A stretch of 64,000 bases of DNA from Clostridia bacterium. Its GTDB lineage: Bacteria; Bacillota; Sulfobacillia; SLMV01. This document shows positions 1 through 64,000 of the stretch, piece after piece. Numbering within the stretch: the first letter of the stretch is position 1; every line of letters starts with the position of its first letter. The stretch is taken from positions 276 to 64,275 of the forward strand of contig SLMV01000029.1 in assembly GCA_007133365.1 (NCBI GenBank). Reading direction: 5' to 3'. Made by a program: the position numbers and the translations under genes. The notes below the pieces were generated by a model. It made no database searches and was not told where the DNA came from. It was given only the letters and a program-made list of their open reading frames with translations.

Positions 1-453
1 TTCTTCGAACACACCCGCATCCACCATATACACCTTGCCACCCCGATCGTTGACCGCGGGCGAGGGTTCATGGGCCGGGGTTCCGATCACGTATAAGGAG
101 CCGGGAAGCTCCGGCATAATCCGGATTAAACTCAACGCCGCACCAATCGCGGACACACTCACGATGTTGTGACCGGCAACCTGCCCACGCCCCGGTACGC
201 CATCATACTCGGCAATCAAAGCGATGGCAGGACGCTTACCCTGATCACCATAGCGGGCAACAAAGGCGGTCTCCATGCCGGCCACATTACGCATCACCTC
301 AAATCCCTCGTCTTCGAGAATCCCGGTCAAGCGTTTGCTGGTCTCATACTCTTGAAAACCCGCCTCCGGATGTTCAGCCATCCATCGGTTCAAATCCGTC
401 AATAATTCGCGAAGCTGCGACAGCACTTGACGCACCGCCTCTTTGTGATTCAC
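1..453 (-). CDS. M20 family metallopeptidase/amidohydrolase (M20D, hippurate-hydrolase/AbgB-like); only the N-terminal part is inside the window
   Basis: Hand translation of the minus strand from a GTG at 451-453 gives MNHKEAVRQVLSQLRELLTDLNRWMAEHPEAGFQEYETSKRLTGILEDEGFEV...IGTPAHEP, a typical M20D N-terminus. A GGAAAGGA Shine-Dalgarno lies 7 nt upstream and an in-frame TGA two codons upstream. The frame is open to the window edge. It is not in the ORF track because the stop lies outside the window. Confidence 0.5.
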   Translation of the reverse strand, partial: MNHKEAVRQVLSQLRELLTDLNRWMAEHPEAGFQEYETSKRLTGILEDEGFEVMRNVAGMETAFVARYGDQGKRPAIALIAEYDGVPGRGQVAGHNIVSVSAIGAALSLIRIMPELPGSLYVIGTPAHEPSPAVNDRGGKVYMVDAGVFEE

Positions 454-718
454 ACCGTTTCATCCTTTCCTTCGAAGCGCATCCGGAGACATCTACTGTT
501 CATTGGGGGCAGCAAATCCAACAAAAGACGTGACCCACTGGTAACGGGTCCCGTAAAAATTGTGGAGATGAGGATGCCAATGGTATTTATATTCAATAAG
601 GATCGAGAAGTTCCTTCCGGAAAAACCCAGAAGATACACGATAATGTAAAAATATCGAAAGGGAACCGGAAAAAGAAGGCGAAATGAAAGGTAACTTACT
701 CTAAAGGAGGGTCAACAA

Positions 719-1603
719 ATGGGTCAACCCATTGTGCTGGAATCATCCCAGCATGTTTATGCTTTTGCACCCGAGATGACGCCGGCCGGCTTTGCCGATT
801 CTGGAGCAATCGTATTGTTTAAGACTGCAGATGCCTTTAACGGGCAAATCACATCACCCGACGACACGTTAGCGGAACTCAATTTTGACGCCGTTAACCC
901 GGCAACCGGTCCCCTGCATGTGAAAAATGCCCAACCCGGCGACATATTGGCTGTCGACATCCTTCACATGTCGACGGGCACCACCGGCATTATTCTGACG
1001 GTCCCCGGCTCGGGCGTATTGCGGGCCATGACCGACGCGGTCACGCGCATCGTCAAAATCGGTGCTCATTGGATCCAATTTAGCGATCAGGTGCGCATCG
1101 CCAAGCAACCGATGATGGGGGTCATTGGCGTGGCGACCAAAGAGCAACGGATTCCTACCGGCACCCCGGGACGCCATGGCGGCAATATGGACACCCGTGA
1201 TATTGCGGCCGGTGCTACGCTTTATCTTCCGGTCTTTCAAGAGGGAGGGCTTTTGGCGATGGGGGATGCCCACGCTGCCATGGGCGACGGTGAGGTTTCC
1301 GGCACGGGCGTCGAATGCACCTCAGAAACTCTGGTTCGCGTACGCGTCCTAAAAAACCAAAGCCTCGACTGGCCATGGCTGGATAACCAAAAGGAACGCA
1401 TGGTCATCGTCAGTGCCGAATCGCTCGACGATGCCACCGGTGAAGCCACCGAACAAATGGTGCGTCATCTCGCTCAAGCGCTGGATAAAGGTCTCGATGA
1501 AGCCTACATGCTCATGAGCTCGGCCGGTTCGCTTCGCATCAGCCAAGTCGTGGACCCTTTGGTGACGGTCCGAGCCACCATCCCTCGCCTCTACCTCGAT
1601 TAG
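719..1603 (+). CDS. acetamidase/formamidase (FmdA_AmdA) family amidase
   Basis: 294 aa. The N-terminal region (ESSQHVYAFAPEMTPAGFADSGAIVLFKTADAFNGQI...GPLHVKNAQPGDILAVDIL) resembles the formamidase/acetamidase family. A GGAGGG Shine-Dalgarno lies 8 nt before the ATG. Confidence 0.6.
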   Translation: MGQPIVLESSQHVYAFAPEMTPAGFADSGAIVLFKTADAFNGQITSPDDTLAELNFDAVNPATGPLHVKNAQPGDILAVDILHMSTGTTGIILTVPGSGVLRAMTDAVTRIVKIGAHWIQFSDQVRIAKQPMMGVIGVATKEQRIPTGTPGRHGGNMDTRDIAAGATLYLPVFQEGGLLAMGDAHAAMGDGEVSGTGVECTSETLVRVRVLKNQSLDWPWLDNQKERMVIVSAESLDDATGEATEQMVRHLAQALDKGLDEAYMLMSSAGSLRISQVVDPLVTVRATIPRLYLD

Positions 1604-1775
1604 GTTTCGGACAAGAGCTGGGTCTCATTTAGGAAAAGGACTTTCGCGGCGAAGCGCCAAACCAACCGCCTTCAGATACCGTCACGAAGGCCTTGAAACC
1701 GCACTTTGGAAGGGATGGGGAAATGGAAGGCGGCTGCAAAAAGGGCATCCCATCATCAATGGACGGTCGCTTTCC

Positions 1776-2864
1776 TCATCCATCGCCCTTCGGTTCCAAT
1801 CCTTCGTCACGGTTTATAAACTCAGCCTCCGGCTGAATCACAAACTCCTGCTCACGTTCGGTCTTGGCGGCTCGTTCCATCAGGGTTTGCACCGCAACTT
1901 GCGCCGGTTTCTGCTCAAATAAAACCGCATTGAGTTCATTCACGATGGGCATCTCAACCTGCTGTTTCGCCGCCAGCGCTTGAGCCGCCGCCGTCGCACG
2001 AAGTCCTTCAATGGTTTCCCCTCGTGCTCGAATCTCATCCGGTGTATCGCCTTGTCCCAACGCCAAGCCCGCGCGTCGATTGCGGCTCAAATCGCTGGTA
2101 CAGGTCAACACCAGATCCCCCAGACCCGAAAGACCCGCGAAGGTAAACGGATGGGCCCCAAGGTGCACGCCCAGTCGGGCCAATTCGGCCAGACCTCGTG
2201 TGATCAAAGTCGCCTGCGAATTATATCCCAGATCGAGACTGTGTAAAATGCCGACCCCGATGGCATAGATGTTTTTGAGGGCACCGCCCAACTCCACACC
2301 ACACAAATCATCAGAGGTGTAGATCCGAAGTTCCGGGCCACTTAAGATATGCTGGACCTCTTTTGCCCATCCTTCATCGTCGGCAGCGACCACGGTCCCT
2401 GCTGGAAGCCCTCGCATGATTTCAACGGCAAAGTTAGGGCCCGACAGGGCCGCAATCGGCGCATGGGACGGATTACCCAGTTCTTCTTGGATAACCTCCG
2501 ACATGCGAAGAAGGGTGTTTGACTCCAGCCCTTTGGCCGCGGAAACGAGCGGACTTTTCCCCTGCCAATGGGGTTGCAATCGCGCCACCGTCTCGCGCAT
2601 GCCCTGAGAAGAGGGTACCAGTAGGATGACATCGGCGTTCGCCAACGCGACTTCCATATCTGCCGTTGGATGGAGATTCTCTGGAAAACCATAATCGGAT
2701 AGGTAATCCGGGTTTCGAGCTTCTCGTATCATTTGCTCCGCCTGTTTTGAGCGCCGTGCCCATAACCGCACGTCATGACCGAGTCGGGCAGCAACAAAAG
2801 CAAGGGCCGTTCCCCAGCTGCCCGCACCGAGGACGGCGATCCGGCGCGTATTACGACTCCCCAC
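1776..2864 (-). CDS. gpsA: NAD(P)H-dependent glycerol-3-phosphate dehydrogenase
   Basis: N-terminal Rossmann motif IAVLGAGSWGTALA. The central GPNFAxE and SDDxxGVELGGALKNIYAIGVG motifs are diagnostic of GpsA. Confidence 0.9.
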   Translation of the reverse strand: MGSRNTRRIAVLGAGSWGTALAFVAARLGHDVRLWARRSKQAEQMIREARNPDYLSDYGFPENLHPTADMEVALANADVILLVPSSQGMRETVARLQPHWQGKSPLVSAAKGLESNTLLRMSEVIQEELGNPSHAPIAALSGPNFAVEIMRGLPAGTVVAADDEGWAKEVQHILSGPELRIYTSDDLCGVELGGALKNIYAIGVGILHSLDLGYNSQATLITRGLAELARLGVHLGAHPFTFAGLSGLGDLVLTCTSDLSRNRRAGLALGQGDTPDEIRARGETIEGLRATAAAQALAAKQQVEMPIVNELNAVLFEQKPAQVAVQTLMERAAKTEREQEFVIQPEAEFINRDEGLEPKGDG

Positions 2865-3537
2865 CCTGATTCTCCTTCCTATAGGCCTCGGATTCTCCCA
2901 GTCGACGTTCTTCGCCCCGAAGCAGCCGCATCATATTGGTGCGGTGCCGAAAGAAGATCCAAACTAAAGCCACCACCGTCGCCAGTTGATACGTCAGAGG
3001 ATAATCCCAAAACCAAGCAACAATCGCACCCGCCAAGGTTCCGACCATGACACCCAAGGAGACATAGCGCGTGATGATAAAGAACAAAATGGCAACGGTG
3101 AGTCCCACCGCCAACACCAACGGGGTTATATAAAGAAAGACGCCCGCCGTGGTGGCAGCACCTTTTCCGCCCCGAAAACCTAAAAACACCGACCAGTTAT
3201 GGCCCGCGATGGCAGCAACACCACAGGCGGCAGTCATCCAAGGAATGCCAATCAATACATCGGCGGCCAAACAGGCAAAAAGACCCTTTGATGCATCCAA
3301 CAAAAGGACGGCGACGGCCCATTTGGCGCCAAAGAGCCGTAAGACATTGGTCGTGCCAATATTGCCACTCCCGTGCTCTCGAATGTCGGTACCATGGAGT
3401 TTCCCCACACAAAATCCGATGGGGATCGCACCCAACAAATAAGACAACCCGACGAAACCGATAAAAACGGCCACCATCCCCACACCGGTTAGTTCCGTCA
3501 CCAAACCTAGGCTGATGGACGCCGCGAATGCCAGCAT
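2851..3537 (-). CDS. plsY: glycerol-3-phosphate acyltransferase PlsY
   Basis: Polytopic membrane protein with the PlsY motifs GSGNIGTTN and GGKGAATTAG. The real start is probably the internal Met (~3477). It overlaps gpsA by 14 bp, consistent with an operon. Confidence 0.85.
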   Translation of the reverse strand: MLAFAASISLGLVTELTGVGMVAVFIGFVGLSYLLGAIPIGFCVGKLHGTDIREHGSGNIGTTNVLRLFGAKWAVAVLLLDASKGLFACLAADVLIGIPWMTAACGVAAIAGHNWSVFLGFRGGKGAATTAGVFLYITPLVLAVGLTVAILFFIITRYVSLGVMVGTLAGAIVAWFWDYPLTYQLATVVALVWIFFRHRTNMMRLLRGEERRLGESEAYRKENQGGES

Positions 3538-3611
3538 ACCTCTTTCCTCTCCGTGATCGTATTCTTTTTTTGCAACTTCAACCTATCAAAGGGGCAATCC
3601 CCTGCCCACCC

Positions 3612-4943
3612 TTATTCCGACTTACGGAACAGAAGGCGTATGGGCGTTCCCACCAATCCCAAGGCGCGTCGCAAATGGCGTTCAAGATACCGTCGGTAAT
3701 TGGCGGTAATCAGCCGGGGATCATTCGTGAACAATAAGAAGGTCGGAGGGCCTTCCACCACCTGAGTGGCATAATAAATGCGAAGTTTGCGCCCACCCTG
3801 GGCCGGCGGCTCATGTCGCCCCACAATCTCTCGAATGATCCGGTTTAAATCACTGGTGCGGATTTCAGATTTATAATGACGATACGCTTCCATCACCAGA
3901 CTAGGAAGCCGACTGATCCGCAGACCGCTGGCAGCGGAGGTCGAAATCCGAAGGGCATAATCAATGAAATATAAGCGATCGTCAAGCATCCGTTGATAAG
4001 CGTTCCAAGCAAGCGGATCCGATTCCACTAAATCCCATTTATTGACCACGACCACTGCTGCTTTGCCCTGATCTTGCGTGTAACTGGCGACGCGCTGATC
4101 TTGCTCGGTCACCATCTCCTGAGAATCCAAAATCAATAATACGACGTCACTCTTACGAACGGCGCGCAAGGCACTCGACACACTATATTTTTCAACAATC
4201 TGATCGATGCGAGCACGCCGGCGAAGTCCGGCGGTGTCGACAAAGACAAACGCCTGGCCCTCCCAATACCACTCCACTTCGACGGCATCGCGCGTCGTTC
4301 CGGGCGTTTCGGAAACCATCACCCGCTCATCATGTAACAGGGCATTCATCAGGGATGATTTACCTACGTTCGGGCGGCCCACAATCGCCACTCGCACCGG
4401 TTCGTGCGGATCATCCACGTCACTCTCTTCGGAGAAAGGAAGGACCGCGATCACAGCATCCAACAAATCCCCGGTGTTACGACCGTGTTCCGCAGAAATC
4501 GGAATCGGCGTTCCTAGTCCTAAACGGTAAAACTCATTGACGCTATCGTTAAGCCCCGTAGAATCCACCTTGTTGACACCAAGAATGACCGGGATCCCCC
4601 GGGCTCGAACCATGTCGGCCAGTTGTTCATCTAGTCCCGTCAGCCCTTCCCGCGCGTCCACCAGAAGCAAGATGGCATCGGCGGCGTTCAACGCCCGTTC
4701 GACCTGATGACGGATGGCGCCGACAATCCGACGAAGACTTGCATCTTGCATGTTGTCTTCTTGCCAGCCACCGGTATCAATCGCGACGAATTGGCGCCCT
4801 AGCCATTCGGCTTCTCCATAGATCCGATCGCGCGTCACCCCCGGCGTCGGATCCGTGATGGAACGACGTTGCCCGACGAGGCGATTAAACAGCGTGGATT
4901 TCCCAACATTTGGCCTTCCAACTATCGCAAGTACCGGCTTCAT
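3612..4943 (-). CDS. der: ribosome-biogenesis GTPase Der (EngA), with two tandem GTPase domains
   Basis: Two G-domains with P-loops GRPNVGKSTLFNRL and GRPNVGKSSLMNAL, followed by a KH-like C-terminus. The ORF track begins at 5039, but an internal ATG at 4941-4943 is preceded by GGAGGG and matches the canonical Der N-terminus MKPVLAIVGRPNVGKS. Confidence 0.9.
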   Translation of the reverse strand: MKPVLAIVGRPNVGKSTLFNRLVGQRRSITDPTPGVTRDRIYGEAEWLGRQFVAIDTGGWQEDNMQDASLRRIVGAIRHQVERALNAADAILLLVDAREGLTGLDEQLADMVRARGIPVILGVNKVDSTGLNDSVNEFYRLGLGTPIPISAEHGRNTGDLLDAVIAVLPFSEESDVDDPHEPVRVAIVGRPNVGKSSLMNALLHDERVMVSETPGTTRDAVEVEWYWEGQAFVFVDTAGLRRRARIDQIVEKYSVSSALRAVRKSDVVLLILDSQEMVTEQDQRVASYTQDQGKAAVVVVNKWDLVESDPLAWNAYQRMLDDRLYFIDYALRISTSAASGLRISRLPSLVMEAYRHYKSEIRTSDLNRIIREIVGRHEPPAQGGRKLRIYYATQVVEGPPTFLLFTNDPRLITANYRRYLERHLRRALGLVGTPIRLLFRKSE

Positions 4944-5137
4944 GACATTGCCCTCCAGTCGTTTCTCAATCTTCATTATTATCGGCCAACGGTCCCAAAG
5001 TCGCAAGATCATTCCGACGGAAACCGAAGGCGTCTCCATTTCGATCCCTATATCGTCTTCCCTTCAAAATCGGTTTGGGCAAATGGAAAATTAGGGAAAG
5101 GAGCGTTGACGGGAAAAGAACGGATAGGAAGCATATC

Positions 5138-6250
5138 TTAGATTCTGGCCCGTTTGAACTCACCGAGCACCGCGTCCCAATTCCAACCGCGACCGCTCAT
5201 CCAATGTACGACCCGTCCGGTTGCCACATAGGGGGTGGATCGAGCCTCGGACACCGTTTGCGCTCCGATTAAGAAAAGGAGACGGCGCACGTCATGATTG
5301 AATCGCTGAAGAAATCGGGTCAACGCCGCTTCCCCATCTCGCGCGAGAATGCTCCACGCTGGACCTGCCAATGCGACCTGATGAGCACCCATCACCAGGG
5401 CTTTGACCGCATCCAGGGGGGTTCGTATGCCACCGCTTGCAATCACGGATACCGGTTCCTTCCGGACCGCCGCCAGCGTTTCCAAAAGGCTCAAAACACT
5501 TGGAAGCCCTAGAGACAGAAAATCCTCGTTGGCCAACGGCTGTTCCGTCCCGCGCCCAAGTTCGATCTGCGCAAAATTCGTACCACCGGCACCCGCGGTG
5601 TTGATGCCCGCCACCGACAAGCGACAAAGCCGACGCGCCGTTTCCCACGAGATGCCAAAACCAACCTCTTTGACCACCACCGGGACCTCAACCGCACGGA
5701 CGATGTCGCGGATTCGATCCCGAACCTCCGAAAAGGACCGATCCCCTTCGGGCATTAGCAATTCCTGAATCAGGTTCAAATGCAGCTGCAGTCCGTCGGC
5801 CTCGATCATCTCAACCGCTTCCACTGCCTGCTGACACGAAACATTTGCCGAAAGATTAGCCCACAAGAATCCCTCCGGACTCACGTCACGAACCACCCGA
5901 TACGTCGATACCGCCTCCGGTGTCGACAACGCGGCTTGCTGAGAACCCACGGCCATCCCCCACCCCGCTGCCTGTGCCGCTCGAGCGAGGGCAGCATTGA
6001 TCTCGGCCGTCTCCGGAGGGCCTCCCGTCATCGCATCAATAAAGAATGGGGACGCTAAGCGCCGCCCCCATTCCTCTACCTCTAATTCAACTTGCTCGGG
6101 GTCGAACGAGGGCAACGCTTGATAAACCAACTGAATATCCCCATACCCAGGATCTTCGGGTCCATCCGAAGCCTCTAAAACCGCCTCGAGATGCTCCCGC
6201 TTACGCTCGAGCCGTCGTTCGTCATTTGAATTCCCCGCACGTACAGGCAC
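5138..6250 (-). CDS. fni: type 2 (FMN-dependent) isopentenyl-diphosphate delta-isomerase
   Basis: N-terminal RKxEHL motif, FIDAMTGG, and the IDI-2 glycine-rich NTAGAGGTNFAQIE segment. Its start abuts the rpsA stop. Confidence 0.85.
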   Translation of the reverse strand: MPVRAGNSNDERRLERKREHLEAVLEASDGPEDPGYGDIQLVYQALPSFDPEQVELEVEEWGRRLASPFFIDAMTGGPPETAEINAALARAAQAAGWGMAVGSQQAALSTPEAVSTYRVVRDVSPEGFLWANLSANVSCQQAVEAVEMIEADGLQLHLNLIQELLMPEGDRSFSEVRDRIRDIVRAVEVPVVVKEVGFGISWETARRLCRLSVAGINTAGAGGTNFAQIELGRGTEQPLANEDFLSLGLPSVLSLLETLAAVRKEPVSVIASGGIRTPLDAVKALVMGAHQVALAGPAWSILARDGEAALTRFLQRFNHDVRRLLFLIGAQTVSEARSTPYVATGRVVHWMSGRGWNWDAVLGEFKRARI

Positions 6251-7864
6251 TTATACCTCTTTCTTTTCTTCCTCGTCATCTTCGGCTTCCTCGGTCTCAT
6301 CTTCCGAGGGCGCCTCGGCGGAATCCTCGTCTGAAGACGTATCGTCGGCCTCGGCCGCTTCTTCGCTTTCCGCCAAATCATCCGCCAAACGATCACGCGT
6401 CTCCGTCAGAAGGTCACCAAAAACATCGCCCAACGTCAGGTTGCCACTGACACGACGCTGCGGCCGCGGCTGCTTCTGCTGTTCTTCCTCTTTTCTGGCT
6501 TCTTTGAGACTCAGGCTAATCCGACGTTCCTTCGGCTGAACACGAAGGACCTTGACCATGACGTCTTCACCTTCGGAGACGACTTCGCTGGGCTCGGTAA
6601 CGTGGTAATCAGCCAACTCGGAGATATGGACCAAACCTTCGACGCCGGGTTCGAGTTGCACGAAGGCACCAAACGGAGCAATCCGCATAATTTTACCCTG
6701 AACCACATCATCAACATTGTACCTTTCATCAATGGACTCCCAAGGATCTGGTAGGAGTTGCTTAAGTCCGAGCGAAATCTTCTCCGCTTCTCGATCGACA
6801 CGTAAGACTTTCACATCAATCTCTTCGCCCACTTCAAGCACATCCGACGGATGGTCCACGCGACCCCAGGACATCTGGGAGACGTGGAGAAGTCCATCAA
6901 CACCGCCGAGGTCAATGAAGGCACCGAAATCGGTCAGCCCTTTGACCACACCCGAGACCGTCTGGCCTTCTTCGATCTTGGCCCAGGTTTCCTCGCGCTG
7001 GCCTGCGTGTTCTTCCTCAAGAACAACTTTTCGGGAAATGATGATCCGGTTCTTGTTGCGGTCAAGTTCCACCACACGCGTTCGAACGGTTTCGCCCACA
7101 TAAACCGAAAGGTCACTTACGAAACCGCGATCGACGTGGGAGGCGGGCATGAATCCTCGGAGTCCGTAAACATCGAGGACCAAACCGCCCTTAACTTCCT
7201 CGACCACCGGAACCTCCAATATTTCCTTGTCTTCGTGCGCCTGATACAGCCGATCCCAGGCGATTTCATCCAGGGCCCGGCGATAGGACGCCAAGACGGC
7301 GCCATCCTGACCGTCAACACTTAAAATATAAACCGGAATTTCCTGCCCCTCGCTAAAGACATCCTGGGGGCGCTCGCCCGATTTTAGCCGCAGTTCCGAA
7401 AGCGGAATGACACCATCCGATTTGTAGCGCACATCGACCAAAACATTATCATCATTGACCTGGACGATGGTTCCTTGAAGCACATCACCCGGTTGCAAGG
7501 GCTCAAAATCGAGCGCTTCGGTATCTTCCATGCTCGGGATGTCATCCATCTCATCTTCCGAGGAGGCCGATACCGCCAATTCTGCTTGGGCATCTTCATC
7601 ATCGGATTCAAAGGTGACCTCATCTTGACACACCGTATCATCGGTGTCTTCTTCGGTATCGTCTTCACACTCCACTTGCTCGCAGTCCGTCTGCTCCTCT
7701 TGCTCCTCCGAGGGGCACTTTGTTACCTCTTCCGACTGCTCGGTTCCTTCTTCTTCTACCTCTTCTTGTTCTAACGTTTCTTCGTCCTTACAAAAGTCTT
7801 TTTCTTCGAGCACGTAAAACGTTCCTCTCCTTCGCCGGTTCCAAAAGCGCCGTGGCTTCAGCAT
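6251..7864 (-). CDS. rpsA: 30S ribosomal protein S1 with four S1 domains, carrying unusual acidic N- and C-terminal extensions
   Basis: Repeated S1-domain signatures (GxV.G.V....G.FV.L..G..GL.H.S). Conserved position between ispH and der/cmk as in Bacillus. The first ~105 codons encode a Glu/Asp-rich, Cys-containing low-complexity segment, so the true start is uncertain. Confidence 0.85.
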   Translation of the reverse strand: MLKPRRFWNRRRRGTFYVLEEKDFCKDEETLEQEEVEEEGTEQSEEVTKCPSEEQEEQTDCEQVECEDDTEEDTDDTVCQDEVTFESDDEDAQAELAVSASSEDEMDDIPSMEDTEALDFEPLQPGDVLQGTIVQVNDDNVLVDVRYKSDGVIPLSELRLKSGERPQDVFSEGQEIPVYILSVDGQDGAVLASYRRALDEIAWDRLYQAHEDKEILEVPVVEEVKGGLVLDVYGLRGFMPASHVDRGFVSDLSVYVGETVRTRVVELDRNKNRIIISRKVVLEEEHAGQREETWAKIEEGQTVSGVVKGLTDFGAFIDLGGVDGLLHVSQMSWGRVDHPSDVLEVGEEIDVKVLRVDREAEKISLGLKQLLPDPWESIDERYNVDDVVQGKIMRIAPFGAFVQLEPGVEGLVHISELADYHVTEPSEVVSEGEDVMVKVLRVQPKERRISLSLKEARKEEEQQKQPRPQRRVSGNLTLGDVFGDLLTETRDRLADDLAESEEAAEADDTSSDEDSAEAPSEDETEEAEDDEEEKKEV

Positions 7865-7946
7865 TCGGTAGTGTGTGTCTTTTGGACGGCTTCATTATGA
7901 CCGGATCTCGACATTGCCAGGCGTCATCACTATCAACTAATGCTGG

Positions 7947-8897
7947 TTATCTCCCCTTTCGTTGCTTCAAAGGTTGACAGTCCGAGTGCGCTGACTCATT
8001 CTCCCTCACCAGGGGTTCCCCTTGCTCCATCGCAATTTGGGCACGTATCGCGTTACACACCGCATCCAAACTTTCCCGTGGTGTTGATGTCCCCCCTACC
8101 ACCCCAATGGATCGTACTGAATCAATCATCCAAGCGTAGTGCTCGGTGTCCTTCGCAGTTTCCACACTTAGGGTTCGTGTTCCTGCCTCCAACCCGATAT
8201 CCAACAGGGCCTGGGTATTGGAACTGTTCTTCCCACCAACGACCACCAAAAGATCGACTTTTTTCGCCAAATTACGCACGCTTTCGCGTCGGGCCTGGAC
8301 CACCGGACACAGGGTCTTCTCCATCACCAAATCACCCGTCCGACGGTCAAGCGCCTCGACGATCGCTCGGGCCTCGGGCGGACTGAACGTGGTCTGAAAA
8401 AGCACCGTTCGTGCTGGCTTATCGGGAAGGGCCTCTGCCTCGTCGACCGACGCAATGACTTCCGTTTCATTCGGGCAACGTCCCATTACGCCCTGAACTT
8501 CAGGGTGATGCAAACGTCCGACCAGCACCAATGATGCCCCCTCGGCAGTATATCGCTCAGCTGCCCTTTGCACTTGACGAACGCGCGGACAGGTGGCATC
8601 CAACACCTTGACGCCTCGCTTTTGTAACGCACTTAAAACGGCAGGCGCTACCCCGTGACTGCGAATGATAACGGTGGCACCGGCCGGCACCGCTTCGGGT
8701 GTCTTTGCCACCCGAATCCCCCGGCGCGCCAAATCACAAACCACATCGGGATTATGCACCACTTCACCGAACGTGTACACCGATGTCGATTCCAACGCCG
8801 CCGCTTTTGCGCTTTGAACAGCCTGTTCGACGCCGAAACAAAAGCCACCATCCGGGGCTCGATGAATTTCGATGCTTCGGGTTTCGTCACGTTGCAT
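7947..8897 (-). CDS. ispH: 4-hydroxy-3-methylbut-2-enyl diphosphate reductase (IspH/LytB)
   Basis: Three conserved Cys contexts (CFGV, DATCP, TLCP). VHNP and SSNT motifs. 316 aa. Confidence 0.9.
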   Translation of the reverse strand: MQRDETRSIEIHRAPDGGFCFGVEQAVQSAKAAALESTSVYTFGEVVHNPDVVCDLARRGIRVAKTPEAVPAGATVIIRSHGVAPAVLSALQKRGVKVLDATCPRVRQVQRAAERYTAEGASLVLVGRLHHPEVQGVMGRCPNETEVIASVDEAEALPDKPARTVLFQTTFSPPEARAIVEALDRRTGDLVMEKTLCPVVQARRESVRNLAKKVDLLVVVGGKNSSNTQALLDIGLEAGTRTLSVETAKDTEHYAWMIDSVRSIGVVGGTSTPRESLDAVCNAIRAQIAMEQGEPLVRENESAHSDCQPLKQRKGR

Positions 8898-9507
8898 TCC
8901 CGGTCAACCTCTCAATTTCGTCACGAACCAATACCGTCAACGCGTCAACCTGATCCGACCGCTTACCGGATCGGCTCTTGACCATCCCCTTCGAAGCACC
9001 CATCGGCGGGCCGACCCGGACATTCAAACGCGACCACGGTGCATAGCTTCCGGAAATACCGACCGGGACGATGGGCGCATCCGTCTTGATGGCCAAATAG
9101 GCGGCACCTCGCGCAAACGCCGATGCCACCCGCCGAGTGCGTTGGCGCGTCCCTTCCGGAAACAGACCAATCACGCCCCCATCCTCCAATATCGCCAGCG
9201 AACTTTGGAGCGCGCGCCGATCCGATCGCCCTCGTCGGACCGGAAAGGCCCCCGACAACCGCAATATCGAAGCGAGGATCGGTATATCAAACAGCTCTCG
9301 TTTGGCCATGAAAGCAATGTGACGCGGGAAAACGGCGGCGACCAAAGGCGGATCCAACCAGCTGAAATGATTGGCGCAGACGATCACCCCTCCGTGCTTC
9401 GGTAAATGCTCCACGCCTTCCACTCGCACCCGACTGAAAATACAAAAACCCAGATTAAAAAGCCCTACCACCAAGCGATAGATCAACGATTCTCCCGCCT
9501 TCGACAA
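8887..9507 (-). CDS. plsC: 1-acyl-sn-glycerol-3-phosphate acyltransferase
   Basis: Acyltransferase motifs NHxSWLD (NHFSWLD) and FPEGTR. 206 aa. Confidence 0.75.
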   Translation of the reverse strand: MSKAGESLIYRLVVGLFNLGFCIFSRVRVEGVEHLPKHGGVIVCANHFSWLDPPLVAAVFPRHIAFMAKRELFDIPILASILRLSGAFPVRRGRSDRRALQSSLAILEDGGVIGLFPEGTRQRTRRVASAFARGAAYLAIKTDAPIVPVGISGSYAPWSRLNVRVGPPMGASKGMVKSRSGKRSDQVDALTVLVRDEIERLTGNAT

Positions 9508-10283
9508 TGAATCAGACTGTCCACCATGAAACTAATCTGCCGAATCACATCCTCGCGTTCAAGGCGCGTGCTATCGATAATCACGGCGTCGTGCGCCGGC
9601 TTCAAAGGGGACTCTTTTCGCGTGGAATCGATTCGATCCCGATTCTCCACCGTCTGGGCCGCCTCTTCCCAGGTCGGCATGGCACCATTGGACCACTTCT
9701 GCCGCAGACGACGTTCGATGCGCACCGGCAGTGCCGCCGTCAGAAATACTTTTACCCCGGCATCGGGCAGGACGTGAGTCCCGATATCGCGCCCATCCAT
9801 CACCACGCCCCCATCAACCGCAAGTTCGCGCTGTTTTGCCACCAGAGCCCGCCGAACCCCGGCAACACTGGCAACAATGGAAACCACCGCCTCGACCTCG
9901 GGTCGGCGAAGATCAAGCGTCCGATCCTCCCCCTCGAGAAAAATCCGCATGCCCTTGCCGGGGATTCGGCGGTATTCGATGGGAAGCACCTCGCTCAACT
10001 GGCACAGTGCCTGAGTATCGCTGGGAATATCAAGGTCCTCCTCGAGCGCCATCAACGCGACGGCTCGATACATGCCTCCCGAATCAATATGGGTATAACC
10101 CAGACGATGCCCAACCAGCTGGGCAATCGTGGTCTTCCCAGCACCAGCGGGTCCATCGATGGCTATGTTCGGTCGTTTGGTCTCAGACACGGAGACTCCG
10201 TATGAGTGGAGGGAACATCGTTCGTGGATCAGTTGCTGGTTCTTTTTCCGAGGGCACGTCGTCTCAGTTTTCTCAGCCGTCAT
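9483..10283 (-). CDS. cmk: cytidylate kinase
   Basis: IAIDGPAGAGKTT P-loop followed by SGGMYRA, a classic Cmk. The ORF has a ~35-aa N-terminal run-on, so the real start is probably near 10190. Confidence 0.9.
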   Translation of the reverse strand: MTAEKTETTCPRKKNQQLIHERCSLHSYGVSVSETKRPNIAIDGPAGAGKTTIAQLVGHRLGYTHIDSGGMYRAVALMALEEDLDIPSDTQALCQLSEVLPIEYRRIPGKGMRIFLEGEDRTLDLRRPEVEAVVSIVASVAGVRRALVAKQRELAVDGGVVMDGRDIGTHVLPDAGVKVFLTAALPVRIERRLRQKWSNGAMPTWEEAAQTVENRDRIDSTRKESPLKPAHDAVIIDSTRLEREDVIRQISFMVDSLIHCRRRENR

Positions 10284-10525
10284 GGATCAACCTCAATTTA
10301 TTAGTTTCCTTAATAACCAACTCGATATCTGAATTCAGTATAACGGCAATACCGCAAAATTACAAACCAGTTCAAGTCCGATCCGACCGGCCGTGAGCTG
10401 CCGCCTCCACCGATTGGCAACGATTCGGACAAGACGACGATTAACCCCTCAGGGGGGGTTCCATAACAATCGCTCTTTATCGAGTACCGGGAGCCTCTTA
10501 CGCTCCAAAGGGTGCATCAAACCCT

Positions 10526-11524
10526 TTAACGTTCCCCGTGGAAAAAGTCAAACAGCTCGGATACGCCTTCGACGGCGCGCGGACTCGGATAATTAACGAG
10601 ATCAAGGTCGATCCAACGATATCGCGCCGCTTCGATTGCCGATAAGGATTGCCAGGATGGTCGTTTGCCCGATTCAATTTCGGATACCGTCTCCTGAAAG
10701 ACGGTGATAATGGCATCGGGGTCCTCCGCTTGTAAGGCCGCCTCCGAATAGGCGACCCACACACCCGGTTTATCACCCGCCACATTGATCCCTCCGGCAG
10801 CACGGATCACATCATCAATAAACGCACCTCCACCCGCCGTCATGAGGGGATCGCTCCACATTTCGACGAATACCCTGGGACGTTCGGCCGAATCCAAAGC
10901 ATCAAGGTCTCGACGAATGGTGGCCAACTTTTCCCGCATCTTGCTCACAACCACCTCCGCGCGCGCCGCAGCATCCATCACTTCGCCAAACTCCTCAATC
11001 GTCCGGCATAATTCCTCCAAAGAATCCGGATTCCGGATCAAAAGATCCGTTTCGCTTTTCGCCTGCCAATTCAGTAAAGCGGGCGTTTGATCATTTGCCA
11101 GTACTAAGTCTGGCCGTAACCCGTCCAATGCATCATGATCCAAATCATCCAACGTTCCCACCCGGACGATCGAGGTCAACGCTTTCGGTAATGCGCTCGA
11201 CCGGTCCAAACCCACCAGAGCATCCTCGACGTTCAGCGCCAACAAGATATCCGTATGCCCCGGGGAAAGCGAGACGACCCGCTCCGGCCGTGATTCGATG
11301 CTGACGTTAAGGTCCCAGTCATCCGGGATGACGATGGGATAGTCGGTCGGCGTTCGCGCCTCCTCGTCCGGTTCGTCGGTTTCTTGTTCGTTCGGGATCG
11401 CTTCATCCGGATCGGCCTCCTGAACAATGCCGCATCCGATGAGGGTCCCGAAACCGATAAAGAAAACCAACACACTGATCACAATACGATGTCGAAACGG
11501 CTCCTGCTTCACGTCCAACCCCAT
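10526..11524 (-). CDS. ABC-transporter periplasmic substrate-binding lipoprotein, BtuF/FecB (siderophore/cobalamin, cluster A-2) family; orphan
   Basis: Signal peptide plus lipobox LIGC, then an acidic Pro/Glu/Asp-rich linker, then the class-III SBP fold signature (VVSLSPGHTDILLAL...DLVLAN....). No permease or ATPase gene is adjacent. Confidence 0.7.
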   Translation of the reverse strand: MGLDVKQEPFRHRIVISVLVFFIGFGTLIGCGIVQEADPDEAIPNEQETDEPDEEARTPTDYPIVIPDDWDLNVSIESRPERVVSLSPGHTDILLALNVEDALVGLDRSSALPKALTSIVRVGTLDDLDHDALDGLRPDLVLANDQTPALLNWQAKSETDLLIRNPDSLEELCRTIEEFGEVMDAAARAEVVVSKMREKLATIRRDLDALDSAERPRVFVEMWSDPLMTAGGGAFIDDVIRAAGGINVAGDKPGVWVAYSEAALQAEDPDAIITVFQETVSEIESGKRPSWQSLSAIEAARYRWIDLDLVNYPSPRAVEGVSELFDFFHGER

Positions 11525-11719
11525 CCTTTCCCCACGGTCACCAATTTACGCCGACCCGCTCCGATGACACGGGAACGGGCTCGTCTTTGAAAGCCCCCGC
11601 ATGATTCATCGAAACCCACCGAGAGCCCCCTTACTCTTGTTATCGGTTCGATCGACCTCTCGATTGAGTCTTGCTTCGGCATCGAAACGGACTCGGTGAA
11701 CACCTTACGCTGGATGGCG

Positions 11720-11748
11720 ATCCCATAACTTGACACAACATGGGGGCC
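11720..11748 (+). promoter_or_regulatory. candidate sigma-A promoter for the ferredoxin gene (TTGACA-17-TAAGAT)
   Basis: TTGACA at 11720-11725, a 17-nt spacer, and TAAGAT at 11743-11748, about 55 nt upstream of the ferredoxin ORF. Confidence 0.3.
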
Positions 11749-11802
11749 AAACTAAGATAGGGGTGATGGAATGCATTGGCAGCTGGTGCGACCGTCGATT
11801 GA

Positions 11803-12024
11803 ATGAGGATGAGGGAGGGATTGACCATCAAACCTGTCATTGAACAAGACCTTTGTATCGGCGATGGAATCTGTGAAACGATCTGCCCCGAGGTTTTCGA
11901 AATTCGGGATGACGGGTTGGCCTACGTCATTAATCAAAACCCATCGAGCGACCTAACGTCAGCGATTCGAGAAGCCATCGAAGCCTGTCCAACCGAATGC
12001 ATCCGCTTAGAGGAAGACGAATAG
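11803..12024 (+). CDS. small single-cluster ferredoxin (Pyrococcus-type [4Fe-4S]/[3Fe-4S], Cys-x2-Asp-x2-Cys...Cys-Pro)
   Basis: CIGDGICETICP...EACP motif pattern identical in spacing to archaeal and Thermotoga 7-kDa ferredoxins. The exact start is uncertain (ATG at 11803 or a downstream TTG). Confidence 0.6.
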   Translation: MRMREGLTIKPVIEQDLCIGDGICETICPEVFEIRDDGLAYVINQNPSSDLTSAIREAIEACPTECIRLEEDE

Positions 12025-12067
12025 GTTGTCGTTTTTTACATGACCGGCACCGGTTTTTCCGGACCGG

Positions 12068-13138
12068 TCATATCATTTGGATCCGGACCAAACGATCCGT
12101 GGGAGATAACCCCGGAATCCGCCCCCTTTTGGCAACGGCTTCCCTCTCAACCTCCTTTATGTCCAGCGTCATATCAATCGGCCGGGCTGCGGATATGTAA
12201 CTGCCCACACCAAAACCATCCGCACCGGCCTCCGATAACAACCGAACTCGTTCGGGATCGAGTCCACCGGAACAGAAAATTTTGACCTTCGAGTGACCCG
12301 CCATATCCAAACGTGCACGCACTTCTCGCACCAGTTCCGGTGTCACACGGCCGCGTTCCGATGGGGTATCGAGGCGAACCGAATCGAGACGATCCCCAAG
12401 GGCCTCGGCAATGCGTAACGTTTCTTCGGCTTCGTCTTTGAAGGTATCCACTAAAATGGTCCGGGGTTCATCGGGTGGCATCACCGCATCGTACGCTTTT
12501 GCAATGCGCAACGTATCGCCCGCCACGATGATGGCGGCATGCGGCACGGTTCCCACGGGCTCAAGACCCGCAAGTTTTGCCCCTAGGATACAGCTGCAAC
12601 CGTCCAATCCTCCGGCTATCGCCGCCTTCTCCATGACGGGCGCGACGGCCGGATGAACATGTCGGGCTCCGAAACAAATCACCGGCTTTTCTCCAGCCGC
12701 ATCCTTGATCGCTCGCGCTTGGGTCGCCCAACCGGACGCCGAAGCCAACATTCCCAAAAGCGGGGTTTCCATCGGGCCAAAATCGCTATACACGCCCCGA
12801 ATGCGCAATACCACTTCTTTGGCCACAAACGTTGCCCCTTCCGGGAGCGCCCAAAGTTCTTGGACCTTCCCGTCGAGAAGACGCAAGACCTCATCCAAAC
12901 CCGCAAAAACACCAGGACGGTTCGAGAACACCTCCACCGTCACCTCCGTGTTTTCGAGCCCAAGTTCCCGCAATATATCCAGCGTCTTAATGAAATAGAT
13001 ATCCGTTGTATGACCGGCCAGAATCTCCTCGTGAGAGGCCGAGGCAAAGGCGCGATCCGCCTCCACTTTTAGCCCCTTTACCTGATCAAAACATCGGATC
13101 ATTTCCAGTGCGTTCTCTTTTTTGCCCGCTTTGTCCAT
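12068..13138 (-). CDS. nicotinate phosphoribosyltransferase family protein (archaeal/Thermus-type NAPRTase, QPRTase-like fold)
   Basis: 356 aa with a type-II PRTase barrel signature (VKIFCSGGLD, DGFGVGS). Assigned by family resemblance only. Confidence 0.5.
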   Translation of the reverse strand: MDKAGKKENALEMIRCFDQVKGLKVEADRAFASASHEEILAGHTTDIYFIKTLDILRELGLENTEVTVEVFSNRPGVFAGLDEVLRLLDGKVQELWALPEGATFVAKEVVLRIRGVYSDFGPMETPLLGMLASASGWATQARAIKDAAGEKPVICFGARHVHPAVAPVMEKAAIAGGLDGCSCILGAKLAGLEPVGTVPHAAIIVAGDTLRIAKAYDAVMPPDEPRTILVDTFKDEAEETLRIAEALGDRLDSVRLDTPSERGRVTPELVREVRARLDMAGHSKVKIFCSGGLDPERVRLLSEAGADGFGVGSYISAARPIDMTLDIKEVEREAVAKRGRIPGLSPTDRLVRIQMI

Positions 13139-13190
13139 GATGCCTCCTAAACATTTTTGGGTTCCGATTCCCGCTCCTCAAGTGGGTGGT

Positions 13191-13949
13191 CTATTCAAGT
13201 CCCACGGCTCGGCGTAAACGATCGACCTCGCCATCGGATAAGTGACGCCAACACCCAAGATTAAGGCCTTCGAGCGTTACCGGCCCCACCGCGATTCGAC
13301 AAAGGGAGACGACCGGATGCCCCACCGTCGCGAATAACCGGCGAATCTGCCGATAACGGCCTTCTTTCAAAATGATCCTCCAAAAGGAGGTCGAAGATGC
13401 CTTGCCCGCTTTCAACCATTCCATGCCCGCCACATGGGCCCAACCATCCGCCAGGGGCACCCCTTTTTTCAAATCCGAAACAATCGGTTCCTTCGGGCAC
13501 CCTTTCACCTCAACCTCATAGACCTTCTTCACTTCCCAGCGCGGATGGCTAATTCGAAGCGCCAAATCACCATCCGTCGTCAATACGATCAACCCGGTCG
13601 TCTCGGCATCAAGCCGGCCAACTGGAAACACCGATCGGAGATGGCTCGGCAAAAGGTCCATCACGGTTGGACGTCCCCGGGGATCCCGCCGCGTGCTCAA
13701 ATGCCCTCGCGGTTTGTTGAGCGCGATATAAAGATCCGGCGCGGATATGCCGTCAATCGCTTTACCATCAACAGTTATGGTGCCTTCGTCACCGGACATC
13801 CGATAACCCGGCCCATCCACCACCCGGCCTCCGATGGCCACTCGGCCGGCCCGGATGATTTGGGCCGCGCTTCGCCGAGACGCTACCCCCGAACGGGCGA
13901 GGAATTTGTCCAGCCGCATGTTCTCACCGGACTCTTGTTGCCGATTCAT
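13191..13949 (-). CDS. rluB: RsuA/RluB-family 23S/16S rRNA pseudouridine synthase (S4 domain + catalytic domain)
   Basis: N-terminal S4 motif RLDKFLARSGVASRR. Catalytic motif VGRLDAETTGLIVLTTDG with the conserved Asp. Confidence 0.8.
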   Translation of the reverse strand: MNRQQESGENMRLDKFLARSGVASRRSAAQIIRAGRVAIGGRVVDGPGYRMSGDEGTITVDGKAIDGISAPDLYIALNKPRGHLSTRRDPRGRPTVMDLLPSHLRSVFPVGRLDAETTGLIVLTTDGDLALRISHPRWEVKKVYEVEVKGCPKEPIVSDLKKGVPLADGWAHVAGMEWLKAGKASSTSFWRIILKEGRYRQIRRLFATVGHPVVSLCRIAVGPVTLEGLNLGCWRHLSDGEVDRLRRAVGLE

Positions 13950-14404
13950 TCAAACTCGACAATCATTTCCACTTCAACGAGAGCACCCTTCGGGAGCGAG
14001 GTCATCCCCACCGCCGCACGTGCATGCTGACCCGCGTCACCAAAAACCGACTTCAGGAGTTTTGATGCCCCGTTAATGACAGCCGGATGCTCGGTAAAAT
14101 CAGAGGTCGCACTGACATACCCGGTCACTTTGATAATCCGGGTGACCCGCGATAAATTGCCCAATAATTTACTCATGACGCCGACACAATTTAAGCAGCA
14201 CAATTTGGCCGCCTCATAGCCATCGTCCAACGTTGCATCGTCACCGACCACGCCGGCGTACATCAGTTCACCCTCTTGCATGGGGAGTTGGCCCGAGATG
14301 AACATCCAGTTCCCCACACAAACCCCCGGCACGTAAGCCGCAAGCGGCATTGGAACCGCTGGAATCGTAAGCCCCATTTCTTCTAAGCGTTCTTCTGGTG
14401 TCAT
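13946..14404 (-). CDS. ridA: RidA/YjgF/TdcF reactive-intermediate deaminase family protein
   Basis: 152 aa with the typical chorismate-mutase-like fold signature (...AARAAVGMTSLPKGALVEVE...). Confidence 0.8.
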   Translation of the reverse strand: MTPEERLEEMGLTIPAVPMPLAAYVPGVCVGNWMFISGQLPMQEGELMYAGVVGDDATLDDGYEAAKLCCLNCVGVMSKLLGNLSRVTRIIKVTGYVSATSDFTEHPAVINGASKLLKSVFGDAGQHARAAVGMTSLPKGALVEVEMIVEFE

Positions 14405-14504
14405 AAATGATCGCCCTTTCGTATGAAATCTGGTATCATCGGCTTCATCTTACCCCCTCGAGTCGACATTGACGATCGATTAGGTAAAAAAAGAAAAACC
14501 GGGG

Positions 14505-15359
14505 TCATTGACCTTCTTTTATCGCCGCAATCAACTCATCCGCCACCGAAACGACCCGAACGCCCGCTTGTTCGAAGGCGCGCGCTTTTTCCGATGCCTG
14601 ACCGGAATCGCCATCGACGATGGCACCCGCATGCCCCATTCTCCGAGCAGGGGGTGCGGTCCGGCCGGCAACGTAAGCATGCACGGGTTTCGGATATCCC
14701 TGCTCCAAATAGGCAGCTGCCTCCTGCTCGAGATGCCCCCCGATTTCGCCGATCAAGATGATCCGTTCGGTTTGATCATCCAATCGAAATTGCTCGAGCC
14801 CATCCACAAAGGACGTCCCCACCACGGAATCCCCTCCGACCCCGATACAGGTCGATTGGCCGATCCCACACGCACTTAGATTCGACGCCACTTCGTGCGT
14901 CAGTGTGCCGCTTCGCGATAGGATGCCCACAGACCCGGGTCGATAAAGCGAAGCCGGCATGATGCCGACCTTGCCCAGCCCCGGACTGATAATTCCGATC
15001 GTATTGGGGCCGATCAAGCGGACCCCTTGTTGTGCCGCCCGGTGCACCAATCGAAGACTATCCAAGACGGGGACATGTTCCGTCACCACCACGATCAACG
15101 ACACGCCCGCTTCAATGGCCTCGTCCACCGCGTCATAGACGGCCGGCGGCGGTACCAAAACCAGCGACGCTGTCGCACCGGTTTCGGCCCGACACGTCGC
15201 CACACGATCAAAAACCGGGACCCCCACTACCGAGGCGCCGCCCCGGCCCGGAACCACGCCGCCCACCAGACGCCCGTGATCTTCCATGGTTCGGGCGGCA
15301 TGATATCGCCCCTGACGTCCGGTAATGCCTTGAATCATCACACGCGTATCGCCATCAAC
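14505..15359 (-). CDS. sucD: succinyl-CoA synthetase alpha subunit
   Basis: CoA-binding GITGRQG, phospho-His region SRSGTLTHE, and GIGQSTCIGVGGD. The Met at 15359 gives a 4-bp ATGA overlap with the sucC stop. Confidence 0.9.
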   Translation of the reverse strand, partial: VDGDTRVMIQGITGRQGRYHAARTMEDHGRLVGGVVPGRGGASVVGVPVFDRVATCRAETGATASLVLVPPPAVYDAVDEAIEAGVSLIVVVTEHVPVLDSLRLVHRAAQQGVRLIGPNTIGIISPGLGKVGIMPASLYRPGSVGILSRSGTLTHEVASNLSACGIGQSTCIGVGGDSVVGTSFVDGLEQFRLDDQTERIILIGEIGGHLEQEAAAYLEQGYPKPVHAYVAGRTAPPARRMGHAGAIVDGDSGQASEKARAFEQAGVRVVSVADELIAAIKEGQ

Positions 15360-16512
15360 CCATATGGCCATTGGCTTCATCCTCAATCTGCTTCAGCAAT
15401 TTCTTTACGGCTTGTCCCGTGGTCCCCCACCGAACCACCTCGATCGATTGTTGCTCCAATATCTTCCAAGCAGTTTCTTGCTCATGACCTCGCATTTTGA
15501 CCACCAAAGGCCCAGAAATCGCCCCTTTAGCTAACGCTGCCAAAATCCCTTCTGCCATCACCTGACAGTTGTTAATTCCCCCGAACACGTTGATGATAAC
15601 CCCGTCAATTTCCGCAATGCTTCCCAGGAGTTCTAGCGCCGCGGCCATCTTTTCCCGTGAAACGCCACCCCCAACGTCAAGAAAGTTGGCCGGTCGGCTC
15701 CCGAGGGCCCGCACGGTGTCCATTGTCGCCAGGGCCAATCCGGCTCCACCGGCGATGATGCCAATGGTGCCACCGCTTAGCGGGACAAACTGAAGTCCCA
15801 TTCGTCTGGCCCTCGCTTCATTATCGTCCTCATCGTCTTCGCTGATCGTTGTCTCAGATTGACCCAGTTCGTGTCGAAAAGCGGCCGACTCATCAATGAC
15901 TATTTTGGCATCCGCTGCAATTAACCGACCGTCGCTGGTATGTAAAAGAGGATTGATTTCTAAGGTTGTGGCATCCCAGTGCCACACCAACTCGGCGAGC
16001 ATCACCAAAAGTTCGGCCACCTCATGGCCTCGATTCCCCTCGAAACCCGCCTCCTTCGCCATCCGAAGCGCATCCTTGAACATAAACGGATCCACCCCGT
16101 TCATGCCGTGCATCACGGGGGCTTCGGGCGCCTTTTCAATATCAATGCCCCCGTAGGGTGATAAGAGGGCCAACACTTCTCGCCTTCCGGTATCCAGTTG
16201 AAACGCTAAGTAAATTTCCTGTTGAGTCGGTAGATATTCTTCAATCAGAACGGCCCGGGTGCGATCACCGGCAACACAACTTCCGAGTAGCCGGGCAGCA
16301 TGAACGTTCAGTTCATCAACATCATGAACTTCGACCACCGCTCCGGCCTTCTTGCGCCCCCCACTCGGCACCTGAGCCTTTACCATCAGGGGGAAATCCA
16401 ATTGACACCCCGCGCGAATGGCCGCTTCCACGCTGAAGGCGACCGATCCCCTCGGAACCGGGACTCCCTTTTGGGCCAATCTTCTCTTGGCTTCAAACTC
16501 CAATAAATCCAA
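15355..16512 (-). CDS. sucC: succinyl-CoA synthetase beta subunit (ATP-grasp)
   Basis: N-terminal LxEFEAKRRLAxxGVPVPRG and ATP-grasp motifs, directly upstream of and overlapping sucD. Confidence 0.9.
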   Translation of the reverse strand: MDLLEFEAKRRLAQKGVPVPRGSVAFSVEAAIRAGCQLDFPLMVKAQVPSGGRKKAGAVVEVHDVDELNVHAARLLGSCVAGDRTRAVLIEEYLPTQQEIYLAFQLDTGRREVLALLSPYGGIDIEKAPEAPVMHGMNGVDPFMFKDALRMAKEAGFEGNRGHEVAELLVMLAELVWHWDATTLEINPLLHTSDGRLIAADAKIVIDESAAFRHELGQSETTISEDDEDDNEARARRMGLQFVPLSGGTIGIIAGGAGLALATMDTVRALGSRPANFLDVGGGVSREKMAAALELLGSIAEIDGVIINVFGGINNCQVMAEGILAALAKGAISGPLVVKMRGHEQETAWKILEQQSIEVVRWGTTGQAVKKLLKQIEDEANGHMG

Positions 16513-16703
16513 AAGCGACGACTCCTTCTGGCGACTCGGACGGGTCCAAGGCGATAAGGCATCGAACAGGATCCCCCCTCGAGGATCCCGCTCGCGCCAG
16601 ATGCTCTCAAACTGTCGCGAGCCGTTAGCACACGATCACCATGGTAGCCAAAAGCACACCAACCGCACAAAGGTTCACCGAGTGACCCGTTCTTGGTTGT
16701 TGA

Positions 16704-17030
16704 TTAGAGATATCGGTCCAGTTCTTCTTTTAGCTGTTGTTCGGGAAGCACGCCGACGAATCGGGTGGCGGGCTCACCCTCTTTGAACAGGATTAACGTG
16801 GGGATGCTCATGATTCCCATTTGGGATGGGATTTCCTGGTTGGCATCCACATCCATTTTGCCGACCTTCAATTGGTCATCATACGTATCCGCAATGCGTT
16901 CGATCACCGGAGCCAGCATTCGACACGGTGCACACCATTCCGCCCAAAAATCCACCAGGACCGGTTGTTCGGCTTTTAGGACTTCCGAATCAAAGTTTTG
17001 ATCCGTGATTTCAACAATACCCTCACTCAT
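16704..17030 (-). CDS. trxA: thioredoxin (active site WCAPC rather than canonical WCGPC)
   Basis: 108 aa, VLVDFWAEWCAPCRMLAP...GIMSIPTLILF. This is a classic thioredoxin fold with Ala replacing the active-site Gly. Confidence 0.85.
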   Translation of the reverse strand: MSEGIVEITDQNFDSEVLKAEQPVLVDFWAEWCAPCRMLAPVIERIADTYDDQLKVGKMDVDANQEIPSQMGIMSIPTLILFKEGEPATRFVGVLPEQQLKEELDRYL

Positions 17031-17178
17031 CGTTATTCCCCTTTCAGATTCAACCTTCTTCCCCAGTTTTCGCGATTTAAAAGCGAATCCCTCGCATACA
17101 TCCGGCGATGGACCGCTAGGTCTTTAAAAACCACAACCGCTCGATCATCTTTCAAACGTGGCATCGAGACGTACCGCT

Positions 17179-17736
17179 TCAACCTTCTTCATTGTTTTGG
17201 CCAGGCAAAGGCGGCAATTCTTGCAGATCATTTAAACCGAACTGCTCGAGGAACCGTTGGGTCGTCCCGAACAACTTGGGCCGTCCCGGTGCATCACGCC
17301 GGCCCAAAACCCGGATGAGTCCCTCGGCATGAAGCCTTTTGAGGAGATGGGCCGAACCGACACCACGAATCTGATCAATCTCAGGGCGGGTAATCGGCTG
17401 TCGGTAAGCCACCAGCGCCAACACTTCCACGGCTGCCGACGACAATTGCTCACCTTCGGGCTCGAGAATGCGCTCCAAAAACGCATGATACAAGGTCCGC
17501 GTTCGAATTTGAAAACCGCCCGCCACCTCGAGCAACTCGATGCCCGATTCTGGGTGATCATAGCGTTTGCGAAGTTTCGCTAAGAGCCGCCGAACGGTAT
17601 CATCCGTCAACGCCAAAGTCGCCCCCAAGGCAGCAACCCCCATGGGCTCGGGCGCCGCGAAGAGGCAGGCTTCCAATGCGCCTAACGCACTTAACGCATG
17701 TCCCGTTTCGGGATCATATACGACATCATCCGCCAC
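17179..17736 (-). CDS. scpB: segregation and condensation protein B
   Basis: Winged-helix ScpB signature (EALLFAA..P....L......V...L..L...Y......G..L.EVAGG). Lies directly downstream of scpA. Confidence 0.85.
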   Translation of the reverse strand: MADDVVYDPETGHALSALGALEACLFAAPEPMGVAALGATLALTDDTVRRLLAKLRKRYDHPESGIELLEVAGGFQIRTRTLYHAFLERILEPEGEQLSSAAVEVLALVAYRQPITRPEIDQIRGVGSAHLLKRLHAEGLIRVLGRRDAPGRPKLFGTTQRFLEQFGLNDLQELPPLPGQNNEEG

Positions 17737-18504
17737 TCACGTCACCTCGTCATCTTTCGATTGATTACGGTAAACCATGATTTCGCCAAAGCGGTCCTCT
17801 TGGCGGACGCGTACCTCGCTCGTCCGGATCAGTTCAAGCAAAGCCACGAAGATACCCACGAATAATTGACGCCCTCCCCGAGATGGAAAAAGATCCGCAA
17901 ATTGCACGCTGCCCGATGATCCTTCGAGAACGGTTCGGATTCGCTCCATGCACTCGGAAACGGACACCGTTTCCCTCGGGATGGTCTCGGCGTATGCCAC
18001 ATCCGAAGCGAGCAATTCCTCGAGGGCTGAGACCAGATCGGTAAGGTCCGTCCCCTCCACCTCGCGAAAGGCGTTCTCCCAGCGCTGTATTTCCGGTGGC
18101 AAGCGCGAATGGCGCCGTCGCATATCCTCAGCACGCTGGGTCAAATGCATCGCGGCTTCGCGATAGCGACGAAACTCCATCAACTGGTGTAATAGCTCGT
18201 CGGGGGCGATCTCGTCCTCGTCGGTCGCCGCGGATTCTCGATCCTCCGGGACCAGTTTTGCGCTCTTTCGACTCAACAAATCCGTCATCACATTCATGAA
18301 GGACACTTCGACGTCCAAAGACGGATTCTCCTGTCGCAGGCGCGCTTGGAAAGCCTTTACGATAGGCGCCAGTTCCAACTCCTTTAAAGGAGTCCCTTCA
18401 TCGGGAAGCGTCCCATCCGCCTTACCTCGCTGCCGGTCGAGGAGTTCTTCCGCCCATTCGAGTATTTTTTGACATGACGTCTCACTTAACTCCATCCTCG
18501 ACAC
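17737..18504 (-). CDS. scpA: segregation and condensation protein A (kleisin)
   Basis: 255-aa kleisin. Conserved C-terminal LFVALLELIR segment. Adjacent to scpB. Confidence 0.85.
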   Translation of the reverse strand: MSRMELSETSCQKILEWAEELLDRQRGKADGTLPDEGTPLKELELAPIVKAFQARLRQENPSLDVEVSFMNVMTDLLSRKSAKLVPEDRESAATDEDEIAPDELLHQLMEFRRYREAAMHLTQRAEDMRRRHSRLPPEIQRWENAFREVEGTDLTDLVSALEELLASDVAYAETIPRETVSVSECMERIRTVLEGSSGSVQFADLFPSRGGRQLFVGIFVALLELIRTSEVRVRQEDRFGEIMVYRNQSKDDEVT

Positions 18505-18510
18505 CTCTTA

Positions 18511-19128
18511 CTAAAAGACAAGGGGGCTGACCAAAACGAACAAAAACTGTTGCACGACATTTGCCACCGGTCCCAAAATCATACCCACCGTACGCGTCAT
18601 CACCAACACCAGCAAAATCACCCACCCATACTGATCAATCTGGTTCATGAGATGCCACGCCGTCGAACCATATCGCGTCAACCCCCGCGCAATGTGCGAT
18701 CCATCAAGAGGGGGAATCGGAATCAGATTAAAAAGACCGAGCCAAATATTGTACATCATCAGAAAGTATAGCATTACCAATACCGTGGTCGAAAGAAACT
18801 GAAGTTGTAACAGGAGGTAAGCGCTGACCGTCGCCATCACAAAATTACTCAGCGGTCCCGCCAATCCCGTCAATAGCATGCCCCGTTGCCGATCGTCAAA
18901 GTACATGGGATTGATCGGAACCGGTTTGGCCCATCCAAAGCGGAAAATGAGAAGCATAAGCGTTCCGATCGGGTCCAGGTGGGCGATGGGATTAAGCGTC
19001 AGCCGACCGCTTGCCCGGGGCGTCGGGTCCCCCAACGCATCCGCCATATACCCATGGGACACTTCGTGCACCACGATGGCAACGAGAAGACCTGGTATGC
19101 TAAGGAGTATGTCTGGGAAATTAATAAT
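18511..19128 (-). CDS. small site-2 protease (peptidase M50, SpoIVFB/YwhC-like); the start codon is probably non-canonical
   Basis: HEVSHG (HExxH) motif plus a second-helix LDG motif. The ORF track starts at a GTG that immediately precedes HExxH, which would delete the first TM helix. The frame is open upstream to a TGA at 19141-19143. It encodes a TM helix (INFPDILLSIPGLLVAIVV) and has a strong AGGGAGAG Shine-Dalgarno 4 nt before an ATT at 19126-19128. Confidence 0.6.
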   Translation of the reverse strand: MINFPDILLSIPGLLVAIVVHEVSHGYMADALGDPTPRASGRLTLNPIAHLDPIGTLMLLIFRFGWAKPVPINPMYFDDRQRGMLLTGLAGPLSNFVMATVSAYLLLQLQFLSTTVLVMLYFLMMYNIWLGLFNLIPIPPLDGSHIARGLTRYGSTAWHLMNQIDQYGWVILLVLVMTRTVGMILGPVANVVQQFLFVLVSPLVF

Positions 19129-19147
19129 CGCGCTCTCCCTTCATCGG

Positions 19148-20206
19148 TCAAACGTACTGCTTTTGGACTTGTTTGGCGGACGAACGCTCAAGTCGCTCCC
19201 AGCGCTCGCACCGGCCACCCCACCGTCCGGCGACTTCACCATCAACGTACACTTCGAGAATCTCGCATTCATTGGAACACTCATCGCATTCGAAACTACC
19301 CGTCCGGTAGTCGACATCCATCAAAGACAACCCCCGAAAATGAGAATCTCGCGAAAGCACCGCCATCTCCTCTCGGGCGAGCAGGGCGGCTCCGATGGCG
19401 CCCATAACCTTGTGATGTTCGGGTACAATGACCTCCATTTCCAACTGTCGTTCAAGTGCCGCTTTGATCCCCGTGTTGGCGGCCACCCCTCCCTGAAACA
19501 CGACCGGCTCCAAAATTTTCTTGCCTTTGCCGACGTTGTTGAGATAATTTCGCACCAAAGCATCGCATAGACCCCGAATAATTTCCGGCGTCCCGTGCCC
19601 GACCTGCTGCTTATGGATCATATCGGATTCGGCAAAAACGGCGCAGCGTCCCGCAATGCGAACGCTCGCCTTGGCTTTCGCCGCCATTTCTCCGAACTGT
19701 TCGATCGGTAGCTCGAGCCGGTCCGCCTGACGGTCGAGAAAGGACCCGGTCCCGGCAGCACAGACGGTATTCATGGCAAAATCCGTCACCACACCGTCAC
19801 GGAGCAGAATTATCTTGGAATCCTGTCCTCCGATCTCAACCACGGTCCGAACGTTTGGAATCAACGCCAGTGCCGCCATCGCATGGGCGGTGATTTCGTT
19901 CTTTATGACATCGGCGCCGACGAAGACACCCGTCAGTTCGCGGGCTGATCCCGTAACGCCAGCGCCGGCGATTTCGATATTCCCTTCTTGCTTCTCCATC
20001 AGCTGTTTGAGGCTTCGCTGCACCGCCTTTAACGGATCCCCTGCGGTTCGCAAATACACGGACAATAAAACCGACCCCGACGGATCGAGCAATGCCAAAT
20101 TCGTGCTGACGGACCCCACGTCGAATCCCAAGAATGCCTTCATCCTGCCACGTCCTTCCGAAATACATCCCACTATTTTAAATAACGACCCACTCGTGAA
20201 AAGCAC
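19148..20206 (-). CDS. BadF/BadG/BcrA/BcrD-type ATPase (CoA-substrate-specific enzyme activase, HgdC-like) with a Cys-rich C-terminal tail
   Basis: ASKHA-fold motifs (FLGFDVGSVSTNLALLD; GAGVTGSAR; VVEIGGQDSKII). Conserved Cys near the helix-cluster region. Extra C-terminal CDECSNEC...C segment. The likely real start is MKAFLGFDVGS (~20143). Confidence 0.7.
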   Translation of the reverse strand: MLFTSGSLFKIVGCISEGRGRMKAFLGFDVGSVSTNLALLDPSGSVLLSVYLRTAGDPLKAVQRSLKQLMEKQEGNIEIAGAGVTGSARELTGVFVGADVIKNEITAHAMAALALIPNVRTVVEIGGQDSKIILLRDGVVTDFAMNTVCAAGTGSFLDRQADRLELPIEQFGEMAAKAKASVRIAGRCAVFAESDMIHKQQVGHGTPEIIRGLCDALVRNYLNNVGKGKKILEPVVFQGGVAANTGIKAALERQLEMEVIVPEHHKVMGAIGAALLAREEMAVLSRDSHFRGLSLMDVDYRTGSFECDECSNECEILEVYVDGEVAGRWGGRCERWERLERSSAKQVQKQYV

Positions 20207-20477
20207 GCACGATTCGAACTCGTCGAATTCTGTTCTATTGTACCGATGATCGTATCATCATACCACCCATGACCGTCTAACCCGATCCCAAATTCTGCCC
20301 GCGCTCGCGCTCAGGACCCGGTCGATCATCACCTTTGGCGTGGGCTTTGTTGGATCGACCTCATGACGGCAACCGTTTTCCCAATACCTTAAATGCCCGC
20401 CCCGTTTGATCTTTGGCATCTTAAACAACGAACGTTGATGGCTGGGAAAATACCATAAAGTAGCCCATCGAGAGGAT

Positions 20478-21410
20478 CTAAGCCCGCGGGTGGGCACGGG
20501 AAAATACATCGAGGAGATAACGCTGTGCGAGATGGGTATAGATTTGGGTGGTGGAAATATCCACATGCCCCAATAACTCCTGAACCGAGCGCAGATCTGC
20601 TCCATTTTCCAATAGATGGGTGGCGAACGAATGTCGCAGCGTATGCGGTGTCACCCGTTTGTTTAACCGCGCCCGCTTGGCGTGATATTTAACCCGTTTC
20701 CAGATTCCTTGTCGGCTAAGACGGCGGCCATGATGATTGATAAAGAGCGCTTCTTCTAGCACGTCTCGTACGAGTTCCGGCCGTCCGTAGCGAAGATAGC
20801 GATCCACCATCTGGACGGAAAGTTGGCCCATGGGAATGATGCGTTCCCGATCCCCTTTTCCAATGCATCGAACCAGTCGGCGACTTAAATGGAGATCCGC
20901 CTGATCCAAATTCACCAACTCGGAAACCCGAATCCCCGTGGCATAAAGAAGTTCTAGGATAGCGCGATCCCGCAATCCGATCGGCGTCTCATCACTGGCC
21001 GATTCCAAAAGAGCATCGACCTCCGAAACCGACAGAATATCGGGCAATTTCTTCCCCGCCCGCGGCCGCTCAATCCCAGCGACCGGATTCTTGTCGCAAT
21101 CCCCTTGATAAACCAGGTAGTGGTAGAAGCCGCGCAAAGACGCCAAATGTCGGGCAATGGTCGTTGCCGCACGATCCTGGTGTTTGAGATGCACCACATA
21201 GGCCATCATGGTGTGCTCATTTACCGCTCTCAACCGGGGCATAATTCCCTTTGGGGACTCAGAGGAAGGGGCTTCATCCGAATCCGAGGGCACGAGAAAC
21301 GCCAAGAAGTGCCGAAGATCCCGCTCATAGGCCAAAAGGGTATTGCGCGCAAGCCCTTGTTCCACACTCAAATAGTCCAAAAATTCAGAAATCGGATCGT
21401 CGCCGGCCAT
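20478..21410 (-). CDS. xerD: tyrosine site-specific recombinase XerD (chromosome dimer resolution)
   Basis: N-terminal SAM-like core-binding domain (FLDYLSVEQGLARNTLLAYERDL). Catalytic R...HxxR...Y region (HTLRHSFATHLLENGADLRSVQELLGHVDISTTQIYTH). Confidence 0.75.
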   Translation of the reverse strand: MAGDDPISEFLDYLSVEQGLARNTLLAYERDLRHFLAFLVPSDSDEAPSSESPKGIMPRLRAVNEHTMMAYVVHLKHQDRAATTIARHLASLRGFYHYLVYQGDCDKNPVAGIERPRAGKKLPDILSVSEVDALLESASDETPIGLRDRAILELLYATGIRVSELVNLDQADLHLSRRLVRCIGKGDRERIIPMGQLSVQMVDRYLRYGRPELVRDVLEEALFINHHGRRLSRQGIWKRVKYHAKRARLNKRVTPHTLRHSFATHLLENGADLRSVQELLGHVDISTTQIYTHLAQRYLLDVFSRAHPRA

Positions 21411-21500
21411 TCGGCAACCCTCCTCTCGCTCCCATCATCGTCCGCCACAGCATGACCCGGTAAGCCATCGAGCGGGGGATGCCGGTCGGCAAGTTGACCA

Positions 21501-21550
21501 TGCAATCAAGACCAAAAATGGCGACAATACCCGGTTCTTAACCTCAAGTA
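21501..21550 (-). terminator. candidate intrinsic terminator downstream of ald
   Basis: Perfect 13-bp inverted repeat ATGGCGACAATAC/GTATTGTCGCCAT (21508-21520 and 21538-21550, 17-nt loop). On the minus-strand transcript it is followed by UUUUUGG (plus 21501-21507). It sits 28 bp after the ald stop. Confidence 0.5.
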
Positions 21551-21577
21551 TTGTCGCCATAAAGCAACCGATCCCGC

Positions 21578-22686
21578 CTATTTCAATAGGTGTTCGAGAG
21601 GCGTATACGGCATATCATGCGCTTCGGCGACGGCCTGGTAGGTCACCTGACCTTCCGCAACATTGACACCTTTTGCTAATGCGGGGTCCCGTCGAACGGC
21701 CTCTTTCCACTCGACCGAAGCCAGCACCCGAACGTAAGGCAGGGTGACATTGGTCAATCCCACGGTAGAAGTGCGCGGCACAGCACCGGGCATGTTGGCC
21801 ACTGAGTAGTGAACCACATCATGTTTGACGTAGGTCGGATCCGCATGCGTCGTCACTCGGTCAATCGTTTCAACCGATCCGCCTTGGTCAATGGCGACAT
21901 CGACGATGCCCGCTCCTTCCGGCATGGCCTTCACCATTTCCTCATCCACCAACTTAGGTGCTTTGGCACCGGGTACCAACACGGCGCCGATGAGCAGATC
22001 GGTGCTCGGCAATTCTTCCGCGATAAAATAGGGATTGGACATACGTGTTTCCAGCAATCCTCCGAAAACGTCGTCAAGGTAACGAAGACGAGAAGCGTCG
22101 ATATCATAAACTAGGACGCGGGCGCCAAGACCGACCGCCATTTTGGCAGCATTCGTCCCCACGATTCCCCCACCAATGATGACAACCTTGGCCGGAGCAA
22201 CGCCGGGAATACCACCGAGCAAAACACCGCCGCCGCCCCGATGCTTTTGTAAGATTTCCGTTCCAACTTGGGTCGCCATCCGCCCGGCAACCTCACTCAT
22301 GGGCGTAAGTAGCGGCAGGCTTCCATCGGGGAATTCGACGGTCTCATAAGCAATGGAAACCACGTTGTTATCGGCAAGCGCTTGCGTCAGTGCCTTCTCC
22401 GCTGCTAGGTGGAGGTATGTAAAAAGCAATTGCCCCGGTCGAAATAGATCGTATTCCGACTCTAGCGGCTCTTTGACCTTTAAAATCATATCCGCTTCTT
22501 CAAATACTTTCGCCGCGGTATCAAGAATGCTAGTGCCTGCCTCCTGATACGCCTCATCGGGAAAGCCGCTCCCTTCGCCGGCCGACCTCTCCAAATAAAC
22601 TTGGTGGCCATCCCCGACCAGCGTAGCGGCCCCGGCTGGCGTCATCGAAACCCGATGCTCGTTACTTTTGATTTCCTTCGGTACCC
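21578..22686 (-). CDS. ald: alanine dehydrogenase
   Basis: N-terminus [18 protein letters not shown] fold GGGIVG, and overall AlaDH/PNT family features. The likely GTG start at 22684-22686 is preceded by GGGGG. The ORF track extends it to 22792. Confidence 0.85.
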
Positions 22687-22819
22687 CAATTTTCACAATG
22701 ATGCCCCCTTCTCTCTCGATGCAATGATCCTCCGAAAACAGTACTACATTGACGAATTCATCACGTATTATTTTTATCATACCATCCATCAAAACCGAGA
22801 TAAACGGCGCAAAAAGGCA

Positions 22820-23470
22820 TTAAAGGCCTTGCGAATTGCTCTGATCAAATCCCCGATCACCGCCAGTTCGGTGACGATGGAGTAAGTACAAACTCGCCAG
22901 TGTCTTGGCGTCGACCACGTTGATGGCGTTACGTAACACCCATTTCATCGTAAGGTCCGCTTCATCGCCCTGGGGCGGATCGTCTGCCATTTCTAAATCC
23001 GTCGCCAAAAAGACATATATAAATTCGCTCGCAAACCCTGGCGAGGAATAAAAACCTCCGAGATATTCCCAGTCCTTGGCCGAGTATCCGGTCTCCTCCG
23101 CCAGCTCACGTCTAGCACAGTCAAACGCCGTTTCACCCGAGTCGACTCGGCCAGCCGGTAATTCCCATAAATAAGCATCCACCGGATCCCGATATTGCTT
23201 TACCAGCAACAGCTCCTCATCATCATCGCCTTCCCCTCGTAAAGCGATAATTGCACAGGCATCCCGGGTAACAACACGTTCTCGAATCTCACCTCGAGCA
23301 TTGGCCCGCTCCTCGACATTGACGATTCGACCTGAAAACGTAAGCTCCCAGTTACACACCCTGCTGCTCCCTTCCTCGCCGTCGGCCGATAGTTGCCAAT
23401 TGCAAAAGGACGTCCCCATTGAACCCGCGAATGCCGGAGCAAAGCGTCCCGCTTTCTCGATGGTCGTCAC
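22820..23470 (-). CDS. nudF: NUDIX hydrolase, ADP-ribose pyrophosphatase-like
   Basis: Nudix box GxxxxxxxxxxxxxxRELxEETGY (DSGETAFDCARRELAEETGY). The N-terminus of the ORF is probably over-extended. Confidence 0.7.
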   Translation of the reverse strand: MTTIEKAGRFAPAFAGSMGTSFCNWQLSADGEEGSSRVCNWELTFSGRIVNVEERANARGEIRERVVTRDACAIIALRGEGDDDEELLLVKQYRDPVDAYLWELPAGRVDSGETAFDCARRELAEETGYSAKDWEYLGGFYSSPGFASEFIYVFLATDLEMADDPPQGDEADLTMKWVLRNAINVVDAKTLASLYLLHRHRTGGDRGFDQSNSQGL

Positions 23471-23750
23471 CTATTGCAAAAGCAAACTCGCAATCAATCC
23501 GGCAAACCCGTGTGGGGAAGGGGGCGGTTTGAACCTCTTTAGTCCCCCTAGCACTGGACATCCTTTTCGGTTTATTCATCATCAGGCCTCATCCGTGACA
23601 CCAAGCCCCAATGGCCAGTCCTAGGTCATTCCATCTTCTTCAATTGTCCAAAAGGATATAACCTCGCTTGGCGATGGCGACGATTAGATTTCGACTGCCG
23701 ATGGCCCCGGGAGAACACAAGGGGAGCCGCCGACGTCAGCACCAACCGTT

Positions 23751-23799
23751 GTTGGCACTCCAAAAAGGAAAGAGAAAGGGCGCGGAGCCGGTCTTCGGA
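23751..23799 (-). terminator. candidate intrinsic terminator after the 237-aa hypothetical gene
   Basis: GC-rich imperfect hairpin GGGGGCGGCATCCGAAGACCGGCTCCGCGCCC on the minus strand (plus 23768-23799), followed by UUUCUCUUUCCUUUUUGG (plus 23751-23767). Confidence 0.4.
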
Positions 23800-23869
23800 T
23801 GCCGCCCCCTTTCGAACCATTCGCTTCTCAATATGGCTCGTCGCCGAATCTAGGAACCCGAGCGCAATT

Positions 23870-24583
23870 TCAGGCCGTATCCGAGTCCAATAGTTCCCGT
23901 AACTTCGGATACACGGCCGCTAGCACTGCTTGAACGGCGCCAATGGCCCAATCACTATTGGCCAACGGAGAAGCGCCGGCCAAATACTCGACCTGCCCAC
24001 GCGGGCGCACCAGACAAAGATGACAGACTGCCACTTCTCCTAAACCCAGCATCGTCGTCAGAATCTCGTCAAGTTGCAGCGAATAACCGGGTATAAGCAA
24101 TCGATTGATCGCCTCAACGGCAGCCTTGCCGGGGATCCGAACCGGCCGGTTCCAGCCATAGGTCGAAACCGCATGCCCTTTTGCCTCTCGGCCTAGGTGA
24201 TCGCGAAGGAGAAGGTTGACCTCCTGGGTCTCATCACCCGGGCGGCTGGACAGCCCGAGCCTCACCAGCGTCAGGCTGGGAGCGACCGTTCTGGTTGGCA
24301 TCGCCATCGCCTCAGGCGATGCCACCTGAGCCACGCTCACCTTCTTATGATCGATCTCAAGTTTCCACTTCGCCGCCAGGGCACTTTCGATATCACGCAC
24401 AATTTGCTTCGGGTTGCGCTCCACATCCGCAAGCACATGAATCTCATCAACGGCACCCCAACTATTACAAACCACACGGCAAGCATTGATAGCGGTCAAC
24501 CCGGAAAGGAGGGCCTCTACTTCTTCCACGTCGATCGATTTTGTCACGTACCGACCCCTCCCCACATTTGTGACGAATCTCAC
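23870..24583 (-). CDS. hypothetical protein (no family recognised by me)
   Basis: 237-aa ORF in the same orientation as the oxidoreductase genes, 53 bp downstream of them. It has good coding appearance but no motifs I can name. There is weak internal similarity between its two halves. Confidence 0.3.
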   Translation of the reverse strand: MRFVTNVGRGRYVTKSIDVEEVEALLSGLTAINACRVVCNSWGAVDEIHVLADVERNPKQIVRDIESALAAKWKLEIDHKKVSVAQVASPEAMAMPTRTVAPSLTLVRLGLSSRPGDETQEVNLLLRDHLGREAKGHAVSTYGWNRPVRIPGKAAVEAINRLLIPGYSLQLDEILTTMLGLGEVAVCHLCLVRPRGQVEYLAGASPLANSDWAIGAVQAVLAAVYPKLRELLDSDTA

Positions 24584-24636
24584 CGGTAAACCCCGGCCTA
24601 ATTAAACCATCCGACGCCTCCCACAAATCCGTTTCA

Positions 24637-25179
24637 TCATTGTTGTTGATACAATTCGCGACCTCGCTCCAACGCCTTTTCATTGATCGGAATCAATTGA
24701 TGGTGACGTTCGGGAAGAACCGCCCGAAGCGAGGCCTTGATGGCATCAAAAGGCAGGTTGGGCAAACAACTTGCCAACGCCCCGAGCATTATCATATTGG
24801 CCACCCGAGCGTTGCCTAATCGGTCGGCCTCTTCCGTTACCGGTATTGTCACCACCTGGATATCATCCCGTTTCACCTCTTGATCGCAAAGTGAACTGTT
24901 GACGAACAAATGCCCGCTCGGCCGAACGGAGGATTCAAACTTCTCAAGGGACGGGAGATTCATCACGACGCACTCCGTCGGCTCCGTCACCACCGGTGAG
25001 CCGACCGGATCTTCCGATATGACCACACCGCAATTTGCTGTTCCCCCGCGCTGTTCCGGTCCATACGAGGGCATCCACGAGACATGAAGATCCTGCTCCA
25101 TTCCCGCGTGCGCCAATATTTGTCCCATCAACATGACGCCCTGGCCACCAAAGCCAGCAATGAGGATTTCATTCACCAT
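24637..25179 (-). CDS. 2-oxoacid:ferredoxin oxidoreductase gamma subunit
   Basis: ILIAGFGGQGV...GPEQRGGT..C motif characteristic of POR/KOR/VOR gamma subunits. 180 aa. Confidence 0.8.
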   Translation of the reverse strand: MVNEILIAGFGGQGVMLMGQILAHAGMEQDLHVSWMPSYGPEQRGGTANCGVVISEDPVGSPVVTEPTECVVMNLPSLEKFESSVRPSGHLFVNSSLCDQEVKRDDIQVVTIPVTEEADRLGNARVANMIMLGALASCLPNLPFDAIKASLRAVLPERHHQLIPINEKALERGRELYQQQ

Positions 25180-25927
25180 GATCCGTCACCGCCTCCGGGG
25201 TCTTGAGTTCGCCGATTGGGTAGTAGGGAATCATGTTCTCTTCCAGCCACTTCAGTGATTCGCCCGGCGTCATGCCCCAGTTAGTTGGGCAATTCGATAA
25301 CAATTCAACCATGGCAAAGCCAAGTCCTTCACGCTGCACTTCAAACGCCTTTTGCACCGACTGTTTCGCTTGTCGTATGTGCTTAACATCATGACACGAC
25401 ACGCGAGCAAGATACGCGACACCCGGCAATCCCTGGAGCATTTCGGACATCCGAAGCGGATGGCCTGTCAGCGACACATCGCGACCACTCGGCGAAGTCG
25501 TCGTGCGTTGACCTTCTAAGGTCGTGGGCGCCATTTGACCACCAGTCATGCCATAAATGGCATTATTGATAAAAATCACGGTGATCTTCTCACCCCGTGA
25601 AGCAGCGTGCATCGCTTCTGCCGCTCCGATGGAAGCGAGGTCACCATCTCCTTGGTAGGTAAAGACGATGCTATCCGGTCGCGCCCGCTTAATTCCGGTT
25701 GCCACTGCAGGGGCACGACCATGGGCGGCTTGCTGAAAGTCGCAATCAAAGTAATTGTAAGTAAACACAGAACAACCGACCGATGCTACACCAACGGCAC
25801 GCTCGGTGAGATCCAGTTCATCAAGGGCTTCCGCTACTAACCGATGAGCAATCCCGTGAAGGCAACCCGGACAATAGTGCGTCGCCTGATCACTCAACGC
25901 TTGGGGACGCGTAAATACCGCTTTCAT
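25169..25927 (-). CDS. 2-oxoacid:ferredoxin oxidoreductase beta subunit (TPP-binding)
   Basis: TPP motif GDGDLASIG...N, cluster-ligand Cys CPGC near the N-terminus, and an overlap with the gamma gene. Confidence 0.85.
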   Translation of the reverse strand: MKAVFTRPQALSDQATHYCPGCLHGIAHRLVAEALDELDLTERAVGVASVGCSVFTYNYFDCDFQQAAHGRAPAVATGIKRARPDSIVFTYQGDGDLASIGAAEAMHAASRGEKITVIFINNAIYGMTGGQMAPTTLEGQRTTTSPSGRDVSLTGHPLRMSEMLQGLPGVAYLARVSCHDVKHIRQAKQSVQKAFEVQREGLGFAMVELLSNCPTNWGMTPGESLKWLEENMIPYYPIGELKTPEAVTDHGE

Positions 25928-27030
25928 TTATGACCACCAACTTCCCGGATCAGAGTTTCCATTTTATCGCTAATGTCGGAAGGATGTGGCATCACCCCGC
26001 CGGCGGTGCCGATAAATTCAACCGGCAACTCGCTACCCACCGCCAGCCGAACATCCTCCACCATTTGCCCCATGCTCATTTCCACCACGACGTATCCGCG
26101 CGCTTTCTCGGCGAGCGAGGCAAATGCTTGGTCGGGGAAGGGCCAAAGACTGATCGGACGAACCAGTCCGACCGAATACCCGCGTTGCCGAAGCGATTCC
26201 AACGCTTTTTTCACGATTCGTGCGGTGGTACCATAAGCGGCAAAATAAAATTCCGCATCCTCATATAGGATTTCCCATCGGGTTTCATTCTCCTTCATCT
26301 GTCGATATTTCTCGCCCAACTTCTGGTTGTGTTCCCAGCACGCTTCAGCATCTAAATACAAAGAATTGATCAGATTGTTTTCTTTTCGCTTGCCACCGCG
26401 CCCAGTCGTGGCCCATTCTTTCACCGGCAACGTCTGGGGATCAAGAAGTTCGGGAAAGCGGACCGGTTCCATCATCTGTCCCATGATTCCGTCACCGAGA
26501 ATCATGACCGGATTGCGGTAGCGATCGGCGATATTAAACGATTCATAGGTAAGATCGACTAATTCCTGAAGGTCCGAAGGACCGAGCACCACCATGCGGT
26601 AGTCACCATGACCGCCGCCTTTCGTGGCTTGAAAATAATCGGATTGCGCCGGCTGAATGCTTCCCAAACCGGGTCCCCCTCGCACCATGTTCACGATGAC
26701 ACAGGGTAATTCCGAACCGGCCAAATAGGAGATTCCTTCCTGTTTCAGACTGATTCCGGGGCTTGACGATGAGGTCATCACCCGGACTCCGGCTCCGGCT
26801 GCGCCATACACCATATTGATGGCTGCCACTTCGCTTTCCGCCTGAAGATAAACACCTCCCAGTTCGGGAAGCCGCCATGACATATATGCCGGCAATTCAT
26901 TTTGGGGTGTAATTGGATATCCAAAAAAGTAGCGGCAACCTGCCCGCGCGGCCGCCTCTGCTACCGCCTCATTTCCTTTTACCAGCTGCAAGTCTTGATC
27001 CACAGTACCGCCCCTTTCGCTTCGATTCAC
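25924..27030 (-). CDS. 2-oxoacid:ferredoxin oxidoreductase alpha subunit
   Basis: N-terminal KGNEAVAEAAARAGCRYFFGYPITPQNE and domain II features. 368 aa. Overlaps the beta gene by 4 bp. Confidence 0.85.
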   Translation of the reverse strand: MNRSERGGTVDQDLQLVKGNEAVAEAAARAGCRYFFGYPITPQNELPAYMSWRLPELGGVYLQAESEVAAINMVYGAAGAGVRVMTSSSSPGISLKQEGISYLAGSELPCVIVNMVRGGPGLGSIQPAQSDYFQATKGGGHGDYRMVVLGPSDLQELVDLTYESFNIADRYRNPVMILGDGIMGQMMEPVRFPELLDPQTLPVKEWATTGRGGKRKENNLINSLYLDAEACWEHNQKLGEKYRQMKENETRWEILYEDAEFYFAAYGTTARIVKKALESLRQRGYSVGLVRPISLWPFPDQAFASLAEKARGYVVVEMSMGQMVEDVRLAVGSELPVEFIGTAGGVMPHPSDISDKMETLIREVGGHK

Positions 27031-27033
27031 CCA

Positions 27034-27261
27034 TTACTTTTTCGCTTCCTTTTCGGGCCGATAAACCTCGATGGCCACATCTGGACACATCATGGCACAA
27101 AAACCACAGCTGATGCATTTTTCCTCATCCGTCACCTGCACCGTCCGATATCCCTTACGGTTCATGGTATCCGATAGGTAAACGATATCGACGGGACAAA
27201 CCGAGGTGCACAAATCACACCCCTTACAACGTTCCGAGTTCAAAACCCATTTCGATCCCAT
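27034..27261 (-). CDS. 2-oxoacid:ferredoxin oxidoreductase delta subunit (2x[4Fe-4S] ferredoxin)
   Basis: Two CxxCxxCxxxCP motifs (CKGCDLCTSVCP and CISCGFCAMMCP). The ORF track extends to 27351, but an internal ATG at 27259-27261 with a GGAGGTG Shine-Dalgarno 5 nt upstream gives a canonical 75-aa delta subunit. This avoids overlap with the upstream NTPase gene. Confidence 0.75.
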   Translation of the reverse strand: MGSKWVLNSERCKGCDLCTSVCPVDIVYLSDTMNRKGYRTVQVTDEEKCISCGFCAMMCPDVAIEVYRPEKEAKK

Positions 27262-27292
27262 GCTGGCACCTCCAAAGCCTTTACCATGGTCA

Positions 27293-28012
27293 TTAACACC
27301 AATCCGGACGAAGCCGCGGGTTGATAACAATGAAATCAAGATCCCTCGCATCGCTCGCGATGTCGAGATCCTCAGACACTTGTTGTCCTTTAAGTACGTG
27401 CGCGCTTACTCCTAATCCTATCACAGGTATTCCTAACTGCCCGGCTGCTTGTTCCACCACACCGAGTCCCCAACGGATGTGATCCGCCTCGGTCTTAAAG
27501 CCCAGATGCGGATTGGCGATCAACCCGGCAATCGGCAATTTGGCCGCTTTTTCCAGCGCATAGTACGTGGCCACAATCCCGTCGCAAGAGGCGGTCTTCG
27601 GGCGGAAGGGATTAACGACCATCATGACCTGTGCTCTCGCCGCCTGCATCATTTGACGCACGCTCGCTAAGGGACGCGCTCCGACCTCGCTTCCCCCGAC
27701 ATCAACAATACAAACGTCGAATGCCGCCAGCGCCTGCGATAGACCGGCCGGCATAACGGGAAATTCGGTGCCGGCGTGAAAAGCCACCGGATGGACCACT
27801 TCCACTCCCTGAGCCGTTAGTTCCTCGATCAGCTCGCGGGAGCGGAAAAACGGGGTCACCAAGTCAAGATCCACCAATACCACCTTTGACTTTTCGGCAT
27901 CGCTCGCCGCCTCGATGGCAATTTGCATTGCGATTTCCGTTTTTCCGCTCCCGAACAGCCCCAAAACAACCAAGGGCCTCGAAGCCAGTCCTCGTAAAGA
28001 CACCTCAGACAC
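27293..28012 (-). CDS. uncharacterised P-loop NTPase, BioD/CobQ-N/Pta-N-like (SIMIBI, AAA_26-like) fold
   Basis: N-terminal Walker A GLFGSGKTE. About 95 aa later there is hhhhDxGG (FDVCIVDVGGSEV), followed by VMMVVNP...LPIAGLIANP, parallel to dethiobiotin-synthetase/CobQ-type proteins. The ORF track start (28129) overlaps leuDH-1 by 125 bp. GTG starts at 28010-28012 or 28001-28003 flank or overlap the leuDH-1 TGA, which suggests translational coupling. Confidence 0.5.
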   Translation of the reverse strand: MSEVSLRGLASRPLVVLGLFGSGKTEIAMQIAIEAASDAEKSKVVLVDLDLVTPFFRSRELIEELTAQGVEVVHPVAFHAGTEFPVMPAGLSQALAAFDVCIVDVGGSEVGARPLASVRQMMQAARAQVMMVVNPFRPKTASCDGIVATYYALEKAAKLPIAGLIANPHLGFKTEADHIRWGLGVVEQAAGQLGIPVIGLGVSAHVLKGQQVSEDLDIASDARDLDFIVINPRLRPDWC

Positions 28013-29075
28013 GAATTCGCTGTATTTGTCCGATGGCCTCAATTCGCGCTCTTGCGATTCGCTCGGCCGCCACATGGGTCGGAATGTCCTCTTTTTCGCT
28101 CGTTTCAAAGATGCGATGTAGCTGCCCACCGATTCCAGCTATCTTCTTATACGCGAGTTCCTTCGAGTAGCCGCCCGGATGAAACTCGTGGTAGACGTTT
28201 GTCACGCCCCCGCCATTGATGACAAAGTCCGTTGCATAAAGAATGCCCTTTTGCCTCAGCGCATCCCCGTGATGTCTTTCTTCCAGTTGATTGTTGGCCG
28301 CTCCGGCAACCACACGGCAGTTTAGTTGAGGCAAGGTCGTGTCGTTGATGACAGCACCGAGGGCACATGGAGAGTAGACATCGCAGGCGACGCCATAGAT
28401 GTCATCCGGATCGGCGACTTCGGCACCGAAATCACGGACCACTCGCTCAACCTTATCCTCATAAATATCCGAGACAATTAGCTCCGCACCGGCATCATGA
28501 AGGTAGTCGCAAAGCACATACCCGACACTTCCAACGCCTTGAATCGCCACCTTCGTGCCGGTCAGGTCAGACGAGCCATCAAGGTGTTCGATGGCGGCCT
28601 GAATCCCAACAAAAACGCCGTAAGCCGTGGCCGGTGAGGGATCACCCGATTTATGCATCAGACCGCCGGCAAACTCGGTCTCCTCCGCGACAATGGCCAA
28701 ATCTTCGGGACTCGTTCCGACATCCTCTGCCGTAATATAGCGGCCCCCCAGAGAATCGACAAAGCGGCCGTACGCACGCCACAGTTCCTCCGATTTGTCT
28801 TTGCGTGAATCCGCGATGATTACGCCTTTTCCGCCGCCAAGATTTAACCCCATCGCCGCACTCTTGTAGGTCATGCCTTGAGAAAGACGCAAGGCATCCA
28901 CAATGGCTTCTTCCTCGGTGTCGTAATTCCACATGCGCGTACCGCCCAGCGCCGGTCCCAACGTGGTATCGTGAATTGCGATGATGGCTTTGAGGCCGGA
29001 CACTTTATCATAGCAAAAGGCAATCTGCTCATGCCCCATATCGCTCATTAGCTCAAAAACTTCCATTAACGCCAC
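28005..29075 (-). CDS. Leu/Val/Phe-type amino-acid dehydrogenase (Glu/Leu/Phe/Val DH family), paralog 1
   Basis: 356 aa. Catalytic GGGKGVI motif. NAD GxGxxG (GVGSVG). N-terminal HEQIAFCYD typical of LeuDH/PheDH. The size matches LeuDH rather than GluDH. Confidence 0.8.
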   Translation of the reverse strand: MALMEVFELMSDMGHEQIAFCYDKVSGLKAIIAIHDTTLGPALGGTRMWNYDTEEEAIVDALRLSQGMTYKSAAMGLNLGGGKGVIIADSRKDKSEELWRAYGRFVDSLGGRYITAEDVGTSPEDLAIVAEETEFAGGLMHKSGDPSPATAYGVFVGIQAAIEHLDGSSDLTGTKVAIQGVGSVGYVLCDYLHDAGAELIVSDIYEDKVERVVRDFGAEVADPDDIYGVACDVYSPCALGAVINDTTLPQLNCRVVAGAANNQLEERHHGDALRQKGILYATDFVINGGGVTNVYHEFHPGGYSKELAYKKIAGIGGQLHRIFETSEKEDIPTHVAAERIARARIEAIGQIQRIRV

Positions 29076-29081
29076 TCCTCT

Positions 29082-30233
29082 CTAGGATTTTTCCGGGAGA
29101 TAAATCCGACTAATCCTACCCAATTTTTGAATGCGATCGGCCACAATGCGATCCGCGGCCTCAAACGGCGGGATATTCTCCTTCTCCGCCACTTCAAAGC
29201 AACCGAGCAATAGATCGTACAGATCCCCTGTTTTTTTCATCGCCCGATCCCAGTTAAATCCTTCAAGTTCATCCGCCACTTGGATCAAACCGCCGGCATT
29301 GACGATATAATCCGGTGCAAACAAAATGCCCTTTTCGTCCAGTTTCCGCCCAATGTCAGGATGCGATAATTGATTGTTCGCTGCACCCGCAATCACCCGA
29401 CACTTGAGGCGTTCGATACTATCCTCGTTGAGGACGCCTCCCATAGCGCAAGGGGCGAAAACATCACAATCAACATCGTAAATGGCATCCGGGGTCACGG
29501 CTTCAACTGGAAAACGCTGTTTGGTCTCTTGCACCACATTTTCATCAATATCCGTGACGATGACTTTGCAGCCGGCATCAATCAGATGCTCCACCAATCG
29601 TATCCCGACTTTGCCGACCCCCTGCACAGCGACGGTCTTATCCGCCAAGTTATCGGAACCAAACACCTGTCGAACGCCGGCCCGAATACCCTGGAGTACC
29701 CCGAAGGCCGTCGTCACGGAGGTGTTGCCACTTCCTCCGGCATATTCCGGGAGACCAACCAACCAATCGGTTTCCTGTCCAACGGTAACGAAGTCATCGA
29801 AGCTGGTCCCCATATCGGTACCGGTGATGACTCGACCCTTAAGGCCCTCAATGAAACGGCCAAACGCCCGAAGATAGGCCTCCGTTTTATCCGTCTCAGG
29901 ATCGCCCCATAACAGCGTCTTTCCGCCCCCGTGATTGCAGCGCGTGATCGCCGATTTTGCCGTCATCCCAAAGGACAAGCGCAGCACATCATCGATCGCT
30001 TCTTCTTCGGTTTCGTAAGGCCACATGCGACATCCCCCCAGGGCCGACCCCAAGGTGGAATCATGTATGGCCACCAATGCTTTGAGATTCGAATTCTCAT
30101 CGTAGGAAAGAATCAACTGCTCATGACCTTCCGCCGCCATCTTTTCAAAAATGCCCAAGGACAACTCTCCTTTCCCCAAGTCATTGTGTGTGGAATCCGG
30201 AAGTTTTGTTGATTTTCGCAATGTAGAACCCAA
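29082..30233 (-). CDS. Leu/Val/Phe-type amino-acid dehydrogenase, divergent paralog 2
   Basis: Roughly half its residues are identical to paralog 1 by eye. GGGK catalytic motif within an unusual NHGGGKTLLWGDP context. GVGKVG NAD motif. The likely true start is near 30160 (a TTG aligning with the paralog-1 N-terminus). Confidence 0.7.
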   Translation of the reverse strand: MGSTLRKSTKLPDSTHNDLGKGELSLGIFEKMAAEGHEQLILSYDENSNLKALVAIHDSTLGSALGGCRMWPYETEEEAIDDVLRLSFGMTAKSAITRCNHGGGKTLLWGDPETDKTEAYLRAFGRFIEGLKGRVITGTDMGTSFDDFVTVGQETDWLVGLPEYAGGSGNTSVTTAFGVLQGIRAGVRQVFGSDNLADKTVAVQGVGKVGIRLVEHLIDAGCKVIVTDIDENVVQETKQRFPVEAVTPDAIYDVDCDVFAPCAMGGVLNEDSIERLKCRVIAGAANNQLSHPDIGRKLDEKGILFAPDYIVNAGGLIQVADELEGFNWDRAMKKTGDLYDLLLGCFEVAEKENIPPFEAADRIVADRIQKLGRISRIYLPEKS

Positions 30234-30519
30234 AAAAATGGTTCGCTAGGAATATGCTGGATCACCTCAGGCCAAGGTTTCCTTAAATTCCAACCAGCGA
30301 ACCGCAAAAGACGTTCCAAATTCCTTGCGAATTCCTCACCAATCGTCAACTTCTTGCCATCGTCCGTTTCAGTAAAATACGGCCACGTTTCATCTGACAC
30401 CATCAATTCTACCTTATTGTTATTTTCGTCACGAGACCGCGCAATTCCTTCCCGATCGGACCAAACCCCCACCCCTCAATGTCATCGCTTGATTTAACAC
30501 GACCAACGTCAGAAGGATT

Positions 30520-31311
30520 CTATCGAGGCTTTCCAAATTGCATCCGGACCCGTTCGGCAACCAAAGCGATGAATTCCGAGTTCGTCGGTTTTCCTCGGGA
30601 TGACTTGGTAGAGTAACCAAAATATTCGGAAATGGCTTCCGGCCCCTCACGGGTAAAGGCAACGTTGATGGCGTGTCGGATGGCACGCTCAACCCGACTG
30701 GGGGTGCTGCCGTGATCCTCGGCCACCTTGGGGTAAAGCTTTGTGGTGATTCCATCAAGGAGGTTCGGATCATCGAGGGCGTGTAAGATGGCCGTTCGCA
30801 GATAGCGATAACCCTTTATATTGGCCGGGATCCCCAACATCTGGATGGTTTGGGTAATGGGTTTCGTCGGGTGATCCGCTGACGTCACCTCGACCTGCGC
30901 GCTCGCTTCGATTGACGGCTCTTTCGACCATTCGGGCCCAATGATCTCCCGAAGACGACGGCCAAACAATTCGAGGTCGAAAGGCTTTAACAGGAAGTAA
31001 TCAGCGCCTAGTTGGCTCGCCTTTTGGGTGATGTGCTCCTGACCAAACGCGGTGAGCACAAGACAGCGTGGTTTCTTATCGGCATCAATTGTCTGCAATC
31101 GCTCCAAAACCCCGATCCCATCGAGTCGCGGCATCACAACATCTAACACGAGCACATCGGGAACACACTTTTCGAGGGTGCAGAGCAGCTCGAGGCCGTC
31201 GTGCGCCACATCGACCAAATGTAAATCCGGTTGCTCCTCAATGTATTGTCCCAAGGTGCAACACAAATCAACATTATCGTCGGCAACCAAGATGGTAATG
31301 GGTCTTGTCAC
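30520..31311 (-). CDS. spo0A: stage 0 sporulation protein A (master sporulation response regulator)
   Basis: Receiver domain with the phospho-accepting Asp context (VLDVVMPRLDG). A Spo0A-specific C-terminal DNA-binding domain with GIPANIKGYRYLRTAILHALDDPNLLDGITTKLYPKVAEDHGSTPSRVERAIRHAI. Confidence 0.9.
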   Translation of the reverse strand: MTRPITILVADDNVDLCCTLGQYIEEQPDLHLVDVAHDGLELLCTLEKCVPDVLVLDVVMPRLDGIGVLERLQTIDADKKPRCLVLTAFGQEHITQKASQLGADYFLLKPFDLELFGRRLREIIGPEWSKEPSIEASAQVEVTSADHPTKPITQTIQMLGIPANIKGYRYLRTAILHALDDPNLLDGITTKLYPKVAEDHGSTPSRVERAIRHAINVAFTREGPEAISEYFGYSTKSSRGKPTNSEFIALVAERVRMQFGKPR

Positions 31312-31643
31312 CGCGCGCTCCCTCCTTCGCTCACAAATGGGATCAAGCCGGCCATTTTGACGGCCCTTTCATGGTTTTTATCCGAGTAAAGTAAGATCTT
31401 CGTCAGGGCCCCCAATTCTCCTGCCACCACGAACATTTGAGACCAAATCGAACCAAAATTAACGTCCTTTTACGTTTCCCTAAAGCGGGCCAGTGCAATA
31501 GAACTTGCAGGTGCTTTGACCATTCAATATGATTAAATTAAATCGTTTTGGGAAGATTTGATTAAAGGTGTATATCATGGCCAAATTTCTATCGAAGGAG
31601 TGTGAAAAGTCCTTAGGGCATCACGTTCGCCCGGGATTAAACT

Positions 31644-33056
31644 TTGACCGTACGCGTAAGATTTGCTCCAAGCCCTACCGGTTACATGCATGTCGGAAAC
31701 GCCCGAACAGCCTTGTTCAATTGGTTGTTCGCCCGCAAGCAAGACGGAACCTTTATTCTTCGGATTGAGGACACCGATCAACAGCGACATATCGAGGCCT
31801 CGTTGAAAGTTATCACCGACGGACTCCAGTGGCTCGGCCTTGATTGGGATGAGGGACCGGAGGTGGAAGGCGATTATGGTCCCTATTTTCAAAGTCAACG
31901 TACAGAGCATTATTTTACCCATGCTCAATGCCTAATCACCGAAGGAAAAGCGTATCCGTGCACTTGCGAGATCGCCCCACAAACCGAAGCACCGGCCCCA
32001 TGCGAATGCCGCAACCAACCCAGGGATGAATCCTTTGCACTCGAATCGGGCATGGCCGTCCGGATTATTAACGACAAACGCCGCGAGCACTTCGACGATA
32101 TCGTGCAAGGGTCGCTTTCCTTCGATACTGAGCAGTTTGGTGACTTCATTTTGGTCAAATCCGACGGGACCCCCACCTATAATTTCGCCAACGTGGTGGA
32201 TGATCACATGATGGGAGTGACCCATGTGATCCGGGGCGATGATCACGTGTCAAATACCCCGCGGCAATTGATGCTTTATCGCGCCTTTGAATACGAGCCT
32301 CCAAGTTTCGCGCACCTCCCTCAAATCCTCGGCCCTGACGGAGCCCGCCTGAGCAAACGACACGGTGCTGCGGCCCTCACCGATTATCGCGAAATGGGTT
32401 TTCTCCCCGAGGCGCTGGTCAACTACCTCGCCCTTTTGGGTTGGGCGCCGGAAGGCGAGCAAGAATTTCTACCTCTCGATGAATTGGTCAAGCAGTTTGA
32501 ACTTGAAAACGTGCGGAAAAGTGCCGGTCGCTTTGACTTTGACAAACTCATCCACCTCAACTCGATGTATATGCAGCAGCTCCCGGTATCCGAACGGGCC
32601 GATTTGGCCAAACGTGCTTTGGTGCGAGGCGGTGTAATAACGGAAAACGAAGCGGCCAATCCAAAGACCCAGGAACAAATCACGGCCGTCACGGAAGCGT
32701 TGGGGAATCGTTTCCGTTATGGTGAGCAGTTTTTCGAATTTGGGGGCCATTTCTTTAAAACGCACATCGAGATTCCTGACGAACTTAAGGACCATTTTGA
32801 GTCAGAAGATGTTCGGTCTGCCTTATATGAGGCGGCAAAACGATTTGAACAACTTTCGAAGTGGAACGAATCGAACATCGAACAGGTGATCCGATCATCC
32901 GCCAAAGACCAAGGTCTTAAAGCCGCTCCGGTAATCCACGCCATTCGCGTCGCACTATCGGGAGATACCGTTGGCCCCAGCCTTTTCCAACTGGTCTTGC
33001 TAGTGGGCCAAGAACGCACCGTGCAACGCATCAAACGCGCGCTCAACCGCGACTGA
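31644..33056 (+). CDS. gltX: glutamate--tRNA ligase
   Basis: Class-I HIGH motif (PSPTGYMHVGNARTA), KMSKS-like LSKR, and a Zn-binding CxC...CxC. TTG start at 31644-31646 with GGGA upstream. Confidence 0.9.
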   Translation: MTVRVRFAPSPTGYMHVGNARTALFNWLFARKQDGTFILRIEDTDQQRHIEASLKVITDGLQWLGLDWDEGPEVEGDYGPYFQSQRTEHYFTHAQCLITEGKAYPCTCEIAPQTEAPAPCECRNQPRDESFALESGMAVRIINDKRREHFDDIVQGSLSFDTEQFGDFILVKSDGTPTYNFANVVDDHMMGVTHVIRGDDHVSNTPRQLMLYRAFEYEPPSFAHLPQILGPDGARLSKRHGAAALTDYREMGFLPEALVNYLALLGWAPEGEQEFLPLDELVKQFELENVRKSAGRFDFDKLIHLNSMYMQQLPVSERADLAKRALVRGGVITENEAANPKTQEQITAVTEALGNRFRYGEQFFEFGGHFFKTHIEIPDELKDHFESEDVRSALYEAAKRFEQLSKWNESNIEQVIRSSAKDQGLKAAPVIHAIRVALSGDTVGPSLFQLVLLVGQERTVQRIKRALNRD

Positions 33057-33060
33057 TAGC

Positions 33061-33099
33061 GTCGTCGGTTGGCCCTCACGCGGGGGCCGACCGACGATA
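33061..33099 (+). other. GC-rich stem-loop immediately after the gltX stop (possible terminator or attenuator lacking a U-tract)
   Basis: CGTCGTCGGTTGGCCC-tcacgcg-GGGGCCGACCGACGA (~15-bp stem with one G-U). No following T-run. Confidence 0.3.
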
Positions 33100-33197
33100 C
33101 CGTACGTACCTTCCTAGTCATTGGGACCGCCTTAATTTTTTAGAATCCGCCGTCATGAGGCATAGCCTAGAAGGTTATAAAGGAGAGAACACCACCG

Positions 33198-33389
33198 ATG
33201 ACCCTTTCCCCTCGTTCAAAACTCCATCAATTGAAAAATCATCTCGCCACCATACGCGCCTCAGCGCAGTTCGCCTTAATGGTAGATCGCGAGCCATCTT
33301 CCCGCGTTCACCATGCATTGGAAACGATTATTCGAGAAACAGACTGTCTAAATTCCCTGTTGGAAAACTGGCTTAAAGAAGAGCGGTAA
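33198..33389 (+). CDS. small helical protein, candidate Spo0E-like aspartyl-phosphate phosphatase
   Basis: 63 aa. Excellent AAAGGAGAG Shine-Dalgarno 9 nt before the ATG. Two predicted helices. The second helix has IRETDCLNSLL, reminiscent of the Spo0E SQELDCLI motif with the E-x-D-C-L core retained. Confidence 0.3.
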   Translation: MTLSPRSKLHQLKNHLATIRASAQFALMVDREPSSRVHHALETIIRETDCLNSLLENWLKEER

Positions 33390-33523
33390 TTTACCTTCAC
33401 TCGGTTCAGCACTCACGTCACCAATCGCGGCCCCAGCGTTTTGGCATCCAACAGAAAAGACGAGTCCCAACCCTCATCGCCATCGCGATTCGGGTGAACC
33501 CGCCCTCTGCTTAACCGCTAGTG

Positions 33524-33595
33524 TGACCCCACCGGGGATTGAACCCGGGTCTCCAGCTTGAAAGGCTGGTGTCTTGACCACTTGACCATGGGGCC
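33524..33595 (-). tRNA. tRNA-Glu (anticodon UUC); CCA not encoded
   Basis: Minus-strand sequence GGCCCCATGGTCAAGTGGTCAAGACACCAGCCTTTCAAGCTGGAGACCCGGGTTCAATCCCCGGTGGGGTCA folds as a cloverleaf with anticodon loop CUUUCAA. It closely resembles Bacillus tRNA-Glu. Confidence 0.8.
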
Positions 33596-33603
33596 ATATT
33601 GTG

Positions 33604-33676
33604 TGGGCCCAGTTGGATTTGAACCAACGACCTTGGGTTTATGAGACCCCTGCTCTGACCACTGAGCTATGGGCCC
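33604..33676 (-). tRNA. tRNA with CAU anticodon (elongator tRNA-Met or lysidine-modified tRNA-Ile2); CCA not encoded
   Basis: GGGCCCATAGCTCAGTGGTCAGAGCAGGGGTCTCATAAACCCAAGGTCGTTGGTTCAAATCCAACTGGGCCCA. There is a G1-C72 pair, so it is not an initiator. Confidence 0.75.
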
Positions 33677-33706
33677 GAAGAGGTCAGAATGCATCGCCCA
33701 AAGATT

Positions 33707-33781
33707 TGGCTCCACGGGTAGGACTCGAACCTACAACCCTCCGGTTAACAGCCGGACGCTCTGCCATTGAGCTACCGTGGA
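33707..33781 (-). tRNA. tRNA-Asn (anticodon GUU); CCA encoded
   Basis: TCCACGGTAGCTCAATGGCAGAGCGTCCGGCTGTTAACCGGAGGGTTGTAGGTTCGAGTCCTACCCGTGGAGCCA. Near-identical architecture to Bacillus tRNA-Asn (U1-A72, discriminator G, CCA). Confidence 0.8.
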
Positions 33782-33817
33782 GCATCGACAACACCACGTG
33801 TTCTGCAAGCAAAATAC

Positions 33818-33846
33818 ATTATAATTACCGGTGTAAAATCCGTCAA
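33818..33846 (-). promoter_or_regulatory. strong sigma-A-type promoter for the tRNA Asn-Met-Glu operon (TTGACG-17-TATAAT)
   Basis: On the minus strand, TTGACG (plus 33841-33846), a 17-nt spacer, and a consensus TATAAT (plus 33818-33823). It lies ~35 nt upstream of the tRNA-Asn 5' end. Confidence 0.5.
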
Positions 33847-34039
33847 GCTTCGCTGCTTTCCTGGGCCCGATCGATCGACTCAAATGGCACCGACTTCGCC
33901 CATTAATAAATAAGGATCCTTCAGCAACCTGCTCAAACCTAGAGAAAACAACTGGATTGGACCATGTCTCCAAACGACCGCGCCCAATCCTGTTGGCATT
34001 TTCCTTTTCTTCAAGTCTAGATCCACCAAAACCCGGGAT

Positions 34040-35179
34040 CTATTCAACATAGTCCTTTAAGGACGTGCTTCGCTTGGGGTGGCGAAGTTTGCGGAGCGCC
34101 TTGGCTTCGATTTGACGAATCCGTTCTCGTGTCACCCCGAAAACCTGCCCCACTTCTTCGAGGGTTCGCGCACGTCCATCGTCCAGCCCGAATCGAAGAC
34201 GAAGCACTTTTTCCTCCCGATCCGTCAGAGTGTGTAGCACCTCTTCCAGCTGATCCTTTAAGAGTGAAAAGGATGCTGCATCCGAGGGCTCTTGCGCCTC
34301 TTCGTCGGGAATGAAGTCCCCCAGATGACTGTCCTCCTCTTCGCCAATTGGCGTTTCTAAAGAGACGGGTTCTTGCGAAATCTTCATGATCTCTCGGACG
34401 CGACTCGGTTCCATATTCATTTCCTCGCCGATCTCTTCCGGCGTCGGTTCCCGGCCCAACTCCTGTAACAGTTGGCGAGACACTCGAATCAGCTTGTTGA
34501 TGGTCTCCACCATATGAACCGGAATACGAATGGTTCGCGCCTGATCCGCAATGGCACGGGTAATGGCCTGCCGAATCCACCAGGTCGCATACGTACTGAA
34601 TTTATACCCTTTGCGGTAATCGAACTTCTCGACCGCTTTCATTAAGCCTAAATTGCCCTCCTGAATTAGATCCAAGAAGAGCATACCCCGTCCAACATAG
34701 CGCTTAGCAATGCTGACGACCAGACGGAGATTCGCCTCCACCAGCTTCTTTCTGGCCTCATCGTCACCGGCTTCGATGCGTTTAGCCAGTTCGATTTCTT
34801 CCTCCGCTTTGAGAAGATCAACTCGGCCGATTTCCTTAAGATACATCCGAACCGGATCATCGAGCGAAATCCCTTCCGGAAGGTCGATATCTCCCCGAGT
34901 TTTCTCATCCGAAGTATCCGGATCGCCCTCAATATGAATGTTTTCATCGCGCAGTTTCTGGTAAATTTCTTCAATTTCACTGACATCAAGGTCGACTTCT
35001 TCCAGCGCGTCCATCACATCTTGATAGGCAAGGGTGCCACGTTCCTTACCTTCTTCGAGAAGTTCCTGAACCTCCGGAAGCTTTAAATGATCTTTTTGAC
35101 CTTGTGCCACGTCCTTTGTGGTCAAGGGTTTCTCTCCATTCTCCGGTTGATTGGATTCTGAAATCATCAAGAAAATCAC
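34040..35179 (-). CDS. sigA: primary RNA polymerase sigma factor
   Basis: Regions 1.2-4.2, including [54 protein letters not shown]. Lies directly downstream of dnaG. Confidence 0.9.
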
Positions 35180-35194
35180 TCCCGGTGCCCGCTA

Positions 35195-37024
35195 CTATTT
35201 CTTCGGACAGCCCCCATATCCCTGCAACTCCTTCAAAAGCGATGCCTGCTCCGCCAATAATTCTGGGGGAATCACTTCGCCCGCCCGCTCCTTTTCGGCT
35301 ACCTGCAATTGAAGCCGCTCCAGTCGTTTCTCTTTCGCCCGTTTCAACAAAAACTCAACGGAGTCTGAAAATATCCGTTCGACATCTCCCGGTGGCACCT
35401 CTTCAATCATGAGGCGAGCGACTCGTTTTCGCTCCTCTTCGGTCCGGCATTCATTTAAAGCCTTGACCTGAACATCGGACCACTCCTCCAGTGGCGCATG
35501 CAAAAGAACCTGAGCCACTAACTGATGCACGGTATCGGAAAAATCTTCTGTTGTCAACCGTTCCCTGGCCAACTCCAAGTAACGCGGATCCTGAAGCATC
35601 AGGCGTATGACGAACTGCTCCGCACGATAACGGCCCGTTGGTGGCGTAGACCTCTGCCGTTTCCCCCTCTTATCTGAGGATCCCTTTTCCCGGGCCGACA
35701 ACGAGTGCTCCTGCTGCCGTGTATGTCGAAGATGCGCTCGCACCGCATCTTCCGGCAATCGCAATCGCTCGGCCAGAAAACGAATTCGGTCCGCCCGAAT
35801 GACGGGGTCCTCTTCATGGGTAATCGCGACGGCAAGATCACGAATGACATTCGCTTTGCCCTCTGACTCCGTGACATCGTAACGATTTTGGGCCAACTCC
35901 CATGAAAACTCGAAAAAACTCTTTGCTTCATCCGCCAATGCCTCAAACCGCTCCGAACCCCCCGGTGCATTTAAGACATCGTCCGGATCTTGCCCCTCGG
36001 GAAATTCCATCACACGCAATTGCACCCCGGTGCCATAGAAGTTCTTCATACTCCTCATGACCGCGGTTGCCCCGGCAGCATCCGAATCAAACGCAATCAG
36101 GGCATTACGGGTGTAACGGGCTAAAATTCGACCCTGATACTCCGTCATCGCGGTGCCCATGGTCGCAACGGCTTCTTCCCACCCCGCACTCGCGCAAGCC
36201 AAAACGTCCATATATCCTTCGACAATAATAGCGCGATCCCTGCGCCGGATTTGTTCCCGGGCCAGATTCAATCCGTACCATACTTTGCCTTTGGAAAACA
36301 GTAAGTTTTCTGCGGAATTAAGGTACTTCGGCTCATCATCCCCAAGGACTCGTCCTCCAAAGGCAATCACCCGTCCACTTAGATCCGAGATCGGAAACAT
36401 GATGCGATCCCGAAAGACATCGTAGTAATTGCCCTTCTTCTGACTTCGTTTGATCAAACCGAGCAACTCCGCAGCCCGAAGTGACACATTATGGCGTCTA
36501 AGTTTGGTGCAAAGATTCTGCCAACCGTCCGGCGCATAGCCCAAGCGGTACTTCTGGTGAATCTCGGGCGATATCCCCCGCTTCTCTAGATACTCACGGG
36601 CGCGCGCCCCATCCGCACCATCAAGCTGTTCACCGAAGTACTGTGCCGCAAACTCAGCTAGACGGTAAAGATAGCGCTTCACCCGATCCCGTTGTGATTC
36701 TTGCTCACTAGGCCCCGAATCAACGCTTTCGGGCATACTCAGGCCGGCCCGTTCGGCTAGATATCTTAAAGCTTCTGGAAAGGTCAGCCCCTCAATATCC
36801 ATGACAAAATTGAAAACATCGCCCCCGGCCTGACAACCGAAACAATAGTACAACTGCTTATCCGGTGCGATCGTAAAGGACGGGGTGCGCTCCTCATGAA
36901 AGGGGCAAAGCCCAACCAGGTTCTTTCCCTGGCGCTTGAGAGAAACGAACTGCGATGCCACCTCGACGAGATCGCACTGTTGCCGTACTTCATCGACGAA
37001 CACTTTTGAAACCATCGGGGGCAT
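35195..37024 (-). CDS. dnaG: DNA primase
   Basis: Zinc-ribbon CPFHEERTPSF...CFGCQAGGD, TOPRIM domain, and a C-terminal DnaB-interaction domain. 609 aa. Confidence 0.9.
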   Translation of the reverse strand: MPPMVSKVFVDEVRQQCDLVEVASQFVSLKRQGKNLVGLCPFHEERTPSFTIAPDKQLYYCFGCQAGGDVFNFVMDIEGLTFPEALRYLAERAGLSMPESVDSGPSEQESQRDRVKRYLYRLAEFAAQYFGEQLDGADGARAREYLEKRGISPEIHQKYRLGYAPDGWQNLCTKLRRHNVSLRAAELLGLIKRSQKKGNYYDVFRDRIMFPISDLSGRVIAFGGRVLGDDEPKYLNSAENLLFSKGKVWYGLNLAREQIRRRDRAIIVEGYMDVLACASAGWEEAVATMGTAMTEYQGRILARYTRNALIAFDSDAAGATAVMRSMKNFYGTGVQLRVMEFPEGQDPDDVLNAPGGSERFEALADEAKSFFEFSWELAQNRYDVTESEGKANVIRDLAVAITHEEDPVIRADRIRFLAERLRLPEDAVRAHLRHTRQQEHSLSAREKGSSDKRGKRQRSTPPTGRYRAEQFVIRLMLQDPRYLELARERLTTEDFSDTVHQLVAQVLLHAPLEEWSDVQVKALNECRTEEERKRVARLMIEEVPPGDVERIFSDSVEFLLKRAKEKRLERLQLQVAEKERAGEVIPPELLAEQASLLKELQGYGGCPKK

Positions 37025-37067
37025 CTCCCTCCTATCAGAAGCAATCGATCCAAATCGGCCAATGCCA

Positions 37068-37095
37068 TTTGATGAATAAAATCTGGGGTGTTCAC
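37068..37095 (-). terminator. intrinsic (bidirectional-type) terminator between ppdK and dnaG
   Basis: AAAATCTGGGGTG-tt-CACCCCAGATTTT, a 13-bp perfect palindrome with GC core and A/T flanks. On the minus transcript the stem is followed by UUUUAUUCAUC. It is 115 bp after the ppdK stop. Confidence 0.55.
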
Positions 37096-37209
37096 CCCAG
37101 ATTTTAAAGGCGTAACATTACTTGGGCATCATTCGCGAAGCGTATTCAATATTCCTTCTTCTAAACGGCAAATCGAGGCGGCACGATCATCGTACCGACC
37201 GAACAACCG

Positions 37210-39867
37210 TTACTTCTGATTGGACAAATGGGCTTGTGCGGCAGCCAAGCGTGCCACAGGCACCCGGTACGGAGAGCAGCTGACATAATCCATACCGACG
37301 CGATGACAAAACGCAATCGACCGCGGTTCGCCACCATGCTCGCCGCAAATCCCGATTTTTAGCTCCGGACGAGCGCGCCGTCCTTTATCAATCGCCATTT
37401 CAATCAATTGTCCGACCCCTTCTTCATCCAACACCGCGAAGGGGTTTTCATCCAAGACCCGATCGGATAGATAAATGTGTAAGAATTTGGCCTCGGCATC
37501 ATCGCGGCTAAACCCATAAACCGTTTGGGTAAGATCATTGGTGCCGAAGGAGAAAAAGTCGGCCCGAGCCGCAATTTGATCCGCCACCAAACACGCCCGC
37601 GGGACCTCGATCATGGTCCCCACCAGATAATCGCCCGTATCCCCGCTTTTGGTGTTGATACCATTAATCAACTCGGCGATCCGCTCATATTCACGGTGGT
37701 CGCTGACAAGGGGCACCATGATCTCGGGTAAAACCTGTATGCCTTCCGATTTCACCGTCTCTAGCCCCTCGAGGATCGCCCGCACTTGCATCTCGTAGAT
37801 CTCGGGATAGGCAATTCCCAGACGGCATCCCCGTAAGCCAAGCATGGGATTGACTTCTTCTAGGGCCATCACCTTATCCAACGTCTCCTCTTTTAGGGCA
37901 ATATCATACCGAGATCCTCCCTCTGCCTTTAAGTTTCGTATCTCCTCCCGAAGCGCCTCCGCATCCGGTAGAAACTCATGAAGAGGAGGATCGAGCAGGC
38001 GAATTGTCACGGGCAGTCCGTCCATGGCGCGAAAAATCGCAGTGAAGTCCTCCCGTTGCATGGGGAGAAGTTGCTCCAGCGCCCGTTCCCGCGAGGCCTG
38101 ATCGGCAGCTAAGATCATTTCTTGGACGATGGCAAGACGTTCTGACTGCATAAACATATGCTCCGTCCGGCAAAGACCAATGCCTTCCGCTCCGAATTCC
38201 CGGCTCTTGGTCGCATCGTCGGGGGTATCCGCATTAGCCCGGACGCCGAGCGTACGCACCTCATCCGCCCATTCGAGAAAGGTTTCAAGTTCCTCCGTAA
38301 GGATTGGTTCCACCAGACCCACCTCACCCACATAGATGTGCCCCGTGGTTCCGTCAAGTGTCAAGACGTCCCCTTCCTCAATCCGCTGACCTCCCAGGTC
38401 GGCTTTCTTCGCCGTCACATCGATTCGGAGTTGATCACATCCCACAATACAGGGCTTCCCCATGCCCCGTGCGACGATGGCAGCGTGGCACGTCATGCCG
38501 CCCCGACTGGTCAACACCCCTTGGGCCGCCGCAATCCCGTGGATATCGTCCGGCGTCGTCTCGGGCCGAACCAGAATCACCTTTCGTCCCGCAGCGGTCA
38601 TTTGTTCGGCGGCGTCTGCCGTAAAGACGACGCGTCCTGTCGCTGCCCCCGGGGAGGCCGGCAATCCCGTGCCCAGCGGGTCATCCATGAGATTTTCGTC
38701 AATGCTGGGGTGAAGCAAGATCGACAAATCTTCGGGGTCGACCCGCATGAGGCTCTCTTCCTTCGTGAGGATGCCTTCTTCCGCCATGTCGTGAGCAACC
38801 TTGACCGCAGCACCCACCGTTCGCTTGCCCGATCGCGTCTGTAAAAGGAACAGTTTGCCGGCTTCGACGGTAAATTCAATATCTTGAACATCGCGGTAAT
38901 GAAGCTCTAGCTGGTTTGCGATCCGGCTAAGTTCCTCATAAACATGAGGCATCTCATCTCGGAGATCCGAGATCAGTTTAGGGGTGCGCAGGCCCGCCAC
39001 CACATCCTCCCCTTGAGCATTACTCAAATACTCACCGTAAAGGGCCCGTTCGCCCGTCGAGGGATTTCGCGTGAACAAAACACCCGTTCCACATTGATCG
39101 CCCCGATTCCCAAAAACCATGGATTGCACGTTAACGGCTGTCCCCATGTCGTGCGAAATATCGTGCATATTGCGATAGACCACGGCGCGCGGATTATCCC
39201 AAGAGGAGAAGACCGCTTCAACCGCCGCCAACAGCTGGTCCCAAGGATCTTCCGGGAAGGTTTCCCCGGCCTCCTCTTCATACAAGGCCAAGAAATCTTC
39301 GATGATCCGATCCCAATCATCGATCGAGAGACCATCATCACCGAGGGCTCCGGCGGATTGTCGGACCCGATCCATCTTTCGCTCAAAGGCTCCCACCGGA
39401 ATGCCTCGAACAACGTTACCAAACATTTGGATAAACCGGCGGAAACAATCCCGGGCAAATCGCTCATCATCCGTCATCCGAGCCAAACCAAGGACCGATT
39501 CCCGATTTAATCCGAGGTTTAAGATCGTGTCCATCATTCCGGGCATCGAGATCGGCGCTCCCGAGCGAACCGAGACCAACAACGGCCGCTTCGCCGACCC
39601 AAAACACAGATCGCGTTTTGCTTCAACGCACTCTAGTCCCTCTTTTATTTCCTTTTGAATCGCGCTCGGGATCCGACCGGATTCTCGGTACAAAACCGAA
39701 GCGTCGGTCGTGATGGTAAATCCGGGAGGCACCGGCAAACCCAGCCGACTCATTTCGGCCAAATTGGCACCCTTTCCTCCCAACAAATCCCGCATCTGCG
39801 CGCTTCCTTCCTCAAAATGATAGACAAATTTTTCCGACCTCACCCCATCAGCCACGGCTGAAATCAC
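37210..39867 (-). CDS. ppdK: pyruvate, phosphate dikinase
   Basis: 885 aa with the PEP-utilising enzyme domains. N-terminal FEEGSAQMRDLLGGKGANLAEM. Catalytic His region GGMTCHAAIVARGMGKPCIVG. C-terminal PEP/pyruvate-binding TIM barrel. Confidence 0.9.
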   Translation of the reverse strand: MISAVADGVRSEKFVYHFEEGSAQMRDLLGGKGANLAEMSRLGLPVPPGFTITTDASVLYRESGRIPSAIQKEIKEGLECVEAKRDLCFGSAKRPLLVSVRSGAPISMPGMMDTILNLGLNRESVLGLARMTDDERFARDCFRRFIQMFGNVVRGIPVGAFERKMDRVRQSAGALGDDGLSIDDWDRIIEDFLALYEEEAGETFPEDPWDQLLAAVEAVFSSWDNPRAVVYRNMHDISHDMGTAVNVQSMVFGNRGDQCGTGVLFTRNPSTGERALYGEYLSNAQGEDVVAGLRTPKLISDLRDEMPHVYEELSRIANQLELHYRDVQDIEFTVEAGKLFLLQTRSGKRTVGAAVKVAHDMAEEGILTKEESLMRVDPEDLSILLHPSIDENLMDDPLGTGLPASPGAATGRVVFTADAAEQMTAAGRKVILVRPETTPDDIHGIAAAQGVLTSRGGMTCHAAIVARGMGKPCIVGCDQLRIDVTAKKADLGGQRIEEGDVLTLDGTTGHIYVGEVGLVEPILTEELETFLEWADEVRTLGVRANADTPDDATKSREFGAEGIGLCRTEHMFMQSERLAIVQEMILAADQASRERALEQLLPMQREDFTAIFRAMDGLPVTIRLLDPPLHEFLPDAEALREEIRNLKAEGGSRYDIALKEETLDKVMALEEVNPMLGLRGCRLGIAYPEIYEMQVRAILEGLETVKSEGIQVLPEIMVPLVSDHREYERIAELINGINTKSGDTGDYLVGTMIEVPRACLVADQIAARADFFSFGTNDLTQTVYGFSRDDAEAKFLHIYLSDRVLDENPFAVLDEEGVGQLIEMAIDKGRRARPELKIGICGEHGGEPRSIAFCHRVGMDYVSCSPYRVPVARLAAAQAHLSNQK

Positions 39868-40729
39868 CCCTCCTCATTGTCTCAAGTACCGTTGTTGCCG
39901 TTTCTTCCACCGCTTTTTGTGTGACATCAATCACCGGACATTCGAGCTCATCAAAGATTGAAGTCGCATAGCGAAGCTCCGCTCGAATTCGCTGTAAATC
40001 ATCATATCGGGACGCCTTATTGAGGCCCAGCCGCCGCAGTCGCTGCCGGCGGATCTGCTGTAAGTGCTCCGGCGCGATTGTCAAGCCAATCACGCGTTGC
40101 CGAACGAGAAACAATTCTCGGGGCGGTTGTATTTCCGGCGTTAAGGGATAGTTCGCTGCCTTGACTTCGCGGCGGGCCAGATACATGCAAACGGGGGTCT
40201 TGGAGGTGCGCGATACCCCGGCCAAGACAACGTCAGATTCTAGGAATCCGCGCGGCTCCTTGCCATCATCGTATTTGACAGCAAACTCAACCGCCGCCAC
40301 GCGTCGAAAATACTGCTCATCCATCCGGTGAATCATTCCCGGCTCTTGAAGGGGACGGCGACACAAAACACTTTCCAACGCTGACATCATTGGCCCCATA
40401 ATATCCACGGTCTCTATTTTTGCTTCGTCACACGTGGACTCCATATAATGGCGGACCTCGGGGACCACCAAGGTATAAATGACGAGGCGGCTGCCCGCTT
40501 CTTGCATCCGCTTGACCGCTTCATCCACTTTCTCCTGACTATTTACAAAGGGAATCTTCTTAATTTCCACTTCCTCGAGATTTCCATCAAACTGACTGAT
40601 GGCGGCACGGGCGACGGATTCGGCCGTATCCCCCACCGAGTCGGAAACCACAAAAACCACGGGTGAAGTCACAGGTTCGGATTGATCGTTTTGGTAACGC
40701 GATTGGTTCATCCCGGCAACGCTCCCCAA
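39848..40729 (-). CDS. pyruvate, phosphate dikinase regulatory protein (PDRP, DUF299; bifunctional kinase/pyrophosphorylase)
   Basis: VFVVSDSVGDTAE N-terminus and the P-loop-like GVSRTSKTP. Lies immediately upstream of ppdK with a 20-bp overlap. Confidence 0.85.
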   Translation of the reverse strand: MGSVAGMNQSRYQNDQSEPVTSPVVFVVSDSVGDTAESVARAAISQFDGNLEEVEIKKIPFVNSQEKVDEAVKRMQEAGSRLVIYTLVVPEVRHYMESTCDEAKIETVDIMGPMMSALESVLCRRPLQEPGMIHRMDEQYFRRVAAVEFAVKYDDGKEPRGFLESDVVLAGVSRTSKTPVCMYLARREVKAANYPLTPEIQPPRELFLVRQRVIGLTIAPEHLQQIRRQRLRRLGLNKASRYDDLQRIRAELRYATSIFDELECPVIDVTQKAVEETATTVLETMRRGDFSRG

Positions 40730-42876
40730 TCCATCGGTGTCGCGACATAGCGTGCAATTTGATTGAGTAACGATAAGCGCCGTTTTCGAGTCGGCGCGTC
40801 ATCAACCATCACCTTCGCCGAGTCCAAAAAAGCATCCACCGACGGGCGAAGTTTCGACATCTCCTTTAGAAATTCGGCATACGCTCCTTCATTTAAATAC
40901 CCATCGCCGCGTTCTTTTCGCTCTAGGAAGTCCGCGCAAAGGCGCTGAGCTTCAGGGTGTTCGAAATCATCTGGACGAAGCGGATAATGCGGATCCCCTT
41001 TTTGTCCGAGATTGTGGCATCGGCGCCAGATGGTAACAATATCATCCGCAAGCGGTGATTCGAGAAAACGTGCGACGATCTCGGCTCGTCGCCAAACGTC
41101 GCGCACCTCATCGAAATCCACCGCCAACACGCCATGGGTCAATTCGACCGGATAACCACTCCGAATGAGAAGACGTCCAAGGCGCTCTCGCATATACGCC
41201 ATTAACTCTTTTACCACCGTTTCCCTTCGGCCTTCGTCCAACGGATAGCCGGATACGGCCTGACTGAGAAGAGCCGAAAGCGACGCCCCCTCGAAAGACG
41301 ATAGCAAGCGCAGCACACCGTTACTAGACCGCCGGAGCCCATAGGGATCCTCGGAACCGCTCGCCGATAACGAGGCGCTAAAGGCGCCGGCCAAATCATC
41401 GATCTTGTCCAAAAGGCTCAACCATCTTCCCGCACAGGTCCTTGGTAAATCGGATCGACGGCCAACCGGAAGATAATGTTCACCCACGGCGCGACATACC
41501 GCTTCGTCTTCACCATCGGCTCGCGCATATTCTTCACCGATCCGACCCTGAAGAGTGGGGAATTCTGCCACCATCAAGGTCACCAGGTCTGCCTTTGACA
41601 GGGCAGCGGCTCGCCGCAAAATCCTCGCTGCCTCTTGATCAATGAGCGCCTGATCGTGGAGATAATCAACCAATCCTTGGAGCCGTTCGATCTTATCCGC
41701 CAAACTCCCCAAGGATTCGTGAAAGACCACGTCCCCTAAGTCCGATGCATGCTCCGCCAGGGAACGTTTCCGATCTTCCCTCCAAAAAAAGACCGCATCT
41801 GCCAACCGCGCATTTAATACCAACTCATTGCCCGGCCGAACGGACGCCTTCATTTTGGCGGTTCCGTTGATGACCGACAAGAACGTGGGTGCGAGTTCCC
41901 CTTCCGGCGTCTCGACGGGGAAGAAGCGTAAATGGGCCATCATGGCCGTTTCAATCACCAGACGCGGGACAGACAAAAAGGGATCCGGAATCCTGCCGGC
42001 GAGCACCTCCGGATACTCCACCAGGTGAACCACTTCGTCGAGAACATCGTCGTAAAAAACGGGCTTGCCGTTCGTTTGAGCGGCCACATCGGTCCCGAGT
42101 TTTTGAATCCGCTCACGCCGTCGGTTCGGATCCACGATCACGTCGTGCGATTCCAAACAATCAACGAAGGACCCGGCCCTCTCGATGGTGATTATCCGGG
42201 GACAAAAGCGGGGTCCGTACGTCACACGATCTGCTTTTTGACCGGCAAAATCAACCGAAAGTACTTCATCATCAAAAAGGGCAAGAACCCAGTGGACCGG
42301 ACGCAAAAACTCATGCTGACCCGTTCCCCAACGCATGGTTCGGCGAAACCGGAGCTTCCCCAAAAGGGTCTGAAATTGCTCGGCAAGGATCTCCTGGGCA
42401 GCTCGCCCCGGAATTTGTTTGACCGCATAAACATATCGGCCCTTGTCCTCTTCGCGAATGACCAATTCATCCACCGAAACGCCCTGACCCCGGGAAAAAC
42501 CCTCCGCGGCCTTGGTCGGCTTTCCGTCCTCCCCAAAGGCGATTGATGCCGCCGGACCCCGGACACTTTCTTTTGTTGATCGCCCTTGGGACGAAAGACC
42601 CTCTATCAATACGATCAAACGACGGGGCGTGGCCCAGGCATGAAGGATGTCATATTCTAACCCAGATTTTGTCAAACCGTCCTCGGATTCTTCTTTCATT
42701 TGCTTCAGTGTGCTTGGAATTTGCCCGGCCGGAAGCTCTGCACAGCCGACTTCTAATACCGCCATATGTCCTTGCATCCGGTCATTTCCCTGCATGCGAT
42801 CCCTCCTCAGATGATGCCCGCTCGGCGATTGGGCAATCCATCGCGGCTTCTCGTTGTGCGAGATAACCCGCAGCAC
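40708..42876 (-). CDS. glyS: glycine--tRNA ligase beta subunit
   Basis: 722 aa. Conserved GlyS features. Position directly after glyQ. The real start is probably the internal Met near 42765 ([12 protein letters not shown]). Confidence 0.9.
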
Positions 42877-43843
42877 AACGGCGCGTCAATTCGCGGATCC
42901 GACCAATATAACCGGTGCGCTCCGTCACGCTCAGGGCCCCACGGGCATCAAGAATATTGAAGAGGTGCGAGCACTTCAAAGCATAATCATAGGCGGGAAG
43001 AATAATGTCGGCTTCCAAGCAAGCTTCTGCTTCTTGCTCAAATCCCTTAAAGAAACGAAAGAGCATTTCGACATCGGCCACTTGGAACGAATACTTGGAG
43101 TGTTCATACTCGGCGCGCTGAAACACATCACCGTACCGGACCGAACCATTCCAATCGATATCAAAGACGCTGCTTACACCCTGGAGGAATCCGGCGATCC
43201 GTTCTAAACCGTAGGTAATCTCCACTGGAATTTGGCCGAGATGCATCCCGCCCATCTGCTGAAAAAACGTAAACTGGGTGATTTCCATCGCGTCCAACCA
43301 TACTTCCCAGCCCAGTCCCCACGCTCCGAGCGTCGGTGCCTCCCAGTTATCTTCGACAAACCGGACATCGTGACACGACGGATCAATGCCCAGGGCTTTA
43401 AGGCTCTTTAGATAGACCTCCTGAATGTCGTCGGGGGAGGGTTTGATGACGACTTGATATTGCCAATGCCGATAGAGGCGGACGGGGTTTTCGCCATATC
43501 GGCCATCCGCCGGCCGACGGGACGGCTCGGCATAGGCAACCGCCCAGGGCTCAGACCCCAATGAACGAAAAAAAGTGGTAGGGTGCATGGTACCAGCACC
43601 CTTTTCCACGTCGTATGGCTGTTCCAAAAGGCATCCCTGCTCCTGCCAGAAACTCTGGAGTCGCATGATCATTTCCTGAAAGTTCAACACTATTCCACGG
43701 CCTCCTCGTTCCACCTTTGCGCTTTGAACACCGGCAAACTCAAACCGAGTCGCTTTCTGAGTCCTCATCCTCAGGTTTGGGAGCACGCCCGGGCTCTGCG
43801 CGGCGTTCCACCACAATTGTGCACTCGGCAACCATCGCCGCAA
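42782..43843 (-). CDS. glyQ: glycine--tRNA ligase alpha subunit
   Basis: Almost collinear with Bacillus GlyQ ([16 protein letters not shown]...[12 protein letters not shown]...GRYGENP...). The true start is probably a GTG/TTG at ~43687-43690, after a GGAGG. Confidence 0.9.
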
Positions 43844-44165
43844 TGGTGCCTAAAGCCGCCAGCGTCGGCAAAAACAAAGCGCCCAATGTGCCCACGGTAA
43901 CCGGAATTTCAAGGAGCGTCTTATCTCCCTGACGCACGATGACCCGGCGGACATTCCCCTCATGAATCAATTGCTTGACCCGCCGGACGAGCTCATGGCC
44001 CTCCACATGGATACGCTCCGCCCAATCCGGCTCATCCTGGAGTTCTTCCAAATAAATAAGGGCTTCGACCAGATCCCCATCGCATTTTTCCAACGCGTCC
44101 TTGGCCAATCGATAGCTGACGCCCGTTCGGTTTCTGATTTCATCAATCTTTTCCAGGTTCTCCAT
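43740..44165 (-). CDS. DUF4342-like protein with an N-terminal UBA/EF-Ts-N-like domain
   Basis: N-terminal [33 protein letters not shown] (UBA-like). A C-terminal hydrophobic segment [31 protein letters not shown] typical of DUF4342. Confidence 0.5.
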
Positions 44166-44187
44166 TGGTTTCGCCCCCCATCAATTC

Positions 44188-44940
44188 TTAGTCTAGTATA
44201 TCGAGAAAACGGCGGGACTTCACCGGACGACTGAGATGATATTCGGCAAAGTCCAACATGGTCTCGCGTAGTTGGCGGCATCGCTGAGGATCACAGGAAA
44301 TCGTGTTTAGCTCACGGGGATGGACACCCCGGAGCGACTGAAGAAGCACCCGTGACGCCGACTCCAGCCCCATCCGGCCTCGTCCCTCCGAACACTCCAA
44401 ACATATTACCTGACCCGATGCGAGGTCAAATTGAACATCCCCTCGAAAATGGGCCCCGCAGCGGGAACAAGTTTCGAACGCCGGCAAAAAACCGGCCACT
44501 TTCATCGCTCGGATGATGAAAAACAGCAAAACCAAATCCATCTTTTTCAAACGTAGCAATCCCCGAAAACAGGTCAGCAAGAGGAGGTACAGCGGTTCAT
44601 CCGGATTTTCTTCTTGGGCGAGTTGCTCTCCGACCTCCGCCATGCACGCGGCGTAGATAATCCGTTTGAAGTCGTCTCTTAGTCCCCGAAAACTCTCGAG
44701 CACTTCACCTCCGCGAATGCCATCGAGCGTCCGCCCCCGCCAAAGATCCAGTTGGACCCGATCATAGGGTTGGATCAGTCCACTAAGTTTGCTGACCATC
44801 TTCCCAGCGCCTCGGGCGACCACCCGCTTCTTCCCCTGGTCACGACTGAGCACCGTGACCAAACGATCATGCTCACCTAACGGGCTGCGCTTCAAAATGA
44901 GCGCTTCGATCTTCATCAACTTTAAAGCACCCATCCTCAT
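44188..44940 (-). CDS. recO: DNA repair protein RecO
   Basis: OB-fold N-terminus and a C-terminal zinc motif CSRCG...CLEC. Lies downstream of era, as in Bacillus. Confidence 0.85.
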   Translation of the reverse strand: MRMGALKLMKIEALILKRSPLGEHDRLVTVLSRDQGKKRVVARGAGKMVSKLSGLIQPYDRVQLDLWRGRTLDGIRGGEVLESFRGLRDDFKRIIYAACMAEVGEQLAQEENPDEPLYLLLLTCFRGLLRLKKMDLVLLFFIIRAMKVAGFLPAFETCSRCGAHFRGDVQFDLASGQVICLECSEGRGRMGLESASRVLLQSLRGVHPRELNTISCDPQRCRQLRETMLDFAEYHLSRPVKSRRFLDILD

Positions 44941-45857
44941 TCCTCATCCAATAAACCAAATTCTTGCAAGACGGCGGGTCGGTTGCGCCATCGCTTTTCC
45001 ACCCGCACAAACAAATCGAGATATACCCCGACACCCAACAAGTGCTCGACATCGGTTCGGGCCTGCTCGCCAATTCGCTTAATCATACGCCCGCCTTTTC
45101 CAATCAAAATACCCTTTTGAGAACCCCGTTCAACGATGATGTCCGCGGCAATGTAGAAACGATCATTGGGTCGAGCTTCGGCTTCACGAACGACAACGGC
45201 CGTGGAATAGGGGATCTCTTCCTGGGTAAGTTCTAGGATCTTTTCCCGGACCAACTCACCGGCAAGGTACGTCAGGGGTTGATCGGTCACCATGTCTTCG
45301 GGGAAATAGGGGGGGCCACCGGGGGGAATTCGAGCCACCACCATGTCCAAGAGTTTCGGTATTCGCGCACCGGTGAGGGCGGAGACCCCAATACTCCCAT
45401 CAAAATGGGCAAGTTTCTGGTAAGCAGCCAGGCGTTCATCGAGTTCACCCGCGCAAATCTTATCGGTCTTGTTCACCACCAAAATAGCCGGAGCCGACCC
45501 TCCCGAGAGAAAGTTGGCTGCCCGCTGATCCCCTCGGCCCGGTTTAGACCGGGTACCATCTACGACAAACAGCACCACATCCACATCTTCCAACGCTCCC
45601 CGGGCACCCTTTACCATTTGCTCCCCCAGTTTGTCCTGAGGTTGATGAATACCGGGGGTATCGAGGAATACAATCTGGAGATTGGGTCGGTGCAAGATCC
45701 CCATCGTCCGGTTTCGGGTGGTTTGGGGTTTAGACGACACGATGCTAACTTTTTCTCCCGTTAATGCATTGACCAAGGTGGATTTCCCAACATTCGGGTA
45801 TCCCACCACCGCAACAAATCCGGAAGTAAAATGATTATTCTGGTTCGTGTGACTCAC
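44937..45857 (-). CDS. era: GTPase Era
   Basis: G1 GYPNVGKSTL, G3 DTPG, G4 NKTD, and a C-terminal KH domain. Confidence 0.9.
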   Translation of the reverse strand: MSHTNQNNHFTSGFVAVVGYPNVGKSTLVNALTGEKVSIVSSKPQTTRNRTMGILHRPNLQIVFLDTPGIHQPQDKLGEQMVKGARGALEDVDVVLFVVDGTRSKPGRGDQRAANFLSGGSAPAILVVNKTDKICAGELDERLAAYQKLAHFDGSIGVSALTGARIPKLLDMVVARIPPGGPPYFPEDMVTDQPLTYLAGELVREKILELTQEEIPYSTAVVVREAEARPNDRFYIAADIIVERGSQKGILIGKGGRMIKRIGEQARTDVEHLLGVGVYLDLFVRVEKRWRNRPAVLQEFGLLDEE

Positions 45858-47082
45858 TCCTCGGCTCCTCCCAAACGATATCCGTTCCCGTGGGCAACAC
45901 CTGAACCCAGGTTTGTCCCGTTTTCAGTTGAGCGAGTTCCCCTTCTTCGTCAAAAAATCGAAGTGGTGAACGAAGATCCTGCTTTTCCCAGCGAACATCA
46001 GCGGTTCGACCGCCGCTTATTAAAAGCCCGGCCCCGTCTCCGGTGAAATCCATCCCGAGTCGACCCGCCGCATCACCCGGGAGTCGCCAGGTATCCACCC
46101 ACATGACGAGGACATTATCCGCCTTGAGGGGCTCGCCCGTATCCCGGTCGCGATAGGGATTCGCTCCGATCCATCGTTCATAGTGCTGCATCTTAGCCTG
46201 ATAGCGATACATCACTTCATATCCCATTGATCCCGGATAAACCAAGGTGAAGGAGGCCGCATCACCGACGTCATCATCTTGGATAACGTCTTGTGACGAT
46301 TCATCTTGAAAATCCCACATCGGCTCGGGAAGTGAATTTTCCTCCAACTCGCTCCCGGCGATTAGGTCGTGGCTCACCGCCAACCGGGTAAATAGCGTGT
46401 GTTCATACGGCACCCCTTCCTTCGGCTCCCGGAAAAAGCGACCTTGCCCCCAAAGATCATTGAGGACGTCAACACCGAGATCCCTTATGCCGGCATAAGC
46501 CCCCGGACTGCCACCACAATGGACCATGACAGCGTTTAGACCCAAGACCAAATCCAAATGATAATCACGCGCGCTCCGAACCGGGCCGACCACTTCGGGT
46601 TCCCCGGCCAAATAAACCGGCATAAGACGGGTTGCACCGCCTTCAACCAGCATTTCGAACACCACATCCGCCTCGATCACACCGCGATGCGGTCGCGCAT
46701 GTACATTATTATCCAACATTACCGCTAATGGGCGTCGCCGTGCGCGTGCTTCATCCACCCATTCACCACTCAGGGGATTTCGCTCCTGCCCCTCCCGAGA
46801 AATCACTTCTTCCTCCGGTTCGGGTTCCGGCTCCGGTTCGGGTTCAGGCGGGGTTTCTTCCGGCTCGGGCTCCGGCTCTTCTGGTATCGCCTGAGAGTCC
46901 CCAAAATCGCTCATTAGGAGCGTCAACGCAAAGAGTATACCAATGAGGATGACCACACCCCCGGCCCGCCATCCCTTGATTGGGAGTTTCTTCCACATAA
47001 CCGAACACCTCGCAATAGATCGATCGTCCCTCAGCGCCCTACGACTGCTTAAGCCCCCAAGCATTCGGCGGCAACAGGACAC
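45835..47082 (-). CDS. DUF3048-family (YerB-like) secreted or membrane-anchored protein with an (EP)n linker
   Basis: N-terminal TM/signal segment, then an EPEPEPEETPPEPEPEPEPEPEEE repeat, then a ~300-aa domain resembling Bacillus YerB/DUF3048. The real start is probably MWKKLP... Confidence 0.45.
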   Translation of the reverse strand: MSCCRRMLGGLSSRRALRDDRSIARCSVMWKKLPIKGWRAGGVVILIGILFALTLLMSDFGDSQAIPEEPEPEPEETPPEPEPEPEPEPEEEVISREGQERNPLSGEWVDEARARRRPLAVMLDNNVHARPHRGVIEADVVFEMLVEGGATRLMPVYLAGEPEVVGPVRSARDYHLDLVLGLNAVMVHCGGSPGAYAGIRDLGVDVLNDLWGQGRFFREPKEGVPYEHTLFTRLAVSHDLIAGSELEENSLPEPMWDFQDESSQDVIQDDDVGDAASFTLVYPGSMGYEVMYRYQAKMQHYERWIGANPYRDRDTGEPLKADNVLVMWVDTWRLPGDAAGRLGMDFTGDGAGLLISGGRTADVRWEKQDLRSPLRFFDEEGELAQLKTGQTWVQVLPTGTDIVWEEPRSESHEPE

Positions 47083-47539
47083 CCAAGGCGGAAAACGTCT
47101 GGCGATTCATTTCTTCTAACGCATCTTCATCTTGGTGATCCCAACCCAAGAGATGTAAAGTGCCGTGCCCAGACAAAAAAGCCAGTTCAAACAAGGAAGA
47201 ATGACCATACGCATCGGCATTTCGTGCCGCATAAGAAGGACATATTACAATATCACCCGCCAACTCAGCGTTTTCGGATGGTGTCTTTAATTCGTCCGGG
47301 CTCATCAGAGGAAAAGCCAACACATCAGTGACCTCATCGACTCCCCGATGATCTCGATTCAATCCTCTCATGGATTCTTCACCCACCAAGGATAAATCGA
47401 CCAAAACAGACGCCCCCTTTGGCGGTACAACCTCCGCCCTTTGAAACAAAGCACGAACCGTGCGACGCATCAAAGGCGGCGCTATCAGCGGCACATCATC
47501 CTCCACGCCGGTTTCAACTTCAACGCTGATCCGAATCAC
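47039..47539 (-). CDS. ybeY: rRNA maturation endoribonuclease YbeY
   Basis: HxxGxxH...H zinc motif (GTLHLLGWDH). 166 aa. Confidence 0.85.
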   Translation of the reverse strand: MIRISVEVETGVEDDVPLIAPPLMRRTVRALFQRAEVVPPKGASVLVDLSLVGEESMRGLNRDHRGVDEVTDVLAFPLMSPDELKTPSENAELAGDIVICPSYAARNADAYGHSSLFELAFLSGHGTLHLLGWDHQDEDALEEMNRQTFSALGVLLPPNAWGLKQS

Positions 47540-49739
47540 GATTGACCACCCCCTGATCTTCCTTCAGCCCCTGAATGATTTCCGGATATTCCAACCGTCG
47601 ATGAAAGGCACCACCTAAGACCTGACTGAAAACATCGGCAATGCGATCCAAATCCGAGAAGGTCAGGTCGCACTTATCGAGTTGTCCATCCTCTAGCCGT
47701 TCATGAATGATACTTCGCACCAAGGCACGGAGGCGATCCGGCGAAGGTCGCGATAGCGCCCGGGCCGAGGCTTCCGCTGCATCGGCTAGCATCAAGACGG
47801 CGCCCTCCTTCGTCCTAGGCCGCGGTCCGGGATAGCGGAATGTGCTGGGATCAACGTCCTCGCTCTCATTTTGTTCTCGTGAACGGGAGTAGAAGTAGGA
47901 ACATAGCATATTCCCATGGTGGGTCGCAATGAAATCAATAATCGCCTCAGGCAAGTCCTCTTCTCGCGCCAATTCCACCCCATCACGGACGTGGGAAATG
48001 ATGATCAAAGCACTCAGATTCGGTGATAACTTATCATGGGGATTCTCGCCGCCGAACTGATTTTCAATGAAGAGGTAAGGTCGGCGTATCTTTCCCACAT
48101 CATGATAATAAGCGCCCACTCGTGCGAGCAGTGAATCCCCCCCGATGGCCTCGACCGCCGGCTCCACCATGTTGGCCACCAAAATACTGTGATGATACGT
48201 ACCCGGTGCTTCCTCAAGCAATCGACGAAGAAGCGGCTGCGTCGGGCTGGCCAACTCCACCAATTTTATCGGTGTCATCATGCCGAAAAGCCCCTCTAAA
48301 AACGGAAGCGATCCGATGGCAAGCACTGCAGTCAGAAGGCCGTTGCCAGCACTCCACATGACATCGCGCCACAACGTCGGATCCATAAAGGAGGCGCCCC
48401 CTACATACTCATGATAGGCAAAGAGGATGGCCACATTAACCAAACTCACCATGAATCCGGCTCGCATAAAATCATTTCGGTCTTTGATGCGAGTCGCCGC
48501 AATTGCGGCCACGGTGGTGCTGGCAAATGCCACCAAGAACGGGGGCAGATCACCGCCCATAATGACGGCCATACTCAAAGCCAAAAGCAAACCAGCCAAA
48601 ACCGCAAGATTGCCATTTAACAGCACGGCGATCAACAAGGCACCCACACCAACTGGGGCCAGATACGGCGATACGATTAGGGCCAATCGGCTGATAAAGA
48701 GGGTGCCGAGGACCAACATCCCCAAAAGAACCAATTGGGACTCCGATGCAAAAACGTCCGGATGCAATCGATAGGTATACGCAGCCAAGATGGCAAGAAG
48801 GATGAGCGAAAAGAAAAAGGCCCCTAAATAGATGCGCCAAACTCCGTTTTCCGCGAGCACCCCGGCATCCCGAAGGCGAATCATATCGTCCGGAGTAATA
48901 ATTTGACCATCCGGTACAATAACCTGACCCGGAAGGATTATCTCAGGATCAACCGCTTCCGCTGCTTCTTCTCGACGGGCCTCGGTTTCCGCTTCGTCGA
49001 GGAACATGTTCGGCTCAATCAAAGGAGCGCCGGTATCCTTCAATAGATCAATCAAGGGTTGGGGCAGCTCGGAACGCCCCAAATTCTCGCGAAATTGCTC
49101 ACGGAAATTGTCAACGTTGTCCGGTTTGACGCCCTGGGCGAATATAAAACTCAACAAGTTATCCGTAAGATCCTCCGCGTCGTCGATGACCTCCTCCGGA
49201 CCGAGGATCAGCGTATCCACTTGGTCTTCTTGGAGCTCGAAATCAATGACATTTCGGAGGCGTCTCGCCAACAAGCGCCGACTTTCCGGAGATATCGCGT
49301 CCGCCTCGACTTCTTCTTCATCAATCATCTGCCGGGCAGCTCGAATCGTCGCAAATAGCGATTCCATCTCAGCCAATGCCTCGCGCGACACTTCGGGATC
49401 TTGTTCGTAGACCTCCGAAACCTCGGCCATCGCCTCCTCTCGCCGTCGCTCGGTGGTCGGCCGGTCCACAAATTCTGTGGGCGCCTTGATGTTCTCCGGA
49501 GCAGGCTCCCCTACGGACACGTCAAGTCGCTGAGGAAGGACAGTACTGGCAAACACCAAGGTCAAAAGCAATACGAAGAGAAGAAGCCAAGCCGTTCGGC
49601 GCACGGAGGAACTTTCCTTAAAGGGTTGGGAAAAAAAGCGTTTGAACGCCTCCTTTAGCCGAACCGATGTCCGATCCTTTCGGCGCCGGGGTTTTCGGCT
49701 CCACTTAGTCTTCGTCTTGTTTCCGGTCATATCGTTCAT
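47520..49739 (-). CDS. pgpH: 7TM-receptor HD phosphohydrolase (PgpH/YqfF, cyclic-di-AMP phosphodiesterase family)
   Basis: An N-terminal extracellular domain, seven TM helices, and a C-terminal HD domain (HSILVANM...YHDVGK). Sits in the conserved phoH–yqfF–ybeY position. Confidence 0.8.
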   Translation of the reverse strand: MNDMTGNKTKTKWSRKPRRRKDRTSVRLKEAFKRFFSQPFKESSSVRRTAWLLLFVLLLTLVFASTVLPQRLDVSVGEPAPENIKAPTEFVDRPTTERRREEAMAEVSEVYEQDPEVSREALAEMESLFATIRAARQMIDEEEVEADAISPESRRLLARRLRNVIDFELQEDQVDTLILGPEEVIDDAEDLTDNLLSFIFAQGVKPDNVDNFREQFRENLGRSELPQPLIDLLKDTGAPLIEPNMFLDEAETEARREEAAEAVDPEIILPGQVIVPDGQIITPDDMIRLRDAGVLAENGVWRIYLGAFFFSLILLAILAAYTYRLHPDVFASESQLVLLGMLVLGTLFISRLALIVSPYLAPVGVGALLIAVLLNGNLAVLAGLLLALSMAVIMGGDLPPFLVAFASTTVAAIAATRIKDRNDFMRAGFMVSLVNVAILFAYHEYVGGASFMDPTLWRDVMWSAGNGLLTAVLAIGSLPFLEGLFGMMTPIKLVELASPTQPLLRRLLEEAPGTYHHSILVANMVEPAVEAIGGDSLLARVGAYYHDVGKIRRPYLFIENQFGGENPHDKLSPNLSALIIISHVRDGVELAREEDLPEAIIDFIATHHGNMLCSYFYSRSREQNESEDVDPSTFRYPGPRPRTKEGAVLMLADAAEASARALSRPSPDRLRALVRSIIHERLEDGQLDKCDLTFSDLDRIADVFSQVLGGAFHRRLEYPEIIQGLKEDQGVVNRDSDQR

Positions 49740-50715
49740 AAGCTTTTATGATCTCCGTAACTAACGGATGTCGAACCACATCGCGTTCGGTGAGATAAAC
49801 TATTTCGATCCCTTTGATGTCCTTCAAGATTTCCTGCACTTGAACCAATCCACTGGTTCCGCGCTCAAGGTCGATCTGCGTCACGTCGCCGGTCACAACG
49901 ACCTGAGAACCAAAACCCTGACGCGTGAGAAACATCTTCATCTGTTCCGTCGTTGTATTTTGCGCTTCATCCAAGATGATGAACGAATCATCCAGCGTCC
50001 GTCCGCGCATATAAGCCAAAGGCGCAACCTCTATAATACCGCGGCTCATCCCTTTCTCAAAGCGAGCCGCCCCTAAAATATCATATAGAGCATCATACAG
50101 TGGACGAAGATATGGGTCCACCTTCTCCTGAAGATCGCCGGGAAGAAATCCGAGATGCTCGCCCGCTTCAACGGCCGGCCGGGTTAGAATAATCCGGCTG
50201 ACGGCTCCCGACTTGAGGGCCGCATTGGCTTGTGCCATTGCCAAGTAAGTCTTACCGGTGCCCGCCGGCCCAATGGCAAAGACAATCGGATTACCGCGCA
50301 TGGCCTCAATATACTTTCGCTGCCCCTTTGTCATGGGCGCAATTCGTTTACCGCGCGCTGCGGTGATGATGGTGTCATCATAAATCTCTTCTAAGGGATT
50401 CTCATCGCCCCGGCGGGTCAGGTTGATCGCGTACAGTATAAGTTGTTCCGTTAGCTCATTGCCGGAAAGTAGCGCTGATTGGAGTCGTTCGAGAAGCCGC
50501 TTGACTTGCCCCACCGCCTCGGGCGGTCCGATAATGGTCAGCTCGTTGCCACGACTCACAAGCCGGACCGGGAAATGATCTTCCACTAAATCAAGATGAC
50601 GGTCCCCTTGCCCAAAAAGCTGCATGGCATGCGAGTTATCCTCCACCACAAATTGATGTTGCACCACATTTTCCTGATCCGAAAAGTCTTGCAAAGGGCT
50701 TATGCTCACTCCCAA
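49705..50715 (-). CDS. phoH: PhoH-like ATPase
   Basis: Walker A FAIGPAGTGKTYLA and a C-terminal PhoH domain. Confidence 0.85.
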   Translation of the reverse strand: MGVSISPLQDFSDQENVVQHQFVVEDNSHAMQLFGQGDRHLDLVEDHFPVRLVSRGNELTIIGPPEAVGQVKRLLERLQSALLSGNELTEQLILYAINLTRRGDENPLEEIYDDTIITAARGKRIAPMTKGQRKYIEAMRGNPIVFAIGPAGTGKTYLAMAQANAALKSGAVSRIILTRPAVEAGEHLGFLPGDLQEKVDPYLRPLYDALYDILGAARFEKGMSRGIIEVAPLAYMRGRTLDDSFIILDEAQNTTTEQMKMFLTRQGFGSQVVVTGDVTQIDLERGTSGLVQVQEILKDIKGIEIVYLTERDVVRHPLVTEIIKAYERYDRKQDED

Positions 50716-51020
50716 CTATCAGGTCATAACAAATCGACCCAAAATCGATCCAAATAGATTTGAAAATATCGTCGGTCGAAACATGAGCCGAACCAGCGAC
50801 TCATCAGATTCCGCGCGCTTGCTCTTCCCTTCATAATTCGAGCCGACGATCGGGGACTCCTCTATTCTACCCGTCCGTGGTTATCGAAGCGGTTCCGTGA
50901 AGATCCACCAAACGCCGCCCGGACCCCAAACCCTTCGAGTGCCAAATCGATTGCTTCCGGACGATGCGGCAAAGGATTCTCACGAAGGGCTTTAGCCTGT
51001 CAGAACGTCCTAGGCTTTTC

Positions 51021-51428
51021 TCACTTCCCGAAGGGGTGATACGGTCGTTTTGAACGCGGCGGTCCCAAAACTTCCGACATGATGATGCCGAGTTGGACGT
51101 CCCGCGCCGATAGTTCGGAAGCAAAAAGCGAAGCGCCTCGCACAGCCGATTGCCCCGGTCGACGGCCTTGTGCCGGATGCGTTTCTTTGGGGTTCGATGG
51201 CGATGCCTCGTTTGAATCCGAGGCTTTCGTTTTCTCCTCAGAACGCTTCGACGGTCCTGCCTCCGATTTGACAGATCGATCCGGCCGTTCCTGCGGATAG
51301 GATCGGTTCAAGTTTTGATATGCCGCACTTTCTTCCTTTTTTGGGATATCCCGACCCGAACCTTCCCGAATCTGACTTCGTACCAAACTAAAGACGATCC
51401 ACGCCACGACCACGATGATGAGCTCCAT
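51021..51428 (-). CDS. hypothetical N-terminally membrane-anchored protein with a disordered Ser/Glu/Lys-rich tail (occupies the yqfB-like slot)
   Basis: 135 aa. One N-terminal TM helix (LIIVVVAWIVFSLV), then low-complexity sequence. Sits between floA and phoH, where Bacillus has yqfB/yqfC/yqfD. Confidence 0.3.
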   Translation of the reverse strand: MELIIVVVAWIVFSLVRSQIREGSGRDIPKKEESAAYQNLNRSYPQERPDRSVKSEAGPSKRSEEKTKASDSNEASPSNPKETHPAQGRRPGQSAVRGASLFASELSARDVQLGIIMSEVLGPPRSKRPYHPFGK

Positions 51429-51468
51429 GGCAACGCACCTCCCGACCCAAAATTCTGTTCACCTCGGG

Positions 51469-52497
51469 TTATTCCGTCAAGTCCCCCTCAGAACCGCGTC
51501 TTGGTTTGTCGTCCGGTCCCAAATCGGAAATCGATTGGCGCATGCCAGTATCCGCCTGAAGATTTCGAAGGGCGTAGTAATCCATAACCCCGAGGTTGCC
51601 TTCGCGAAATGCTGCTGCGATGGCCATCGGAATCTCGGCTTCAGCCTCGACAACCCGAGCTTGCATCTCTTCAACCCGTGCCTTCATCTCACGTTCTGTG
51701 GCCACCGCCATGGCGCGCCGCTCCTCTGCCTTTGCTTGAGCAATCCGCTTATCCGCCTCAGCCCGATCACTTTGAAGCGCAGCACCGATATTGCGCCCGA
51801 TATCCACATCCGCAATATCGATCGATAAAATTTCAAAGGCGGTTCCGGCATCCAACCCCTTCTCCAAAACCGTCGAGGAAATAGAATCGGGATTCTCCAA
51901 CACGGCCTCATGGTTTCGCGCGGAGCCAACCGTCGTCACAATTCCTTCACCCACTCGGGCAATGATGGTATCCTCGCCCGCACCCCCGATGAGTCGGTCG
52001 ATGTTGGCCCGTACCGTCACCCGGGCCTTTGCTTTAACCTCAATACCATCCTTGGCGACCGCTGCCACCACCGGCGTCTCGATGACTTTCGGATTTACCG
52101 ACATTTGCACGGCTTGTAACACGTCTCGTCCGGCCAGATCAATCGCTGCGGCCCGTTCAAACCCCAGGTCAATCTCCGCACGTTGAGCGGCAATTAACGC
52201 ATCAACAACCCGGTCAACGTTACCCCCCGCAAGATAGTGGGCCTCCAGTTTATCCCCGATCAATCCCAAACCCGCCTTGTTGGCCTTGATAAGCGGAATG
52301 ATAATGCGGTTGGGTGGAATGCGTCGCAACCGCATGCCAATCAGATTAAAAATGCTGACGCGAACACCCGCCGCCAACGCGGAGATCCATAAACCCAAGG
52401 GAATAAAACTCAAGACCACTACCACGGCGACTAGCACTAAAAACGCCGCAATCAGCGTATACATCAAACCTTCCATCGAACCCCACACCCCTCTCAT
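51469..52497 (-). CDS. floA: flotillin-like protein FloA (YqfA, UPF0365)
   Basis: Near-collinear with B. subtilis YqfA ([23 protein letters not shown]...[12 protein letters not shown]...[26 protein letters not shown]...). Confidence 0.85.
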
Positions 52498-53921
52498 TCG
52501 TCCCCATCGATCTTTTTGACAATGACACGTCGCCCTTCAACTTCGATCACGCGAATGCGAGCACCCTTGGCAATAAACTCGCCACTGGTCACCACATCCA
52601 CTCGGTTTTCCCCGACATCGGCCGTTCCGGCCGGTCGAAGTGGGGTCAACGCCGTTCCCGTCTCGCCTTTGAGCGAGCGGAGATTGGGAATGCCGACGTA
52701 GCCCTTTTCCTTGGCCTCATCGGCCTGAAGCGTCAGTTTGCGAAATAGCGGAAGACGCGAACCCAAACGCATAAGAATCAAAAGCGTCACTCCAATGGTC
52801 ACAGCAGCAACAATCAAGGACCAGGTGGCCGCCTCGGGAGTCGGCGACGCCAGATAAATGCTGGCGACCATGGTCAAAATTCCGCCGATCCCCAAAACAC
52901 CGAAACCGGCAGCAAAAACCTCGGTCGTCAACAACCCCACCCCCACGAGAAACAACACGACGATGGAAAGCGGGGCATAACCGGCCGCCACATGGCCCAA
53001 GAAATAGGCCAGTAGCGACGCTACGCCGAGCAGGCCGGGGAAGCCGAAGCCCGGCATGAAGAGTTCCACGATAATGCCGATGAATCCCAAGGCCAAAATG
53101 ATAGGCGCAACCACCGGTGCCGTGACCAGCTGGGCGAAACGATCCAGAGTCGTCGGTTCGAGATTCACCATCTCTCCACCCGAAAAGCCCAAAAGCGCCA
53201 ATGCCGACTGAGCATCCTCCGCAATTCCATCGATCAGCTCCAGCTCTTCAGATTGTTCAGCCGACAACGAAAGGAGCGCTCCCGTATCAATGATCCCTGG
53301 TATGGCGATACGCTGATCCACCATGGCCGCCGCCAGTTGGGGATCGCGGTCCTGTCGCTTGGCCGTTGCTTCCATTTCTGCTCGCCAGGCCGAGAGAATC
53401 TTTTCATCGGCCGGGCGCGTCTCGGCTGCACCCAACGATGCACCCGATCGCATCACCACGTGATCACAGGCCAACGTTATTAGGACGCCGGCAGACCAGG
53501 CCCGGTTGCGAACAAAAGCCACGGTGGTCAACGGCGTATCAATGAGGATATCGCGCATTTGTAGCGCCGACTCCACGAACCCCCCAAGGGTAGAAATCTC
53601 TAACAAGAGAACGTCGGCCTCCGCCGCCTCCGCTTGTGCTACCTGCCGCCGAAGCGTTGCGACCATCCCCGCATCCACGGTACCATCAACCGAAACAATG
53701 ACCGCCGAATTGGCGTTTCCAGGCATCGCAATCTCCGACGCGGCAGCCGGTTCTTCCAACACGACGCCACCGATTAACGCGGCGACCATCAATGCGATCA
53801 ATAAGCGGCCTAACATCCTATCCATTCGTTCCTCCGATCTCTTCCACCGAGCCCGGCGCCTCTTCGGAGGTGACCCCGATGGATCCTTCCTCGGCCCTGT
53901 CCCCTTTCGAAAAACGGGCAC
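52494..53921 (-). CDS. NfeD-family membrane-bound ClpP-class serine protease (YqeZ-like), flotillin partner
   Basis: N-terminal ClpP/crotonase-like domain ([12 protein letters not shown]...[10 protein letters not shown]), then TM helices and a C-terminal OB domain. Overlaps floA by 4 bp. The likely start is the internal Met ~53825. Confidence 0.75.
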
Positions 53922-55014
53922 GGGCCAAATTCAGTAATTCGTTAATCAATTCCGAAAACGTCATCCCGTCCGCACTCCAAAGACGCGGATACATGCTGCG
54001 CTTGGTAAACCCCGGAATGGTGTTGATCTCATTGATCAGCAAACGATTTGTCGGTTCCTGATAAAACAAGTCAACGCGCGCTAGACCGGACGCATCGACG
54101 GCACGAAATGCCGAGCAGGCGAGCTGGCGACTTCGTTCTGCCACCGCTTTCGGCACCGATGCGGGGATCACCAATTGCGTGCGATCATCCCAGTACTTTG
54201 ACTGATAATCGTAGAACTCGCCCCCGGGAATGACTTCACCAGGTCCCGCCACACGAAGTTCGCTGTTACCCAAAACACTGCACTCCAGTTCCCGGACTTC
54301 GACCACTGCCGCCTCAATGATCACCTTCCGATCCATGCCCCCTGCCAACCGAAGGGCCGGTCCCAATTGCTCGCGTTCTGTCACTTTCACCACACCCAAA
54401 CTCGACCCGAGCGCTGCCGGTTTGACAAAGCAGGGAAATCCGAAGGTTTCGCTCACGTGATCAGAAATGGTTTCTTCCCTGCCGATAATGTCCCGACTCG
54501 GGACCGATAAAAAATCCGGGATTGGAAGCCCTGACGCTCGAAAGAGCCGTTTCATCAAGAGTTTATCCATGGCAGCGCCCGACGCTGCCACTCCCGCTCC
54601 TACGTAAGGAATGGAAAGAATCTCAAGCAATCCCTGAACCGCCCCATCTTCGCCAAAGGGCCCATGTAAAACCGGAAAGATAACATCGAGATGAAGGGGT
54701 TCAAGGCGATCCCCCAGCAATAATCCGCCCGATTTCCCCGGTATCAGCCGAATACGCCGACCGTCCATCACAACATCGGGAATGCCCTCGGCAAACAAAG
54801 GACGCGGGTCTTTGACATAATACCAGTCCCCGCCTCGGGTAATGGGAATGGCATGGGGTGAAAACTGGTCGCGATCAATGGCATCCCATACCGCCGCTGC
54901 CGACATCAACGAAACCTCATGTTCACCTGAGGGACCACCAAAAAGAATTCCGACATCCACTCGGTCATCGGAACATGTCATGGATATAGGCTCCTCCCCT
55001 CTTGACGGACCCAT
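53818..55014 (-). CDS. ddl: D-alanine--D-alanine ligase
   Basis: N-terminal VGILFGGPSGEHEVSLMSA and ATP-grasp motifs. Confidence 0.85.
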   Translation of the reverse strand: MGPSRGEEPISMTCSDDRVDVGILFGGPSGEHEVSLMSAAAVWDAIDRDQFSPHAIPITRGGDWYYVKDPRPLFAEGIPDVVMDGRRIRLIPGKSGGLLLGDRLEPLHLDVIFPVLHGPFGEDGAVQGLLEILSIPYVGAGVAASGAAMDKLLMKRLFRASGLPIPDFLSVPSRDIIGREETISDHVSETFGFPCFVKPAALGSSLGVVKVTEREQLGPALRLAGGMDRKVIIEAAVVEVRELECSVLGNSELRVAGPGEVIPGGEFYDYQSKYWDDRTQLVIPASVPKAVAERSRQLACSAFRAVDASGLARVDLFYQEPTNRLLINEINTIPGFTKRSMYPRLWSADGMTFSELINELLNLARARFSKGDRAEEGSIGVTSEEAPGSVEEIGGTNG

Positions 55015-55048
55015 CGGTCGCTTGATGCTGATAAACGTGTTCGGTCCA

Positions 55049-56437
55049 TCAAGTGGATTTTAATTGCACAAAACATCCCTGGCTATTCGAGGATCGAATG
55101 CGGACGCAAACCGTCTGGCCAAGCGAAAGCTCCGCCTCACTCGCAATCCAAACCGGAACATAATTCCTGCTGTACCCATAATAGCAGACCCCTCTTGTCT
55201 TGGGCAGGGGAAACGGGACCTTCTCAATCGGATGCTTTTGCTCCACCAAGACCTCGAGCAATTCCCCCTGTTGTTGACGATGAAAACGCTCCGCCAGTTC
55301 TTGGGCCTTTCCCAACATTTCATCGCGACGCCGTCGCTTTACATCCGATGCGACCGGATCCGGCATTCTTTTCGCCATGGTCTTGGGTCGCGGCGAAAAA
55401 GGAAAGACGTGCACCCGTGAAAATCCCAGTTTCTCAATTAAAGCCAGGGTCGCCTCGTGATCGGATTCTTGTTCCCCGGGAAAACCGACCAGCACATCCG
55501 TCGTCACTCCGATGTTGGGCATTAGCCGACGCGCAAACACCACGATATCTTGAAGTTCAGCCGTCGTATAACGGCGTCCCATGGCCTTTAAAATGCGGTC
55601 ACTGCCGCTTTGCAAGGGAAGGTGCAAATGTTCCACCACACGCGGCGCCTTTGCCATCACCAAAAGGAGCGAACGATCAAGGTCCATCGGCTCGATTGAG
55701 CTTAATCGCAAACGCCAATCCCCGTCGATTTCTGCCAGACGGGCCACCAGTGCCGATAAGGAACCTTCCCCCCCGACACTTCGCTCATAAGCGCCCAAAT
55801 GAGTCCCTGCCAACACAATCTCGCGATGCCCCTGTCCGACCAACGCTTCGACATCATCCAAAATGGCAGCCGGTGCCCGACTTCGCATCGGTCCTCGTAC
55901 GTAAGGAACCACACAGTAATGGCAAAACTCATCACAGCCTTCTTGTGCCTTTACAATGGGGCGTGAAGAAGGAGGAAGCACCGACTCAGACGGTAGTGGG
56001 TCGCCGGGTGCGGGTGGAGGTTTCACCATTTCTAAAACTTGCTCAACCAATCGATCCCGGTCACGGATCCCGATGATGGCATCGAAAGGTAAGGCATCAA
56101 AAATCGAACGCTGAGACGTGGGCAAAGAGGGGCGCATTTCCGGATAGCAACCGGCCAAGATAATCAACGCCTCGGGTTCACGACGCCGGATCTTTCGAAC
56201 GGTTTGGCGTGACTTTTGTGCCGCCGTCGTCGTCACTACGCACGAATTGATAATATAGACATCCGCTGACGCCTCGAAGGGTACGATCTCAAAACCGTGC
56301 GCTTGGAGACGCTTCTGAAAAGCCGCCGTGTCGGACTGATTCACCTTGCATCCCAAGGTGTGAAAAGCCGCTCGATGTCTTGCTACTCGCGACATGCGGT
56401 CGCTCCTTCCCGTCGAAGGGAAATCGCCTCCCAGCAT
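55049..56437 (-). CDS. mtaB: radical-SAM methylthiotransferase, MtaB-like (tRNA t6A37 methylthiotransferase)
   Basis: N-terminal UPF0004 domain with Cys in GCKVNQSD...INSCVV..., a radical-SAM CxxxCxxC (CDEFCHYC), and a TRAM C-terminus. Sits downstream of dnaJ–prmA, like yqeV in Bacillus. Confidence 0.65.
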   Translation of the reverse strand: MLGGDFPSTGRSDRMSRVARHRAAFHTLGCKVNQSDTAAFQKRLQAHGFEIVPFEASADVYIINSCVVTTTAAQKSRQTVRKIRRREPEALIILAGCYPEMRPSLPTSQRSIFDALPFDAIIGIRDRDRLVEQVLEMVKPPPAPGDPLPSESVLPPSSRPIVKAQEGCDEFCHYCVVPYVRGPMRSRAPAAILDDVEALVGQGHREIVLAGTHLGAYERSVGGEGSLSALVARLAEIDGDWRLRLSSIEPMDLDRSLLLVMAKAPRVVEHLHLPLQSGSDRILKAMGRRYTTAELQDIVVFARRLMPNIGVTTDVLVGFPGEQESDHEATLALIEKLGFSRVHVFPFSPRPKTMAKRMPDPVASDVKRRRRDEMLGKAQELAERFHRQQQGELLEVLVEQKHPIEKVPFPLPKTRGVCYYGYSRNYVPVWIASEAELSLGQTVCVRIRSSNSQGCFVQLKST

Positions 56438-57285
56438 CCTTCATGATACCGTTTCACGGTGCTCCAATGGGGGGAAGGAAAAGCCGAAACAATTCGCGTC
56501 AGTTGCGAATGGTAAAGACCCGACAAAATCAAGATGCCCCCGGGCTCAGTCAAAGCCGTCAGCTGTTGGAAAAATCGGCCGAGCAAATCAATCGTCATGT
56601 TTGCGATAACCATCGGATAAGCGGGCTCTCCCGTCATCTCGGCAAGATCACAAACTTTGAGGGTTAGACGATCAAGAAGGCCATTGGCCTTCGCATTTTC
56701 TTCAGCAGCCTTGATCGCAGCCGAATCAATATCGCAAGCAACGGCGCGCAATGCCCCCATTTTCAGCGCCGCGAGCGCCAAGATGCCGGTCCCACAACCG
56801 ACGTCGATAACGGACGAAGGGGTCGCCTCATCGCAAGCAGCCATCGCCAGACGAAGTGCCAGCCGGGTGCTTTCGTGCATTCCGGTGCCAAAAGCCATGC
56901 CCGGGGCAATCACCAGCTCATCGGGCCGGCCGGATCGTTCCCACGGTGGCACAATTCGAAGCGTGCCAATCTCGAGGGGCTTAAAGTGGGATTTGGAGAC
57001 TTCGATCCAATCCCGCACGGGCCGGCAACACACTTGGATATCGGGCTCAAACGCTTCCAAACGTTGCTCAAGACGCACGGTGAACGCGGAAGGTGGACCA
57101 TGGTCGGCATCGAAGTAAAGGACATAGGTCACGTGATCGCCTTTTGTCCGTTCCTCAAATCCGGAGGGCGATTCCTCCCACAGCCTAAGCAACACCAGTT
57201 CGGCCACCTCTCGGTGAACCGTCACCGCAACTTCCCATACTGTCTTTTCGGCTTCCCGATCAGGCACTTTCGCCTCCTCGCCCAA
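56383..57285 (-). CDS. prmA: ribosomal protein L11 methyltransferase
   Basis: PGMAFGTGMHESTRLAL and SAM motif IDVGCGTGILA. Lies downstream of dnaJ. Confidence 0.8.
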   Translation of the reverse strand: MGEEAKVPDREAEKTVWEVAVTVHREVAELVLLRLWEESPSGFEERTKGDHVTYVLYFDADHGPPSAFTVRLEQRLEAFEPDIQVCCRPVRDWIEVSKSHFKPLEIGTLRIVPPWERSGRPDELVIAPGMAFGTGMHESTRLALRLAMAACDEATPSSVIDVGCGTGILALAALKMGALRAVACDIDSAAIKAAEENAKANGLLDRLTLKVCDLAEMTGEPAYPMVIANMTIDLLGRFFQQLTALTEPGGILILSGLYHSQLTRIVSAFPSPHWSTVKRYHEGCWEAISLRREGATACRE

Positions 57286-58417
57286 AGACCCGCTTCATGC
57301 GCTCTAACAAGCCCGATTCGAGCGGTTCGATGGTCTCGCCGCGCATCCGCGCGAACTCCAAGAGCAGTTCCTTTTCTTCGGACGTTAGTTTCTTAGGAAT
57401 ATCGATTTCAACCTCAAAGATATGATCGCCACGCCCATATTTCTTCAAATAGGGGACGCCCTTCCCTTTGAGCGTGATGTGCTCACCGTGGCGAGTCCCG
57501 GGGTTGATCTCAATTTTTTCTGAGCCATCGAGTGTGGCCACTTCCTTTTTGGCGCCAAGACACGCTTCTACCATGGAGACGGTCACCTTGGACAGGACAT
57601 CATGCCCTTTGCGCTTGAATTCGGGATGAGGCCGTACCCGGATGCGAACGAATAGATCGCCCGGCGGTCCTCCGTCTCGACCCGGCTCGCCTTCTCCAGA
57701 GAGGCGAAGCCGCATGCCTTGATCCACACCCGCCGGAACATTCACGCTGATTTTCCGGCGTTGACGGACCCAACCGCGTCCGCGGCACTCCGGGCAGAGT
57801 TCCTCGATGATTTCACCTCGCCCCTGACACGTCGGGCACGTCCCGGTGGTGACAAATTCCCCAAGCGGTGTTCGCCGGGCCGATCTAACACGCCCGGTCC
57901 CACCACACTGGGCGCAAGTCTTGGGGCTAGTCCCCGGTTTCGCGCCACTGCCATCACAGGTGGGGCAGTATTCGTTGCGAATAATCTCGACCTCTCGTTC
58001 CGTCCCAAACACCGCGTCCATAAAGGACAACTCAATGGTCGTTTCGAGGTCGTTGCCGCGGGTCGGGCCGCTTCGTCTGGCCCGGCCCCCGAAGAAGGTC
58101 TCAAATATATCGGCAAAATCGGTAAAACCGCCAAAACCAGCAAAATCTTGACTGCCAAAACCACCGAACCCTTCAAACCCGGCGCCTTCCGTTTGGCCAA
58201 ACTGGTCATACATTTGGCGTTTCTCCGGATCACGAAGCACCTGGTACGCTTCGTTGATTTCCTTAAAGCGCTGCTCCGATTCCGGATCGTCCGGGTTGGC
58301 ATCGGGATGGTTCTCGCGCGCAAGCCGCCGATACGCCTTTTTTATTTCGTCTGGGGATGCATCACGCGAAACCCCCAGAATACTATAATAGTCTTTGTCG
58401 TTCGCCACACTCGTCAC
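57260..58417 (-). CDS. dnaJ: molecular chaperone DnaJ
   Basis: J-domain with HPD. Gly/Phe-rich region. Four CxxCxGxG zinc-finger repeats. Confidence 0.9.
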   Translation of the reverse strand: MTSVANDKDYYSILGVSRDASPDEIKKAYRRLARENHPDANPDDPESEQRFKEINEAYQVLRDPEKRQMYDQFGQTEGAGFEGFGGFGSQDFAGFGGFTDFADIFETFFGGRARRSGPTRGNDLETTIELSFMDAVFGTEREVEIIRNEYCPTCDGSGAKPGTSPKTCAQCGGTGRVRSARRTPLGEFVTTGTCPTCQGRGEIIEELCPECRGRGWVRQRRKISVNVPAGVDQGMRLRLSGEGEPGRDGGPPGDLFVRIRVRPHPEFKRKGHDVLSKVTVSMVEACLGAKKEVATLDGSEKIEINPGTRHGEHITLKGKGVPYLKKYGRGDHIFEVEIDIPKKLTSEEKELLLEFARMRGETIEPLESGLLERMKRVFGRGGESA

Positions 58418-58462
58418 CCCGCATGAATTGCATTAGGAAACGCCGGCACCCTCCCAATACGG

Positions 58463-60262
58463 TCATTCTTCAACCTCATAGTCGGCATCGACGTCATCAT
58501 CATTCTCATTTTGTGATTCTTCCTGTGCCGCCTGGGTGGCAGCTGCCGTCATCTCATAAAGTGCTTGGGTCAGCGTCTCGGTGGCCTCCCGAAGGCGCTC
58601 TGTCGATGCTTCTTCATCCTCTGTGACTTTGCGCAGGTCCTCCATGGCTTCGCGAACCTTTTCGACCAATCCCTCGTCCACCTTGTCCTCTAGGTCTTTG
58701 AGGCTTCGTTCGGCCGAATAAAGGGCGCTGTCTGCTTCGTTTTTGGCCTCGATCCGCTCACGTTTACGCTGATCTTCCTCCGCATACGCGTCCGCCTCTT
58801 GCGCCATTTGTTCAATTTCTTCTTCCGTTAAACCACTCGACGCTTCGATCGTAATCTTCTGCTCTTTTCCTGTTGCTTTATCCTGAGCCGAAACGTTCAC
58901 GATACCATTGGCATCAATATCAAAGGTCACCTCGATCTGCGGTACCCCGCGAGGTGCCGGCGGAATGCCATCGAGGATAAAGCGCCCCAGGGTCTTATTA
59001 TCCGCCGCCATGGCACGTTCACCTTGCAGTACATGAATTTCGACTTGCGTTTGATTATCGCCAGCAGTCGAGAAGATCTGGCTCTTCTTGGTCGGAATGG
59101 TGGTATTTCGTTCGATAAGTTTGGTGAACACCCCACCTAGCGTTTCAATGCCCAAGGACAACGGGGTAACATCCAACAGCACGACATCTTTGACTTCACC
59201 CGAGAGAACCCCCGCTTGGATCGCCGCACCTAGGGCCACAACCTCATCCGGGTTAATGCCTTTGAAAGGATCCTTCCCCAGGACATCTTTAACTCGTTTT
59301 TGCACCAAGGGGATGCGGGTCGAACCACCGACCAAAATGACCCTATCGATTTCGTCCGGTTTGACACCCGCGTCCTTGATCGCTTGATGCATTGGGTTGA
59401 CGGTCTTTTCCACCAGATCGGAAATGAGGTCCTCGAACTTCGCACGCGTCAGTTCCATTTCTAAGTGTTTGGGTCCCGAACTATCGGCGGTAACAAAGGG
59501 CAAACTAATGGTGGTGCGGGTCGTCGAACTCAATTCAACCTTCGCCTTTTCAGCCGCCTCCATCAATCGTTGAACCGCCTGATCATCTTTGCTTAGATCA
59601 ATACCTTGTTCGCGCTTATACTCCGACACCATCCAATCCTTGACCCGCTCGTCGAAGTCATCGCCACCTAAGAAATTATTCCCGCTCGTCGCTTTCACTT
59701 CGAAAACTCCATCGCCCAACTCCAAGATCGAGACATCGAAGGTACCGCCGCCGAGGTCAAACACCAAGATCGTCGATTCTTCTTCCTTGTCGAGCCCATA
59801 AGCCAATGATGCCGCCGTCGGTTCATTGATAATGCGAAGAACTTCCATGCCGGCAATTTGTCCCGCATCTTTGGTCGCCTGCCGCTGACTGTCGGTGAAG
59901 TAGGCCGGAACGGTGATTACCGCTTGCTGGATGGTCTCACCAAGATACTCTTCCGCATCCTGCTTCAGTTTCTGCAAAACAAAAGCGGAAATCTCTTGGG
60001 GGGTGTACGTTTTATCATCGATTGAAATTTGCATATCCGAACCCATCTTACGCTTGATGGAGGTAATCGTTCGTTTGGAATTTACCACCGCCTGACGTTT
60101 GGCGACCTGTCCCACCAAACGCTCACCATCTTTGGAAAATGCCACAACAGACGGTGTGGTCCGACTTCCTTCAGCATTTGGGATGATGGTGGGCTCGCCG
60201 CCCTCCATCACTGCCACACACGAGTTTGTCGTTCCGAGATCAATGCCCAATACTTTTGCCAT
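58463..60262 (-). CDS. dnaK: molecular chaperone DnaK (Hsp70)
   Basis: Canonical Hsp70 motifs ([21 protein letters not shown]). The ORF track N-terminus is a 20-aa run-on. The real start is [10 protein letters not shown] at 60262. Confidence 0.95.
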
Positions 60263-60266
60263 CGCC

Positions 60267-60911
60267 CTATTCCTCCTTAATCCCTTCATCTTCTTGTTTG
60301 TCAGCTTCTTGTTTGTCAGCATCGACCGGTTGCGCCACCGTGACGCGTGCTGGCCGAATTAGGCGGTCTTCGGTTCGGTACCCGGTCTGAAGCTGATTGA
60401 CCACACATCCTTTCGGCACCTCATCCGTGCTCACAAATGTTACCGCTTCGTGGTAGTGAGGATCAAATTCTTCGCCATCACACTCGATTCGCCTAACCCC
60501 GAGGTCTTCTAAAGCGTCAAGAAAACTTTGGACAATCATCTTGACCCCTTTGCAAAGCGGATCATCCTGCCGCCCCGCTTCTAGGACCCGTTCCAAATCA
60601 TCAATAATGGGAAGGATTCGCTCCACCACTTGGAGTGCGCCTTCATGTTTTTGGCGCGCGTTTTCACGCATCATCCGCCGGCGAAAATTTTGAAATTCCG
60701 CTTGCAGGCGAAGATACTGGTCCTCTTGTTCCGAAATTTTCGCGCGCGCATCCTCCAGGGTTTGTTTCAGTTTAGCAACCGATTCTTCCGGCTGGCACGA
60801 TTCGGGCGCACCGTTTTCACCACAGCGTTCCTCTTCCGTCACGCTCGACCCTCCTTTACCGGGATTGGGAGCCTCCACACACAATGCACCCGCAAATGCC
60901 CCTTCGGACAC
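60267..60911 (-). CDS. grpE: nucleotide exchange factor GrpE
   Basis: Coiled-coil plus a C-terminal beta domain. Conserved [12 protein letters not shown]. Sits between hrcA and dnaK. Confidence 0.85.
60283..60312. repeat. perfect 15-bp tandem duplication (TTCTTGTTTGTCAGC x2) inside the 3' end of grpE
   Basis: Read directly at 60283-60297 and 60298-60312. It encodes [10 protein letters not shown] in the GrpE C-terminal tail. Confidence 0.8.
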
Positions 60912-60931
60912 TTACGGGCTTGGGCCAATCC

Positions 60932-61963
60932 CTACGCCTGACCATCACTTAGGGAATCGCTCACCACTTCCGTCATGGCCTTCACAATACCCATAATTCG
61001 ACTGTAATTCATCCGGCGGGGGCCGATAACACCGATTCGACCGGCCGCCTTCCCGCCCACGTAATACACCGCGGACACCACACTGCATTCTTGAATATCT
61101 TCATACACGTTTTCTGCACCAATCAAGGCAAAAATATCTTCTTTGGGAAACCGGCGCAGCAAATCCCAGATGACGGACCGACGACTCAACGCGCTTAGGA
61201 CGCGTTGCGTTCGGTGGATATCGTGAAACTCCGGATGTTTCATGATGTTCGCGGCACCCTCCAAGAAAAAGTCCGGATGCTGCTCGCTCGTCTTTTGGCT
61301 TAACAATAACGCCATCGCCGTATCCATCAATTCCTGGGTTAGATTTAATTCGTGTCGCAATGCTTCGAGAAGACTTCCATGGAGAATCTCATGGACGGTA
61401 TGCCCCCGGAGATATTGATTGAAAATCTCCGATGCATGCTCCATTTGTTCGGGCTCAATGCCGGGTGAATCCACGATTTGGTTTTGAACAAACCCATCCT
61501 CGGTCACCACCAACACCATCGCACGCCCCCGACGAAGCGGCACAATCTCAACCGCGCTGAGCACGGACCGTCCAGTGAATGGGCCCGCCAATAACGACAG
61601 GCAATCGGTCATTTCCGAAAGAAGACGGCTTGCCGTGTAAAACAAAGACTCCATTTCCGACACCCGGTGGCCGATGACTTTCTGGATCACTTCAATCTCG
61701 TCACGGCTCGGCTGGGCAATGCGCGCAATTTGATCGACATACATGCGATATCCTAGATCGGATGGAATGCGACCGGCCGATGTATGCGGCTGTTCAAGAT
61801 ACCCCATGTTTTCTAAATCGGCCATCTCATTGCGAATGGTGGCCGGGCTGACGTTCAAATCAAAATCCCGGGCAATGGTCCGGGATCCCACGGGCTGTGC
61901 GTTGGCAATATAAGCTTCCACCACCGACTGCAAAACCCGCAACTTCCGTTGGTCGAGACCCAT
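60932..61963 (-). CDS. hrcA: heat-inducible transcription repressor HrcA
   Basis: N-terminal winged-helix (RKLRVLQSVVEAYIANAQPVGSRTIA) and 343 aa. It is the first gene of the hrcA-grpE-dnaK-dnaJ operon and is preceded by CIRCE. Confidence 0.9.
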   Translation of the reverse strand: MGLDQRKLRVLQSVVEAYIANAQPVGSRTIARDFDLNVSPATIRNEMADLENMGYLEQPHTSAGRIPSDLGYRMYVDQIARIAQPSRDEIEVIQKVIGHRVSEMESLFYTASRLLSEMTDCLSLLAGPFTGRSVLSAVEIVPLRRGRAMVLVVTEDGFVQNQIVDSPGIEPEQMEHASEIFNQYLRGHTVHEILHGSLLEALRHELNLTQELMDTAMALLLSQKTSEQHPDFFLEGAANIMKHPEFHDIHRTQRVLSALSRRSVIWDLLRRFPKEDIFALIGAENVYEDIQECSVVSAVYYVGGKAAGRIGVIGPRRMNYSRIMGIVKAMTEVVSDSLSDGQA

Positions 61964-62009
61964 TCGGATACACCTCTTCCATCACACATGTGACAGGCCC
62001 GATAACGAC

Positions 62010-62036
62010 TTAGCACTCTGAGATGAAGAGTGCTAA
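62010..62036. promoter_or_regulatory. CIRCE operator (HrcA binding site)
   Basis: TTAGCACTC-tgagatgaa-GAGTGCTAA, a perfect match to the consensus TTAGCACTC-N9-GAGTGCTAA, 47 bp upstream of hrcA. Confidence 0.9.
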
Positions 62037-62047
62037 GTCCATGACTG

Positions 62048-62076
62048 AAAATACCACTTAGGGCCTCGCCTGTCAA
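62048..62076 (-). promoter_or_regulatory. sigma-A promoter of the hrcA operon (TTGACA-17-TATTTT)
   Basis: On the minus strand, TTGACA (plus 62071-62076), a 17-nt spacer, and TATTTT (plus 62048-62053). It lies immediately upstream of CIRCE, the classic arrangement. Confidence 0.6.
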
Positions 62077-62203
62077 TTCATTGGTGCGCGGGTACCGCTA
62101 CCATAACACTCACAAAAACGCTGGATCCTGCCCATAAATTGAACCGGTCCGGTCCATCCCCGACCGATCATTCGGGCAGGATCGAATGGTGGTCCGCTAA
62201 CGT

Positions 62204-62509
62204 CTATTCGCCCGACATCTTGCCCTTAACCGTCGCAACTTTTCCTTTTAAGGTCAACGGTTTATCCCGACGATCGTCCACCTTAATCACCGTCCCGACC
62301 CGCTCGACACCCTGAGCAAAAACGGCTTCTTGCATGTCGCGGATTGCTAACATTATTTGATCGAGGTCACCTTCTATCGTGGTGAACATCGGCCCCAACT
62401 CATACGATAACTCGGGATACTCATTCAACACCTTCACTGCTGCGGCTACGTAATCGCTGACACTTGGTCCCACTCCAGATGGTGAGATGCTTACCGCTAC
62501 CATCGCCAT
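62204..62509 (-). CDS. MTH1187/YkoF/DUF77-family small protein
   Basis: About 100 aa starting MAMVAVSISPSGVGPSVSDYVAAAVKVL, typical of this ferredoxin-like-fold family. GGAAAGGGG Shine-Dalgarno 7 nt upstream of the internal ATG at 62507-62509. The ORF track start (62632) is probably a run-on. Confidence 0.55.
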   Translation of the reverse strand: MAMVAVSISPSGVGPSVSDYVAAAVKVLNEYPELSYELGPMFTTIEGDLDQIMLAIRDMQEAVFAQGVERVGTVIKVDDRRDKPLTLKGKVATVKGKMSGE

Positions 62510-62704
62510 TTTGATACCCCTTTCCGAAACCAACCGACTTCCAGTGCCCGGTCCCTGTCTCTTCTTAGAGAAGACAAGAACGTCCATCGATAATCCTTCA
62601 TCGCTACATGCACTTAGTACACCCCAGCACACCTCTCCGATTCATCAAGCTGTTGAACCCACTAGCCGTCTGTGTTAAGATGCCAAAGTCAGGAGGTGAG
62701 ATCA

Positions 62705-62971
62705 TTGGCTAATTCCAGATCCGCCCTCAAACGGGTACGGACTGCAGAGAAACGGCGGCTTCGCAACAAACAAGTCAAAAGCAAGATTAAATCATCGGTG
62801 CGCAATGTTCAGCGTGCTTTAGCCGAAAACCATGATGCCGATGAGTTATTTCGTCGTGCCATCAAGACGATTGATAAAGCCGTGAGCAAGGGCGTCCTCC
62901 ATCCCAACACCGCCGCGCGAAAGAAATCTCAACTGCACCGTCAGTACAACAAAGAGCGCGTCACCCAATAA
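62705..62971 (+). CDS. rpsT: 30S ribosomal protein S20
   Basis: LANSRSALKRVRTAEKRRLRNKQVKS... matches S20. TTG start at 62705 with AGGAGGTGA 6 nt upstream. Confidence 0.85.
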   Translation: MANSRSALKRVRTAEKRRLRNKQVKSKIKSSVRNVQRALAENHDADELFRRAIKTIDKAVSKGVLHPNTAARKKSQLHRQYNKERVTQ

Positions 62972-63005
62972 ATAACGCTAATTTTTGTTTGGGGTTCATC
63001 TGCCT

Positions 63006-63028
63006 GCCGGGTTTTTCCCGGCAGGAGT
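63006..63028. terminator. stem-loop between convergent rpsT and holA (possible bidirectional terminator; no clear U-tract)
   Basis: CCTGCCGGG-ttttt-CCCGGCAGG, a perfect 9-bp GC-rich stem. Confidence 0.35.
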
Positions 63029-63060
63029 GTATACCCAGCTCAATGGTATTCTGCTCCAAT

Positions 63061-63990
63061 TTATATTTCGAATGCCGTTCGCTCGAGGATCGAATCGAGG
63101 TCCAAGTTTCGGCTCGCCAAAACCGTCACCAACCGCTGAAGTCCCAACTCCGGCGTCCAGCGCCCCTTCTTAATTCCAAGATCCGTCAATAGAATGTATT
63201 CCAACGCCCGCTCAAGTTCGTGCTGAGCGAAATTGCGTGACTGTCGCACCCCTTTACTCACCACAAATGGATGCTGGTTCAGCATTTTCGCCATCGCACG
63301 CTCACCCTGCCCGCGCTCATGCTCGTATTTTACCTGCCATAGAATCCGAATCTGACGCGCCACCATCCCCAAAATCATCAAAGGATCGGCCCCTTGCGTC
63401 AACATGGCATCTAAGGTACCGACTGCTTGGGACGCATTCCCCAATCCGATCGCATCCACCAGTTTAAAGATGTTTTGTTCCTGCGGTAACGCGATAACCT
63501 GCGCGATATCGCGGGGTGAAATCTCGTCCCTGTCGCCCACATACATCCGGATCTTATCCAATTCGCGATCGAGAACCCCAAGCGGCCCCTCATACTGCGC
63601 CAGCATGCGAAGGGCCTCGCGATTAATCGTTTTACCATAGTGTTTTAGCGTCTCTTTAATCCAGTTCCTTAAATTGGCGCCGGATGGTTTGTCACAGGTA
63701 ACAATGACCCCATCATCATGTTCTTTAAACCGCGTATATAACCGGCGGCGTTTGTCGACCTTTTCGAGAACAATGCAAAGGCAATTGCGAAGATTCGGTT
63801 CTTCGAGATAATCCAGCCAATGTTGTTCTTCATTAGGGATTGACTGATTGAACGCGATGGGTTCTTCCGCCACAATCAGGCGGGGTTTGCCATCGAACGT
63901 GGACGTATTGCAGCTCATCACGATGCTCTCGGCATCAGCCCCTTCAAAATGCTGGTAATTCAAGGAAGTCTCATCCGACGCCACGCCCAA
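63061..63990 (-). CDS. holA: DNA polymerase III delta subunit (N-terminally truncated by the window edge)
   Basis: Delta-subunit features (clamp-loader AAA+-like domain without a Walker A; C-terminal helical domain). The position opposite rpsT matches Bacillus. The ORF reaches to within 10 nt of the window end. Confidence 0.7.
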   Translation of the reverse strand: MGVASDETSLNYQHFEGADAESIVMSCNTSTFDGKPRLIVAEEPIAFNQSIPNEEQHWLDYLEEPNLRNCLCIVLEKVDKRRRLYTRFKEHDDGVIVTCDKPSGANLRNWIKETLKHYGKTINREALRMLAQYEGPLGVLDRELDKIRMYVGDRDEISPRDIAQVIALPQEQNIFKLVDAIGLGNASQAVGTLDAMLTQGADPLMILGMVARQIRILWQVKYEHERGQGERAMAKMLNQHPFVVSKGVRQSRNFAQHELERALEYILLTDLGIKKGRWTPELGLQRLVTVLASRNLDLDSILERTAFEI

Positions 63991-64000
63991 TTGACGACGA

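Follow-up and report, generated by a model that had tools for sequence, protein, structure and literature searches.

Among the closest described systems to the locus reported here are clostridial 2-oxoacid:ferredoxin oxidoreductases (OFORs). [quoted passage not shown] The C. sporogenes 'PorA'/VOR and C. scatologenes HpdDEFG have separate delta (2x[4Fe-4S]), alpha, beta (TPP) and gamma subunits, and convert amino-acid-derived 2-oxoacids to acyl-CoA with reduction of ferredoxin. The locus described below shares the subunit make-up and is predicted to share the chemistry. In the clostridial pathways the 2-oxoacids come from aminotransferases, whereas here two NAD-dependent dehydrogenases are encoded in the operon. 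HpdJ (phosphate acyltransferase) and HpdK (kinase) correspond to a ptb/buk pair that is present in relatives of the locus but not in the locus itself. Archaeal VORs (Pyrococcus, Thermococcus, Methanothermobacter) have the same chemistry and four-subunit organisation but belong to another clade; the alpha subunit studied here scores only 82 bits against the archaeal VOR alpha model NF006232 (cut-off 646). In the Bacillus bkd operon, as far as the 1999 work is described in PMC8877110, leucine dehydrogenase (bcd) is likewise encoded with a 2-oxoacid-oxidising enzyme. Compared with that description, in relatives of our locus bkdR-like activators, -24/-12 promoters and the ptb and buk genes follow the same order, but the lipoamide BCKDH (E1 alpha/beta, E2, E3) has given way to a ferredoxin-reducing OFOR and an NTPase. 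The locus itself further differs in having a second dehydrogenase, with a predicted PheDH-like pocket, and in lacking ptb, buk and bkdR.

The window, a 64-kb stretch of DNA from an uncultured spore-forming bacterium, carries this cluster downstream of spo0A on the same strand:

30520..31311, minus strand: spo0A, context gene (TIGR02875 E = 1e-90; Response_reg and Spo0A_C domains)
30303..30318, minus strand: candidate sigma-54 -24/-12 element TGGAACGTCTTTTGCG (160 nt before the start of DH-2)
29082..30158, minus strand: DH-2, amino-acid dehydrogenase (ELFV_dehydrog_N and ELFV_dehydrog domains)
28005..29066, minus strand: DH-1, amino-acid dehydrogenase (6ACF match E = 2e-131)
27293..28012, minus strand: SIMIBI-class P-loop NTPase (start uncertain: 28012, 28003 or 27973)
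27034..27261, minus strand: OFOR delta, 75 aa (Fer4_7 and Fer4 matches)
25924..27003, minus strand: OFOR alpha (POR_N and PFOR_II domains)
25169..25927, minus strand: OFOR beta (TPP_enzyme_C domain)
24637..25179, minus strand: OFOR gamma (POR domain E = 4e-38)
23870..24547, minus strand: 225-aa protein resembling the LeuA regulatory domain (fold match of AF2 model; LeuA_dimer in homologue P0306)
22820..23359, minus strand: Nudix hydrolase, NudE/ADP-ribose pyrophosphatase-like (NUDIX E = 1e-21)
21578..22789, minus strand: alanine dehydrogenase (AlaDh_PNT_N and AlaDh_PNT_C domains)

The operon is real, and its combination of amino-acid dehydrogenases with an iron-sulfur 2-oxoacid oxidoreductase is a known kind of pathway. 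The original prediction gave the order, strand and spo0A neighborhood of the seven named genes correctly; the 225-aa gene lies just beyond the interval it covered (24637-30233). Junctions are short or overlapping, from an 11-nt overlap (beta/gamma) to an 89-nt gap (gamma/225-aa gene), with gaps of 15 nt (DH-2/DH-1), 31 nt (NTPase/delta) and 30 nt (delta/alpha), a 4-nt overlap (alpha/beta) and, depending on the start chosen, an 8-nt overlap or 1-nt gap (DH-1/NTPase). The DH-2 start, TTG 30158, has a good AAGGAG Shine-Dalgarno sequence and is also used in the public assembly; position 30233, previously given as the DH-2 end, is the TTG of the longest ORF. The delta ATG (27261) is preceded by GGAGG. 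With domain E-values between 1e-14 and 1e-160, chance matches are no concern for the cluster genes, and the G+C content (0.54) is that of the flanks. The gene for Spo0A is also directly 5' on the same strand of four related clusters (L015, L079, L090, L107). The macro-synteny of the window (dnaK...sigA, spo0A, xerD, scpAB, cmk, der) is Bacillus-like, and the B. subtilis bkd operon presumably lies between spo0A and xerD.

The alpha subunit exceeds the 399-bit cut-off of the NCBIfam VorB model NF005507 (532.6 bits) and falls below cut-off for the KorA, PorA and IOR models of NCBIfam. KOR-type models and structures rank next, and the nearest solved structures are 1YD7, 8YS5 and 6N2N. We annotate alpha as a predicted VorB-type OFOR subunit. 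The clade does not fix the substrate range, because VorB is a name assigned by computation and the closely related HpdDEFG has a preference for (hydroxy)phenylpyruvate (PMC13285125). The delta subunit has the two CxxCxxCxxxCP motifs of a 2x[4Fe-4S] ferredoxin. Beta, with a GDGD...NN TPP motif and cysteines at CPGC, GCS and NCP, is predicted to bind TPP and [4Fe-4S].

Both dehydrogenases match G. stearothermophilus leucine dehydrogenase (LeuDH, 6ACF) far more strongly (DH-1, E = 2e-131; DH-2, E = 2e-116) than glutamate dehydrogenase (about 1e-22), which rejects a GluDH identity and upholds their Leu/Val/Phe-type assignment. They are 48% identical to each other. The DH-1 pocket (L40, A113, E114, V291, N293, V294) is identical to that of LeuDH, and by its residues DH-1 is a canonical leucine dehydrogenase. 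DH-2 retains the catalytic K68, K80 and D115 and carries a class signature (C43, H76, W84, G113, T114, F123, V124, L291, Q293), of which G113 and L291 occur together in 119/133 aligned sequences. Its F123-V124 aligns with F124-V125, the start of the specificity hexapeptide of T. intermedius PheDH (PMC9728165). As judged from this alignment, DH-2 falls into a conserved class of paralogs, newly recognised here, whose substrate pocket resembles that of PheDH. The pocket signature separating the paralogs supports the earlier suggestion of two substrate classes.

We consider it likely that the cluster is an OFOR-based counterpart of the Bacillus bkd operon, with an accessory NTPase and a probable 225-aa sensor. 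Specifically, the dehydrogenases would deaminate amino acids to 2-oxoacids in NAD-dependent reactions, DH-1 accepting Leu, Ile and Val and DH-2 predicted to take bulkier or aromatic side chains. The VorB-type OFOR (delta, alpha, beta, gamma) would then convert 2-oxoacids and CoA to acyl-CoA and CO2, reducing ferredoxin. The acyl-CoAs may be branched-chain fatty-acid primers, or may be cleaved elsewhere. This bkd-like, ferredoxin-dependent reading holds because relatives encode ptb, buk and BkdR-like sigma-54 activators alongside these genes. Loci of this kind occur in H. orenii (NTPase, sigma-54 activator, DH-2 type, ptb, DH-1 type, buk, delta, alpha, beta), UBA3576 (DH-2, buk, ptb, DH-1, NTPase, delta, alpha, beta, gamma, 225-aa gene) and a Bacillales MAG (activator, ptb, DH, buk, NTPase, OFOR). 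The original prediction of a complete ferredoxin-dependent route is supported in its ferredoxin dependence but not in its completeness, since no ptb, buk, acyl-CoA synthetase or other acyl-CoA outlet was found in the window. Within the cluster an OFOR stands in the place of BCKDH, as had been suggested, but the chemistry is not new, being genetically and biochemically established in Clostridia (10.1101/401489; PMC13285125).

A BkdR-like activator gene was likewise not found in the window. The element TGGAACGTCTTTTGCG is the sole -24/-12 site in the 362-nt spo0A/DH-2 spacer. In each of eight related operons with a BkdR-like activator, one TGGCA[CT]-N5-TTGC site lies 64-113 nt before the first gene. 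Over the whole window the motif count is not above chance, and we treat this candidate sigma-54 promoter as a lead only.

OFORs and amino-acid dehydrogenases are both reversible, as both the deamination and the OFOR step would be here. The cluster could instead be biosynthetic, with the OFOR using reduced ferredoxin to carboxylate acyl-CoAs of exogenous branched-chain or aryl fatty acids and the dehydrogenases aminating the products to Leu, Ile, Val and Phe. Biosynthetic roles have been proposed for archaeal VOR/IOR and Bacteroides IOR, and each Hpd step is thermodynamically reversible (PMC13285125). The absence of the ATP-yielding ptb/buk outlet that marks catabolic versions fits this direction, as does the attached protein resembling the LeuA regulatory domain, which in LeuA mediates feedback by leucine. 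Nevertheless, we consider biosynthesis unlikely: the nearest relatives (L007, L034, L003, L088) hold ptb and buk in the operon, BkdR/sigma-54-type control is typical of degradation, the genes for alanine dehydrogenase and for one more amino-acid dehydrogenase run in the same direction, and there is no acyl-CoA ligase in the window.

The NTPase falls in a SIMIBI family that has no name and comprises about 1,100 clusters at 50% identity, and no Pfam or NCBIfam family model reaches cut-off on it. Public gene calls begin at 27964 or 27928 and cut into or lose the Walker A strand; beta1 is kept only with a start at GTG 28012 or GTG 28003. The nearest folds are the protein-acting GTPases FtsY, FlhF and SRP54, plus Get3, and the BioD-like label given before was not borne out. 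The SIMIBI class holds many dimerising accessory and maturation NTPases. Like those compared (SRP54/FtsY/FlhF, Get3, CooC, HypB-associated Mrp, NifH, MeaB-type chaperones), the protein has Walker A and B motifs, and an alpha/beta insertion between beta2 and beta3 resembles the insertion box of the SRP family. As with CooC, HypB and MeaB, its gene is linked to that of a metallo-enzyme. It lacks the N domain and TKxD guanine motif of SRP GTPases as well as the deviant KGGxxK Walker A of MinD, ParA, NifH and CooC. It also lacks a conserved Cys/His metal site, which rules out a metal or cluster carrier of CooC, HypB or Mrp type.

The NTPase gene is directly upstream of delta on the same strand in 72/80 NTPase-seeded genomes from about ten phyla (75/83 with three individually looked-up loci), usually with a gap of <250 nt. 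Among strictly evaluable alpha-seeded metagenome loci, 30/60 have it (38/67 if short contigs still showing the gene are included). Its presence tracks the alpha-subunit tree (7 parsimony changes, whereas 500 shuffles needed 22 on average and never fewer than 16). The gene, previously described as having no obvious role, is thus a conserved, co-inherited partner of the VorB-type OFOR clade and not incidental, a link newly recognised here; a search of PMC13285125 for ATPase or P-loop gave no mention, and the gene is discussed neither there nor in 10.1101/401489. It is dispensable for catalysis, given that half of the clade's operons do without it and that HpdDEFG, as a four-subunit enzyme, shows activity in vitro. 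Its function is not exclusive to OFORs, because the domain is fused to Mur-ligase domains elsewhere. Our best guess is that it catalyses no pathway step but serves the OFOR itself in assembly, maturation or regulation, depending on nucleotide and probably forming dimers. When co-expressed in E. coli, HpdF, the beta subunit, bound only weakly, leaving room for an assembly aid (PMC13285125). If so, the NTPase would be an unrecognised helper for 2-oxoacid oxidoreductase in bacteria of many phyla.

Quite improbable, in our view, is a role as a pathway enzyme, for instance a kinase or ligase whose small-molecule substrate is an acyl phosphate, a CoA-related nucleotide or a TPP precursor. In favour of it, the Mur-ligase fusions, found in several lineages, involve ATP-dependent carboxylate-amine ligases, and the NTPase gene often overlaps buk by 1 nt. 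However, it accompanies ptb and buk in many operons and so is no replacement for them, and in some loci (e.g., L005, L011-L015) the OFOR genes are its only companions from the pathway. Further, there is no recognisable substrate-binding domain outside the roughly 230-aa NTPase core, and its nearest folds are those listed above rather than BioD.

The 225-aa gene, previously called hypothetical, has a recognisable fold. The window protein has no Pfam hit, and its homologue P0306 matches LeuA_dimer (26.3 bits, cut-off 24.9). For its AF2 model (pLDDT 91), the only significant PDB fold matches are to M. tuberculosis LeuA (1SR9, 3FIG), including the leucine-bound form (E about 1e-6). We newly recognise the modeled protein as a stand-alone homologue of LeuA's leucine-binding regulatory domain. 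Unlike LeuA, it has an extra N-terminal alpha/beta domain of ~75 aa and no catalytic TIM barrel. It is probably a small-molecule sensor, with an amino acid or 2-oxoacid as candidate ligand. Orthologues follow gamma in L007 and L008, and other homologues follow Liv or Opp transporters.

That the NTPase and 225-aa protein are functionally unrelated to the dehydrogenases and OFOR, their order kept by inheritance only, is very improbable: the NTPase-free half of VorB-clade operons, the want of any OFOR subunit residue that separates operons with and without the NTPase, family members in other settings (YbbR-x-NTPase-RsmF, Mur-ligase fusions) and a 225-aa gene behind gamma only in the closest relatives would fit, but same-strand NTPase-delta adjacency across about ten phyla with wholly different flanks is hard to explain without selection, persists where subunits are permuted (NTPase-delta-beta-gamma-alpha in L020 and L111), and follows the alpha phylogeny.

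Beyond the 225-aa gene, the alanine dehydrogenase gene is co-directional and about 30 nt beyond the Nudix gene; the two are a possible extension of the cluster. Nudix homologues are directly 3' of gamma in seven related loci (L006, L010, L026, L088, L116, L127, L141), and an Ald 65% identical to the window copy occupies that position in L034.

What is new at this locus is a conserved, unnamed NTPase partner of the 2-oxoacid:ferredoxin oxidoreductase (OFOR), a LeuA-domain-like protein in the operon, and a pair of dehydrogenases with leucine dehydrogenase (LeuDH) and predicted phenylalanine dehydrogenase (PheDH) pockets as a recurring operon feature; this kind of OFOR enzyme and pathway is already established in the literature. 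The seven-gene cluster and hypothetical gene that had been predicted beside spo0A were recovered as one co-directional series by ORF listing and domain scans. The cluster lies immediately downstream of spo0A, its junctions range from an 11-nt overlap up to an 89-nt gap, and the alpha/beta and beta/gamma OFOR genes overlap.

Features of the locus, in order of decreasing window coordinate
30520-31311, minus strand: spo0A (TIGR02875, E = 1e-90)
30303-30318, minus strand: candidate sigma-54-like -24/-12 element, TGGAACGTCTTTTGCG, in the spo0A/DH-2 spacer
29082-30158, minus strand: DH-2, amino-acid dehydrogenase (ELFV dehydrogenase)
28005-29066, minus strand: DH-1, amino-acid dehydrogenase (ELFV dehydrogenase)
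27293 to about 28012, minus strand: P-loop protein (the NTPase; Walker A)
27034-27261, minus strand: OFOR delta, 8-Cys ferredoxin (Fer4_7)
25924-27003, minus strand: OFOR alpha (POR_N and PFOR_II)
25169-25927, minus strand: OFOR beta (TPP_enzyme_C)
24637-25179, minus strand: OFOR gamma (POR domain)
23870-24547, minus strand: 225-aa ORF with a strong Shine-Dalgarno sequence, without family match
21578-23359, minus strand: NudE/ADP-ribose-pyrophosphatase-like Nudix gene and alanine dehydrogenase (ald), following the cluster

The right-hand boundary originally given for the cluster, 30233, is the longest-ORF start of DH-2; the public assembly uses a TTG at 30158, which is preceded by a Shine-Dalgarno sequence. 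In public gene calls the NTPase is 223 or 211 aa long; it begins at 27964 or 27928, within the Walker A motif or beyond it, and the Walker A strand is cut or lost. Based on comparison with 50 homologues, we place the true start upstream, at GTG 28012 or GTG 28003. Automatic annotation may have truncated this family systematically where a GTG or TTG start overlaps the preceding gene. The window comes from the chromosomal core of an uncultured Bacillota MAG. On the large scale its gene order resembles that of Bacillus (hrcA-dnaK-dnaJ ... era-recO-glyQS-ppdK-dnaG-sigA, spo0A, the cluster, nudix, ald, xerD, scpAB, sucCD, cmk, rpsA, der, gpsA), and the G+C content of the cluster (0.54) is the same as that of its flanks. 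The gene spo0A is the upstream neighbor in four other Bacillota loci as well.

The oxidoreductase has the four-subunit form, with separate, contiguous beta, gamma, and delta subunits (Pfam TPP_enzyme_C, POR, and Fer4_7), and its translations retain intact cofactor motifs: two CxxCxxCxxxCP motifs in delta, and GDGD...NN plus Cys residues in beta. On the NCBIfam NF005507 "VorB" subfamily model the alpha subunit reaches 532.6 bits (cut-off 399), and it falls far under the cut-offs of the KorA, PorA, archaeal VOR, and IOR models; the PadG and oxalate models also failed. Passing VorB and failing KorA and PorA, the enzyme does not group with POR or KOR, in keeping with the chemistry first proposed for it. 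The nearest solved structures to alpha are the alpha subunit of the P. furiosus 2-keto acid:ferredoxin oxidoreductase (1YD7) and KORs (8YS5 and 6N2N), so we place it in the bacterial "VorB" clade and not in the archaeal VOR clade. Branched-chain 2-oxoacids are the predicted substrates, as suggested by the LeuDH context and by the ptb and buk genes of relatives. HpdDEFG of C. scatologenes, put in the VOR cluster by its authors, prefers (hydroxy)phenylpyruvate (PMC13285125). A 2026 study reconstituted this four-subunit enzyme alongside a phosphate acyltransferase and an acyl kinase, reported such trios to be widespread in Firmicutes, and showed that enzymes of the clade need not be specific for branched-chain substrates (PMC13285125). 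C. sporogenes depends on an OFOR ("porA"), not on BCKDH, to form isobutyrate, 2-methylbutyrate, and isovalerate (10.1101/401489). In anaerobes of gut and sediment, OFOR-based oxidation of branched-chain and aromatic amino acids gives rise to arylacetates and branched short-chain fatty acids. It is the anaerobic equivalent of the BCKDH route, from which Bacilli draw their membrane-lipid primers.

Both dehydrogenases proved to be of the Leu/Phe/Val type, as had been predicted, and neither groups with glutamate dehydrogenase (GluDH): they match the LeuDH structure 6ACF at E = 2e-131 (DH-1) and 2e-116 (DH-2), versus only about 1e-22 for GluDH. The two share 48% identity. Their pockets were compared in an alignment of 133 sequences, mostly the best database matches of DH-2, numbered on the G. 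stearothermophilus LeuDH. The canonical residues L40, K68, K80, A113, E114, D115, V291, N293, and V294 are all present in DH-1, which thus combines the catalytic K68/K80/D115 with the aliphatic pocket (L40/A113/V291/V294) expected of LeuDH (EC 1.4.1.9). DH-2 retains catalytic K68, K80, and D115 and carries C43, H76, W84, G113, T114, F123, V124, L291, and Q293; G113 and L291 stand in place of the aliphatic A113/V291 of LeuDH. G113 and L291 occur together in 119 of the 133 aligned sequences, a class signature and not a one-off. In mutagenesis work by Seah and Engel, a smaller residue at 113 and Leu at 291 reportedly set the B. sphaericus PheDH (EC 1.4.1.20) apart from LeuDH. We take G124 and L307 of that PheDH to be the equivalents of LeuDH A113 and V291. 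The specificity hexapeptide of the T. intermedius PheDH starts with F124-V125 (PMC9728165), and DH-2 F123-V124 aligns with these two residues; the remainder of the hexapeptide differs (TVGQ versus HAAR). Overall, DH-2 is closer to LeuDH structures than to the Rhodococcus PheDH. From the pocket residues and the hexapeptide alignment we infer that DH-1 is a true LeuDH and DH-2 a paralog with a PheDH-like pocket, predicted to accept bulkier or aromatic side chains. Both types occur within one operon in Halothermothrix orenii, Firmicutes bacterium UBA3576, and two further loci (L034 and L088), and from this pairing one can derive testable predictions of the amino acids used by such operons.

Related loci, from other genomes and metagenomes, were collected with the NTPase and with the alpha subunit as seeds and scanned by tblastn. 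The gene order in the closest relative, UBA3576 (L007), is DH-2, buk, ptb, DH-1, NTPase, delta, alpha, beta, gamma, and the 225-aa gene. H. orenii (L003) has the NTPase, a sigma-54 activator, a DH-2-type gene, ptb, a DH-1-type gene, buk, delta, alpha, and beta, and a Bacillales MAG (L032) has the activator, ptb, a dehydrogenase, buk, the NTPase, delta, alpha, beta, and gamma. The bkd operon of B. subtilis begins bkdR-ptb-bcd-buk (PMC8877110); L032 keeps this order, but the NTPase and OFOR stand in place of lpdV-bkdAA-bkdAB-bkdB. By comparison, the cluster studied here shares only the bcd-like dehydrogenase with the B. subtilis operon and is an analogue, not a member. No lpdV, bkdAA, bkdAB, bkdB, ptb, buk, or BkdR gene was found in the 64-kb window, nor any PTA_PTB or acetate/butyrate kinase homologue. 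Compared with the trio of OFOR, phosphate acyltransferase, and kinase (PMC13285125), the window therefore has the OFOR alone, whereas the full trio is present in relatives (L003, L004, L006, L007, L034, and others). The original prediction of a complete route from amino acids to acyl-CoA is right in substance, but the system is of a known kind and, lacking ptb and buk, is incomplete in the window. Any acyl-CoA formed may serve here as lipid primers, or may have its outlet elsewhere, and flux may run in either direction.

Of more consequence than the known pathway would be the NTPase, an unnamed protein of approximately 230 aa that is co-inherited with the OFOR in about ten phyla. It has no family assignment: Pfam CbiA reaches only 17.5 bits (cut-off 25.4), and there is no NCBIfam match. 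A word-indexed search returned 1,221 homologues, and the family contains 1,118 representatives of 50%-identity clusters at E <= 1e-30. Conserved motifs are a Walker A GxFGSGKTE, DLD, F-R-x-R, a Walker B DVGG, VVNPxRP, ANPHLG, and a C-terminal PxW. A confident AF2 model (pLDDT 88.3), with a GxxGxGK[ST] Walker A, a Walker B Asp that closes a hydrophobic strand, and a seven-stranded, mostly parallel sheet of SIMIBI topology, places the protein among SIMIBI-class P-loop NTPases. The earlier description of a BioD-like P-loop NTPase holds for the class but not for BioD identity: there is no BioD/AAA_26 match in Pfam or NCBIfam even at E <= 10, and in structure searches BioD ranks below SRP-type GTPases, a likeness generic for the class.

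Assignments to other SIMIBI families were rejected. Members of the SRP family (Ffh/FtsY/FlhF) have a G4 TKxD motif and a four-helix N domain; the protein has ANPHLG at G4, with no Asp, and is only about 230 aa long, with no more than 15 residues preceding the P-loop. Its Walker A (G-x-F/Y-G-S-G-K-T/S-E) lacks the signature lysine of the deviant KGGxGK[ST] form, which excludes the MinD/ParA/NifH/CooC group and positioning ATPases. A metal or Fe-S chaperone (Mrp/NBP35/ApbC, CooC, HypB, or UreG) was rejected for want of a conserved Cys/His motif: across 52 NTPase sequences, none of the invariant or near-invariant positions is a Cys or a His.

The NTPase gene is directly upstream of the OFOR genes and on the same strand in 72 of 80 genome loci from the NTPase-seeded scan (75 of 83 when three individually looked-up loci are added). 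The nearest of these genome loci, by NTPase, is in an unclassified Bacillota MAG (43% identity). The loci derive from Bacillota, Atribacterota, Desulfobacterota, Anaerolineae, Planctomycetota, Myxococcota, Zixibacteria, Actinomycetota, Ignavibacteria, and others, and their flanking genes are otherwise unrelated. Among loci seeded with alpha, a sampling unbiased with respect to the NTPase, the gene is present in 30 of 60 strictly evaluable operons, or 38 of 67 including short contigs that still show the gene. Mapped on a neighbor-joining tree of the alpha subunit, presence of the NTPase requires 7 parsimony changes (mean 22 and minimum 16 over 500 label shuffles). The protein had been described as having no obvious role in this chemistry; synteny and the tree identify its gene as an accessory one that is inherited together with part of the clade. 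It is not needed for catalysis. In two loci (L020, 8001-11433, and L111, 28-3115) the OFOR order is permuted to delta-beta-gamma-alpha, and the NTPase is still directly upstream of delta.

Our best guess, held at a little short of even confidence, is that the NTPase would be a nucleotide-dependent, probably dimerizing factor that assembles, matures, or regulates the OFOR. Once its Fe-S clusters had been reconstituted chemically, recombinant HpdDEFG was active as a four-subunit enzyme, although its beta subunit bound poorly (PMC13285125). Near-identical NTPase domains (250-265 bits against the family profile) are fused C-terminally to Mur-ligase M+C domains in other lineages (proteins P0384, P0385, P0435, and P0449; locus L058, 6399-8720), the only fusion partners found in a Rosetta-stone search, which gave no clear mechanistic link to OFORs. 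A role of the NTPase as a small-molecule kinase or ligase appears unlikely. In Christensenellales-type genomes (L045, L053, and L067), the gene sits in the order YbbR, a Pro-rich unknown protein, NTPase, and RsmF, with no OFOR nearby; the unknown ORF upstream of it is not Mur-ligase-like. Operons with and without the NTPase could not be told apart by any residue of alpha, beta, gamma, or delta. The Mur-ligase fusions, rsmF contexts, and lack of distinguishing residues speak against an exclusive OFOR role; that the NTPase has no functional link to the OFOR at all, a reading that these contexts favor and the adjacency and tree oppose, is very improbable. Nothing on an NTPase-OFOR link was found in the searchable literature library. 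If an OFOR factor, the NTPase would be the first accessory protein known to be dedicated to an OFOR. Should it assemble, repair, or gate the enzyme, it would be a missing component for heterologous expression and enzymology, and a new branch of SIMIBI accessory NTPases.

The hypothetical gene of the original prediction is present, and its product is probably related to the regulatory domain with which LeuA binds leucine. The 225-aa protein has 338 homologues, all in Firmicutes. The window protein itself has no Pfam match, and its homologue P0306 passes Pfam LeuA_dimer (PF08502; 26.3 bits versus 24.9). Searches with the AF2 model (pLDDT 91) were significant only for M. tuberculosis LeuA, the leucine-bound form included (E = 1e-6 to 3e-5); at E <= 1e-3 only LeuA structures were returned, with low TM-scores (0.35) owing to domain arrangement. 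Orthologues follow OFOR gamma in the two nearest relatives. It is reasonable to regard the protein as a stand-alone putative sensor for branched-chain amino acids or their oxoacids. Distant homologues (L086, 7001-7645, and L087, 7001-7663) follow Liv-type branched-chain amino-acid ABC or Opp transporters and precede HD-domain (HD_5) and DUF5317 genes, a setting that suggests a conserved sensor module. Tentatively, the NTPase may define a large unnamed SIMIBI family that would serve a major bacterial OFOR clade as its dedicated, nucleotide-dependent partner, either in assembly or maturation or as a regulatory subunit that senses energy state, and a stand-alone LeuA-type ligand sensor would further tune the operon.

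Each of the eight activator-bearing operons that were examined carries a single TGGCA[CT]-N5-TTGC element, located 64-113 nt ahead of the first gene. The candidate at 30303-30318 is weaker than these sites in relatives, the -24/-12 motif is not enriched across the window, and there is no enhancer-binding activator gene in the window. TGGAACGTCTTTTGCG falls within a 96-aa ORF (30113-30403) reported by public gene callers; this ORF overlaps the DH-2 start and is probably spurious. Simple scans of the cluster for sigma-70 promoters and terminators gave nothing above shuffled expectation. Downstream, the functional unit may extend to 21578, because Nudix and Ald genes adjoin gamma in other loci: Nudix is directly downstream of OFOR gamma in seven (L006, L010, L026, L088, L116, L127, and L141, Atribacterota included), and Ald directly follows gamma in L034. 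The approximately 500 nt that separate the 225-aa gene from the Nudix gene (23360-23870) have no Rfam match at the gathering score (best E = 0.6) and contain only short, poorly supported ORFs.

An Rfam scan of the whole window detected three tRNAs only, all outside the cluster. ARAGORN called a 95-nt tRNA-Pro at 57638-57732 on the minus strand, within the dnaJ ORF and absent from the Rfam scan, which is probably a false positive. An ORF for a BcrAD_BadFG-type ATPase (19148-20206, minus strand) stands on its own, flanked by xerD and a gene for a peptidase M50; its fold family comprises activators of 2-hydroxyacyl-CoA dehydratases and benzoyl-CoA reductase, and also sugar kinases.

Follow-up and report, generated by a model that had tools for sequence, protein, structure and literature searches.

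A 239-aa P-loop protein encoded at 28012..27293, on the minus strand of the window (the whole 64,000-nucleotide stretch of DNA that was analysed), belongs to an unnamed and uncharacterised family of SIMIBI-class proteins with intact NTPase motifs and no metal or cluster ligands, whose genes are linked across phyla to those of VorB-type 2-oxoacid:ferredoxin oxidoreductases (OFORs). Our best explanation, to which we assign a probability of roughly 45%, is that this NTPase acts transiently, driven by nucleotide, in the assembly or maturation of the VorB-type oxidoreductase. As part of this explanation, and judging from sequence, the family's ancestral and dominant role would be tied to VorB-type OFORs and the protein is predicted to be catalytically competent.

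Anaerobic amino-acid fermentation, the formation of branched-chain fatty acids by gut and sediment bacteria, and reductive CO2 fixation all depend centrally on 2-oxoacid:ferredoxin oxidoreductases. Apart from thiamine diphosphate, these enzymes are taken to need no more than the general Fe-S machinery, and we know of no dedicated helper.

The NTPase gene and its operon

The sequence-only reading had described a gene at 27293..28012, without giving its strand, as embedded in a dehydrogenase-oxidoreductase operon. The open reading frame list and the sequence confirm the gene, on the minus strand, and its neighbours support the operon, listed here from the upstream end:

29082..30233, minus strand: amino-acid dehydrogenase 2, first in the cluster, start codon uncertain (Pfam ELFV_dehydrog_N and ELFV_dehydrog)
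28005..29075, minus strand: amino-acid dehydrogenase 1, Leu/Val/Phe type, upstream of the NTPase (Pfam ELFV_dehydrog_N and ELFV_dehydrog)
28005..28012, minus strand: start/stop overlap GTGTCTGA, comprising the NTPase GTG (28012..28010) and the dehydrogenase TGA (28007..28005), read from the sequence
27293..28012, minus strand: NTPase coding sequence, SIMIBI-class P-loop protein, GTG at 28012..28010 and stop TAA at 27295..27293; the start is possibly a few codons downstream
27034..27261, minus strand: OFOR delta subunit, 75 aa, two 4Fe-4S motifs (Pfam Fer4 families, NCBIfam OorD/PorD_KorD, sequence)
25924..27030, minus strand: OFOR alpha subunit, VorB type (NCBIfam NF005507 VorB, 532.6 bits against a cutoff of 399; Pfam POR_N and PFOR_II)
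25169..25927, minus strand: OFOR beta subunit, TPP-binding (Pfam TPP_enzyme_C; NCBIfam beta-subunit families all below cutoff)
24637..25179, minus strand: OFOR gamma subunit (Pfam POR PF01558, E 4e-38)

Amino-acid dehydrogenase 1 supplies 2-oxoacids. The overlap of its stop codon with the NTPase start, also proposed earlier, is confirmed: the minus strand reads GTG TCT GA... at this point, and the dehydrogenase TGA falls within the first 8 nt of the NTPase gene. In an orthologous locus (L088) the NTPase starts 3 nt past the dehydrogenase stop, and a relative of the window organism has the identical order Spo0A-DH-DH-NTPase-delta-alpha-beta-gamma, with NTPases that are only 42% identical; protein P0008 is the NTPase orthologue from a related organism. 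On the downstream side, the delta ATG (27261..27259) lies 31 nt past the NTPase stop and is preceded by a GGAGGTG Shine-Dalgarno sequence at approximately 27274..27268. A promoter and terminator scan of 23400-31600 yielded nothing beyond shuffled expectation, and no paralogue of the NTPase was found in the window.

The exact start of the NTPase is uncertain. The longest open reading frame (27293..28129, minus strand) gives 278 aa from an in-frame GTG further upstream, and the candidate starts are GTG 28012, GTG 28003, and the TTG codons 14 and 17; on inspection of the sequence, none of these four has a good Shine-Dalgarno. The P-loop is retained whichever start is chosen, and alignments with homologues begin at about residue 11. 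The public gene model (P0001, 211 aa) begins at Met29, past the P-loop, so that Walker A is cut away and the motif hidden from annotation; this is almost certainly a wrong start. The AF2 model of the NTPase has a mean pLDDT of 86.9.

Conserved motifs and family assignment

Conservation was assessed in alignments of 36 and of 338 family members, in which the following motifs were recognized:

27935..27961, minus strand: Walker A / P-loop, G18-L-F-G-S-G-K-T-E26; G18, G21, G23, and K24 invariant and E26 98% conserved
27836..27871, minus strand: switch-I-like motif, D48-L-D50-x-x-x-P54-x-F56-R57-x-R59, after strand 2; D48 and D50 invariant, F56 and R57 98-99%
27692..27703, minus strand: Walker B / switch II, D104-V-G-G107, ending a hydrophobic strand; D104 and G107 invariant; GATGTCGGGGGA; strand E100-104 in the model
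27599..27613, minus strand: family-specific motif, N134-P-F-R137-P138; N134 and R137 invariant
27500..27514, minus strand: N167-P-H-L-G, at the putative G4 (base-recognition) position of SIMIBI GTPases (sequence, alignments)

The residues invariant in the 338 members are G18, G21, G23, K24, D48, D50, D104, G107, G111, N134, and R137, a pattern that would point to an active NTPase and not to a decayed domain. The Arg residues of the switch-I-like motif may likewise have a functional role. The positional equivalence of N167-P-H-L-G to the G4 motif of SRP, suggested by motif spacing, is tentative; guanine specificity is not indicated, because the motif lacks the Asp. Family members are about 215-260 aa long and share the set GxxGSGKTE / DLDxxxPxFRxR / DVGG / VxNxxRP / NPxLG...T / C-terminal W, every motif of which is carried by the window protein. 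The N-terminal Walker A GLFGSGKTE noted in the sequence-only reading is therefore present (G18-E26), as is its Walker-B-like motif (VCIVD104-V-G-G107), although the latter lies 80 residues past K24 and not the ~95 given there. The distinction drawn from the deviant Walker A of ParA/MinD also stands, the signature lysine being missing from the alignment.

The window protein is matched by 1,221 database proteins at E<=1e-3 (best non-self match 2.3e-54), and an exhaustive profile search returned 2,989 clusters at E<=1e-3, 2,295 at E<=1e-10, and 1,102 at E<=1e-30; these counts are far beyond chance. No Pfam or NCBIfam model scores above its cutoff for the family, and a literature search found no description of it. 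Recurrent Pfam matches are limited to the generic CbiA family (PF01656; 34 of 36 members at E<=1, best 1.7e-7) and ParA (PF10609; 28 of 36); in the window protein, CbiA reaches 17.5 bits against a cutoff of 25.4. A PDB search with the single NTPase sequence gave nothing significant. The initial description as an uncharacterised P-loop NTPase is supported, and the class is SIMIBI, which includes BioD, CobQ/CbiA, MinD, and SRP.

The narrower assignment to the BioD/CobQ/Pta-N 'AAA_26' group is not supported. PF13500 and DUF1611 are absent from the matches of the window protein, NCBIfam provides no BioD match, and across the 36 members neither AAA_26 nor DUF1611 is among the 25 most-matched families, even at E<=1. 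Nor is the protein a stray BioD from a split biotin operon, as there is no BioD/AAA_26 match and no biotin-gene context. A related possibility is a small-molecule enzyme of the BioD/CobQ/PyrG/FTHFS kind, that is, an ATP-dependent kinase or ligase working via a phosphorylated intermediate, for instance in CO2 or acyl activation for a carboxylating reaction or in a folate-related step. We consider this quite unlikely: besides the missing model match, there is no amidotransferase domain; the route from amino acid to 2-oxoacid, acyl-CoA, acyl-phosphate, and acid is complete without the NTPase; and SRP-type and Get3-type proteins outrank enzymes in similarity to the predicted structure. Fusions of the NTPase to FolC (see below) look incidental, because FolC is also fused to an unrelated HhH-GPD neighbour.

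The family has no conserved Cys or His; among the 338 members no alignment column exceeds a frequency of 0.17 for Cys or 0.42 for His, and the CxxC, CxC, and CH motifs are missing. On this evidence it is extremely improbable that the NTPase loads the oxidoreductase with its three [4Fe-4S] clusters in the manner of Fe-S or metal delivery chaperones such as Mrp/ApbC/Nbp35, CooC, or HypB/UreG, and a role as a carrier of Fe-S clusters or metal was rejected on this ground. The suggestion of Fe-S insertion in the sequence-only reading is weakened for the same reason.

Distribution and link to VorB-type oxidoreductase genes

Linkage was assessed in the best 80 species loci, 76 of which have room downstream. 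A VorB-type alpha gene lies downstream on the same strand in 70 of these 76, with the NTPase just upstream of delta-alpha-beta-gamma and the delta start usually 10-150 nt past the NTPase stop. The linked loci come from about ten phyla, including Atribacterota, Bacillota, Desulfobacterota, Planctomycetota, Chloroflexota, Zixibacteria, Bacteroidota (Ignavibacteria), Actinomycetota, and Myxococcota. Homologues thus recur beside OFOR genes, as had been raised for the gene-neighbourhood comparison, and a random distribution is decisively excluded. Searches that started from the alpha subunits of cultured species recovered the NTPase gene in three of three cases; cultured carriers of the gene include Natranaerobius thermophilus, Halothermothrix orenii, and Clostridium cavendishii. 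The other neighbours change by lineage (ptb/buk in 19 of 66 loci, a sigma-54 activator in 11, LeuDH in 5), and in the Desulfobacterota the upstream or divergent genes are unrelated (NamZ, RNase H, PlsB); the oxidoreductase is the sole constant partner of the NTPase.

One alternative is that the family comprises general housekeeping or positioning ATPases, ParA/MinD-like or FleN-like anti-activators, and that adjacency to OFOR genes is synteny without a functional link. Consistent with this, the family profile matches FleN, MinD, Soj, and ArsA (E 1e-4 to 1e-2), if only over the first ~45 residues (~6-45, the P-loop region), and some members are found in valS-folC loci or adjoining rsmF. However, adjacency to the oxidoreductase is held in about ten phyla despite divergence of the NTPase to ~35% identity, contexts without the oxidoreductase are nested, derived branches in a rough tree, and the deviant Walker A lysine is absent, so that we regard a housekeeping ATPase as very improbable indeed. 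The sigma-54 activator found upstream in some Atribacterota and Clostridia would favour an anti-activator, but it is missing from most loci and from the window, and no sigma-54 promoter match occurs near the window operon; together with the unrelated upstream genes of the Desulfobacterota, this led us to reject an anti-activator of the FleN kind.

In the reverse test, the NTPase was present in only 32 of 65 VorB-type operons, and those without it fall mostly in separate alpha sub-clades; the NTPase is therefore clade-specific and not obligatory. About half of the VorB-type operons at 53-63% alpha identity have no NTPase gene nearby, and no replacement gene is visible in operons that lack it, so this enzyme type can evidently dispense with the NTPase. 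To our knowledge, archaeal four-subunit VORs (the Pyrococcus enzymes) are likewise active without any such NTPase. Such patchiness of the NTPase among VorB-type operons would suit an accessory role. Conversely, FolC::NTPase fusions make up about a dozen 90%-identity clusters; their valS-folC-SPOR housekeeping locus has no oxidoreductase within 10 kb, and in a Christensenellales-type clade the NTPase adjoins rsmF with no VOR genes nearby. The domain can thus be retained at a distance from oxidoreductase genes, and its role may be more general. FolC fusions are the only ones seen among 258 family proteins; none joins the NTPase to a ferredoxin or an oxidoreductase subunit.

These data also bear on whether the NTPase is a true, stoichiometric fifth OFOR subunit, either structural or a sensor of nucleotides or energy charge, comparable to the extra subunit of the Aquificae five-subunit enzymes or to Pta's BioD-like N-domain, which is regulatory. 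The gene stands directly ahead of delta in most loci, the five genes co-travel across phyla, and in the window the NTPase is tightly packed between the dehydrogenase stop and the delta start. We nevertheless consider a fifth subunit unlikely. The sequence-only reading took the gene overlap to mean that the NTPase would be made stoichiometrically with the pathway enzymes. Among closely related VorB-type operons, about half do not have the gene, which speaks against a subunit that is both obligatory and stoichiometric, as does persistence of the NTPase in the FolC-fused and rsmF-linked loci. Median identity to the protein of the window organism is 35% for the NTPase, compared with 47% for delta, 55% for alpha, 63% for beta, and 47% for gamma; the NTPase thus diverges faster than every catalytic subunit, as would be expected of an accessory factor more than of a core subunit. 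The fifth subunit of the five-subunit POR/OGOR of Aquificae is similar to the CODH/ACS epsilon subunit (CdhB-like) and is not a P-loop protein (PMC10052474). On this basis we rejected the NTPase as the 'epsilon' of the Hydrogenobacter/Aquifex POR/OGOR, although the gene order fits.

Proposed role and comparison with known systems

In the assembly or maturation role that we favour, nucleotide binding would probably produce an NTPase dimer, as in other SIMIBI proteins, with a composite active site built from the invariant Asp and Arg residues. The nucleotide is likelier to be ATP than GTP, because the guanine-specifying Asp is missing. The NTP cycle would drive a transient action on the oxidoreductase, presumably through physical contact, and the delta-alpha-beta-gamma complex may be helped to assemble, to mature, or to be protected. 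The NTPase would be neither a permanent fifth subunit nor the catalyst of a small-molecule step. Because no Cys or His is conserved, there is no obvious means of Fe-S or metal carriage, which weighs against the maturation side of this role.

A bolder proposal makes the NTPase a fifth functional component, through which NTP hydrolysis would be coupled to oxidoreductase chemistry, for example by clamping or gating the ferredoxin-like delta subunit to power reductive carboxylation (acyl-CoA + CO2 -> 2-oxoacid), which is thermodynamically difficult, or by reactivating the enzyme after oxidative or radical inactivation. The evidence is compatible with this: the NTPase gene is tightly linked to the oxidoreductase genes, its catalytic motifs are intact, and it can be assigned no role as a cofactor carrier; we nonetheless hold the proposal to be very unlikely. 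If it were true, this clade would be the first nucleotide-dependent 2-oxoacid:ferredoxin oxidoreductase system.

With at least 2,300 sequence clusters in about ten phyla, no database model, and a position hard-wired ahead of one type of oxidoreductase operon, the family suggests an overlooked layer of oxidoreductase assembly, protection, or regulation. A need for the NTPase could account for poor heterologous activity of such oxidoreductases.

Several known systems resemble the NTPase in part. The order extra-delta-alpha-beta-gamma recalls porEDABG of methanogens, but PorE and PorF are Cys-rich Fe-S proteins and not P-loop NTPases. The five-subunit OFORs of Aquificae also have an extra protein encoded in the operon, but no CO-dehydrogenase family is among the Pfam matches of the NTPase. 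BioD and the AAA_26 proteins share the SIMIBI alpha/beta fold with a standard P-loop; the window protein, however, matches neither PF13500 nor a BioD model at E<=0.01 or E<=1, and its P-loop context differs. Its gene context is also unlike that of BioD, with no bioA, bioF, or bioB, but with dehydrogenase and oxidoreductase genes in the window and the oxidoreductase in 70 of 76 loci, and in comparisons with the predicted structure BioD appears to rank below SRP-type, Get3, and Mrp-like proteins. Unlike the CobQ/CobB amidotransferases, the NTPase is a single domain of 239 aa, with CbiA below threshold and no GATase match.

By sequence, the nearest group is MinD/ParA/Mrp/NifH (CbiA and ParA matches). 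D48-L-D50, after strand 2, resembles the DxD switch I of MinD/Soj and is invariant in the 338 members. The signature lysine of ParA/MinD (xKGGxGK[ST]) is replaced by L in the window protein and F/Y in the family, the Cys cluster ligands of the group are lacking, and FRxR, VxNxxRP, and NPxLG are specific to the NTPase family. The closest three-dimensional similarity, as far as the model indicates, is to the SRP-type GTPases (Ffh/SRP54, FtsY, FlhF), and PF00448 (SRP54) reaches 13.9 bits against a cutoff of 22.7. The NTPase nevertheless lacks the N-domain, beginning ~17 residues ahead of the P-loop; it has N-P-[N/H]-L (N-P-H-L in the window protein) in place of the guanine motif TKxD, and DVGG in place of DTAGR; and it has no link to membranes or ribosomes.

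The accessory NTPases CooC (for CODH), HypB, UreG, and MeaB (for methylmalonyl-CoA mutase) may serve as a working analogy for the mechanism. They are likewise small P-loop NTPases that adjoin and are co-inherited with the enzyme served, and are patchy across lineages. Those proteins, however, carry metal or cofactor ligands and, in the G3E group, NKxD, all of which are absent from the NTPase family; the ligand motifs of Mrp/ApbC/Nbp35, CooC, HypB, and UreG are likewise missing throughout its 338 members.

The NTPase gene and its operon

The uncharacterized P-loop NTPase gene proposed in the sequence-only reading is real: the ORF table contains a minus-strand frame (27293..28129), and the GTG at 28012 chosen as its start yields a 239-residue protein, encoded immediately ahead of the delta subunit of a VorB-type 2-oxoacid:ferredoxin oxidoreductase (OFOR). 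Direct reading of the minus strand at the gene start gives ...GAATTC GTG TCT GAG GTG..., and the stop codon of the preceding dehydrogenase gene overlaps the NTPase start as claimed, its TGA (28007..28005) falling within the gene's first eight bases. The delta ATG (27261) lies 31 nt past the NTPase stop and is preceded by GGAGGTG.

Genes around the NTPase in the window, in minus-strand order
31311..30520 (-), Spo0A
30233..29082 (-), Leu/Val/Phe-type amino-acid dehydrogenase, first of pair
29075..28005 (-), Leu/Val/Phe-type amino-acid dehydrogenase, second of pair
28012..27293 (-), NTPase; proposed start GTG 28012, stop TAA 27295..27293 (ORF table and sequence)
27261..27034 (-), OFOR delta, ferredoxin-like
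27030..25924 (-), OFOR alpha; NCBIfam VorB NF005507, 532.6 bits against a cutoff of 399
25927..25169 (-), OFOR beta
25179..24637 (-), OFOR gamma
23870-24583 (-), 237-aa ORF directly 3' of gamma, without Pfam or NCBIfam family

The Walker A motif is present (G18-L-F-G-S-G-K-T-E26), as is the Walker-B-like V-C-I-V-D104-V-G-G107, but the latter follows the lysine by 80 residues rather than by the approximately 95 first estimated. Possible starts are GTG 28012, GTG 28003 and two TTG codons, none with a good Shine-Dalgarno sequence; alignments with homologues begin near residue 11, and all homologues have 10-25 residues ahead of the P-loop. The protein deposited for this gene (P0001; 211 aa, 27293-27928, minus strand) begins at Met29 (MQIAIEA...), downstream of Walker A, while the P-loop is included in every homologue, among them the orthologue P0008 of a related organism as called in its own record. 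The start in the public record is almost certainly wrong, and the motif was thereby hidden from annotation.

The tandem dehydrogenases (28005-30233) are paralogues of the Glu/Leu/Phe/Val type, a pair also found in the related locus L088; the best NCBIfam model for both is tryptophan dehydrogenase ScyB (413.6 and 355.1 bits; cutoff 600). While alpha passes the VorB model, beta scores far under the threshold of all NCBIfam beta-subunit models (best 117.6 bits versus 402), and curated libraries seem to contain no model for VorB-type beta subunits. ORFs similar to the 237-aa ORF (230 and 247 aa) follow gamma in L002 and L003, the closest two among the genome loci, and it may be part of the operon in the window lineage. 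Promoter, terminator and sigma-54 promoter scans around the operon found nothing above chance. Both the window and several Bacillota loci (L010, L074, L088) encode Spo0A just 5' of the dehydrogenase/ptb-buk/oxidoreductase cluster, and the bkd operon of Bacillus subtilis is spo0A-proximal. Judged solely by this Spo0A-adjacent synteny, the window operon resembles an anaerobic version of the bkd operon in Bacillus, a ferredoxin-dependent enzyme standing in for the branched-chain 2-oxoacid dehydrogenase complex.

Linkage to the oxidoreductase

A pattern scan covering a single genome for each species confirmed at least 598 loci; in the best 80, ORFs were predicted and assigned by BLASTP, with the window proteins as reference. 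In 70 of the 76 loci with more than 1.5 kb of downstream sequence, a same-strand VorB-type alpha gene lies no more than 4.5 kb away, usually in the order delta, alpha, beta, gamma, with the delta start 10-150 nt after the NTPase stop. Homologues accordingly recur beside OFOR genes; the random distribution named beforehand as evidence against a connection was not seen. Lineages represented among them are Atribacterota, Bacillota, Desulfobacterota, Planctomycetota, Chloroflexota, Zixibacteria, Ignavibacteria, Actinomycetota, Myxococcota and others. In Anaerolineae, a phosphotransbutyrylase (Ptb)-like gene (~300 aa) stands between NTPase and delta; L011 has a second Ptb-like ORF upstream.

Putative Ptb-like inserts in Anaerolineae loci (N-terminal sequence only)
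L011, 5333-6238
L032, 6421-7362
L070, 1530-2435

Upstream genes vary, including Ptb or Buk (19/66 loci), a sigma-54 activator (11/66), LeuDH (5/66) and Spo0A (2/66); in Desulfobacterota they are unrelated and divergently transcribed (NamZ, RNase H, PlsB). The oxidoreductase is the sole constant partner of the NTPase gene among the loci studied, and the linkage to this one oxidoreductase type is tight, ancient and same-strand.

When the search began from alpha subunits of cultured species (Natranaerobius thermophilus, Alkalicella caledoniensis, a Sporanaerobacter contig), each of the operons (3/3) proved to have a gene of 217-252 aa before delta, either unannotated or with a weak CbiA match, and L088, the orthologous locus in a relative of the window organism, preserves the order Spo0A-DH-DH-NTPase-delta-alpha-beta-gamma. 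A broader sample of 80 metagenome loci (L090-L169) was drawn with a VorB-type alpha profile (53-63% identity to the window alpha); among the 65 with at least 1.1 kb upstream, the NTPase is present in 32 and absent from 33. With all HMMER filters off, no weak NTPase homologue was found beside the operon in those 33; the sole match (28.5 bits), in L144, lies ~0.4 kb upstream in the opposite orientation and is probably a different SIMIBI protein. Nor was a common replacement gene seen, the upstream genes being Dxs, an aminotransferase and others. In a neighbour-joining alpha tree the NTPase-less loci fall into two larger groups of 12 and 9 leaves, besides three pairs and six singletons; thus, the NTPase is co-inherited with particular enzyme sub-clades without being a requirement of the enzyme type. 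In the 64 loci that have all five genes, beta is closest to its window counterpart (median identity 63%), followed by alpha (55%), delta and gamma (47% each) and the NTPase (35%); of the five components the NTPase is under the least constraint, and it evolves faster than the enzyme. The same-strand linkage would suit a true fifth or regulatory subunit, a reading that we consider unlikely beside this divergence and the 33 operons that lack the gene.

Oxidoreductase genes are missing within 10 kb in six loci (L048, with too short a downstream sequence, is outside this count). Five belong to a Christensenellales-type clade (L034, L040, L049, L061, L062), and the NTPase gene adjoins rsmF in L040 and L062, where neighbours were examined. 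L079 groups with this clade in a rough tree and has delta-alpha-beta 3 kb downstream, past an ABC-transporter-like insert. The sixth, L053, encodes a FolC::NTPase fusion. A representative search returned four such fusions (667-681 aa), and a dedicated search extended this to about a dozen clusters at 90% identity (662-681 aa), every one of them from uncultured Bacillota.

FolC::NTPase fusions
L084, 2836-4848
L086, 568-2571
L170, 10001-12034
L171, 10001-11989
L053, 8399-10720

The fusions lie in a valS-folC-SPOR housekeeping locus, with the oxidoreductase absent within the 6-10 kb examined and, in two cases, a HydS-like sensory hydrogenase and HydABC cluster next; every NTPase motif is intact. 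L056 and L077 have an unfused folC-NTPase-delta-alpha-beta-gamma arrangement, and in the rough tree the fusions branch beside these two and beside Atribacterota sequences, which places them within the oxidoreductase-linked part of the family. In other proteins FolC is joined to an unrelated partner of the HhH-GPD type, encoded next to it on the upstream side in L170. We take the FolC fusions to be incidental products of adjacency, not a sign of shared function. They show that the NTPase domain can persist for a long time away from oxidoreductase genes, at least within the 6-10 kb examined. Such persistence is what a housekeeping ATPase with merely syntenic linkage would display; with 70 of 76 loci linked, that explanation appears very improbable.

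Family, fold and conserved residues

No Pfam or NCBIfam model reaches its cutoff on the window NTPase; the best matches are CbiA (PF01656) and nSTAND_NTPase5, each at 17.5 bits, and, in NCBIfam, Ffh at 18 bits. A word-indexed search found 1,221 homologous proteins, and an exhaustive profile search 2,989, 2,295 and 1,102 clusters (50% identity) at E<=1e-3, 1e-10 and 1e-30, respectively; nearly all members are 215-260 aa long and unnamed or 'hypothetical'.

An AlphaFold2 model (alignment of 36 sequences; mean pLDDT 86.9, pTM 0.88) matched almost exclusively SRP/SR/FlhF GTPase domains in a Foldseek search of the PDB (best E 4.5e-8, TM ~0.55). A profile search of PDB sequences matched ArsA, FleN, Soj, MinD and Ffh over the P-loop-to-DLD segment only, and a Pfam scan of the 36 aligned members found CbiA in 34, ParA/NUBPL in 28 and SRP54 in 15, with AAA_26 and DUF1611 outside the top 25 families. 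Together these matches define a distinct SIMIBI-class family. Its Walker A is standard, not deviant, and its switch I is a MinD-like DLD. SRP-type GTPases are nearest in overall shape, but have their own N-domain and a TKxD guanine motif, both absent here, where N-P-[N/H]-L occupies the corresponding site. The initial assignment to an uncharacterized SIMIBI protein that is not a stray BioD therefore holds, whereas the Pfam scan does not bear out an affinity to BioD/AAA_26 beyond the shared fold class. A BioD-like small-molecule enzyme, with which the protein shares that class, is quite improbable.

Invariant in 338 members are G18, G21, G23, K24, D48, D50, D104, G107, G111, N134 and R137, and at least 90% conserved are E26, L49, P54, F56, R57, P85, V132, P138, N167, T174, G182 and W238, indicating an intact NTPase site. 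Conserved Cys or His is lacking among these members (highest columns 17% and 42%), and the family is therefore without ligands for a metal or Fe-S cluster. To an Fe-S or metal carrier we give hardly any credence.

Proposed role and known systems

We propose, as the most likely role and with a probability of about 0.45, that the NTPase is an accessory assembly, maturation or protection factor for the oxidoreductase. By analogy with known SIMIBI proteins, it would dimerize in a nucleotide-dependent manner to form a composite active site, with R57/R59 or R137 as candidate trans-acting residues, and would act on the oxidoreductase transiently. ATP is probably preferred, because the guanine-specifying Asp is missing.

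PorE and PorF of methanogens are Fe-S proteins, and we know of no nucleotide-dependent accessory in this enzyme class. The literature searched contains no description of a P-loop protein in VorB-type operons: reviews and proteomics of Clostridioides difficile mention vorCBA alone, and the one well-known extra subunit among these enzymes, in Aquificae, resembles CODH/ACS epsilon (PMC10052474). The NTPase represents a new family, without a database model, that would add a nucleotide-dependent accessory to the class. It fails the defining ligand and motif tests of CooC, HypB, UreG and MeaB, but these dedicated NTPases, encoded beside the enzyme they serve, are its nearest working analogy.
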